From: Parasitella parasitica NRRL 2501
Lineage: Eukaryota; Fungi; Mucoromycota
Assembly: GCA_025201805.1 (NCBI GenBank)
Contig: MU619346.1
Location: 47,365 to 102,745 of the forward strand
Reading direction: 5' to 3'
DNA length: 55,381 nucleotides
The notes under the pieces are model-generated. The model ran no database searches. It saw only the letters and a list, made by a program, of their open reading frames with translations, and was not told the origin of the DNA. Below, one piece after another: positions 1 to 55,381 of this stretch (position 1 is the first letter of the stretch; the number at the start of each line of letters is the position of its first letter). A program made the translations under genes and the position numbers.

Positions 1-998
1 ATTGAAAGTTATCGTTTTTAAATATATGTTCAATAAATCTTTCTCTATGTTTATCGCCTATATTCTTCAGACATATACATTCTATTCAAGAGTATCGTTT
101 TGAAGCTTTTATAACGACCTTAACTCCTGATAATATATTAATACACACTCACATTTATGGTGTCCCGCCAATACATAATTACAGTTGTAAACCTCACTTA
201 AAGTCAAAATAAATGTCCCGCGCGTCTCATAACTCAAGTTATGATCAATATAAGTGAATTTATTAAACAGCTTAAGCAGGCTGTCTTTTAAATGTGGGAC
301 TCTAACAAGTGTCCTCAGGGTGTCTCCTGTACCCTATAAATGCTTTAATTAGTTTCTTCCGCCAGTTTATTTGATTTTCGAGAAGTGGATTAAAATCAAC
401 TAGATCCCCATTTTCAAAAATATATAAACATAACAAGAAATAATGAGAGCTTCACTATATAATAATGGGTAATTGCAGAATTCATTACTATGCATTTGAA
501 GTCGACGCTATCAATAAGAGAGAGTATTCACCTTTGTTCATACCTCATTATATACCTTTTTCAAATCCTGTTGAAAGAGTGTAATTGCGACATCAAGAAG
601 CGCCTACTTTGTGAAGCAAATATTTTGTCTTCTCGGCCTCCTGCAATTTGTCAATCAGTTGCTGTTCAGGATTGTCAAGGTTGATTTAGGTGCATTGATC
701 AAGTATTAGGCTCAAGGTGAATGTCATGCCTGCCAACTTTTCCTCTGTCTAAAAAACGAAAATGAAGAATACCACGGAACTAGACCATGCAGTGTCATAA
801 AAATGGCAAATCTTTGATTTCTATGCTCATACTATGTTGTTGATGCGAAGACTCTGTATTCATTGGTTTATTCAACCAAGTTTATTTGCACAAATGGCTG
901 CCATCCACACTCTTAGCAACCCTGTGCGTGACTGTAGCGGATTACTACTGTTGTTTGCTTACCGTATAAACAAAAAAATGAAGCTTTTAACAAAACCA

Positions 999-1790
999 AT
1001 GTCTGACCTAAACCAAATTCTTTCATTGCTCAGCAAGGTAGACTAAAGTTACACTATACACATTGAGCAAGTCGTAAATATCTGTAGAATATAGGGCCAA
1101 AAACCAACACCATCAAAAGCGACCAACACTCGTGCTGATGACACAACATTGCAACCACCCTCCATTCTAGACGGGCTAAATCTTTCCAGTATTAATCCTG
1201 ACCTTATCCAACAAGTGAGGCAGGAGTATTTAACGAAAAAATCAAATGAAGATTCGCTAAAAAACGCAACTTCTCTTACGCCTGAAGTTCTGATTGCGGT
1301 TGCGAACATGGCCAAGGAAACAGAGCTAATTTCTGTATTGAAAAAATGCAAACAACGGCAAGATCAAAAGGAGAGGGAATTGTACTCACATCGACAATCT
1401 ATCACAAATCGATATAAAAAACAAAGAGAAAATCTAATGACAAAGTAAGCTACCAACGATTTGGAATTATATACAACTGTTGTGTTGATTAATTTTCAGG
1501 GAATTAGTTGGAGTGAAGGTGGATGCAGATGAAATCAAGGTAAGCTATGTATTCATGCATAAATCAAATAAATCAAACCACTAACGCATTACTATCGCTA
1601 GTCAATTGACCAAGAACTTGACCGAGAATTGCATGCAATGGATTTACAAATATTGAAAGAAATGGATAAAGAAGTAAAATATCTACAGCAAGAGTTTGTA
1701 CAGTTAAACGTGCCCTTGTTCAAGGTATCGAATGACCCAAATGACATTAAATTACAGCAAAAAGTGCTCCATATTCTACAGGACATTTGA
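999..1790 (+). CDS. Small 4-exon coiled-coil protein, DUF2458-like
   Basis: ATG 999 (MSDLNQILSLLSK); GT-AG introns at about 1038-1087, 1445-1499 and 1540-1601 join ORF 1149..1448 to a C-terminal ...ELHAMDLQILKEMDKEVKYLQQEFVQLNVPLF...LQQKVLHILQDI* (TGA 1788-1790). Family call is from remembered pattern only. Confidence 0.6.
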
Positions 1791-1913
1791 TGATGTTGAT
1801 GATGATGAGGGGAAAACACCAAGTCCGAATTCATGCCATCTGCTACTAAGGAATAAACTTTTATCCTCTTTTTTTTTTCTCTTTCCTTTTTCTTTCTTTT
1901 ATTCACCAAAAAA

Positions 1914-4348
1914 ATGAATTTCAACGGACCTTGGTTTACTGACAAAAAAACAAACCGCACCATCCTTTTTAAAGGAGTTAACTTGAGTGGAGGTACAAAG
2001 CTGCCAGTTGGCCTTTCCTCTCACCAACGTCAGGGCTATTGGGTGGATTATGATCGCAGAGTGAGCTTTGTTGGGAGGCCATTCCCTTTGGAGGAGGCAG
2101 ACGAGCATTTGCAAAGACTGGTGGATCTCGGCTTTAATCTGCTGCGGTTTGTTGTCACTTGGGAAGCCATCGAGCATGAAGGACCGTGAGTTGCGTTGTA
2201 CACAAAAAGCTGCAAGGTTGACGCTAATTATTTTAGTTGACCATTAGTGGCATTTATGATCAAGAGTACATTGATTATTTGGTTCAGTTATTGAAGAAAT
2301 GCCAGCAGTATGGACTGCAAGCCTATATTGATCCCCATCAAGATAGCGTAAGTCCTTTTGGCCTATGTCTATCGTCATCTTTGCTAACAAAATTGCAGTG
2401 GTCCAGGCATTGCGGCGGTTCAGGCCATCCTGGGTGGACATTGACGCTTGCTGGCTTGAATCCACTAAATTTTCCAGAGACAAACGCAGCCATTGTGCAT
2501 AACCTATATCCTGATCCCAAGAAATTCCCTAAAATGATTTGGAACACCAATTATCAAAAACTAGCAGTTGCCACCTTATTCACTCTATTTTTTGCTGGCA
2601 AAACATTTGCACCAAAGTGCATCGTCAATGGCGTTCATGTCCAAGATTATCTGCAATCACATTTCATCAAGAGTTTACAGCACGTAGCCGATGCCATCCA
2701 TAAAAACAACTTGGAAAATACGGTCGTGATTGGCTATGATACAATGAATGAACCTGGCCAAGGTTATTTGCCTATTCCACATCTGGATCAACTCTCCAAG
2801 GATGATACTGATTTTAAAATGGGGCTCACACCCACCGCTTTTCAAGGTATGTTGTTGGGCTCGGGTATACCAGCACAAGTGGAAAATTGGGAATTCAAAT
2901 GGAACGGCCCCAAAAAGACAGGCAGCTTGCTGGTGAACCCTGATAACGTGATTGCATGGCTGACTGACGATGAACTCAAAGAAGCGTGTGATACTTTTGG
3001 TTGGGAAAGAGACCCATCTTGGACTCCAGGCTGTATATGGGCTCTGCATGGCATTTGGGACAAATCAACGCAGCAACTACTCAAACCAGAATACTTTGCT
3101 GCAGATCCCAACACCGGGAAGCCTACAGATTATATTGACTATTGGATGGAACATGTACATCAGTATGCAACTGCTCTTCGTGCTATTCATTCCGATGCCA
3201 TCTTGTTTGTACAACCTCCAGTGCTAGAAGTACCACCTAAAATGCCGTCTGCTCTTGAGCGCATTGTATACGCTCCACATTGGTATGATGGATTAACACT
3301 GGTCAAAAAGAAATGGTGTAGCTATAATGTGGATTTCATCAACTTGAACCGCGGTAAATATGGAAGTGGTCCCTTGCGATTTGTTCGTGCATTACGACTA
3401 GGCGAAAAAGCGATTCGCCAATGCTTTGTTGATCAACTGAGCACTATACAGAAAGAGGGACTCGAAAACATAGGAAACTATCCATGTATTATGGGTGAGA
3501 TTGGTATTCCCTATGACATGGAGGTATCAGACTCATCAAACACCAACAGTGTGGTGTATTGGTGGAATTGGTGCCTGTCTTTGTTTACGGAAGCCAGCCG
3601 GGTTTCGGAGACTTCCATCAACAGTACCAACTCTCCCCAGAACAGAGCTTTGGATGCGAATTTGAATGCTCTTGAAAAGAATCTACTGAACTATACGCTT
3701 TGGAACTACATGTCTGATAACAGCGAAGAATGGGGAGATGAGTGGAATGGCGAGGACCTGAGTATCTTTCAAGCACCAGCTACTGCACCTACCGCAGAAA
3801 TGAAAAATCTAGATTGCAAGAGTGATTATCTAGACGTAGTGGTTACTAGTGGATCTGTTACTCCATCCACCGCCTCTACAGATACAGTTGTGACAACACT
3901 AACCAAAAAAACGCCTTGGAGCACTGATGCTGCTGTTGATAATTACATGGATCGCATGACCAATATTAGCACAGATTCGCTACAAGGCCTATTGCAGCAA
4001 AACCAGCCGCAGATTAATGTTCGCAATGTGGTTAGTCTCCATAGGCCACATCCAGTGTTAACAGCTGGTATTCCAACAGGCATCAACTTTATCTCGCCCA
4101 CAGAAACGATATCGGCCTTGTTTGAGTATACTATGCAGTACAAATCAGAGTGCGATGGTCCCACAGAAATTTACGTACCCACATGTTATTTCCCCATACC
4201 AACAGAGAACACAAAAATTACATTGAGTGTTGGAACGTGGAAAGCACAAGCAACGAGAGACAACTATTGGACTCTATTATGGTTCATTGAAGAAGGGGAT
4301 GATATCCTTAAGGCTGAACTAAAAATGGAGGGTGTGTCCATTATATAA
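1914..4348 (+). CDS. Glycoside hydrolase family 5, endoglycoceramidase-related (EGCrP/Egh1-like steryl-glucosidase or glucosylceramidase)
   Basis: GVNLSGGTKLP, SFVGRPFPLEEADEH, TWEAIEHEGPG, IDPHQD, acid/base motif MNEP, HWYD, nucleophile region GEIG, WNGEDLS. Introns at about 2186-2247 and 2348-2398. Confidence 0.9.
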
Positions 4349-4385
4349 CATTATTTATACAAATATATATGTGTATATTTTTTAT

Positions 4386-4913
4386 TCAAGAAAATAAAGG
4401 AAAATCAGAGAAATCAAATTCATCATCACCGTTATCGTTATTAAAACTAATGGGCGATAAAACAGGAGAAGGAGGAGGGGAAGCTAAATAGGTGGGCGTT
4501 TGAATAAAGTTATCAAATTCATCAAATATTTCATTGTCTTCTAAAATAGATGCATTATTCAATGGAGAGGAGGACAGTGATGGCGAAGATGAAGAGGAGG
4601 AAGAGGAGGAAGAGGAAGCGGACAAAAAACATGGTATGGGACCAAATAAAGGAGAGTCTTGAATAATAGTGTTGTTGTTATTGTTAATATTGTTGCTATT
4701 TGTTGAATAGGGCTGATAGCGTCTGGACAAGCGTTGTTGTTTAGAACGATGAGACTTTAGACCAGGAGATGGTCGTTGTGCATCGAACAACAGGCTATCT
4801 GTGGGTTGTATTGAGGGTTCATCATAGTGGGAGGAGCTTGTTGCTGTGGTTGGATTCTGTTGATAATAGAGGAATTCATACTTGAGGTTTTTAGTTGAAG
4901 AAACTTGTAACAC
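4386..4913 (-). CDS. Low-complexity Ser/Pro/Asn-rich hypothetical protein; start unresolved
   Basis: 175-codon open frame with codon-like repeats (poly-S, poly-N), RRYQPY and an acidic-aromatic C-terminus. No in-frame ATG; the frame starts right after a CAG, so an upstream exon is possible. Confidence 0.4.
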   Translation of the reverse strand: MLQVSSTKNLKYEFLYYQQNPTTATSSSHYDEPSIQPTDSLLFDAQRPSPGLKSHRSKQQRLSRRYQPYSTNSNNINNNNNTIIQDSPLFGPIPCFLSASSSSSSSSSSSPSLSSSPLNNASILEDNEIFDEFDNFIQTPTYLASPPPSPVLSPISFNNDNGDDEFDFSDFPLFS

Positions 4914-5604
4914 CTGTTTAGATTGAATGTTTTTTCTGAAAAGGCCCTTTTAGATGTATAAAAGGGTCAACTAGTGGTAGTTGCTCTTGTTGTTTGCTAT
5001 GAAAAGTGAAGAAATTTCACTCAAAATTGTATATATACGTGTCTTTTTCTTTTTTTATACTAGAAAAAAGAAAAAAGAGAAAAAAAACAACAGTTCTTTT
5101 TGTTTAGAGAAAGAAAAATGAAGAAAAAAAAAATTGTAGAAAGAAGAGGGGTTTTTCTACAATTTTCTCCTATTTATCATAATTACGTTACTCTTTTCTC
5201 TTCCTCGCTCTGTGTGCGGTTGTGTATCAGAAGTTTGAATCCAATTAGATTTTAGAATGGTTCTTCTCCATCGTTTAAAGTCGAGTGAATGAAGCCGGAC
5301 TTTTTAAGACGAGGTAATTCTATTGAAAAATACAGGTTGAGACTAGTGATCGAAGACAGGGCATTATTCCAAAAATAAAATAAAAAAAAACTAGAATATC
5401 ATGCTGAATGTCCTCATTGTTCATAGATTCAGCGCAAAGTGTCTAGGACTTGCCATATGTTGCAAAAATAAATACATATTGGTAGCTATAGTGCAAAAGA
5501 ATCAAATGCAATAGATGTACAACATAATTTGAGCGATTATGATCGATCCTATCTGATACAGCTTCAACTTGCGAGCAAATATTTTATTGTAGTAATTGTT
5601 GATA

Positions 5605-7952
5605 TTAAGCTGTAGGTTCGAACAGGTGACCAATCATTCGATCAACCTTATCTTTGTCATAACGGATATATTTAGCTGGATTTTTAGTGAAATCTGTATT
5701 TTGGTATTTATCCAAGAATCGACCATACATTGGCACCAGTACATTCTTTACATCACGGATCACTTGATTTCTCAACTCTGTATCTGGAATAGCATATGTC
5801 TGTTGCGCCCTGGCAATTTCTTCAAATTCAGTATTAAAGTTCTTGAAGCGTTCTTTGATGAGTTGTCTTTCTTGACTTCCCATCGAGCTCTTGATGGCTC
5901 CTCCACGAACGTAGGTGACGTCCATTAAATTCTCGACACAAGGTTTCCAAGATTCCTGGTAAGCATCTAGTTGCTTCTTGACAAGCTTACCAAACTTCAT
6001 TTCAGAACCGTCATCAAAGATGGCATTGAGAGGTGGCGAGCGAATTTGTCGCAAAATATGGTTGTAGTTGTTGAGAAGAAACAATGTTGCAAGTGTGGGC
6101 TTCTTGTAGCCTCTAGATTTTTGCTGGAGCGCAACTGTCATTTGATCTAAAGCATCAACAAAGAACTTTTGAAGCAATGCTGCGCCAATGGCCGATTCAC
6201 CTTGCGGGATACGTGATGTATCATTCAGGATTTGAGGAGAAGGCATGTTGTTCCACCCACCATCTCCTACGAGCACTAACAATGGCTCTACTGTATCCCT
6301 CCATATATAAAGTCGCTTGAAATAATTCAAAGTCTAGACAAATAGTAGGAGCCCGTCAGTACGAACAATAGGCCAAGCAAAATACAATACTTTACATTAC
6401 TAGTCATCTCATGCACAGTGCCATCACTGCTAAGATTGGTCGGTTGACTCATTTCCTTTCTGCCTCTCACATCCTCCATGAATTCATAGAAATTACGGAG
6501 CACTGTTAATTTGAAAGAGTTGATCATTTCCTGAATATCTTGCAACGAAACAATATGAGACAGTTCTTCCACATAACATATGCACTCTCTATCAAACTTC
6601 TCAATGATATCAAATACAAACGTTGTTTCTGTATAGCTCAGTCTTTTTGCGACTGCATTCAGTTGTTTTCCGGCAGCAATGTATTCAACAGTAGCAGGCG
6701 CAATGGATCCTTTGAGGGCGGCTGCTCTTCGTTGCTCGTTGCTCATAATTTGTTGTGCAAATTTGTATTCGGATTCCAGCATTTTTGTATAGCATTCAGT
6801 GTATTTCAAGAATTCGCTTGATCCTCTTTCATACGAACTGCCCTGATGTTTTTCGGATTGTTGAACAGATTGTGATAATGGATGCAAGGAGCGTTGCAAG
6901 AACGCAGATCTGATCTCAACGTACGGCTTTGTGAAATCCACAGAATAGCCAATCTCCTTTTCAGACGAAGAAATGTAAGTCGATAGTTGCGAGAGTTGTT
7001 TCATCGAAGCAGTTGTCATCATTTCAGTGTCTAATTTTACAGTTTGAGAAAGAAAAGAAGAAAACAAAAAAAAAAAAAAAAAAGATTCATGCACATGAGT
7101 TGTGTTGCCACCTACTTGAATTAAGCATAGTATTCACATCCACTGGATTGCTTACTGCAGATAGCCATTTTCTGAATAATGTCTCTAAATGAAGCATGCC
7201 TGCTTTCAACAATTGTTTCTAGAATACACAAAATACGTTAGCCCATCAAGCAAAGTATGAATATCAATCCAGCCTACCATTTGGTAGATAGTTTTATCGC
7301 AAGATCGAAGTTGGCTTTTTTCAATAGCATCCACGCCATCTTTTAATCTGCCCATTGCTTTTAAATAAGGCAGCACATTATTCTCGTCAGGACTATGTGC
7401 ATTCAGCCACGCAATTAGTTGCGAGTTCTGCTACGTTATCAAGTCCATTTTAAAAAATACCCTTTTAATATATACGCTTCCTCTCTGCTAGGCATGTTCA
7501 AACAATCGACAATGTTTTCAGTCTCTTTCAAGGTTGCATCGATATCTATCCAGTGCAAGTTACGCTTGGTTAAGTACTATTGTGTTTTTGGTATTGCAAT
7601 CCATACTGTTTGCTAACTTTGTCAGGTTTTGCGTAGATCTGTGAATGGGTAAAATAGAAGCTTCTAGCTTGAGTAGCCTGCCATCGAAAGAATCCAGTAT
7701 GTTGACCTTGTAAGCAACCTTGGATTAGAGACCTCTTTTTGCTAAATTATGGTTAATACGTACAAGTTTATCAGAAAGACCATTCATACGGCCCAACTGT
7801 TTTTGAAGAACATCCAAATCAGCCGAATCCTCGTCGAGTTTACCGTTTGAAGAGCTTTGACTATATGGACATATGTTTAGTTGGCTAGTTTCATCATGTT
7901 TAAAGACTTTTTTTTTTTTTTTTTTAACAAAAAAAGGAACTTGCCTTGGCAT
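5605..7952 (-). CDS. EXO70: Exocyst complex subunit Exo70
   Basis: DGTVHEMTSN, LFLLNNYNHI, IKERFKNFNTEFEEI, IPDTELRNQV, FTKNPAKYIRY. Multi-exon; the first intron is apparently GC-AG (7861-7944). Confidence 0.93.
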
Positions 7953-8171
7953 GAACGAAGAGAGTGTGTGTTCAGTTGGAATGGCGGTAGAGGAATAGGT
8001 TGCTATGGAACTCCGCGTCTGCCAAATACACTACACAGGTGCATTTTCATTATGATGGTACCCTCGTGTGGTTTCTTGCAGATGTTTTATTTAATAAGCT
8101 TTCGAAATGGAAAAAGTTGGTACATTTACATGTGGCCATCACATTTGTTTTATTATATTTACAAAAAAGAC

Positions 8172-11100
8172 TTAGTTAAAAAACTTGTCCAAACTCTCAC
8201 CTAAATGAGTTTCGATTTGAGCATTGACCTGTTGGACCAACTTTTCAACACGAATATCATCGTCTTCCATAAGCTCAGCAAGGAACGAGATGCTCTCAGC
8301 CAAAAAGAGCAGCCACTCTTCACCGAGACGAATGTAAAATTCTTCAATACACTTCAGTGCTGCTAATCTGATCTCAGGATCATCTTCTCTCGTCTTTAAC
8401 AATACCTTGTGGTTAAGAGGCTTCCAAAGGGTGTCATTAGAAACTGTAACAGCCATTTGGCCAACACAAGGCACAAGATATGTGTTCATGCGAGCAAGGT
8501 AATCAGAGCAAGTGCCCTTGCTGGTAACTAGCATTTGATCAGTGACAGGATCAACTATCTTCTCAAACTTGGTAGCATTCCAAAGATTGTCATTGTCATA
8601 CAAGAACGACTTGCGGAGAGCTGACATGATGTAATTCCAAAGAGCATCAACGGGCTGCTGTTCATCCTTGTAGCGTTCCAATCTCATTATAACATCGTCG
8701 ATCAGATAGCCAAAGTAGGGAGTAAAGATAGACTTGAGTTTATCCAAAAGCGCATCGGCAAGCTTGTAAAAGAACAAGACACGCTTCAAACCATCCTCAG
8801 AGACAACAGCACCATCAGAAGCCAGTTCAACAGTGGCCCAGTCAACCACCTTGAGGAACAAGGGCTTGAACAAAGTCTCATTCAGCTTCATGACTAAATC
8901 AAGGAAAGCGCCGATAATGGCCCCTTCAATCTCATTTACTTGCGATTCATCAAAGCTCTTGCTGTGGGCGCGACGAATGTCAAACGCAATCAGGAAGAAC
9001 TTGAAAAGTTGCTTGTACTGTGTGGTCATCGTATCACGAGTCATGTTGCGGATAGCTTGAGAGACGACAGACAAAAGACCCAATGTAGATTTGGTGCCAT
9101 TTTGAACAGCAACTTCGTAAAAGGCGAATACGGGCGTGAACAGCACACGAGGAGCTACACTGGTAGCCAGCTGGGACAAGACAGCAGTGGATTTGGCTTC
9201 AACCAGAGCCTTCTGGGAATGAGCAGCGTCATAGGTATAAATGGAGGGGTTCAAGAGGCCCTTCAGCATCTTTGTAATATAGGGACTGACAAAATGAGGC
9301 AAGGCACCAACAATAGTATCAAGAGCACTGACAACACCCAACTGTAAAAGCAGGTTGGGCGTTTCAGCATTTACTGTATCGTCTAAAATATCAGTAACAA
9401 GGGGCATAAACTTGGGAAGATGGGGCACAGCACGAGGGCCAATTTCTTGACAGATAACGGTTAGACAAACCAAGCTTGAAATCTGTAGTTGGGCATTGCT
9501 TGATTGAAGGCTCTGTGCGCCAATAATGACAGGGATGGCTTCAGCAAATTGCCCAGGATAAAGACTGCCGAGAATCTTGGCAAGAGAAGCAATACAGAGC
9601 AGCGCAGATTGCCTGTTGACAGCTTGGTCTTCTTCGCTGGATAAAACGGCAGATTCTGTTTGAATGACCTGCGTCAACTTATTTATCATCTTGACCAGGG
9701 TATCCTCAGAGCCTTCAGGAGCATGACCATTGAATGAAACAATCTTGTCGTTGAAGATGTTGAGTGCCTTGCGACGAATTGCAGTGTCATCGTGATGGAT
9801 CAATTCAGAGATAACATTAATGAAAGCATCCAGCGGCAAAAGAGCGTTGACCTTGTCCAACACATCGTACACCACCTTCAAGATGGCTCTCCAGAATTTA
9901 GCAATGCCAGGCACAGCATCCTTGGACACAGAGTAGGCATCACGGAATTTCGTAAAGTACGCAACAATCTTGAGTATGATTTCAACTGCTTGGAGATAGA
10001 ATGGCTGCATTCTTTGAGTAAACGCTTCAGAGGCATTGCTTTGAGTCATGACCTTGTTCAAGAAACCCTTGGAACTCAATAGTTGACCGGCAAAGTTAAG
10101 TGTAGCGAGCTTGTACTGACGAAGTTGCTTGGCATTGTGCTCGGATACATTAAACAAGTGTGCGTCCTTTTCATTCATCGAGACATCCTCTGGTTTTTCG
10201 TTGGGCAATACCAACAAACCATTCAGCAGAGCCAAGATGGCCTTCATTTGAGTTTCAGGGCCAAACTGTTGGCTGATAATCAGGCTGAATTCTGTCAACG
10301 ACTCGGCTTCAGAATGAGCGCCCTTGGCTAATCTCTCTGTAAATTTCTCCAACAACAACGAAATGATGGCATACAAGAATTCATCTTCGCCCAGAGTATA
10401 GATGAGCACGGTAAAGAGACGCAAACGTCTATGTTTGGGGATGTGGAAGAGAGCATCAACGAATACCTTGATGATGGGCTTTACTTCAAGCACGAGAGCT
10501 GCCTCGTCATTGTTATTAGATCTTCGGCTGGAAACCACTAGCGGAGGCAAGATCTTTTCAAGCGTTTGCTGAATGACTTGGAAGCTGTAATTGTCATCTT
10601 GACGAAGTACATTAGCACCCATAAAGGTAAAGACAGGCATGATGTTGTGCAGGACGGTCTCGGGGAACATGGAGGCAATAGTGGCCATTAATAACAGAGC
10701 CTGGTTGTGCGTTTGTGGGTTGCCAGTGATGCGAATACATTGCACCACAATGTCAACGCGGAGAGCAGATTCTTCAACAACTGCACCCTTCTCTTCAGCA
10801 TTATGGATGATACGAGTCAAGGCAGACATCAGCAGCTGGTTAATGTACTCAAGAGAAACAGGGGAATCCCGAAGATCAGCATTGACCATAGCTGTCAATA
10901 CTTCAAACAAGGGCTTTACAAGGATGTTGTCCTTGGTGATGGCCTTAGATTCAATCAGCTCGAGGACCGTAACGAGCTCATAGAGATCAACATCCGTGCT
11001 GTGTTGAACTGGGACATTAGTGCGGCCTCGTTTAGCAGCAGGTGCACCATTAGTAGTAGCAGGAGCTCCCATTAAATTTCTAGCGGTAGACAGCAAAACG

Positions 11101-14100
11101 GAATCAAACATCTTGGCGTCAATGTCAATCTTTGAAAGTACCATCTTGGAAGCGCGAACGTCGTTTTGGACGCCATTGGTGGCAATATCGATCAACGAGG
11201 TGAAAATAGCTTGTTGAGCACCAGTATTGGCCTGAGCAAAGAATTCAGGGGTAATCTGCTCAAGTGCAAAGTGACGGGTAGAGACTTGCCAGCCGTCTTC
11301 ATCGGATCCTTGAAGAACGTCCTTGTTGGCAAGCAAACGAAGGAATAGCTGCAGCGTTTTATCGCCCTTGCTACCTAGATTAGCAGCATTGCAAGGCAAG
11401 TAGGCGCGAATCAGATAGGAGACCAAAGCAGTGGATTTCTTGGTACGCTTTTCGTTCAATGTTTTTTCCAAGAGAGGAGCCAACAGTTGGAGCTTGAGAG
11501 GACTATCGACGGAATCCAGCATGGCGAGCATGCTAATCTTGAGTTCGAGAGTAGGGGCATCGTTGGCGTGGTTGAGCAGGAAGGTGAGGGTGTGGGCTTT
11601 GCGAGTCTTGTGCTGCTTCTCCTTTGATTGCTCGCACAAATCAAGGTATTCCTTGAACAAACGAGTAATGTAGCTACGGTCCTTGCTGATTTCATCGTGT
11701 CGGTACCATAAAAAGTCAACGAAATGAGCAGCCTCGTTGGACTTTAAGGGTGTGACGGAAGCAGCCTCGTCGTAGAATGAGCTATCAGGGAGAACGGTCA
11801 AGCTGGTAGCCACTTTGACTTTTTTAACTGCCTCAGTGAGGATCGTAGTGTCGTACACCTTATGACCACTAGGCAACCCTTGGCTCAAATAAATGGAACG
11901 GATGTTTTGTAAGCAAACAAGGCCCTGGACACGAACCGACTGGTGCAGGTTGCCTAAAGTAGGAAACAGAGCAGGCACCAAATGCTGGAAATCCACCTTG
12001 GTGTTATTAGATTCAATGTAATGACCGAGATAAGCCGAGGTGATCTGTAATGCGCGAGCACGGACAACAAAAGTATTATCACTGTTGGACCAAATGCTGG
12101 TAATAAAACGAAGTAGGTCATTGTCGAGTTGAGCTTTAATAAGCTGAGGAATAACCTTTTCGAACGCAACAACAGAGGAGCCACTGACAAAAGTCTTGAA
12201 GAGCTTACTAACCAGTTGAATATAACCGGTGTTGCTAGTGTTGGTTCTGTACCAATCGATAGAACCATCTGGGCGATGGACAGAGTTGGTCAAGGTAACC
12301 AGAACGAATTGAGCCAGTTGGACATAGGTTGTGGTAGGAACATCTTCTACATTTCTTAGCTGTTTGATAATATCGTTTGAGGGCAGACCAGAGGAGCCCT
12401 CCAGAAAACCACCTTTCATCTCAGTCGAATAAAATACGTCTAACTTGTCGTCTACGGCTGCCAAAACAGCGTTTAATGTGTTTAGACCTAGGGCGTATTG
12501 CTCCTTTTCCTTGGTAGTGAGAGAGACAGCCAAAGAGATAACCAGCATGCCAAGAATACTTTCGCCTCTAGATTTGCTTTTGACCATTTCCATCCAGAAT
12601 AAAGCACACTCTGGCTTTTTGTTCTGCTTGATCTGATCGGCCTGCAGTTTGATAAACTTGGTAGGCACCTGGAACTTGTCTTCGGCCTTTGCAGCGGCTT
12701 GAAGATGGTCAACCATAGAGGCCAAAACAGGGCTTGATTTCAAGTGAACATGACCCATACGCTTCAGCAAATTCGTGAGGTTATTGCTAGAAGCAGAGAA
12801 GATGAAGACTGACAAGATTCGAGCGACTTGGAAATCTTGTCCGGGATGCTTCTTGATGAAATCAGATAGCAAAAACTTGAGGACAGAGACAGCGTCCTTG
12901 GAATTGAACGCACCACGTTCTTCCAAAAGACGCACCAGCAAGGTCAAAATTTTTTCAGCAGAAACGTAGTTCAGTAGCTGATTGGGGACCTCTTCTACGG
13001 CATACGTAAACAACGCATTAAACTTGTCTAGACAGGCAGCCAAAGAAGACTCAAAGATCTCTGGAGTTTGGGTCAAAGGGTTGGATTTATCACCGACGAT
13101 GGAAATTAGTTTTTTCATTGCCAAAAGTCGGTTGTTGACAGCAGGGCTGTTCAGGCAGAGATAGAGGGTAGTGTTGGCCTCTTCAACTACTTCGTGCAGA
13201 GTTCCCTTAAAGGCAGAAGAGGTGAACTCATAAAGCTCCTTGCTAACATCAGCGTTGTTTTGGGAGACTGCCAATTGCGCCTCCAAAACAACATCCAACT
13301 CTTCCACATAACGTTGAGAAATCATTGCCAAAAGAGATTGGTATTGCGAAACAAATTCCTTCTTCTTATCGCTATCCTTGCCTTTGGCGAGAACGACATA
13401 GCCATCCACGATAAGCTGACAAAGACGGGATACATTCTCGCTTGACAGGTAGCCTTGCAATACTAAATTCTCCAGCAAATTTATGCAGCTCACTTGACGG
13501 CTAATGTCCTTCAAGAAGCAAGCGAAAAATCTGTCAGTAGCGTATTTGTCAGTGATCTGCAGAATGCATTGCTCAAAGTGAGAGTTGTTGATCATGTTTG
13601 AAAGTGCATTTTTGGAAACAGATTCGAAGCTTTCTTGTGTCTGGCAGAGATGGACAACGGTCAACAAGCAGTAAGTATAGCAGGACTTTTTGTAGTGTCT
13701 CAACATAGCATCGACAAGCGCCTCTACACCCTCTTTGCTGAAAGTTGCTTTGGAGGATAGCTGAGAAACGATCATGTAGCTGGCCAACTGTAATTCAGGC
13801 AATTTCTTGGCCTTAAAGCCGTCGATTAGATGAGGCACAAGAGCAATGGTCATATCAGCTGTAACAGAAGGTGCAAACTTGACAAAATCTGTCATCAGAG
13901 CGGCATAGAAAGAGTAGAGAGTCTGAAAAGGAACAAGAGACTGAGTCACCATTTTGCAGATGAAATCAAACACATATCTATTCTTCATCATCCTCTTGAC
14001 CAAAAGAGATCTTTCAAGAGGGAGCAAACTCTTTTTGACGGGCTTTAAGAATTCCCAAGGCGATTTTTCGCTAGATTTCAGAATATCAATACAATCGGGT

Positions 14101-14652
14101 TATACAAAAAGGGTGGGTCAATGTGTTCTTACCCAATGCTCAGGATGGAGACCATCTTTACAAATGATTTTGTCTCGTGATACGGCAAAATGCATTTGAG
14201 AATAGCTTCTACATTAAAGTCTTGGATACGGAAACGACGAATGAGATATTCCAATACTTTGCCTGAGGGTTTCAGTAGGAAATAAGGGGAAAGCTGTGAG
14301 AGAAAAGCGTTGATGCTAGCATCCAATTTGTCATTTTCATCTTTGGTCTAGAGAAAATGCAGTGAGTATTGCTATCATTTCAAAGAAGGGGTCGAGTGTG
14401 TACCTGAAGAACTCTATCGATGGATTTCATGCCCTCCGAGAATAGAGTCTTTTCAAATGCTGAGAACTTTTCGTCGAGAATCACAAGCTCCATGATGCCG
14501 TTGTAAGCAATGGAATAGATAGTTTCTAGATCTTGATCTGCTGCCTCACGAGCACTAAACAAGAAGGATGCCTTTGATTTTCTGGATAGTTCGCTCACAT
14601 TACGCAAGTCGAGTGTACCGATCTTTTTCAACTGCTGCTTCAACGAAGACAT
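8172..14652 (-). CDS. UTP10: U3 snoRNA-associated protein 10 (HEATR1/BAP28)
   Basis: N-terminus MSSLKQQL..KASFLFSAREAADQD, LEYLIRRFRI, ILPYHET; C-terminal BP28CT-type LVMKLNETLFKPLF and FLAELMEDDD. Two introns at about 14348-14403 and 14072-14132. Confidence 0.96.
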
Positions 14653-14801
14653 CTTTGCTAATTGAATGTCAAAATATGGTAAATCAAACAATTGACATTT
14701 CAAATAGCATAACTGCAATTAAAATCATAAAAAAAAAAAAAAAAAAAATACAGAAGGAAAGGCAGTCTGGAAAGCCACCTAAAAATCAATTTAGCAGTAG
14801 T

Positions 14802-14815
14802 TGAAAAAAATTTTT
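14802..14815. promoter_or_regulatory. RRPE-like element (TGAAAAAAATTTTT) in the 259-bp divergent UTP10/RPS13 promoter
   Basis: Resembles the fungal rRNA-processing element TGAAA(A/T)TTTT and lies between a ribosome biogenesis gene and a ribosomal protein gene; A/T runs are common here, so chance is possible. Confidence 0.45.
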
Positions 14816-14911
14816 ACCTGTCAAATAAATTGCTATTGCAAACGGCGCAAATGGGTTGAATCCTTCTCTTTCTCCCAATCTTTTTTTCGAGATCTTTAAC
14901 AACTAGTCAAA

Positions 14912-15565
14912 ATGGGTCGTATGTATACTTCTGGTAAGGGTATCTCTGGTAGTGCCCTCCCCTACCGTCGCTCTCCTGCTTCTTGGGTCAAGACTACCCC
15001 CGAAGAAGTCGTTGAGCAAATCTGCAAGAATGCCAAGAAGGGTCTCTCTCCCGCTCAAATTGGTGTTCTTCTCCGTGACTCCAACGGTATCCCTCAAGTC
15101 AAGTCCATCACTGGTAGCAAGATTCTCCGTATTCTTAAGGCTAACGGTCTTGCACCTGAGGTCCCTGAGGATTTGTACCATCTTATCAAGAAGGCTGTCA
15201 CCATCCGTAAGCATTTGGAACGTAACAGAAAGGACAAGGACTCCAAGTACCGTTTGATTCTTGTCGAGTCTCGTATCCACCGTCTTGCTCGCTACTACAA
15301 GACCGCTGGTCAACTCCCTCCTACCTGGAAATAGTATCCTTTTTTGTTTATATTGTATTACTAACCTTGGGTGTGTGGGTGTGGGTGTGCGTTGGGAATT
15401 GGGAATTGGGAAATCATACTTTACTGCCTATATTGGACATTATGTCTAGAGTCAACGACCCATTTACTTTCGAGTGAATGGGCGAGCTCGATAACTGTCT
15501 GCCTTAACCCTCCTTTGTTTTTTTCTAATAGTGAGTCTACCACTGCTTCTACTATGGTTGCCTAA
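14912..15565 (+). CDS. RPS13: 40S ribosomal protein S13 (uS15)
   Basis: [18 protein letters not shown]...[24 protein letters not shown]. Exon 1 14912-15333 and exon 2 15532-15565 give ...[13 protein letters not shown], 151 aa. Confidence 0.98.
15334..15531 (+). other. U12-type (minor spliceosome) GT-AG intron in RPS13
   Basis: The 5' splice site GTATCCTTT matches the U12 consensus RTATCCTT; branch site GCCTTAAC (15501-15508) lies about 23 nt before the AG at 15530-15531. Splicing restores the conserved C-terminus. Confidence 0.88.
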
Positions 15566-15856
15566 ATGCATCGCTTCTGTGTGTCTCTTGAGCTTCTCGA
15601 TGACTTTCAAGAATTCAGCTGTATCTTTTTCTTAAAAATATTCAACCAAATTCAAGAAAGTTTTCATTAAAAATCGCTTTTCTTTTGCCTTGCGCATAAG
15701 AACAAGTTAATTTTTGACTCTGCTACTGTTTTTCTTTCTGAAGTTTTGTTCGCATGGGATACGTATACATTGTAGTTATTTTCTGGTAAGATGGTCTGCT
15801 CACTGCTGTGGTATTGATGAAATCTTCTCTTTTTGAAACGCTTTGCTCTGATTATT

Positions 15857-15935
15857 CATCCTGATGATGACAATTATTATTTTTATTATTACTTGACACT
15901 TCCATGAAAGTTGTATTCACACTGGCTGAGGGATG
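15857..15935 (+). ncRNA. Box C/D snoRNA, predicted guide for 25S rRNA Um2729 (snR51/SNORD41-equivalent site)
   Basis: C box ATGATGA 15864-15870, D box CTGA 15926-15929, terminal stem CATCCT/GGGATG. The 14-nt guide TTGTATTCACACTG (15911-15924) is complementary to conserved LSU rRNA CAGUGUGAAUACAA, and the D+5 rule targets the U of CAGU. Confidence 0.85.
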
Positions 15936-17057
15936 TGTAAATCAAATGCAAAGTTTCTCTAAAGAAAGATGGCGTCGATTATCTTGTGCTAATCATTTTG
16001 CATTCAGCTGCAAGTATAGTGGTATCCGTTTTCTTTTCTGTTTTAATAAAGCTTTGTTTTACTATATAATTCAATGATATTTATTATTTTGCCGTTAACT
16101 TTTTCCGTTGAATCTTTTACATGAAGTTCAATCTTCTCCTTGAAGTACCTACTCCTATCAACTCCATGGCCTTTGATCCTTACAAAAAGCGTTATTCTTT
16201 TTCTGAATGGAACAAGTTTGTGCATCCTAGTCTTGGCTTGAAAGAAAACCTATCAGGAGGAGTTAACGACGTTGAAGGAGACAAGTCTATACCCGAAGCT
16301 TTGTTTTTGCCAGTCCATGTATTGATACCATGTTGGAAAAAAATTACTTTTTATAATAAAGTACCGTGGAGAGCACTTGAACCTTATTGATCAATTTTTG
16401 TAAAGCTACTCACCTAGTGTCCATTGGTCGCTATAGAATTTTGACATTTATCAATTGCTTTTAAGAGCATTAGTGGAGGTTAATAATTTTAAGGGAATCT
16501 GTCTTTTTCTAATCGAATTTCAAGTACTTGGGACACATCAAATGCTTTCCCTGTAATAACTATGAGATACATTTCCACAAAAAGAAAGATGGTTTTCCAT
16601 GAGGATATGCAAGGCAAAAAGTTTTTTGCTACATGGAGAGTAATAATCAAAGACTTTTTTTTTTTTTTTTTCACTCCAAATTTCGATAGGGAAATTGTCC
16701 AGGAAACGATATTTTGCAAAAGTAACATCTAAAAATGGTAAACCTTCAGCCACTAATTGACTCGAGGTAGAATATTCTACAATCTCACTTGTGTGCAATG
16801 TCATTAGCTATAGGCCCTGTTGTTATAGACTGGGTGTTGGATTTTTATCCTCACCGCTTGGCCAGAAACAATATCATATCCCACATCTTCACGATGTAAA
16901 ATCTGGATTCTTCACATTAAAAAAAAAGAAAGAAACACTCATGTTGTTTTTTTCAGGGAGTTGTTAAAGGATTTTCAGATTATTGGTAAAATTTGAGAAA
17001 AACCAAAAAAAAAAAAACCAAAAAAAAAAGTGTAATAGTAAAGATATATCGAGGAAT

Positions 17058-17886
17058 TTACATTGCATCAAATTTCTTGGTAACGGCGACGAGTAAGTAA
17101 TTTTGGGTTATTCTTTGCAAGGATTTCTAATTGGGAATGTATTAGAGGAACGGCTATTTTTGCTTTTGTGCATCCCACACAAACCTCTGTCCATCTTTGC
17201 ATAATCGATATCACAATCATGTCTATCAGGGTAACGATGACTGTCGCAAAATACGTAACCGCATCTACATTTATTGGCAGCTTGTTTAGCGAGAGGAACC
17301 TATGGGTTTATCATTTAATTTCATGTTACACTCTGTTATATAAATATACAGGTGTGTATTGCTCTTCTCCCTTTTTACACTTTACCTTTAATCTGCATTT
17401 AAAACATCTGCCTTTGTTTATCTGAACAGGTTTATCTGATGGATTTGTTGGTGTCGTTGCAGATGATGTTGCAGCAGTAGAGTCTGTTGCAGAGCTGGTA
17501 GACGCCGCTGGAGAAGCAATTGACGATGCAGGAGCGCTACTCAATCTCGGCCCATTAGGCGAGGGACTACGGCTATGCTTTCTTGGTTTTTCAGCCAGCG
17601 GAATGGTAGTAGTAGTAAAGGTTTCGATAAACGTAGGAGTAGAGGGCGATGATTTTGGTGGTAATGATATTTTTTTCCTGCTTGTTTGACTTTTACCAAC
17701 ATTTAGAGTGTTGTTATTGCTGGTGGTGGTGGTGGTGGTGGTGGTAGCAGCGCTGCTATCTGCTTTATTGTGCGCTTTGAAACACTGGGAGCACATGTTG
17801 TTAAAAGCTTCATTGCCGTAAAACCCACATCCTGCAGTACAGAGTGTATGCCCTTTGTTAGTGCTGCTGCTATTGGTATTTTCCAT
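17058..17886 (-). CDS. A20/AN1 zinc finger protein (ZFAND5/SAP-like)
   Basis: A20 motif LCTAGCGFYGN..NMCSQCF; AN1 motif RCFKCRLK / CRCGYVFCDSHRYPDRHDC; one intron at about 17301-17385; ends ...GKAKIAASNPPI-like PRNLMQ-region with stop at 17058-17060. Confidence 0.9.
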
Positions 17887-17925
17887 TATTTATGTGTATC
17901 TGCGCTTAATGTTTGTCAAATAAAG

Positions 17926-17952
<27 letters not shown>
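17926..17952. repeat. (GA)n microsatellite in the 5' region of the A20/AN1 gene
   Basis: Visible dinucleotide run. Confidence 0.9.
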
Positions 17953-17959
<7 letters not shown>

Positions 17960-18554
17960 CAAGTTGCACTGGTATTTTCTCACCAGATGATTTGAAGAAA
18001 AAAAAAAAAAGTCTCAGCCAATTCGGATATACCACTTGAACAGGGTTTTGCAATATTGTATGATACACAGTTGTGCATCTATCCAATCAAGAGGTTGTTT
18101 GAACATCGCTTGCGTAGCGATATTATTAGATCCTTTTATTGAGACGACATAATGTACATGACGATATTGATTGTTGTAAGCTCGACATCATTTGAGTAGA
18201 TGCGATGCCCTCCTGTTGGCTCATCGTGCATGTTTTTTGTTTGCTTACCAAGTACGCAACAGATCTGATAAGGCATCGCTTTGACTGTAATCAATCCATC
18301 CCAAAGAGGCGGCCTTTCACCAGCTTCAACTCATTGTTACTCTAAAAGAGGCTATCGATCACTGCTGATAACTTTTACTACATGCTGATACTTTTTATAT
18401 ATCATATGTATACCTATCATTTAAACTGACAAATGAAGATGATTTCGTTTGCCAGCATTAGCCATGATGGTGTGCCTAGTACGATTTGTCAAGTATTTCA
18501 TGGGACTACAAAAAAATGTTGTAATGCGAAAAATTTCTTGGTAGTTACTGTATC

Positions 18555-19332
18555 ATGTCTGTTCAAAAAGAGGTAAATAACAGAGACAACGTCAACAAAC
18601 AAAGCAAATAACCTCATGGATTTGCACTAGTCAGATTTGGAGTGGGATGCGGACGTGATAGAGTTTTGGAATGCAACGCTTCAAAGCTACAAGGTATTCT
18701 AAGCATTTTGAAATCAACTCCTGCTAACAAAAGCCTTTCAAGACTTGCCACGCTAACGAGACAGCAAATCACGATGACCCAGACATGATATCACTAGATC
18801 TAGTCAATAAGCTGCCTAAAAAGCAAGTAGTAAATCGAGTGATTTCCCCAAGAGTTGTATACTCATGCGACTTTTGTCTAGAACGAAATCTGCGTTGGAG
18901 ACAGACATTGGCGAAAATACTGCATCGTCCGTAAAAATGATGATACCCGAAACACAGGCCAAAGAAACACTCACAATACCAAATAAGCGGAAAATAACCG
19001 TAGAGGAACAAGAAGAAGAGGATGAAGAGAGGGAGGATAATTACGAGGCACAAGATAAAGTAGTCGAGGAGAATGATGAATCGCAGCAGTATCCGCAACA
19101 AAGTAGTGGCAAAAAACCAAAATATCAGTATGAATACAACCAAGAAGAAGGATCGTACAATGGTCATCAGAGCCAATACGCACAAAGCTTTTCTACTTCT
19201 GCACTACCACCACCACCACCACCACCACTCCCACCCGTGCCATCTCAGGATAATGAGGCGCTCTCAAACCTGATCATGGCGTGGTACTATGCTGGTTATT
19301 ACACTGGTCTATATCAAGCTAAACAAAGATAA
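18555..19332 (+). CDS. SMN1: Survival motor neuron (SMN)-like protein without Tudor domain
   Basis: N-terminal Gemin2-binding-like DLEWDADVIEFWNATLQSYK, a polyproline run, and the C-terminal YG box LSNLIMAWYYAGYYTGLY. Introns 18573-18630, about 18694-18742, and 18823-18881 (GC-AG). Confidence 0.85.
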
Positions 19333-19367
19333 GCATGAAATTACTAGTAAAAAAGATTATATTATTT

Positions 19368-21459
19368 TTATTGTTCACCCAACATTTTACGCAAACGCAA
19401 TATTTCAGCATGCAATTCATCCAAACTACACTTTAGTGTCTTTACATCGTCGTATTTTCTATCGGCATTTGCTTCTTTGATGAATCCTTCCACTAGGCCG
19501 TACTGTTCCATATAGGTTGAGAGCTGTGTTTGCAATTCTATTTTGTCGGGAGTGCCATTTTTCCCTGCTCCCGATTTCTTGCTAGCATTTTTCTCAGATT
19601 TTAAGATTCTTGGTAACATTTGTAGGGGCAACATGTTTTGTTGTAAATAAATATTGGCGGCATTGCATATGTTGGCTTGAAGCCTCTTCATGCAAGCAGA
19701 TCGAACAGGCAACGTCTTGATGCTCTTGGCCAGGGTGTCGTACAGTGTAAAATTATCCAGGAGCGACTTGCGGATGGTGGCTGCCTTTATGAAACTTTCA
19801 TGCGTATGGGCCTTTATATTTTCCTTTCTATATAAAAGACGTTTTTAGCTTTATGTTTGCAAAACTAGACGCAAACTTACTCTAACATGAGAATGGTTTC
19901 ATGGAATTTAGGCAGTTGCTTTTCAATGTTCCTTCTTGTGATTGCCAGTTGGTTGTATAGCTGAATGATGGGCAACGGTTTAGATGCCTCCTCATGTCGT
20001 AGCTTTCTTCTAAATACAGATCTTTGACAATCGCGACATGCCCGGGTATCACCAACTGGTTCGTCATCAAAGGTATCTATACAACATCCACTGTTAGTCC
20101 ACATCTATAAACGCAGTGTCAGAATATCGTACCTGAAGACATGTCTGTAAATAAAGGTATCATTTTAGAGCATCGCGCATTTCCACAGACAACTTTTCCA
20201 CATAATCGACAATGGTGTTTACGATTAATCAGCGTAAAGGGGTTTTCGCAGTAAGGGCATGTCTTCACTGTTCGATCGTCCTCCCATTTGGTAACCGACT
20301 GCTCCCCGTCTATTCAAGCCCATAAATTTAACAAGCTGGATTCCTGATTTGCGGGAGCGACTTACCTCTGTACTTTAACTTCATGCTAAGGATACTGTTG
20401 CTGTTGGATACAAACGATGATTTAGGCGATAGCATGCTCCCCAAGCTATCTCTGGACGACGTTGAATCCGATCTGTCCAAAGTGAAGCTGCTCAAAGAAG
20501 CGCTTGATGGCGATAGCAGCCCAGAATTAAGCCGATGTGGGTCACCACCACCTGTGGTTGGTTTTTTTGAGTCTGTATGTTGATGTATTTTCGCTAGTTT
20601 CTCTAGCCTCTTTTCAAGGCGATTGCTCTCCAAATACACTCTATCGATTGTTTTTTCTCGCTGCTTCAGAAAGAAGGCTGTTTTCTTGCAAATTGCGCCC
20701 TCATGATCCAAATAGCCCTTTCGTCCAATGTAGCAATTTGAACACACTTTACACCAAACACCATGCTCGGGGTCATGGTGCGCTTGTCGATTCAGTCTGA
20801 TTTCATACTGTGTATGTAAGTCACAATACAGCTTTCCACAGCTGCATGAAAAGAGTATAAGCATCAGCAAATGCTACCTCAAATGTACTAGAATGAGCCC
20901 ACAACGATCACTCACCTGCGACAGTGTTGTCTGCCAGCACCTGATTTACCAACAACCTTGTTACATCCAGATATACTACACTTGTCGTTCCCTGTTTCAC
21001 GTTGCCAGTGGTCTCGTGTGACAAACTCGTCTTGTCTATCGGTGTCTGATACAAAAAACGTAGGGTTAGTGTTGCTAAGACTTAGGTTTTGGAAGCTGTT
21101 CATCAAAGAAGGCTCCATCCATTGCTTAAGATTTGATGAGGAGGATTTTGGCGGTGATAGGCCCGTCTTCATTGGCGTTGCTAATGATGTTTGGACCTTT
21201 TTCTGTGCGTTGCGAAACCATGACAAAATGGCACTTTTTGAATCTTCTTCGCTATGCTCATTGTCCAGATGCTGTATTAAATTGGATATATCAGAATATA
21301 TATATATATATATATATATTGCAGTGAATCAAGTCGTTGCTTACCCTATTCAGGTTTTGTAAAGTATTGCAGTTTATCTGGCAAATGGGACAAAGAATCC
21401 CTTCTGCAGGCACATAATCTTGATAGTTATAACCACCTATTTGTTGGCTAGTAGTCATC

Positions 21460-21461
<2 letters not shown>
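19368..21461 (-). CDS. PEP7: Rabenosyn-5 / Pep7 (Vac1) FYVE-domain vacuolar sorting protein
   Basis: N-terminal C2H2 (CPIC..LQNLNRHLD..H), VTRDHWQ, two FYVE-type fingers (HCRSCGKLYC; KHHCRLCGKVVC) and C-terminal Rab-binding ANADRKYDDVKTLKCSLDEL. Confidence 0.88.

Positions 21462-21502
<41 letters not shown>
21460..21502. repeat. Compound (TA)n(TG)n microsatellite abutting the PEP7 start codon
   Basis: Visible dinucleotide run; another (TA)n lies at about 21296-21319 in the first intron. Confidence 0.9.
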
Positions 21503-21503
<1 letters not shown>

Positions 21504-22520
21504 GGGTGCGGGTGGTATCAGTATACAGAATATAGAACGCAATAGTTTTGATCAAGGAGAAAAAGGACGCAGGTGGCAATACCTGCACAAATACTGGTGT
21601 AAGGGACTGGGGTTTAATCAGATGCAGTTTGTGAACAACGACAATGGTTGTACGGTGTCTTGATGAGATGTGGAATATTAAGGATAAAGATTTCATCCGT
21701 TCCGTATTAAAGGAGTTTATCTTTCCACCCGCCTATCTGGGGTTCTGGATGCTGCTACCTGTATTTGGCTGTCAAGTGAATGTGCATATTCAAGAAACCA
21801 GTGAAAGCTATTAGATGAGTGTAGGTAGTCAGGAAATTGAAGGAAAATTTGGACGATTGCATCTCAAGATATATAGTCTGTATTGGATGCTAATTCTTTC
21901 TCAGGGCTAAAACCAAACATCAATGCTATAATTTACAACTTTACTCAACTACATTCAATGGTTGAAGCTGTTTCAAAGGCTCTACAAATTACTTGCTGCC
22001 TTAATTCCATGTCGCTTTGGTTGGCTGGGTCCTCTTTACGATGGCATTATCATTATACCTAAAGCTGATGGTTTGGCAATTCTTTCGTTAGTTCAAACAA
22101 AATAGGAGCTATGTGAATGACACACGTACATTTTGACTTGAAATGTCTGCATTGATCACAATTTGTAAATTGTTTCATAAAATTACCAAGTAACCAAAAA
22201 ATGAAATTACATTGTATATAGAGTTTTTGGGATTTGATTTTAATGCCATTGAGTCGATACTATCGCTGATTTTTGATGATGAGTCTGAAAGCCTCTTTTG
22301 TCAATAATTGACGAAATTCAACGCACAAAAAGTATGCCAGCTCAAGGAATTGGTAGATCATTGCTGGAATTTCTTGCTAAGCTCATCATTAATGTTCTCC
22401 AGGTCAAATAAGCAGGTCCGTCAAAAAGTTGAGTTTTTTTTTTCTGTAGTATGACCGGGAAAACAAATACTATATCCAGTTCCCCTTTCTCTCTCGTTTG
22501 CTTTCATCACATATTCAAAA

Positions 22521-24511
<1,991 letters not shown>

Positions 24512-24612
24512 AATAGCAATAAAATGTATCATCATGCTTGGTGATGTAAATAGAGCTGGATGCTTTATCTGATCCAGTATATCCTTTTTTACAAATCTTG
24601 TCTAATGTTTGA

Positions 24613-24655
24613 TGCCTGCCTACCTGCCTACCTGCCTGCTTGCCTGCTTGCCTGG
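24613..24655. repeat. Degenerate (TGCC/TACC/TGCT)n tetranucleotide repeat between TAH18 and TUP1
   Basis: tgcctgcctacctgcctacctgcctgcttgcctgcttgcctgg. Confidence 0.8.
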
Positions 24656-24912
24656 CATGGTGCGGACATATAATGAATGCTTCGAAACTTTATCATTGTT
24701 TTCGTTGATGATGGTCGTCACCAATACTCCTTTTTTTCCCTCTGTTTTTTTTTCTATCTTTTTCCATTTCTCTTTCTCTCTGTTTTTTTTGTTTGTTTTT
24801 CATATAGTTATAGACTTTCTTTTGAGTCGTTTATCTTCTTAGTAAACAAGAACCCCCCCCCTCCCAAAAAAAAAAAGAAGAAAATACGAGAATTGGCAAA
24901 TCACCGAGAAAA

Positions 24913-25500
24913 ATGTCTGTTTATAATCATCGGCCTATGGGACCTCCCACATCCGGTCGTTTAATTGAACTATTAGATGCTGTTAAAGGCGAATACGACC
25001 AGCTTGCTCAAGAGATGATTGTGTGTAAAAGCCAACGAGATGAATATGAGCACAAAAGTAAGTTTCTGCGGGATATCCAACGCGTTATGGTACTCACAAA
25101 GTCGCATACAAAACAGTGAATAACCAAATCCAAGAAATGAATCTATTTCAGCAAAACTTGCTTGATCTCGAGAGAACTCAACAAATGATAAAGAAACAGT
25201 AATATGCAGCAGTAAAAAGCGTACCCAGTACGTCGAGATTAACATTTCGTGTGTACACTTAGATACGAGGAAGAAATTGCTAGGTTGCGTCAACAATTGG
25301 ATCAACAGGTGAGTAGTGGTAACAAAGAGAATTTGCAGAAATTCACCGTGGAGTCTTAGCATCCTCAACATGGCAGTGGTGCTGTTGCTCCTCCCCTCCC
25401 TCTTTCTGGCAGCGGCGGCGGTGGCTATGGCGGTAAATATTAAAATCAAATTGTAGAAATTTTTTCATTGTACTGAATATTTATAGGCCCTTCAGGATAT

Positions 25501-25541
<41 letters not shown>

Positions 25542-27194
25542 GCAACAGCAACAACAAGCCCAGCAAGCCCAGCAAGCGCAACAGGCACCGCCACCACCAC
25601 CGCCATCCTTGATGGACTCGAAACCTCCTGTGCACCATCCTCCCTTCCCAGCAGGACCACCTCACCCATCATCGACAGCAGCTGGACCACCCCATGGCTC
25701 TTCTGGAACACCCTATATGAACGGCGGATCCCCTCTTCCATCAAGTGCCCCACCACCACCACCTTCTTCACAACGTAAGCGGGGGTCACTCTGAGTACAC
25801 GCCATGTAAAATAACACGTTTCAATTTGTAGTTGCTTCTGCTCCTGCCAAGTCTGGGGCTGGTCCTCTTGTTAGTAATTCAGCAACATCAGAAGCTCTTG
25901 GTGACATTAATCCTGAAAGCGTGCCTGCAAATATGAAGGTGGAAGGCCAAGATTGGTTTGCATTGTAAGTATCGCAGTGATGTACGACTGCAAATGTGGA
26001 AATCACTCAAAACGTTCTGTGCGCAGATTCAACCCCAAAGCGACCCGCTATCTCAAGGTAGATCTTCTGCATACGTTCGACCATGGCAGTGTTGTCTGTT
26101 GTGTCAAATTTAGCGGTGATGGTAGATTCCTTGCCGCTGGTTGTAACCAGGCAACATATATTTACGACACAATGAATGCAGCTCGGGTTGCTGTACTGCA
26201 AGATACGAATGCAGGCCGCGATGGCGACTTGTACATTCGTTCTGTCAGCTTCAGTCCTGACGGGAAATATTTGGCTACTGGTGCCGAGGACAAGCAAATT
26301 AGAGTAAGTCCAGCAAAGCCAGGCCCAAGGGTCGATTGACTCACATGACAGCGTAGATTTGGGATATTGCAAAGAAACGCATCCGTGGCATTTTGTCTGG
26401 CCATGAGCAAGACATTTACTCTTTGGAATTTAGCCGTGATGGCCGCATCCTGGTCTCTGGGTCCGGCGATCGTACAGCACGCATCTGGGATTGGCAGACG
26501 AATCGCTGCATACATGAGCTTCGTATCAACGATGTTGAGCAACAAGATTTGGGCGTCACCAGTGTCGCCGTTTCACCTGATAGTCGTCTTGTTGCAGCAG
26601 GCAGTCTTGACAAGGTGGTGCGTGTGTGGGATGCTGTCACTGGCCAGCTTTTAGAGCGTCTAGAAGGCCACAAAGATAGCGTCTACTCTGTTGCGTTCAT
26701 GCCAGATGGAAAGACTTTGGTGAGCGGCAGCTTGGATAAAACTTTGAGGATGTGGCAGTTGGGTTCTGGAGGAAGAGGATATGGCAATGAGCGAGGCAAG
26801 AGTACATGCATTCAAGTATTCACCGGCCACAAGGTAACGTGTGCACTCGATTGTTGCGTGGTATGATTTTTTTTAACCAATCCATATGAAAATAGGATTT
26901 CGTCTTATCAGTCGCAACGACACCTGATGGTAATTGGATTGTTTCTGGATCAAAAGACCGTGGTGTGCAATTCTGGGATCCTCGCACAGGTCAAACGCAA
27001 TTTATGCTCCAGGGTCATAAGAATTCAGGTAACGTTTTGCTGCAAAAAGTGGGGTAATTTGTGTTTGTTTTGTTAACATGGCTGCTTTAGTAATCTCTGT
27101 TGCAACTAGCCCTGGTCATACACCTATGTTCGCTACTGGCTCAGGTGATAACCGTGCTCGTATCTGGAGCTATGAACCATTAGGACCAAATTAA
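24913..27194 (+). CDS. TUP1: General transcriptional corepressor Tup1
   Basis: Tup_[26 protein letters not shown]-rich linker, WD40 repeats [52 protein letters not shown]. Stop 27192-27194. Confidence 0.95.
25501..25557 (+). repeat. CAG/CAA trinucleotide repeat encoding 19 Gln in Tup1
   Basis: 57 nt of uninterrupted CAR codons. Confidence 0.9.
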
Positions 27195-28031
27195 ATTTTA
27201 TGCCTTTTTTTTACTTACGAGCTTACAATAAAATGAGAAAATTGATATAGTTATCTTTGCGGCAGACATGTTTGGGAAATGCAGTGGAAAAAGTATCTTG
27301 CGTTGTAGTGTTTTCTTTTTGATAGTATCCATTGTGCAACTTGATAGTGATATCCAAATCGGTTTTCTTTTTTTACTCCACACATTTTGTGATGCCGTGG
27401 GCGTGTCCTTTTTTTTTTTTTTCTCTCTATCAAAGCAGGCTCATATCCCCACGCTCACTTTATGTAGCATGTATGGCTTGTCGCGCCAAAAGAATGTTCT
27501 AGTGAAAAACAAAGCATGCATTATGGTAATATAGAGCATATCAGCCTACATGAGTAAATATGTATGCATCTGACAACATTAGTAAAAAAAATTCTGCATC
27601 TATAGAAATGCCATTTTATTTCATCGGTAGAACTGTACTTGTGAGAAAATTAAAAGTGTAGGCATAGATCTGAAATGGAAGCATCCTTTGATTCTCTGGA
27701 TTCAGATTTAAAAATCTGGGGAAATTGATTAAGGTTCGGGATTGGTGTGCCACATAGTAAGCCTGCTGTGTGAATTATTAAATCTAAAAATGGTGATACA
27801 AATTTTCACCATGATTATGGGCTTGTTAAAATTTAAGCTTTGTTGTTTAGGTAATCTAACACGCACATTCTGCACAGATCACATGAGCCAATTTATGCTA
27901 TCTAACATCTACACTTGGCACACTGGTAAGAAAGAAACTAGTATAAATAGCTTCTGTTTTTTGCGCTCTGCCCCTTCTTTTTTTTTTTTCTTTTTTTTTT
28001 CCTCTTCCCAACAACAACGACAAGTTGAAAA

Positions 28032-30328
28032 ATGACCGTCGAATCCTCTCCTGCTTCTGAAAAGGTATATCCTGTACCTGAGCGTCTTTTGGCTGGTGGT
28101 GATATCCCCAAGCCCTTTATCTCCAGCTTTGAGGACTACAAAGCCAAATGGGAAGAAAGTGTGCAGAACCCTACCAAATTCTTTGGCAACGTAAGTCTTT
28201 ATATTTACATGGCAATAGACGTGGATGGTTGACACGTTGTATAGCTCGCACGTGAATTGTTGACTTGGTCAAAGCCATTCGAAACTGTCACGAGCGGAAA
28301 CTTTGAACAAGGAGATGTCGCCTGGTTTTTGGAGGGCGAGCTTAATGTTGCGTTCAATTGCATTGATCGCCATGCATTAACTAACCCAGACAAGGTAAGC
28401 AGTGAATAAGGAGAGGCGGCTGAAGAAGCAAACATCTCATTGAAACAAACAGATCGCCATCATCCACGAAGGCGATGAACCAGAGAACGTCCGTAAAATC
28501 ACCTATCGCGAGTTATTACAACAAGTAAGTCGCGTTGCCAACGTGTTAAAGTCATTAGACGTTCGCAAGGGTGATAATGTTGCCATCTACATGCCAATGG
28601 TGCCTGAAGCTGTATTTGCCATGCTGGCTTGTGCTCGTATTGGTGCAGTCCACTCTGTTGTCTTTGCTGGCTTCTCCTCGGATTCGCTTCGCGATCGCAT
28701 TAACGATGCTGGTGCACGTATTGTTCTCACTGCGGATGAAGGCCGTCGTGGTGGTAAGAACATTGCTACAAAGCGCATCGTAGATGAAGCCCTGAAATCT
28801 ACTCCTACTGTTGAGCATGTTTTGGTGTTGCGTCGCACTGGTTCTGACATTCCCTTTACCGCCGGTCGTGATCTCTGGTGGCACGATGAAATGGCAAAGG
28901 CTCGCCCTTACTGTCCTTGCACCAACATGAATGCTGAAGATCCCCTCTTTTTGCTCTATACCTCAGGATCTACTGGCACTCCCAAAGGCGTTGTTCATAC
29001 TACAGGTGGCTATCTCTTGGGCGCTGCTGCCACTGTCAAATATGTGTTTGACTATCACGAAGGCGACATTCATGCCTGTATGGCAGACGTAGGATGGGTA
29101 TGTGGAGACAACTGTTTATATTTGTTTGCAGGGTTTCCTAACCCATGAGCAACTTTACATTTATAGATTACCGGCCATACCTATATTGTTTACGGCCCAC
29201 TTGCTTTGGGTGCCACTACAGTATTGTTTGAAAGTACTCCTACTTACCCTGATCCCGCCCGTTTCTGGAACCTGGTTCAAAAGCACAAGGTCACTCAGTT
29301 CTACACTGCTCCTACTGCTATTCGTGCGCTTCGTCGTCTCGGCGACAAGTGGGTTGAACAGGCCGATCTCTCGTCTCTCCGTGTTATTGGATCTGTTGGC
29401 GAGCCAATTAACCCTGAAGCATGGGAATGGTATAACGAGCAAGTCGGTAAAGGCCAATGTGCTGTCGTAGACACTTACTGGCAAACAGAGACTGGCTCCA
29501 TCATTGTCACTCCTCTGCCTGGCGCAACGGCTACCAAGCCTGGCTCTGCAACCTTCCCATTCTTTGGCATCCAGCTGGCCATTTTAGATCCTGTCACTAG
29601 CCAGGAGCTGGAAGGCAACGATGTCACCGGCGTCTTGGCCATTAAGCAACCGTGGCCCTCCATGGCTCGTTCTGTCTACAACAACCATTACAGATACCTC
29701 GACACTTACTTGAAGCCTTACAAGGGCCACTATTTTACCGGTAAAGTTCCGTTTTATATAATCATGTTTACCATTGCCTCAATTATATAATGCTGATGAC
29801 CACATGTTTCTAAATATAGGTGACGGCGCTACCAGGGACAAGGATGGCTATATTTGGATTCGTGGTCGTGTTGATGGTAACTCACAAAAGCATTGTTTGC
29901 ATAGACGTAAACATTTATAAATATTTATAGATGTCATCAATGTTTCTGGCCACAGACTTTCCACAGCTGAAATTGAGTCTGCCTTAATTTTACACCATTC
30001 TGTCGCTGAAGCTGCTGTTGTTGGTGGTGAAGATGACTTGACCGGTCAATGTATTCATGCTTATGCTACCTTGAAGCCCAATATCGACGACTCCAAGGGT
30101 CTTGAGAAGGAATTGGCGTTGCAAGTCAGAAAGGTCATTGGTCCATTTGCTACTCCCAAGAAGATTTACATTGTTAACGACCTTCCAAAGACTCGTTCTG
30201 GCAAAATTATGCGTCGTATTCTTCGCAAAATTGTTAACAAAGAACAAGATTCTTTAGGCGATATCTCAACTTTGGCAGATCCTGCTGTGGTTCCTCATCT
30301 TATTGAGCGTGTTCATGGAAACGTTTAG
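28032..30328 (+). CDS. ACS: Acetyl-CoA synthetase (acetate-CoA ligase)
   Basis: [14 protein letters not shown]-binding loop, [45 protein letters not shown]. Five introns. Confidence 0.97.
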
Positions 30329-30562
30329 ATGGAGTAATCCATCCCACTTTTGACTCCTATGATTCATCGTAGAAGAAGAAGAAAAAAATCCAAAAATATA
30401 AGAAAACTCGTTCATGTTCTTAACAGAGCATTATGCCCTGCTAAATTCAATAAAAAAAATGGTAAAGCCCTATCCCTTCTTGATTGAGGAAAGCTGTGTT
30501 TTCATTGGAGCAATCGTGAATATGATATGAGTATTTTTAAGTGCCCAACTAAAGGCAATTCT

Positions 30563-31160
30563 TTACCAAATACAAGTGCGGCCGTCATCAGAAGGTATAG
30601 AGCTGTTTATGACAACAAGGAAATTCAACACTGCTGCCAAGCTTCTGTTGCATAATCTATGGGAGAGTTCCAAACATTTTTGGTTATAAATTGTCTGTGG
30701 ATCTTTAGAAAAATTCCCCAGCTCTCCGTTTTTACACTGAGGACAAATTGATGAGGTATTGTGATTGTCAATTAAATAAACAGGAAAACTCTGCTTCACA
30801 AGCATTCTTCACATATCTTTCCCTCATATAGGCTCATGAACCCTCGCATTGCCAGCTGACCAGTACGCCTAAAAGAGGGTCAAATTTTCGTCACAGGGTT
30901 TAGACAGCCTGCTGTCCGATTGCTTTCTGCTAATAATCGATGAGAGTTTCAGCTTCTTAAAAGGAAGGACGCCTTGGTTTTGTTGAGACTGAACTTCATT
31001 GCAAGTTGATAAAGGTTCATTTGCTCTGTGCCTTACTTTATTAATAAACAAATCTTTTCGTAAGATGGAACCAGATTGAGTGCTCCAGCTACAAAAAATC
31101 TGTTCTTTATACTGATTTTATTAAAAGCTTTTTGTCTTGTCTTCTTGGATTTATCAAAAG
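30563..31160 (-). pseudogene. Decayed Fanzor1 (eukaryotic TnpB-like RuvC nuclease) C-terminal half
   Basis: Ordered motif remnants: LINPRRQD (about 31140-31160; IDPG-RD type), PFKKLKLSSIISRKQSD, WSAGNARVHEPI*GKDM*RML, FPVYLIDN-HNTSSICPQC, RLCNRSLAAVLNF. Stops, frameshifts and deletions are present. Confidence 0.78.
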
Positions 31161-31548
31161 TCCCAATCCCTCCAGTTTTAGGTACAAAGCATTTTGTTGC
31201 ACTCGTTTAGCTCTAAAAAAAATGTATTCTCTTCGTACATATAACAGATTAGTGAATCGAGTATGACATAGGTTGCAGTTCTAGCATTATTTTAAGACAA
31301 AAATTTTGATTGATTGGCACAATATACAAGCACTAGATAGTTTTCTTTCTTCTGGGCGTGTTTGCTGCGAGTACCTGAAGGCACCGCACAAAACGCTCCC
31401 ACTAGTCAGGCAGAAAAACTTGTAAAACCTACCCCCACCCCCACCCCCACTTTTTTCAAAGCATTTTTTTATAAAACCAATTCTTTATTATTTACTACCT
31501 AATTGCAAGTTTGTAGTAAGGGCTACCCCTCTTGAGTATTTACCTGCT

Positions 31549-32112
31549 TTAATTTGTTTTTCTAGTAAATATAAATGCCATGACAAACATAGCCATGGAT
31601 GTAAGAAGAAGATTGGGTACCATTGCGTTTGTTCCGCTTACTGGAAAAGCGGTGACAGATGGAGAACCACTGGGAGCATTAATGAATGTATCAGATCCAG
31701 TCCCAGTAGCGCTGAGAGTGGAGGTTGCTCGCGTAATGGTCGTAGTAGTAGGAGCAGGAGCAGGAACGCCGTAACTATAGCTGTAGCTGTAGCTATAACT
31801 GTAGCTGTAGCTGAAAGCAGGGATCGCAGGAACCCGGACCTGAGTGAGCGGATAAAAGCAATTGATTGCGCAGGAATTACCAGTATCTTTGTACAATTGA
31901 TCCAGAAAGTTTTGAGAGGTTATAGTGAAGCAATTAATTGTACCATTAGTTATATATATTGAGGGTAATAAGACACAGCTCCCGTTTACATCGGCTGTAG
32001 TCAGGCAGTATAATTGGTATTTGTTTAATCCCACTGTGGTATTCCTACAGTTATCCAAATTATTAGGAATTTGTCCTGTGTGAAGAGTGTTTTTTGCTAC
32101 TACGAAAGACAT
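31549..32112 (-). CDS. Cys-containing, Ser/Thr-rich probable GPI-anchored surface protein with a Ser-Tyr repeat
   Basis: 187-aa ORF with 6 Cys in the N-terminal half, several N-x-S/T sequons, an SYSYSY run, a P/T-rich stalk and a hydrophobic C-terminus after SGTNA. No in-frame signal peptide. Confidence 0.6.
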   Translation of the reverse strand: MSFVVAKNTLHTGQIPNNLDNCRNTTVGLNKYQLYCLTTADVNGSCVLLPSIYITNGTINCFTITSQNFLDQLYKDTGNSCAINCFYPLTQVRVPAIPAFSYSYSYSYSYSYSYGVPAPAPTTTTITRATSTLSATGTGSDTFINAPSGSPSVTAFPVSGTNAMVPNLLLTSMAMFVMAFIFTRKTN

Positions 32113-32615
32113 GGGCTATTTATTTGGGTGAAGTGAAAATGAAGAAAGCAGATCATGAGCACTGATTGCATCTTTTATTATTTATCTGAAGGAGCTACAA
32201 GCTTCGCTAAACCCACTCCACTTTGTGTCAGGCGTGAATGCCGTAATATTTGTACATGGTCAGTCTATGGGATTGCAAGACTTGGGGACCATAGACTCAA
32301 TTATTTTATAAAATAAAACATATGTATTACAAATGAACCTTTGCATATTACTTTTACTCTGATAAATTAAGGATCATGTCTTGTGGACATTGGCGCAGGA
32401 TCAAGCTGTGAAATCGAATCACCCCGACGCCCACCAGGCTTTGACCAACGTTCTTAATAGGGCTTTCTTAGAGTTGATGTTTGCTTTGCGTGGATATTAG
32501 ATAGGCATAACCCCAAAATGTATATTCACACACTGTGTATTCGAAAATATTCTGTACAATCAACACTTGTACATTTTTTGTTTGCTAGTTTTCACTTTAG
32601 TTCATTTTCCAGGTT

Positions 32616-32783
32616 ATGGCCACTACAATTATACTTTTGAAAAAGGATAGCCCCCTCTATGAAGTTGGCTATTCAACTTTTCAAAATGGTAGGCGACATA
32701 CCTTCAATGTACACCACAAGAAAATACAGCCACGAAAACAAAATGAAAAAAAAAAAAGAATGAATGTATTCATCTACAATTCC

Positions 32784-32816
<33 letters not shown>

Positions 32817-33740
32817 GATGCCTTGACAAAGCACTGCTGCATATCTTGTATTGCTACCTTTGATGTGAAAGATGATTATGCGGAACATGTTAACAATGAA
32901 CACGTTATCAGGCGATAAAATAAAAACTAAAAAAAAAAGAGACAGAGATCTTGAACTTAGCACAGATTATCGATGGAGGCTCATTTTTTTTCAAAAAGAT
33001 CATTATCGGGTGTCCTTGTCCTCTAACAGCGCAGCACTGAATATGGAAATCTACCCATCAGCCTCTTCTCTCCCTGACTTCTGAAAAGCTATGCGGCGAT
33101 ACCAATTAACTACATTGCACAAGTGTAAACCTTTAAATGCCAATATTCTTCTAAATGTTAACGCTATTCTGAATGTAAATGAAGGTTTGCCATTTTCTTT
33201 TCGTTGGGATACGCGCTCTTATCCTTTATTCATATTAGGGTTATGTTAAAGATAATCTCAGTGATGACATTGCCAGAATCCAACTTCTTCAACATTGTCA
33301 AGAATTAAAGGAGGAAAAGTGCTGTGTAATTCAAGTCTATTATTGGGTTGTACGTGTTATCTTTTTCTTTCATTGGAGAAAGGTGTGTCTTATAACATGT
33401 TATAGAATTCTTTATTTATATGGTTGCAACATGAAACCTCTTCCAGAGAACCATCTATAGCCCAATCTCATGGCGGATAACAAGAAGATGTAACAAGAAA
33501 CGACCAGACTAGGTATAAGGCTGATGTATACGAAAATTATGAATTCGCTTACTATTTTTAGGGCAAACAATGACATTTTTTGCCATGAATCTCAATTATG
33601 AGCATCTTTATACCTTTACAGAAGAAATCACTAGTCTGGAAATTCCGTTAAAAAAACCAAACCTATTAAACTTAGTTGGTCGATTTGATGATTTGATAAT
33701 GCTTTTTTACGTTCACAGCAACCTTCGCAGCCCATCCTAA
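32616..33740 (+). pseudogene. Decayed C2H2 zinc finger plus restriction-endonuclease-like (Crinkler/CR-REase-type) gene
   Basis: C2H2 pattern CISC-x12-HVNNEH (about 32840-32905); later fragments KRPD*, YKADVYENYEFAY and GQTMTFFAMNLNYEHLYTFTEEITSLEIPLKK..LVGRFDDL, separated by stops and frameshifts. Family assignment is from memory. Confidence 0.45.
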
Positions 33741-34340
33741 TGCGATATAAGCCATTTATGAATGAAAATGTCTCAATATTCTTATCTTTATCAGAGCATG
33801 AAATCAAATAGCAAACAGTGTAAGCTAGCACTCTCAGTTAGATCCTTTTGTGGTCTACAGGTCTATCCATGAAATCATAGTGGCTGACTATGCAACAATT
33901 ACTCAAAACCAGACATCGTTTCCTTTATCAAGATGCAACTTAATACCAACAAACCACGTTTAACGATCAATTACCAGGATTTCTCTGATTTAGTAACCAA
34001 GATTGAGCACTCTGTTACAAGTGCGCTTCAAAATTGCTTCAAATCCATATAAATCAAGCGTTTCTTTTCAAATTTGGGTTGACTACTGATCTAGATATAA
34101 AATGAGACTTCTCTCAAGTGATATCAAATACAATGAACACTAATGCCAACTTGGGCACTTGGGTACGCACACTGCCCTTTTATTTATTGTATTAGCTTGC
34201 GTACAAAAGAAATATCCAAAAAGTATAATATATTGAATCTTTAAACTTATTTCAAGATATCTTTACTCCCATTTTTATTGCATATGTATACGGTCGCTTG
34301 TCATTTGTTGACATAAATAATATAATAGTGTAGTGCGTGC

Positions 34341-36263
34341 TTAGGCCTTGTACAAGAGATCCAAAAATCCGGCAGCCACATCATCCACAATAGTCTTATC
34401 GGGGACACTTGCGGCAGTGCCATAAATAGCAGCTGTAGACCCGTTTCCAGTTGATGGATCGTCAATAAGACCTTGTACGCATTCCTTGAGATCCTTGACA
34501 AATGTTTGAGCACTATTGACCCAAGGCAAGGTGATAGAGATATGGAGACCTGATGGATTTTGAAGGGCGCTCAGGCTCCAACCTCGAGCAGACAGCTTGT
34601 CCCCTACATCGTATATATTAAGAGGTTCATTGGCGCCAAAAGAAAGCACAGGGCCGATAGGATCGCCCTTTACATGAAGCTGAGGAATAGAACGAACACC
34701 GGCCTCCATAATACGACGAGCACCAACAATGTCTTTACATGCCTGAAGATAGCCGTCTTCACCCATATACATGAGAGCAGACCAACAGCCAGCAATAAGT
34801 GCACCTGGACGAGATCCAGCTATACTAGGCGATGCATAAATGCCGCCAGTCCACTGAGAATAAAGGAAATACTGATATTTTCTGATCGTAGCATTGCGAT
34901 ACATGATGATAGAGGATCCCTTTGCAGCAAAACCGTACTTGTGAGTGTCACAAGAGATAGACGTTACACCATCAACACGGAAGTCAAAATCAGTTGTGGG
35001 GAAGCCTGCCTTCTCCAAGAAGGGCATGATAAAGCTACCGAGACAGCAATCGACGTGCAAGCCAATATTGTATTTTTTTGCCAGTTTACCCAATGTAACT
35101 ATATCATCGGCGATACCGTGAGGGAAATTGACAGCAGAACCAGCAATCTAGAGTCCAAGTGTTTAATGTGTGTAGGGACATTTGATCTAGGCAATATACA
35201 TACCATCACTGTGTTTTTTGTAATAGCTCTTTCCATTTTCTTCACATCTACTTTGAGAGTCATCGGATCGATTGGAACTGTGATAAGCTTAATTCTAAAG
35301 TAACTGGCAGCCTTCATGAAAGCAGCATGAATAGTATCAGGCACAACCCTATCAAATAGACTTTATAAGTACTCCCACAATACACAGGAAACCACAGCAT
35401 GGAGATACCGTACATTTCAGGATAATTGATGCCCTTCAAGTCTTTGTACATATCACGGTAGGTTTTGCAAGCCATTAGAATACTCTCTGTACCTCCGCTG
35501 GTCATGGTACCACAGCCAGTAGAGGGTGCGTTGTACATGGATAGCACCATAGCGACAGATTCTGCCTCCATTCGTCTGATGCCCGGGAAAATTTCGGGAT
35601 GTAGAGGATTGGCGACAGCAAAAATTTTGTAAGCCTCAGCAAGGATCTTTGTGAGGTCCTGACCACCATGATAAATAGAGCCAGATACTTTTCCTCCGGC
35701 CCAGTCTGCTGCCTCGATCCCTTCGAATCTTTTTTTTTTTTTTTTTTTTTTTTTGCATCATTGATCAGCACTTAATCATCCCCCCTCCCATCGAATTTGC
35801 AGTATTACTTACTTGTGTAGGCTTTGCATCACTTGCTGTTCTGTCAAGCCCTTGGAAGGTAAAGTTAAATTAGCCCCTAAACCTTCTTCCTTTTCCATCA
35901 TTGACTTTTCCATGCCGGCCAACGTAATTCCGAGTTCCTTATTGATCTTTTCTTGCACTGCAGGAAGACGACGTAATTGTTTGAATGCAACCTAATCGTT
36001 GTAATGGGCTCAGCAAATCCACATATATGCAGCCACAGTATATGTGCGTATGTATTTACCTTCAGAAGATAAGCCTTAAAGTCATGGTAGGCTCTCACAG
36101 GACCTCCAATCAAGACAGTATTGTACAATTTTGACCAATAATTCAGTAGTACCAGCACAAACACAATGTTCTTTATGTGGCCAAGATAGCGATTATCTAA
36201 AAGCTTGCTTGACAATTGGTTGAGCCGAACGAGGGATGTTGGTCTTGATGCAGCGTTGGTCAT
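34341..36263 (-). CDS. DPL1: Sphingosine-1-phosphate lyase
   Basis: N-terminal TM segment, [43 protein letters not shown] lysine [10 protein letters not shown]. Four introns. Confidence 0.96.
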
Positions 36264-36461
36264 GTCTTTGTACAATAAATGATTGAGAAAAGCAGAAGAA
36301 GTGGAAAAAATGGGTTGGCATTCTTATACAATGTATTAGACGCCCGATCATCAAAGCAAACTTTTTTTTGTTGTAAGCATATTCAGTTATTTACCTAATA
36401 AGGGTTTTTAGGCATTGCGTGTATATAATTCTCTTTCGTTTTTATTTTTATTTTATTTTTT

Positions 36462-36989
36462 TTAAAGTACATCAACATTAGAAATCCTTAATACAGTATG
36501 CGTCTGCTTGTGTTCGATCGTACGCTTGTAGTTCTTTCTTCTCTTCTTCTTTACGATCTGAATCAATTTGCTCTTTGTATGTTCAATGACAGTAGCATTG
36601 ATGTCGAACACTGTTTCGGTCACGTAGGGTGATCCCTTTAATGTATAGTCTTTAGATCCCAACTCACGGACTTTGTCCAGCTTCAGTACATCACCAACTT
36701 TGACGTCCTTCAAACGATTGACAACCACCTTATCGTTTTTGGTGATCAAATATGGCCTTCCGGCAATCTCGGCAACTGCATAGTAGCGTAATTGATCACG
36801 AAGCTTCTGGACTGTAGCGTTTGTGTCGTAGGCTGAAGTCTGGACTTGGCGAAAAGTGTCTAATTTATTTCCATGGAAACGTTAGTATTAGACCTGTCAA
36901 AGCGTTTTTTTTTTNNNNNNNNNNNNNNNNNNNNNNNNNTAATGGTTGATTTTGAATGAGCCGAGTAGAGGCTGAATCAAATGCAACAT
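36462..36989 (-). CDS. Mitochondrial ribosomal protein bL21m (yeast MrpL49-like)
   Basis: YAVAEIAGRPYLITKND, LDKVRELGSKDYTLKGSPY, KKRRKNYKRTIEHKQTHTVLRI. The 5' exon is uncertain because of the N gap at 36915-36939. Confidence 0.85.
36915..36939. other. Assembly gap (25 N)
   Basis: Run of n characters next to a T homopolymer. Confidence 1.
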
Positions 36990-37314
36990 GATGTAACTTT
37001 AGCTTCCATTATCTTTTATCCATGCAATGCCATTTACCTCTAGTGACACTGGATCCTATCCCTTTAAATAATGCAGACAGCATGTTGTATGTCAAAAGAA
37101 TACGAGCAAGAAAAAAAAAACAGGACAGGGCTGGATTAGCTTCTGGGATGGGGTGTGTTGTGGTTCAATGTGACGATGCAATTGTCAGTCCCTTTGCTGC
37201 TCAAGTTGGCACGGACATCTGCTTAACTAAAGACAGCGACTTTTGACATCGAGCTCAAAAGAGCTGGAAAAACAGCAAAGAAAGATGCCACAGGTTTAAT
37301 TCGAAAAAAATGGT

Positions 37315-39168
37315 TTACAAATCTTCATGTTTGTATAGATAAATACGACTCTTTTCGCTATTCACCGCGATTACATTTGTAAACGGGTGCCTTGCCAATC
37401 CAATCACTTCCTCCTCGCATACCTTGAGCTGCCCGACTAATTCGCTGGTTGATATGTTAAAACAATGCATGAAGGAATCTTCACTTAGAATGTATAAAAG
37501 CACGCCTTGATGCGAAGCTATGCCGGTGATGAACTTTGAGTCTGACTTGTTCACAATCTTTTGCAGCACCTTTCCCTTGCCGTTCAGGACGATGGCCGTA
37601 TTGTTTCCAAGAACTGCTACCATGCGATATGCAGCGTCATTAGCAACAAGAGATATTGTCTGCACTGGAACACCTATCTGCGGTTGAACACTGTGTAAGC
37701 ATGCTCCTGTAGTAATATCCCAAAAAAAAAAAAAAAATAAAAAATGATGAATACAACAAAAAGAGCCATGATTTTCCTAGTAGTACTTTGATAGTTTCGT
37801 CACTACTCGCTGTAATTATTTGTGTATTGTCTACGCTATACATGACCGAATTCACAAATGATGTATGTCCCTCAAAAGATATGACAAGCTTGCCTGATTT
37901 GACATTGTGTATCTTGACAGAATGATCGTAGCTACAGCTCAAAATTTGACTTGCATCCTTGTTGAAGCAAAGCGACGTAACACCCTGGCCGTGCGCTGGA
38001 GAGAAGCGCCTGGTGCAGTAACCTGTTTGAACTTTCCAAATCTAATGCATATATTCATTAATCTTGAAAGAATTCTCAATAAGGGTGTCGCTGATGCCTC
38101 ACCGCAATCTTTCCGTCTGTCGACCCTGACGCAAGCAATTCACTATCTGCGCTGAAATTCAACGATATCACAGCCTGATCCATAGCCATCAGGTTTTCCT
38201 CGGCTTGGTATTTCAAATCTTTTCGTAATTTGCCACTCATGTAATTCCAGACTTCAATAAACCCGTCTACTGATCCAGAAACTAGATATAAGCCGTTTGG
38301 TGAAAACGCTGTACATTCTGCATAAGTCTTTTTTCCTGGCAACTAGTTTTTGTCTGGATAAGCATATTGTGCACGTATTACGTACAAATAAAAATATCGC
38401 TGTACCTTGATGTTTGTATAGTTGTTTTTGGCAAATGCATCATCTTCAATATCTTGTGCTTCATGAGATCCACGAAATAGGTCAAATTCTGAGTCCAGTG
38501 GCAAAAGGCCCTGATGCTGCTGCCATTTGACACAATCTTCTAATAATGTTATTAATCGTGCAGGTTCTACAACAGCTACTTCAGCCGCTAAAGCTGTATA
38601 TATATGTGCCCCATGCAGAGTATGTGAGTATTGATTAGATGCTTCTCAAAATAAGCTCACCCTGCCTTACATTGAGCAATTGCAGTTCTTCTCTTCTCTT
38701 TTGTCATCCCTGAAGGGTAATTGTCTTTTGCGTCAAACATGGACCGAGATAGTGTATGCTCCAGCCTCAAATACCGCTCTGGATGACTCTGCTTTAAAAT
38801 GAACATTGGCTCTGTTTGTCGTAGAAGCGTTCGTGCTGCACTTAACTCACGCAATTCTGCAAGCTCTAAAATCACTTGCTCGTAAAGATCCATTAGTTTT
38901 CGAGGGGGGATCCTGAGATCTGCTGTGCGTCTAAGGACAATGTCCCATTTTCCCTCCCTTATCTCTTTGATGAACGTTTCCTTGCTCTCGAGCGTGTTTA
39001 TTTTGACGGTTGTTTCTTGTTCGAGCGCCTGTGCTGCTTCAGGATAATCGTTCTCCTTTAAAAATTGCAATATGAGGCGGATAACACTAACAAAATTAGA
39101 GTTAGTAATCTCTTTGTAAGCGTATTTGCTAGATAAAATTACTCTTCAGATTCGATTTCGATTGACAT
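37315..39168 (-). CDS. SMU1: WD40 spliceosomal protein SMU1
   Basis: [20 protein letters not shown] (LisH), CTLH region [54 protein letters not shown]. Confidence 0.95.
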
Positions 39169-40792
39169 TTCCTGGAGACTAAAGAAAAGAGGAAAAGTAT
39201 ACCTACTACAGCAGGCATCGAATTTTGCTCTCTGTGACCTGTGAACGGAATGCTGCTCCCCGTTCAAGTCTGTGGCGATCGGGCCATTATTGGTGTCATC
39301 GTAGCATAACCTGTCTATAATAGTATAACTTGTATATATAAGAACAAGACATTGTGTATTATGCTTCCTATTCACTTACCTCTCAAAATAAGATAATAAC
39401 TACCGTCTCACCATGAGTGACCCAAACTATAGAGCTAAAGTCGTTAATATCGGATTAAGTATCGATAGACTAGAGAAAACTTATCTTTCTGATAACTCAC
39501 AAATAACGAGACACCATTCATGATCTACTCTCGTTTGAGAGTTGAATATATTTTGACGTATATTAATTAAAGTTAAATGATCTTCTATTATAATTTAATT
39601 GCTTGCTTCCGCATCTTTTATTTAACAATACTGTATTATTATTTCACATAATAATTAGTCGCCCAGCATATTGACCTCTTGGGTTTTTACTGACAACTAG
39701 CCCTTCGCTACGCAACGGTAAAACGCTTCCAGTCTCCAAATAAATGAAATTTATTGTTTTCAAGTATATATGTTGTATCTATATAATTCCATGGCTACCG
39801 CTTAGTTGCCATGACAATTGATCCTGATCGAATCCCATATAAGCAATCATGTAATTTTTTTGCATAGAAGCGGTATCCATAGAATATTCATGGCTACCAT
39901 ATTATTCCAATTCAGTTGTCAAGGCAACCGTCCTTGATCGGACCCAAGGCTAGATTTCACCACATATTCTATCATATAGTAGATAAAAGTGATCAATTGA
40001 ACGTTTGTAAAAGATAAGATCTAATCTTCATGCTCTGCCATACAAATAAGTTTCTTTTCCAAGACTTTTAAAGAGCTCTTGATATATGTTGTAGAATTGA
40101 AAAAGTGTTGAACGTTCTACTACTTATTAAACCGCAGCATTAGTAATGGGTTCATAACATTACATATTTTATCCAACTGTCAATATATCCAACAAGATAT
40201 AATGCTGAACAATGATATTGGATTAATAATAATGAATGATTGCTTATTGATATCATCAAGATCAATTACACATACTTTCTAAGTCTATCTTTTTTGTATC
40301 TTCAGTGGAAAAGCTTATTTGAAAATGTTGATACTGAGATAGGATTACCAAAGTACCAAGGCTGCAAGGCTCAACTTCTTTTTCCAAGTTTATTGCTTTA
40401 TTTCTTTGCTCATCCATAATACTGCCTTATCTTTTTTTAAAAACAAAAAGTCAAAAAATCGACCTTTGAAGCGAACTTGAAATGCTGTTGGAAAACGAGC
40501 ATTGGAGTAGAGGCCATTGTATTGCTATAACGCCACGCAACAAGGTAGTTGCCCATTTTGATAAAAAAAAAAGAAAAAAACCACGCATACGCGCAAGACC
40601 AAAGTTCCAGCAAGATGAAATACTGAAAACACGTTTTACCACTGCCTCGATTGTATAGTTTGCATTATTACAAAACAACATGATAGGTATCAAGGGAAAG
40701 CACATAAACAGACATCTACTTTGTGCAAAGCTCCTTGCGTAGCTCAACATGCGAGTAGGCTGCATGTAACTCATTCACAAACATTGAGCCAG

Positions 40793-40800
40793 TGACGTGT
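40793..40800 (+). promoter_or_regulatory. UPRE-like bZIP site TGACGTGT upstream of LHS1/HYOU1
   Basis: TGACGTG core (XBP1/Hac1-type) about 145 nt before the ATG of an ER chaperone gene. Confidence 0.4.
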
Positions 40801-40942
40801 AGACATTTGGACCATCAGGCTAAATTGGCCCAATTGTAGCAGGACAAGTTCAACGAAATAAACTATAAAGGTTCGTTTTCTGTAGCTTCCTTTTTTCTAC
40901 TTCTTCCTCTCTCTATATCTTTTTATAACAAAACACGTTAAA

Positions 40943-43900
40943 ATGGGATCACGTTGGCTGTGTGTGCTAGCTTGCACAGTTGCGTTACTATGCACAATTA
41001 TACCATTTGCCCACGCTGCTGTCATGTCTATCGATTATGGTACCGAGTGGTTTAAAGTTGGACTTATCAAGCCTGGAATGCCTCTGGATGTTGCTCTGAA
41101 CAAAGACTCTAAGCGAAAGACACAGTCTGTTGTTACAATTCGTCATGACGAGCGTATCTATGGCGGCGATGCCATCAGTTTGGTAACGAAATCGATATTG
41201 CCCTGCTTTTACATTCAAACTTACGCTACCTATAGGCAGGAAGATTTCCTCACTTGACGTACTCCAACTTGAAAAGTATCATTGGAAAAAAGTACGATGA
41301 TCCTCTTGCAGAAGAGTTCCGTCGTCGCTATATGAATGATATGATTGTCGACACTGAAAGAAACATGCCTGTGTTCCTCCACAACGAAACGTCGCAGTTG
41401 TCGATTGAGGAATTAATCGCTTATCAATTTCAAAATGCAAAATACCAAGCTTCTGCCACTGCGGGAGAGAAAGTGAAGGATTGCGTGATCACCGTAAGTA
41501 GGAATCGTTTGTTATGTACTGCTTATGTATTTATCTCTGCTAAAGGTTACACCATTTGCCAATCAATTTGAACGTCAAGCTATTCTTGATGCTGCAGAAC
41601 TTGCTGGATTAAATGTTTTGACACTAATGCACGACGAAACTGCTGGTAAGAGCGAAACACTTGTTTGTAAGGGGGACAAAGGCGTACTGACTATGTTGAT
41701 GGGGGGGGGTTTTTTTCTAGTCGCTCTCAACTATGCTGTAAACCGCGAAATTGGTAAGATGGCTGAAAACCACGTCTTTTACGATATGGGCGCGGGATCG
41801 ACTGTTGCTTCCATCGTTACTTTTTCGAATGTTGAAACAAAGGAGGGAAAAACTACTCGATCAGCACCTCAGTTGGAGGTTAAAGGCGTTGGCTTTGACC
41901 GCACCTTGGGCGGCCATGAGTTGGATGTGCGTCTTCAACAACTTTTGGCTGATGGATTCATGAAGGCTAACGGTAATCGTGTGAATACCGACATCAAATC
42001 GTCTTCTGGTGCCATGACTAGATTGATGAAGGAAGCCAACAGAGTAAAACAAATTTTGAGTGCAAATACAGAGACTATGGCTTCAGTAAGTTCTACTAGT
42101 ACATGCAATCAAACTTTCACTTACTCAACAATCCAAACTAGATTGAAAGTCTTCACGAAGGCATCGATTTCAAATTAAAGGTGACAAGAACAGAGTTGGA
42201 AAGCATTTGCAAGGATTTGATTGCTCGTGTCAGCAACCCTCTTCAAACAGCATTGGATGCTGCCAACATGACAGTCGATGACATTCAGTCTTTAGTGTTG
42301 GTGGGTGGCGGTGTCCGTGTACCTTCTGTACAAAAGCAACTGGTTGATTTTGTTGGAGCGTAAGTGTATAAAAAGCTACAAAACGTCAAATCTTCCACTC
42401 ATCCACTTTTACCAACTTTTCCAGTCAAAAGATTGCAAAGAATGTAAACGCTGATGAAGCCGCTGTTTTGGGCGCTGCTTTTCGTGGTGCTTCTCTTAGC
42501 AATCAATTTAGATTGAACAAGCAAATTAGTATCAAAGATGTCACTCTCTTCCCTATTGAAGTTACTTATAAGCCTGAAAACAAAGGAAAAGAAGGTAAGA
42601 TCAAGAATATATCTCCTTTTTAATTCAAAAGAAGAAAATTGTTTATAATTCGATTTATAGCCAAGACTGCTGTGGATACTACCATTTTCCACAAATTTGA
42701 CAACATAGGCACACGCAAGATCATGACCTTTAACAGAGTCAACGATTTCGAGTTTGATTTGTCCTATGGCCACAATTCTGCTGCAGGCGTTAATGGTATT
42801 GCTAAAGTCAAGGTTACTGGTCTTACTGAGGCCATGAAGAAACATAAAGATGACATTAAATCATCGGAAATTCCTCCCAAAGTCAGAGTCTCTATTGAAT
42901 TGTCAAACTCTGGTCTTATATCCGTACCTCAGGCTACCCTTGAAATCGCAAAGTTAACATTCAAAGGTAAATTAGCAGTGGATTTCAGCAAGGATTTTGC
43001 ATTAACTTGAGCCGCAACTGTAGAAAAAGTCAAATCTTTCTTTGGTGGTAAGGACACCAAGGATACAGAAACAGAGGTAAGAATGTGTTTTCGACAGCCG
43101 GCTTCGTTTATAGCTAATTTAAGTATATACAGAAGAAGAATGACAAAGAGCCTCAGCAAAAGAATGAAACAGCTAATGCTGATGGCACTACCAGCACTAA
43201 AAATGACACTGCTGCGGAAGAGGCCAAAGAAAGCGTTTCCATCACCAAGATTCCTTTGGTCATTGAGTTTATTCCTACTGGTCTTGCTCCACTTTCGGAA
43301 AAAGATAAAGCTATTGCTAAAATGAGGTAATTTATATGAAAGACAAGAGCTGGATATATCGGTATCTAACCTGTTGTGGGTCAGAATTGCTGAATTAGAC
43401 GCCTTGGATGCACGCAAAAAGCATCGTGAGGAATCCCGCAACGCGCTTGAAACCTTTGTCTACAAGGTTCAAGACTTTTTATACAATGATGCTGTCGAGC
43501 TTGTTACTACGGAAACCGATATTGAAAAGTTTAGAGAGAGACTTTCGGAAGTCTCTGACTGGATTTACGATGAAGGCGAACATGCTGATACTCCTGTATT
43601 TATCAGCAAGCTCAAAGAATTGCAGTAAGTTTTTTTTTTTTTGCTGAATTGCTATGGCACTGAAACTAAGCTTTTTATTTGTTCTACAAGACTTATCGAA
43701 CAACCTATCCAACACCGTGTAAACGAGTACAATGAGCGCGATAACAACATCAAGCTTGTTGACTCCACTATAAAGCTTGCTCGCGAATTTGTTACCAATA
43801 TTAATGAAGCCGCTGAAGACCTTCGATACCACACAGAGGAAGAGCTTGATGGCTTATTAGCTGCTGCTGAGAAGCTTGAACATTGGATGGCTGAGAAAGT

Positions 43901-44192
43901 TGCTGCTCAGAGCAAGCTTGCAGACACGGAGGACCCTGTCCTCATCACATCACACGTTTTAGATAGAGCACACACTGTTAAGGAACATTTGATGAAGTTG
44001 ATGTCCAAGAAGAAACCCAAGGCTCCCAAAAAGGCTCCCGAAGTACCTAAAAACGATACCGAAAAAGAAGAAGATGTCTTGGACGACGACTCTTCTGAAA
44101 CGAAGCAGCAAGAAACCTCAGAAAGCGAAACTCCTGCTGCAACTTCTGAAGAGCGCGAGCATGAGCATGAGCATGAGCATGACGAACTTTAA
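40943..44192 (+). CDS. LHS1: ER lumenal Hsp70-family nucleotide exchange factor Lhs1/HYOU1 (Grp170)
   Basis: Signal peptide, AVMSIDYGTEWFKVG, LNKDSKRKT, FYDMGAGST, DRTLGG, NADEAAVLGA, C-terminal HDEL after (HE)n. Confidence 0.95.
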
Positions 44193-45217
44193 GTGATATC
44201 TTACCTAAATCTATATATGTACAGCGTTTCCAAAAAAAAAAAAAAAAAAAAATCCTTTTAATAAATTAAAAATTATGCCATGTTAAAGACTGTCGGTTAA
44301 TCATGGGAGTATTCAAACAAGTAGGAAGTTTAAGTTAAATGCTCTACGGTTATACAGTCATTCTCCCCCCCCCCCCAGGTTCCACGCTGCTCCTTTAGAA
44401 ACACCAGACAGATATACCAAAACAGCTAATATTGATGATTGCGTCAGACACTCGGTCATAGAGATTGAGGACTGACAGCAAGACAGATCATTCATCCAGA
44501 AATGATCGTATAGTTCAGAACCCTGACAGGAGTAAGATCACCGATTGACTCATTTCCCGCTGGTACTTGTATACCGTTCGGGGCCCAATAACTGCTGTTG
44601 GGTCAACTCCTGTGGTTATGGTTGTGATTATGGGCCTATTGGCTGTTGTGATAATGACAGCAAAAATTTGACATGAGCAAGTATTGATATCCGAATCATG
44701 AAGCAAAAACTTTGTCGTTCTTGATTAATGGTAAGAGAATTACTGTGAGAGAGCTTCTCGATAATAGCGGATTATTACTCGTAAGTTGGTTGCTGATTTT
44801 GAGAGATAATTGAGTAACATTGTTTGGTTTCACCAAACTTTTTTATTGCATGAACTAGGTCTTTTCATTGTATCTCTATTTACCCCGCAACTAACCTTCT
44901 GTCGGAAGATCCATAGCATTTTCGCCTAATTGTTATGCCATTCACATTCGTCAACTGTAAATCAAAACCAAATATGCATGTGTGCCCGGTATGAAATTCC
45001 CAATCAACAAATATATTCTGACAAATCTTTAATAACTTTTACCTCTTCTTAAAAAGAGCCTGCATTTCCTTTGATTTGTTTCACTTTCCTATAGTATACG
45101 TCCACATCTCTTCTTTTCGTGTGACCGGTGAAGAAGCACAAAAGAAACCATACATTAGTCCGGGGTGTTCTGTTTTTTACCGTCGTTTCCCTTCTCTTGC
45201 AAACAACGCAAAACATA

Positions 45218-46923
45218 ATGTGGAGTACCTGTCAAAAGTATCAGCAGCCAGTGAAGCGCTTTGCCTTGTCAATTCAATTTAATGCAACTACAAGAAGACA
45301 AGCTAAATCCAACCTTGCCAGCAAATGTGCATCTCTCCATTCCTCCACCAAGACCAACACCACCAAAGAGAGTAAGGTCCAAATTTCTTGCTTTAACTAC
45401 TCGCTTGAACTAACATGACCATGTTTCAATTGTAGATGCTAATTCTATTTATACGGTCAGACCGACTGGCTTCTGGATGGATAAAATCCTCCACCATGAG
45501 TCCAAGAAGCCTATAACGAACAGCACATGTAAGCCCCGTAAATTAATTGACAGAACAGTAAGCGAGCAATACGGTTAAGATGGCCATTGTTCTCAGGTGT
45601 GGTTAATTCGCTTTCCGTTTAGATGAAGGATAGTTATATGGAAGAATATCTCCCTTTCAAGTCATCTCCCGAGCTTCTAGATGAATACATCTTTTCTGAC
45701 GGTAAAATTCGCACAGGAAAGTTACTGGAAGGTATGTGCTGCTATTTTTGGGAAATCTATACGGCTGTGATAACTGTCAAAACTAGACTTGGATGCCCTT
45801 GCAGGCGCAATAGCGTACAAACATATCGACAATGGTGACCCGGACGCTCCTCCTGTAACTGTAGTTACTGCTAGTGTTGATCGCCTTGATCTGTTCTTGC
45901 CCGAGGCAGGCATCGAAAACTACAAACTGAGTGGCCATGTTACATACGTCGGTAGTAGTTCCATGGAAAGTATGTATTTTTTTTTCCTCGGCGTTATGTA
46001 AAGCAACCGTCTAATTCGAAGCCGTTGTAGTTTTCATCAAAGCCGAAACAGTCCCTGAAGGCCAAGATGGCTCTGGTGCCGGCGACTCCATTGAGAGTCC
46101 TGAAAACCTCGGCATCCTTTGCAAAAACACAGTGCTGGCAACACGATTCACCATGGTCGCCATTGATAGTGGCACCCAGAAACCAGTCAAGATCAACCCG
46201 TTGCGGCTGACTTCTCCTGCTGAAGAGAGATTGTTTGAAATGGCAGAGGTAAACAAAAAGAGAAAGAGACGGGCAGCAGAAACGTCCTTGCTTCGTCAGC
46301 CACCCACACCCGAAGAGCGTCTTGATATTCACGACATTTACCTGCAATACTCTCAATACACAAACGGCGTGGGCGACGATGCATTCGTAAACTCCCGCTC
46401 TTCTGACGAGATGCAACGTTTGCCCGATAATATGGTTTGGATGCGTGACACAAAGATTGAGAGCAACTTCTTGATGCAACCTCAGGACAGAAACATCCAC
46501 AACAACATCTTTGGCGGCTATTTGATGCGCCGCGCTTACGAACTTGCCTATGCAAACACGACTCTCTTCATGAAGTCGTCCTCTACTACCCTGCTGTCCA
46601 TGGACGAAGTGACATTTAGAAAGCCTGTTCATGTGGGCACTCTTTTGAATTTAAGGTCGGGCATTGTCTTGTCTGAAGGCTACCCCCATCGCTCAGTCCA
46701 AGTGCGCGTTATCGCTGAGGTCATCAATATTGAAAAGGGCACTCGTGAAATTACAAACGTCTTTCATTTTACGCTGGCTTCCAGTGATGATAAGATCAGG
46801 CTTCGTCGAATTTTGCCAAAGACTTATGCTGAAACAATGCTTTGGATTGATGCCAAACGTAGACGCTTCCAGGGCATCCACGCAAGACATGCCATGCTAG
46901 AAGCTGGCATACAACAAAACTGA
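45218..46923 (+). CDS. Double-hotdog acyl-CoA thioesterase, ACOT9-like, probably mitochondrial
   Basis: Basic, acid-free N-terminus; GKLLEDLDALAG, VTASVDRL, YVGSSSME, PQDRNIHNNIFGGYLMRRAYELA. Four introns. Confidence 0.9.
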
Positions 46924-47004
46924 CATTGGCTTCATTCATTCCATTTACTGTAGACTTCACTCGACGTATTTTATTTATACACATGTACACAAAATAAAGA
47001 ATGC

Positions 47005-48100
47005 TTAATCAAAAAGTGGCAATCCAAAGCCAAAAATCATAGGATCATTGAACCTTTGATTCGTCTGAAGATTGCTCAGGACCTTGCGATCGTCTTGATC
47101 CAGCCGAATATTCAAAACATCTAGATTGGCCTTCATTCGATCCTCGTGCACACTCTTGGGAATAACGGCAATGTTCCTGTCAAGAGCATAACGTAGTAAC
47201 ACTTGTCCAGTGCTTACATTGTGCTTTTTGGCAATGGACTCGACATCGGCATTAGCAAGCAGAGACGGATATGTCTTTCCTGACTCACACAAGTCAACAT
47301 ATGACGTGGGGCCAAACGAAGAGTAAGCGGTAACCTGAATGCCTTGCTTTTGGACCCATTTAACTAGATGCTCTTGAGGCAGTAAAGGATGGATTTCAAT
47401 TTGCAAAACTGCTGGCTTGATCTTGGCATAAGAAAGCAAATCAAGAATAGCTTGACAGTTAAAGTTGGCGACACCAATGTTGCGAGTCAATCCAGCTTCA
47501 ACTAACTTTTCCATCTCGGTCCAACATTCGTGAATAGGAGAGCGCTCAATGGTGAGTTTATTAGCGTGAGGAACGTACCACTCAGGAGGATAACTGACAG
47601 TAGGATCGATATATTGCAAGGGAATGGGAACTATACGTAGGCAAACTCAGTCACCGCTATTGTATCGCTTGTGAGTGAAACTTACAATGGATAAGATACA
47701 AGTCAAAGTATTCGAGCCCCCAGTCATTTAGTTGTCTGGTAAAGGCAGCGCGTACGTGTTTTTTGCTATGAAAGGTATTCCATAATTTGGTGACAACTGC
47801 ATGTAGTGTGTTTTGTTAGATGTTTGCATACAATAGCCCCCGTCTTTGCTTGGTTTACTTACTGAAAAGCTCTTCTCTCTTTACTAGTCCTTCCTTGATG
47901 GCCTTACTTATGCCACGTCCAACTTGGACTTCGTTACCATAATCACACGCACCATCAAAGAGTCTGTAGCCAATCTTGATTGCTTGATAAATAGTATTTT
48001 CGGCATCTTTTTGGTCAATCTTCCAACAGCCAAAACCACGAAGAGGCATCTTGTCTCCTGTTTGTTCCAAAATAATATAATCTACAGTCATTTCAGCCAT
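47005..48100 (-). CDS. XYL1: Aldo-keto reductase, NAD(P)H xylose reductase type
   Basis: [49 protein letters not shown] cofactor motif, RFNDP. Two introns. Alternative start at 48091. Confidence 0.9.
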
Positions 48101-49678
48101 GTCCAAATGCATAAATAAATGAGTTGAATAATGATCTAGATTACAGCAACCATTTTATATATACTCATTTTTGTGTCCGCGTTGGTTTCAAACCGAACCG
48201 AGGAGAATCATTGAAATGTCAGCTCAGGAAATTCCTGGGAAGATCAGCACATAGACAATACTGAGGTTTCAATGTTATCACAAGTTTGTCAATTAGGATC
48301 AAATCTGACAAAATCTAGCTGCTGGCCAAACGTATAGGTATGTATTGTAAAGTCATTGTTGGATCGGATGGCGTTCTGGCTGATCATTTCCCTCACTACT
48401 TTACATGAATCCATTGATGTTGTCAGTGAATAGTCATTTTCAACCTTCACCAAGAAACCCTATTTAGTCTTGCATTGAACAACGAAAATCACCCTTTTTG
48501 GCCTGGCTGAATTAAACCATCGGCTTTATGAGCTGTCAACTTGCTTGATTTATTCTCACATTGTATTCAGATCCTGCTGTTAAATCTTTTTATAACACTT
48601 GCGTTAAAGAACAGCATACGAGATGCTCACAGTATACGAGCATTTCTTCCTTCCACTAAGGGATGAAAAGCAACAATTATGCATCAATTCATCAAAACGC
48701 ATAGTGCCAAAAGTAGACTCAATCATTGCAATATGCAATACAATTATGTTAGGTATACGCAATGAATATAATTCACACAGATTGAATAAATTATACTACA
48801 AAACAGCCATCGCCGTTAGTCTGGTCTCGGTAGCAAGCAGCACGTTCGAATTGTTGGCAACAGTCTTCAATTGCTTGATTAGAGTACCTCGCTTCACCTA
48901 AAAGTCTATTCTATAAAATAGCAGACAAGAGAAAATACTTTAAAACACATAGACATGGCTGATATTATAGATGAGGGTTTCGACAATAATTCTTGAAGAG
49001 AGAAGCGCACACCATTTAGTAAGCGAAATGTGGGACAGAATAATGAGAGCTCAAAAAATAAGAATCATACACACATACACTACCTTACATGGTAATTTTA
49101 AATATACATCTCCAACTTCATCCACTACATTCGACTAATATTTATCAGAAACCCCCCCTCCCCGGGCTCAAAGTCAAAATTCGACGTATATGAAAATTCA
49201 TTGTGAATTGAACGTCTCTGCATCAACCATCTTTTTTTTTTTAGCATTGCAATGGATTACGAATTCTAGGGAATCATTAGGTGCGCTTTTGAGCTTATTA
49301 ATTGCATATTCAATTCACTATTCAAATCATGAAAGTGTGCTTGTTCCTTATATCAAGGAGCTTGTAACGTGAGACTCACGCAACTTGATAATGTCTAGTT
49401 TATGGATATTTTTTTTTTTTCTTTTGCAAAAGATAGCCAAGTTTCTACATAGAGGTGATCATGACTGACCCCTCTTGTTGATTTGGGAAACCTGGGATCT
49501 ATTGAGTGCATCTTATGAAACGACACGCTAATCCTTTCTTTTTTCCTTTTAAACATGATGTGCCGATTGCACTTTTTTTTGTGTTGCAATTGTCTGCGAG
49601 AGCATATACATAATATGTGGTGTTATGATAACTAATGCAGCTCAATAGATGCCATGCAGAAAGGTATAATCCCATTTG

Positions 49679-49713
49679 TGACTCAACCTGATATTCTTAC
49701 ACTATATGACTCA
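49679..49713 (+). promoter_or_regulatory. Tandem Gcn4/CpcA sites (TGACTCA x2) upstream of OTC
   Basis: Perfect TGACTCA at 49679-49685 and 49707-49713, about 170-200 nt upstream of an arginine-biosynthesis gene. Confidence 0.7.
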
Positions 49714-49881
49714 CAGTTATTCTGAGGTAAACCAAAAAAGTAGCCTTAAGAGGCAATTTGTGGTAGCAGGCGGTCGGATTGCTTAGATATACTCCGCGTT
49801 AAAAAAGGATATATAACTGTTAGATGTTTGTTGGAGACATTAGATTATTCCATCTTTCTTCTTGTTATTTTTACGCTGAAC

Positions 49882-51034
49882 ATGTCTGCAATTACCATCA
49901 ATTCCACAAAACCCAATCATTTCATTACTACAGCTGATTATACTGCTGAACAGCTCCTTGATTTAGTCAACCGTGCTATCCAATTCAAGGTCGAGTCAAA
50001 GTACAACTATCCCAATGCCCGTACTGACCGTCCTCTGACTGGAAAGACCATGGGTCTTTTGTTCTCAAAGCGATCTACTCGTACTCGTGTCGCTACTGAA
50101 ACTGCTGTTGGCTATTTAGGTAAGATAAAACTACTCAAACATTACCTTAACCATTTTTCTGACTTGGAATGTAGGCGGAAATGCCATGTTCTTGGGTGGT
50201 CAAGATATCCAACTTGGTGTAAATGAGACTCTGTACGATACTACTCATGTCGTCAGCTCTATGGTTGATGGCATCATGGCTCGTGTTGGTGGTCATGATG
50301 AAATTGAGGTAAGTTTTGCTGAGGAATACGGCTATTTGGAAAGAGATGAGCTAAATCTTGACGACTTTTAGACTCTTGCCAAGGAATCCGCTGTGCCTGT
50401 GATTAATGCCTTGTCTGACAAATATCATCCTACTCAAATTCTGGCTGATTTGATGACTATCCATGAATATTACCACCACAAGAAGAATAATGTCGCCAAG
50501 GATGTTTATTCTGCACACACTCAACATCCCCGTGAAACCTTGACTGGCTTAAAGGTCGCATGGGTTGGTGATGCAAATAATATTCTCCAAGAAATCTTGG
50601 TAGCTTTCCCCAAGTGTGGTATTAGCGTATCTGCTGCCTGTCCTGCTGGCTATGTCTGTGATCAAGATGTGATTGATATTGCTCAAGCCGATGCAAAGAA
50701 GACTGGCACTTCTGTTGTATTCACTACTAGCCCTGAGGAAGCTATCAAGGATTGCGATATCATTGTTACTGATACTTGGGTTAGTATGGGTCAAGAAGAG
50801 GAAAAGAAGAAGCGCCTACAAGAATTCAAAGGTTATCAGGTTACAAACGAGTTGGCTAGACGAGGTGAAGCCAAGTCTGACTGGATCTTCATGCATTGTC
50901 TTCCCCGTAAACCCGAGGAAGTCGATGATGAGGTATTTTACTCTGAGCGCTCTATAGTCTTCCCTGAAGCTGAGAATAGAAAATGGACGATCCTTGCTGT
51001 TGTTGACGCTTTGATGGTTCGCGGTGGCATCTAA
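49882..51034 (+). CDS. ARG3: Ornithine carbamoyltransferase
   Basis: SKRSTRTR carbamoyl-phosphate motif, [35 protein letters not shown]. Two introns. Confidence 0.97.
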
Positions 51035-53525
51035 ATCACAAAGACCGCAGAAACTGTATCATACTTTTAAAAATAGCCCCATCTTTGATTATTTTTTTGA
51101 GGATGTTTGTCAATATCATTTTCTTCAATTACAAATACTATTTTTATTAAATAAAACACACATGTCTATATTTTTAAAATTGAAGAAAAAAAAATCATGT
51201 ATTCATTTGACAGGAAACTGTCAAAAATGATTTCCAAAACTGATATCGTAACGTTTCCAATTAGCCAACTGTTTATTAGTTAACTGTTATTTATAAACCG
51301 CGTGCTTATGTAACGAAGCTATTTAGCTTCGAAGTTTTCAATACTAGTATCTTTCTGGATTAGATTTTTTATATGCTATATCGGGTTATTTCAAGTAAAT
51401 TCAATTACTTGCTAATTTTGATGAGTACAGACTGAATATAATGCTCTATGTCATCCACTTCAATTCTATTATACATACCTCCACGTGTTCCCGGATTTAA
51501 ACATTGCCTGTTCATATTTGTGATGAAAATACGGCTAATCTTGCGATATTGAACTACTTTTATTTCAAAGTATGTTTGTAGACATTGAGACCCTGCTAGG
51601 ATTATCAACGTATTTGTACTAGAATTTCTCTGCAAGGACATCAGGCACTAGTGTTTGTACTTCTTGGATTAATTTGACGGCCCGTAATGCAACCAAGGAC
51701 AAAATATTGCCATTTGTACTATGTCTTTCTTTTTTTAAATCGATATTTGGTATATAATGTCGCCTTATTAATCCAAGATAGATCAATGAGATCAGATATG
51801 CGACAGGAGCAGACGTAAATGTGTATCGGGTTCTATGATAGGCATCGATATCGGATTTGAAATGTTGCTTTAGTTTGTACCTGAATTCTTGTCATGCCTT
51901 CCCAATATTTGGAAATTTTTTCTACTTGAGCACAAACTTAACCGGTTTAGATAGTTCTAAAAAGTCAAATGCAATTTAGCTTAATTATTTATCAAATCAT
52001 ATGCTGTATTTATATTTGTATGTAAATAAATAAATTTTATAATACACGGTGGATAGAAGCTTGAATTTTATTCCTGTTCTTATCTTTTCTGCAACCTTTT
52101 TTTAATCAAAGTATTGCATACACGATAAATATAGAAAAAAGAGCACTATACTTGGAATGCATAAAAAAGTATTGATGTTACTTGAAAAGTTAATTTACGT
52201 TCATGCAAATGGGAAAAGAATCAAATGTGTGAGCTACAATTTACAAGTTCACATCGATTACAAAAAAAAACCAATGGTTTTTAAAAGTTCAAGATTTCTT
52301 TATTTTTGTTATGTAGTGAAAATTAAGTGGCTCGTTCAAATGTAACGGTGAGATGTTGATAAAAAATATATGGATAGCACTAATGCAAAAATATGCATGT
52401 AATAAACAACAACAATAATCTGCTTGAATATCTCGTATGCACAAGAGGCTCAATGATTTATCAGAAAAGTTCAAATAGAAATTAATCAGGTAAAGATCCG
52501 TTTATTACATTCAAAAATAGAGGGTTTATATACTTTCTATGAACTGAGGGAAGCGATGTGAGGATAAAGGTTTTAGTGATGAGATCCGGGAGATAGGGTA
52601 AATTGTATCTATCCCAAATGTCATGTCATATTATTTTATGATCTGATGTTTTACTCTTCAGTATGAGTTTATATTATATTGACATCCGGTTTTAGAATTG
52701 ATACATCACTCAAGCTAATTTTATATTATCTATATATTTTTTTTCAATGCCCAGTATTCCTTGCGGGGCTAACTATACCATGGCAATAATGATAGATGTT
52801 TGTAAGGTATCATCACTGAGATCGAAAGAACAAAATCTCAATTCTCACACTTTGATTGCAATTAATATTAAACAATTCTTGTCGTTCGTCTTTAATCCTC
52901 TATTTAGATATGCCATAATCAATTAAGAATCAAGAAATATAGGCAGAGGGGTCATTTTGTCTCTGGTAAGGACGGTGGATAACAAGGACAATAGAAGAGG
53001 CATGGTGAGGCAAGCTCCGACAATTTATGAAGTATTCATTTGTGCCTCATTACATTATGGAACCAAATGCTACTAAAAAGCTCTAAGGCCCGCAATGACT
53101 TGCATAAGAACCCAATAATTTTGTCTTTGTGTATAAATAACGAGAATTCTTATCTTATTTCACATCAATTTACCACAAAACACTAAAATAGTATGAATAT
53201 CAATATAGATAAGTCTACAAATAAAATTATCAAATTTCTTCTAACATTTACCTGAAGTGATGTATCAACTCTAATGTTATGTCAAAAGTCTGATAAAATA
53301 AATCTGCCAAAGAATTACCCTTTTATTCATAATACATCTCTCGATGTATTATATACACATTCACTACATTAGGGTTCTACTGTCTAGCTGCATAATGTAA
53401 ATCATGACTACCCATGATTTACTGTAAGACCCTGGAACTGATCTGAGATCCTGATGTGAGACCTTGCCATGTTATTGATATAACAATGTGTCAAATTAAT
53501 CTAATACGGTAGCTGTAGTACGGTA

Positions 53526-54992
53526 CCGGATTTTGGTTTAAATTTCATCAAAAAAAAAATTAAAATTGAGCAAAAGCCATATTTTATTTCGTCAGTTTCC
53601 AAACTTGATTTCGTCAAGATGTAATAATGATGAGCAGTTCGTCATTGAGATGGCACTTTTTCCAATATGTTCTTTTCAGTGTTACCATACCAGTGTTTTT
53701 ATTTAAGAGGATTTGTTCATAGAGTTAATCTCTCTCTTTCTCTACTTTCAACATTAATTTTTAAGCTTACAAAATGGTTACTACCCGCAGAACTTCAAAC
53801 GAAAACATCAATAAGCAAAAGTCTCCCTCAAGAAACCATCATAGGGGTCCAAGAGGAGCATACAAAAAACACTCTCAAGAATTAAGAGATCTGGCTATCC
53901 AATATTGTGATACGATGGGCGATAAGACAATCTCTCAGGCTGCTAGAGAACTGGGTGTCAGTCGCGCTACCCTTAGTTCCCAGGTAAATCTTTACAGGCA
54001 GGAAGGTCGTAGTGAGCCCTTGAAAAGAGGAAGAAGAAAGAGGCAAACTACCAAATTCAATGACGATCATCGGCTGTTTTTACAAAAAACTCTTGACGAG
54101 GATTGCACTCAAACGCTTGAAGTGTTAAGAGAAAAGCTAATGAGCAGCTTTTCTGATCTGGCAGCGAAGAAAATCTCAGTCAGTGGCCTTTGGAGATTTC
54201 TTGTAGAGCACATTGGCTATACTCTAACTCGCGTCAAGCCTGTTGAAGAGCGAAGAAACATAGCCGCCACAATCGAGGCCAGATATGAGTATGTCAACAA
54301 GTTGTTGACAAAAGGCATTGCATACAACAACAATTGTATCTTTGTCGATGAAGCTGGTTTCAATGCCAATTTGGTTCGTGGGGTAGGATACTCTAAGAAA
54401 GGGAGCCAGAGCGTTGTGGTCACGCAATCCAAGAGGGCTGTCAACGTCTCCATTCTTGCAGCCATTTCGTATCATGGCGTTGAAGATGTCTCTGTCAAGA
54501 AGGTCCAAGGAGGTACAACTGGCGAGATCTTCAAGGAGTTTATCCAAGGCATTATGAAGAAATTGGATGACACTGGGGCTGGTTCATACCATTTCGTCAT
54601 GGATAATGCCTCCATCCACAAGGCACCCATGGTAAAAGAGTTGTTCAAGAACTCTCAGCACCAAATGTGCCTTTTGCCACCGTACTCTCCCTTCCTCAAT
54701 CCGGTTGAGGAATGCTGCTTCTCAAAGCTAAAGACTTTAGTCAGAAGAAATCCTGGCATGAGAGGTACTCATGTTTTGGCTGAGCACATAAGGAAGAGTA
54801 CTTATGAAGCATCTGCTGAAAATTGCCAAGGATGGGTCAACCATAGCATGCAATTCTTTTCCCAGTGTACTGAAAAAAACGAGATTTATTAAAATCATAA
54901 TTTGACGAAATCAAGTTTGGAAACTGACGAAATAAAATATGGCTTTTGCTCAATTTTAATTTTTTTTTGATGAAATTTAAACCAAAATCCGG
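53526..54992 (+). mobile_element. Full-length Tc1/IS630-like DNA transposon (1467 bp) with 92/91-bp TIRs and flanking TA
   Basis: TIRs 53526-53617 and 54902-54992 are identical except for one base in a homopolymer; TA at 53524-53525 and 54993-54994; encloses an intact ORF. Confidence 0.93.
53774..54892 (+). CDS. DD34E transposase (Tc1/mariner-IS630 superfamily), 372 aa
   Basis: N-terminal HTH (ISQAARELGVSRATL), FVDEAGF, VMDNASIH, LPPYSPFLNPVE with 34 residues between the second D and the E. Confidence 0.95.
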   Translation: MVTTRRTSNENINKQKSPSRNHHRGPRGAYKKHSQELRDLAIQYCDTMGDKTISQAARELGVSRATLSSQVNLYRQEGRSEPLKRGRRKRQTTKFNDDHRLFLQKTLDEDCTQTLEVLREKLMSSFSDLAAKKISVSGLWRFLVEHIGYTLTRVKPVEERRNIAATIEARYEYVNKLLTKGIAYNNNCIFVDEAGFNANLVRGVGYSKKGSQSVVVTQSKRAVNVSILAAISYHGVEDVSVKKVQGGTTGEIFKEFIQGIMKKLDDTGAGSYHFVMDNASIHKAPMVKELFKNSQHQMCLLPPYSPFLNPVEECCFSKLKTLVRRNPGMRGTHVLAEHIRKSTYEASAENCQGWVNHSMQFFSQCTEKNEIY

Positions 54993-54994
54993 TA

Positions 54995-55381
54995 CCGGAT
55001 TTTGATTTCAAAATAGTGACATTTAAATTTTTTCAGTTGTTTTACAATTTCAATTTAGTGATTTTACTGATTTAACTTAGTGGATAATGGGTTGATAGTA
55101 CAAATAAAATTTATCTTTATTCTTTAATTGATTTCTTTGGAGGCAAGACAATCAGAAAAAAAGCTGATGCTGTGCCTTACCCAACTCTCGCAATCTTTTC
55201 TGGTAATCTCTCTACTGCAATCTCCAATATACTGCAAAAACTCATTGTTGCCTAAGCCTGGCTTTCTTTTTGTCAAAGTTTTGAGCTTTGAGAAGCTTTC
55301 TTCGATTGGGTTCAAAAAAGGTGAATATGGAGGCAAGAAGTGTATTTTATGCCTTGTTGTCTGGATGTAATTTTTGACTTC
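54995..55381 (-). mobile_element. 3' end of a second, related Tc1/IS630-like transposon, truncated by the window edge
   Basis: Begins CCGGATTTTG like the first element; transposase C-terminus PPYSPFLNPIEESFSKLK...CESWVRHSISFFSDCL..EIN* ends at 55124. Confidence 0.88.

What the first reader, a model, noticed from the sequence alone, without database searches (positions are those of the whole stretch)
15431..15493. Structured RNA element inside the RPS13 U12 intron: candidate uS15 autoregulatory switch
Seen: a 10-bp hairpin CCCATTTACT-TTCG-AGTGAATGGG (15459-15482), extendable through an asymmetric loop with opposed GA dinucleotides to GAGT/GCTC, beside a small hairpin GGACA-TTA-TGTCT and a weak closing stem TATT/GATA. 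Together these could form a three-way junction just upstream of the U12 branch site. Established: uS15 binds a three-helix rRNA junction, bacterial S15 represses its own mRNA through an rRNA mimic, and human RPS13 inhibits splicing of its own pre-mRNA. Inference: free uS15 binds here and blocks or redirects minor-intron splicing, giving feedback control wired through the minor spliceosome. This is my best candidate for an undescribed system in the window.
Basis: partly seen in the sequence, partly recalled or inferred. Interest (0 to 1): 0.8.

Follow-up and report, generated by a model that had tools for sequence, protein, structure and literature searches.

The report
Ancient conserved stem in RPS13 intron
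The last intron of a ribosomal-protein gene in this mould holds an RNA stem kept across three fungal phyla and shaped like the piece of ribosomal RNA that the protein binds, so it probably lets the protein slow the splicing of its own message, but binding has not been shown.

Summary
All 26 orthologous introns fetched from Mucorales, Umbelopsis and Mortierellaceae carry it, as do Basidiobolus and Sorochytrium, with at least three independent two-sided compensatory changes. It persists where the splice sites are no longer U12-type. In this genome it occurs only at RPS13 and a broken RPS13 copy. Its geometry matches SSU rRNA helix 22, the uS15 site, so uS15 feedback on splicing is the best explanation (about 0.6). 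Binding and regulation are inferred; no RNA reads were available. No Rfam family or searched paper describes it; known RPS13 intron structures come from budding yeasts and human intron 1. No earlier finding of this element on other DNA came up in the scan's notes.

The parts
14912..15333 (+). RPS13 (uS15) coding exon 1, codons 1-140 plus two bases of Tyr141
   Evidence: ORF 14912-15334; Pfam PF08069/PF00312 relatives at 75-92% identity; identical over 140 aa to a protein named for Parasitella parasitica
15334..15531 (+). Last intron, 198 nt, U12-type GT-AG; if retained, TA|G forms a stop codon at the junction (140-aa product)
   Evidence: same intron reported in Rhizopus and Phycomyces (PMC2846911); U11, U12, U6atac genes in the genome
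15334..15341 (+). U12 5' splice site GTATCCTT
15428..15433 (+). CTATAT hexamer just 5' of the stem; kept in most Mucorales and one Mortierellaceae copy; role unknown
15435..15443 (+). 5' strand of the 9-bp lower helix (pairs with 15491-15500)
   Evidence: covariation
15444..15448 (+). 5' side of the asymmetric loop: G15444 opposite G15490, then 4 unpaired nt (1-4 in orthologues, mostly ending in A)
15449..15452 (+). 5' strand of upper helix GAGT
15453..15485 (+).
15486..15500 (+). 3' strand: GCTC (upper helix), G15490, ATAA, bulged C15495, TGTCT
15502..15508 (+). U12 branch site CCTTAAC, complementary to GUAAGG of this genome's U12 snRNA; begins 2 nt after the stem here and at the same spacing in most U12-type orthologues
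15532..15565 (+). RPS13 coding exon 2 (last 11 residues, strongly conserved) and stop

Best explanation
A cis-acting feedback element. The stem 15435-15500 copies the geometry of SSU rRNA helix 22, the uS15 site: 9-bp lower helix with one 3' bulge, an asymmetric loop with a G opposite G about one helical turn from the base, then an upper helix, capped by any stable hairpin. Inferred steps: surplus free uS15 binds and locks the stem, which abuts the branch site; this hinders U12 (or U2) snRNP/SF3b loading; the last intron is retained; the transcript carries a stop at codon 141 and is held and degraded or yields a protein lacking the 11 conserved C-terminal residues. Shown: structure, conservation, RPS13 specificity, position, junction stop codon. 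Inferred: ligand, direction of effect, fate of the retained RNA.
For: Present in all 26 intron-bearing Mucorales/Umbelopsis/Mortierellaceae loci fetched, plus Basidiobolus and Sorochytrium. 97.8% of cells paired, covariation 0.150 vs 0.086 in shuffles (0/500), slid controls 23-36%. At least 3 two-sided changes by parsimony in the helices; 27/27 canonical at lineage level, 17/100000 shuffles. Models built from other loci hit only RPS13 and its broken copy in 32.8 Mb; descriptor gives 27 hits, all in RPS13 last introns, in 1.15 Mb. Helix 22 in Rfam's structure lines is 3+6 (E. coli) or 4+5 (18S) pairs around one 3' bulge, then a 2x1 loop; the helix-22 5' strand ranks 2nd of about 1790 positions of an 18S under a matrix of the element's 5' strand and shares GGACAGU with the basal-lineage elements. 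The Thermus S15 mRNA site has a G-G mismatch in place of the GU/GC motif on a long stem (PMC4684408). Human S13 inhibits splicing of its own intron 1 (PMC2095825).
Against: No binding or splicing data. No three-way junction at the stem base, the primary bacterial S15 site; the GU/GC motif is not reproduced. The covariance model does not find helix 22 in 18S or 16S; the loose topology descriptor fits 127 and 66 hypothetical pairings in 18S and 16S; the matrix match is post hoc, one base out of register and absent in 16S. This organism's own 18S helix 22 was not in the assembly. The element is 50-90 nt from the 3' splice site and not adjacent to the apparent branch site in most Mortierellaceae copies. 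In this species the conserved stem is only marginally favoured or disfavoured without a ligand.
Confidence: 0.6

Rival explanations
1. A ligand-free splicing helper: the stem presents the branch site, shortens the intron, or hides the AG at 15448-15449 from use as a cryptic 3' splice site.
For: Nearly fixed spacing to the U12 branch site; intron stems that shield cryptic sites are common in yeast (PMC12350175); in this species the first AG after the upstream ACTAAC lies in the element.
Against: Such a role needs pairing, not fixed letters; here GAC/GUC, GAG/CUC, a bulge and a G.G loop are kept across phyla and across a change of spliceosome type; no other intron in the genome has it.
Confidence: 0.14
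2. A site for another protein: a different ribosomal protein or assembly factor (cross-regulation), or a double-strand nuclease that cuts the unspliced RNA.
For: Sequence-specific conservation implies a ligand but does not name it; Rnt1-cleaved ribosomal-protein introns exist in yeast (cited in PMC4937481).
Against: The element is confined to RPS13 and resembles the uS15 site; the cap loop is not conserved, unlike Rnt1 substrates (own knowledge).
Confidence: 0.16
3. The reader's three-way junction, or a two-state switch between the small hairpin and the long stem, is the functional form.
For: Small hairpin and long stem are iso-energetic here and the small hairpin dominates the whole-intron ensemble (0.73); its inner GAC/GUC pairs remain possible in about half of the cores, mostly Mucorineae.
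Against: Closing stem probability at most 0.001; column 142 covaries with the long-stem partner, not with the closing-stem partner; the small hairpin is broken in Phycomyces, Umbelopsis, Lichtheimia, Basidiobolus, Sorochytrium and most Mortierellaceae, with no compensatory change.
Confidence: 0.06
4. An intron-encoded small RNA (snoRNA-like), as vertebrate RPS13 introns host U14 (own knowledge).
For: Conserved structured island in a ribosomal-protein intron.
Against: No Rfam match in the window or in orthologues at E up to 10 beyond chance hits; no conserved C, D or ACA box; the element abuts the branch site and its cap varies from 14 to 202 nt.
Confidence: 0.04

Closest known systems
Human RPS13 intron 1 feedback site (PMC2095825)
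   Same: Same protein family, intronic structure, proposed rRNA-like helix, inhibition of splicing
   Different: Different intron (first vs last), near the 5' splice site with protection at both splice sites; binding shown in vitro; no deep covariation reported in the passages read
RPS13 intron structures of Saccharomycetaceae (PMC4937481) and Debaryomycetaceae/Metschnikowiaceae (PMC8216456)
   Same: Covarying structure in a fungal RPS13 intron, proposed autoregulatory
   Different: Confined to budding-yeast families, which have only U2 introns; homology to this element could not be tested (no model or sequence to hand); no helix-22 comparison in the passages read
Bacterial rpsO (S15) mRNA leaders, especially Thermus thermophilus (PMC4684408)
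   Same: Partial mimicry of the h20-h21-h22 site; long stem with a G-G mismatch about one turn from its base
   Different: They repress translation from the 5' leader and use a junction or pseudoknot as second site; this element is intronic and shows no conserved junction
Yeast splicing-feedback elements of RPL30, RPS14B, RPL22B, RPS9, RPS22B, RPL7B (PMC7732827, PMC12311795)
   Same: Ribosomal protein controls splicing of its own intron through an RNA structure
   Different: 5'-proximal U2 introns; here a terminal, ancestrally or mostly U12-type intron, with the structure at the branch site and a stop codon made by retention
U12 intron of Mucorales RPS13 (PMC2846911) and Xenopus L1 U12 intron mentioned there
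   Same: The very intron, with a general suggestion of regulatory meaning
   Different: No structure or mechanism was described for it

Membership tests
Ribosomal-protein autoregulatory intron element | Conserved, covarying structure in an intron of the protein's own gene | tested here: met
Ribosomal-protein autoregulatory intron element | Specific to that gene rather than a general intron feature or repeat | tested here: met
   (only the best 150 candidates scored in the genome searches)
Ribosomal-protein autoregulatory intron element | Direct, specific binding by the encoded protein | not testable with these tools
   needs gel shift or cross-linking
Ribosomal-protein autoregulatory intron element | Splicing falls when the protein is in excess; retained or unproductive isoform exists | not testable with these tools
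S15/uS15 rRNA-mimic site | Three-way junction with GGC base triple | tested here: not met
   no conserved junction at the stem base
S15/uS15 rRNA-mimic site | Helix-22-like stem: about one turn of helix with a 3' bulge, then asymmetric loop | tested here: met
   9 bp, one 3' bulge, G(n)A/G loop vs Rfam structure lines; loose descriptor, also fits many hypothetical rRNA pairings
S15/uS15 rRNA-mimic site | GU/GC motif, or the G-G substitute seen in Thermus mRNA, one turn from the base | tested here: inconclusive
   GU/GC absent; G.G in 11 of 16 cores, U.G 3, G-C 1, A-U 1 (PMC4684408)
S15/uS15 rRNA-mimic site | Profile-level similarity to rRNA helix 22 | tested here: not met
   model R2 does not hit helix 22 in 18S or 16S
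Kink-turn | Tandem G.A pairs next to a 3-nt bulge, conserved | tested here: not met
   an extra C separates the GA from the helix; GA pair absent in distant orthologues
C/D or H/ACA snoRNA | Conserved boxes and Rfam match | tested here: not met
U12-type intron | GTATCCTT 5' site, CCTTAAC branch near the 3' site, minor snRNA genes in the genome | tested here: met
   (U12 49.1 bits, just under the 53 cut-off)
Budding-yeast RPS13 intron structures | Homology to the published alignments | not testable with these tools
   no sequences in the supplement held; no Rfam model matched

The most novel reading that the evidence does not exclude
An ancient eukaryotic helix-22 mimic through which uS15 throttles a minor-class intron at its branch site, in place since before Blastocladiomycota and Mucoromycota split, and kept working when the intron's signals became U2-type: a ribosomal-protein feedback loop acting on either spliceosome.
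Probability: 0.45. Interest if true: 0.72.

Novelty: new variant of a known kind. Interest (0 to 1): 0.58.

Why it matters
It gives a compact, covariation-supported candidate for the RNA that eukaryotic uS15 recognises outside the ribosome, where the human site is only loosely mapped. It offers a concrete reason why a highly expressed gene keeps a slow U12 intron in fungi that have few of them, a point raised but not resolved in PMC2846911. It is directly testable in Mucor with a 66-nt RNA, and natural U12-type and U2-type versions allow a comparison of how one structure controls two spliceosomes. The kind of mechanism (ribosomal-protein feedback on splicing) is well known, which caps the surprise.

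Tried and rejected
Three-way junction, kink-turn and snoRNA readings were tested and rejected. Resemblance to 18S helix 23 (shared GUCAGAG) was rejected because the bulge lies on the opposite strand. Gigaspora (U12 intron), Coemansia and Obelidium (U2 introns at the same position) show only partial 5'-strand resemblance and fail both descriptor and model: not counted. The covariance models miss Sorochytrium and score long Mortierellaceae versions weakly (E 0.69 or worse) because of the long cap; their membership rests on orthologous position, descriptor (1 or 0 of 20000 shuffles) and single-sequence folding. Metagenome junction scan gave one locus; viral scans gave nothing. So there is no RNA evidence. 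The large representative-protein search was not used. One paper search failed on a typing slip and was resent.

Full report
Setting. The finding lies in the only intron of RPS13 (uS15): exon 1 at 14912-15333, intron 15334-15531, exon 2 at 15532-15565. The exon-1 product is identical to a protein named for Parasitella parasitica, Mucoraceae. The intron has a U12 5' site, a CCTTAAC branch site at 15502-15508, and the genome holds U11, U12 and U6atac genes. This intron was already reported in Rhizopus and Phycomyces (PMC2846911). Retention makes TAG at the junction and removes 11 conserved residues.

Observation. That range cuts the element. With 15494-15500 included, 15435-15439 pairs with 15496-15500. 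The long stem and the small hairpin have equal energy, and the closing stem needed for a three-way junction has probability at most 0.001. In the whole-intron ensemble the small hairpin leads, 0.73 to 0.25, so thermodynamics alone does not decide.

Comparative evidence decides. The motifs pair as a 9-bp lower helix with one bulged base on the 3' strand, a G opposite G with 1-4 extra 5' bases, and a 4-bp upper helix. On 19 aligned sequences 97.8% of cells pair, covariation is 0.150 against 0.086 in shuffles (0 of 500), and slid controls pair 23-36%. Because relatives share changes, I counted on a taxonomy tree: at least three two-sided changes in the helices (U-A to G.U/G-C once, A-U to G-C twice), one more at the G.G position, and two pair-breaking changes in intact genes; at lineage level 27 of 27 cells pair, reached by 17 of 100000 shuffles. 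The window itself has U-A where others have U.G or C-G. The sample is modest and the descriptor fixes some letters, so invariant columns are not independent evidence; the covarying ones are. The 10-bp hairpin is conserved only in a close relative.

Specificity. Models built from other loci find two places in 32.8 Mb: this element (75.7 and 70.9 bits) and a decaying copy in a broken RPS13 paralogue. A descriptor finds 27 hits in 1.15 Mb, all in RPS13 last introns. Rfam has no match. Gigaspora, Coemansia and Obelidium have the intron but at most a partial look-alike.

Link to the minor spliceosome. In U12-type orthologues the branch site starts 2 nt after the stem in most, up to 6 in Absidia-type copies. 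The element is intact in Sorochytrium, whose intron has U2-type signals, and in Mortierellaceae, whose 5' sites are no longer GTATCCTT; there it lies further from the apparent branch site. So the element does not depend on U12 splicing.

Mechanism. Sequence-specific conservation of a bulged stem with a free cap points to a protein ligand (inference). Rfam's structure lines give helix 22 as 3+6 (E. coli) or 4+5 (18S) pairs around one 3' bulge, then a 2x1 loop, G-A over G in E. coli: the same layout. The 5' strand of the basal-lineage elements shares seven letters with the 18S helix-22 5' strand, which ranks second of about 1790 positions under a matrix of the element. S15 binds a junction and a second site one turn up helix 22, and in Thermus mRNA that site is a G-G mismatch (PMC4684408). 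Against: no junction, no GU/GC motif, no model hit on rRNA, a post hoc comparison one base out of register, and a loose descriptor that fits many hypothetical rRNA pairings. With the precedent of human S13 (PMC2095825), I put uS15 feedback by occlusion of the branch region at 0.6; another ligand 0.16; ligand-free splicing aid 0.14; junction or switch 0.06; small RNA 0.04.

Known relatives. Covarying RPS13 intron structures are described for two budding-yeast groups (PMC4937481, PMC8216456); homology to them could not be tested. Eight counted paper searches found no description of this element, within a library that lacks most subscription journals.

Limits. Nothing here was taken for human sequence.

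Verdict. Real, old, RPS13-specific structured element; new variant of a known kind; function inferred. Interest 0.58.

Noticed in passing
window 15360-15365; L005-L009 intron positions 18-45; L018: U2-type branch motif ACTAAC 18-27 nt after the U12 5' site; in the Choanephora-group loci it is followed by pyrimidines and an AG, like a U2 3' splice site inside the U12 intron.
   Followed up: partly
window 15428-15433; L019-L028: CTATAT sits 5' of the stem in most lineages but beside the apparent branch site in most Mortierellaceae copies; every copy with it ends in ATAG, allowing a weak 4-5 bp pairing over the 3' splice site.
   Followed up: partly
L002:1203-1406 (-), G000 contig C22: Broken RPS13 paralogue (stops and frameshift) that still holds the U12 intron and a decaying element with two weakened pairs.
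   Followed up: yes
L019-L028 intron starts: Mortierellaceae RPS13 introns begin GTACCATG or GTATCAAC, neither a U12 nor a typical U2 site; L025 keeps a U12-like branch motif right after the stem. Looks like U12-to-U2 conversion in progress.
   Followed up: no
L013, L015, L016, L029-L032: Several genomes hold RPS13 paralogues that lack this intron beside copies that have it, so only some copies would be regulated.
   Followed up: no
L043-L045:1223-1502: Coemansia intron at the same position has three branch-like CTAAC motifs each followed by an AG, suggesting alternative 3' splice sites, plus two small hairpins near the 5' end.
   Followed up: no
window 15368-15412: [quoted passage not shown]
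   Followed up: no
window 8172-14718 (-): RPS13 is head-to-head with a large HEAT-repeat gene; the same neighbour in L005 and L007 carries U3snoRNP10/BP28CT domains (UTP10-like), a small-subunit assembly factor.
   Followed up: no
database proteins P0007-P0219: 55 of 221 fetched RPS13 entries are 137 or 140 aa ending at WK/WR, consistent with gene callers stopping at the junction TAG of this intron across early-diverging fungi.
   Followed up: partly
L041 (G000 contig C60:34650-34933): The only SSU rRNA match found in the assembly is an isolated fragment (model positions 1194-1485).
   Followed up: no
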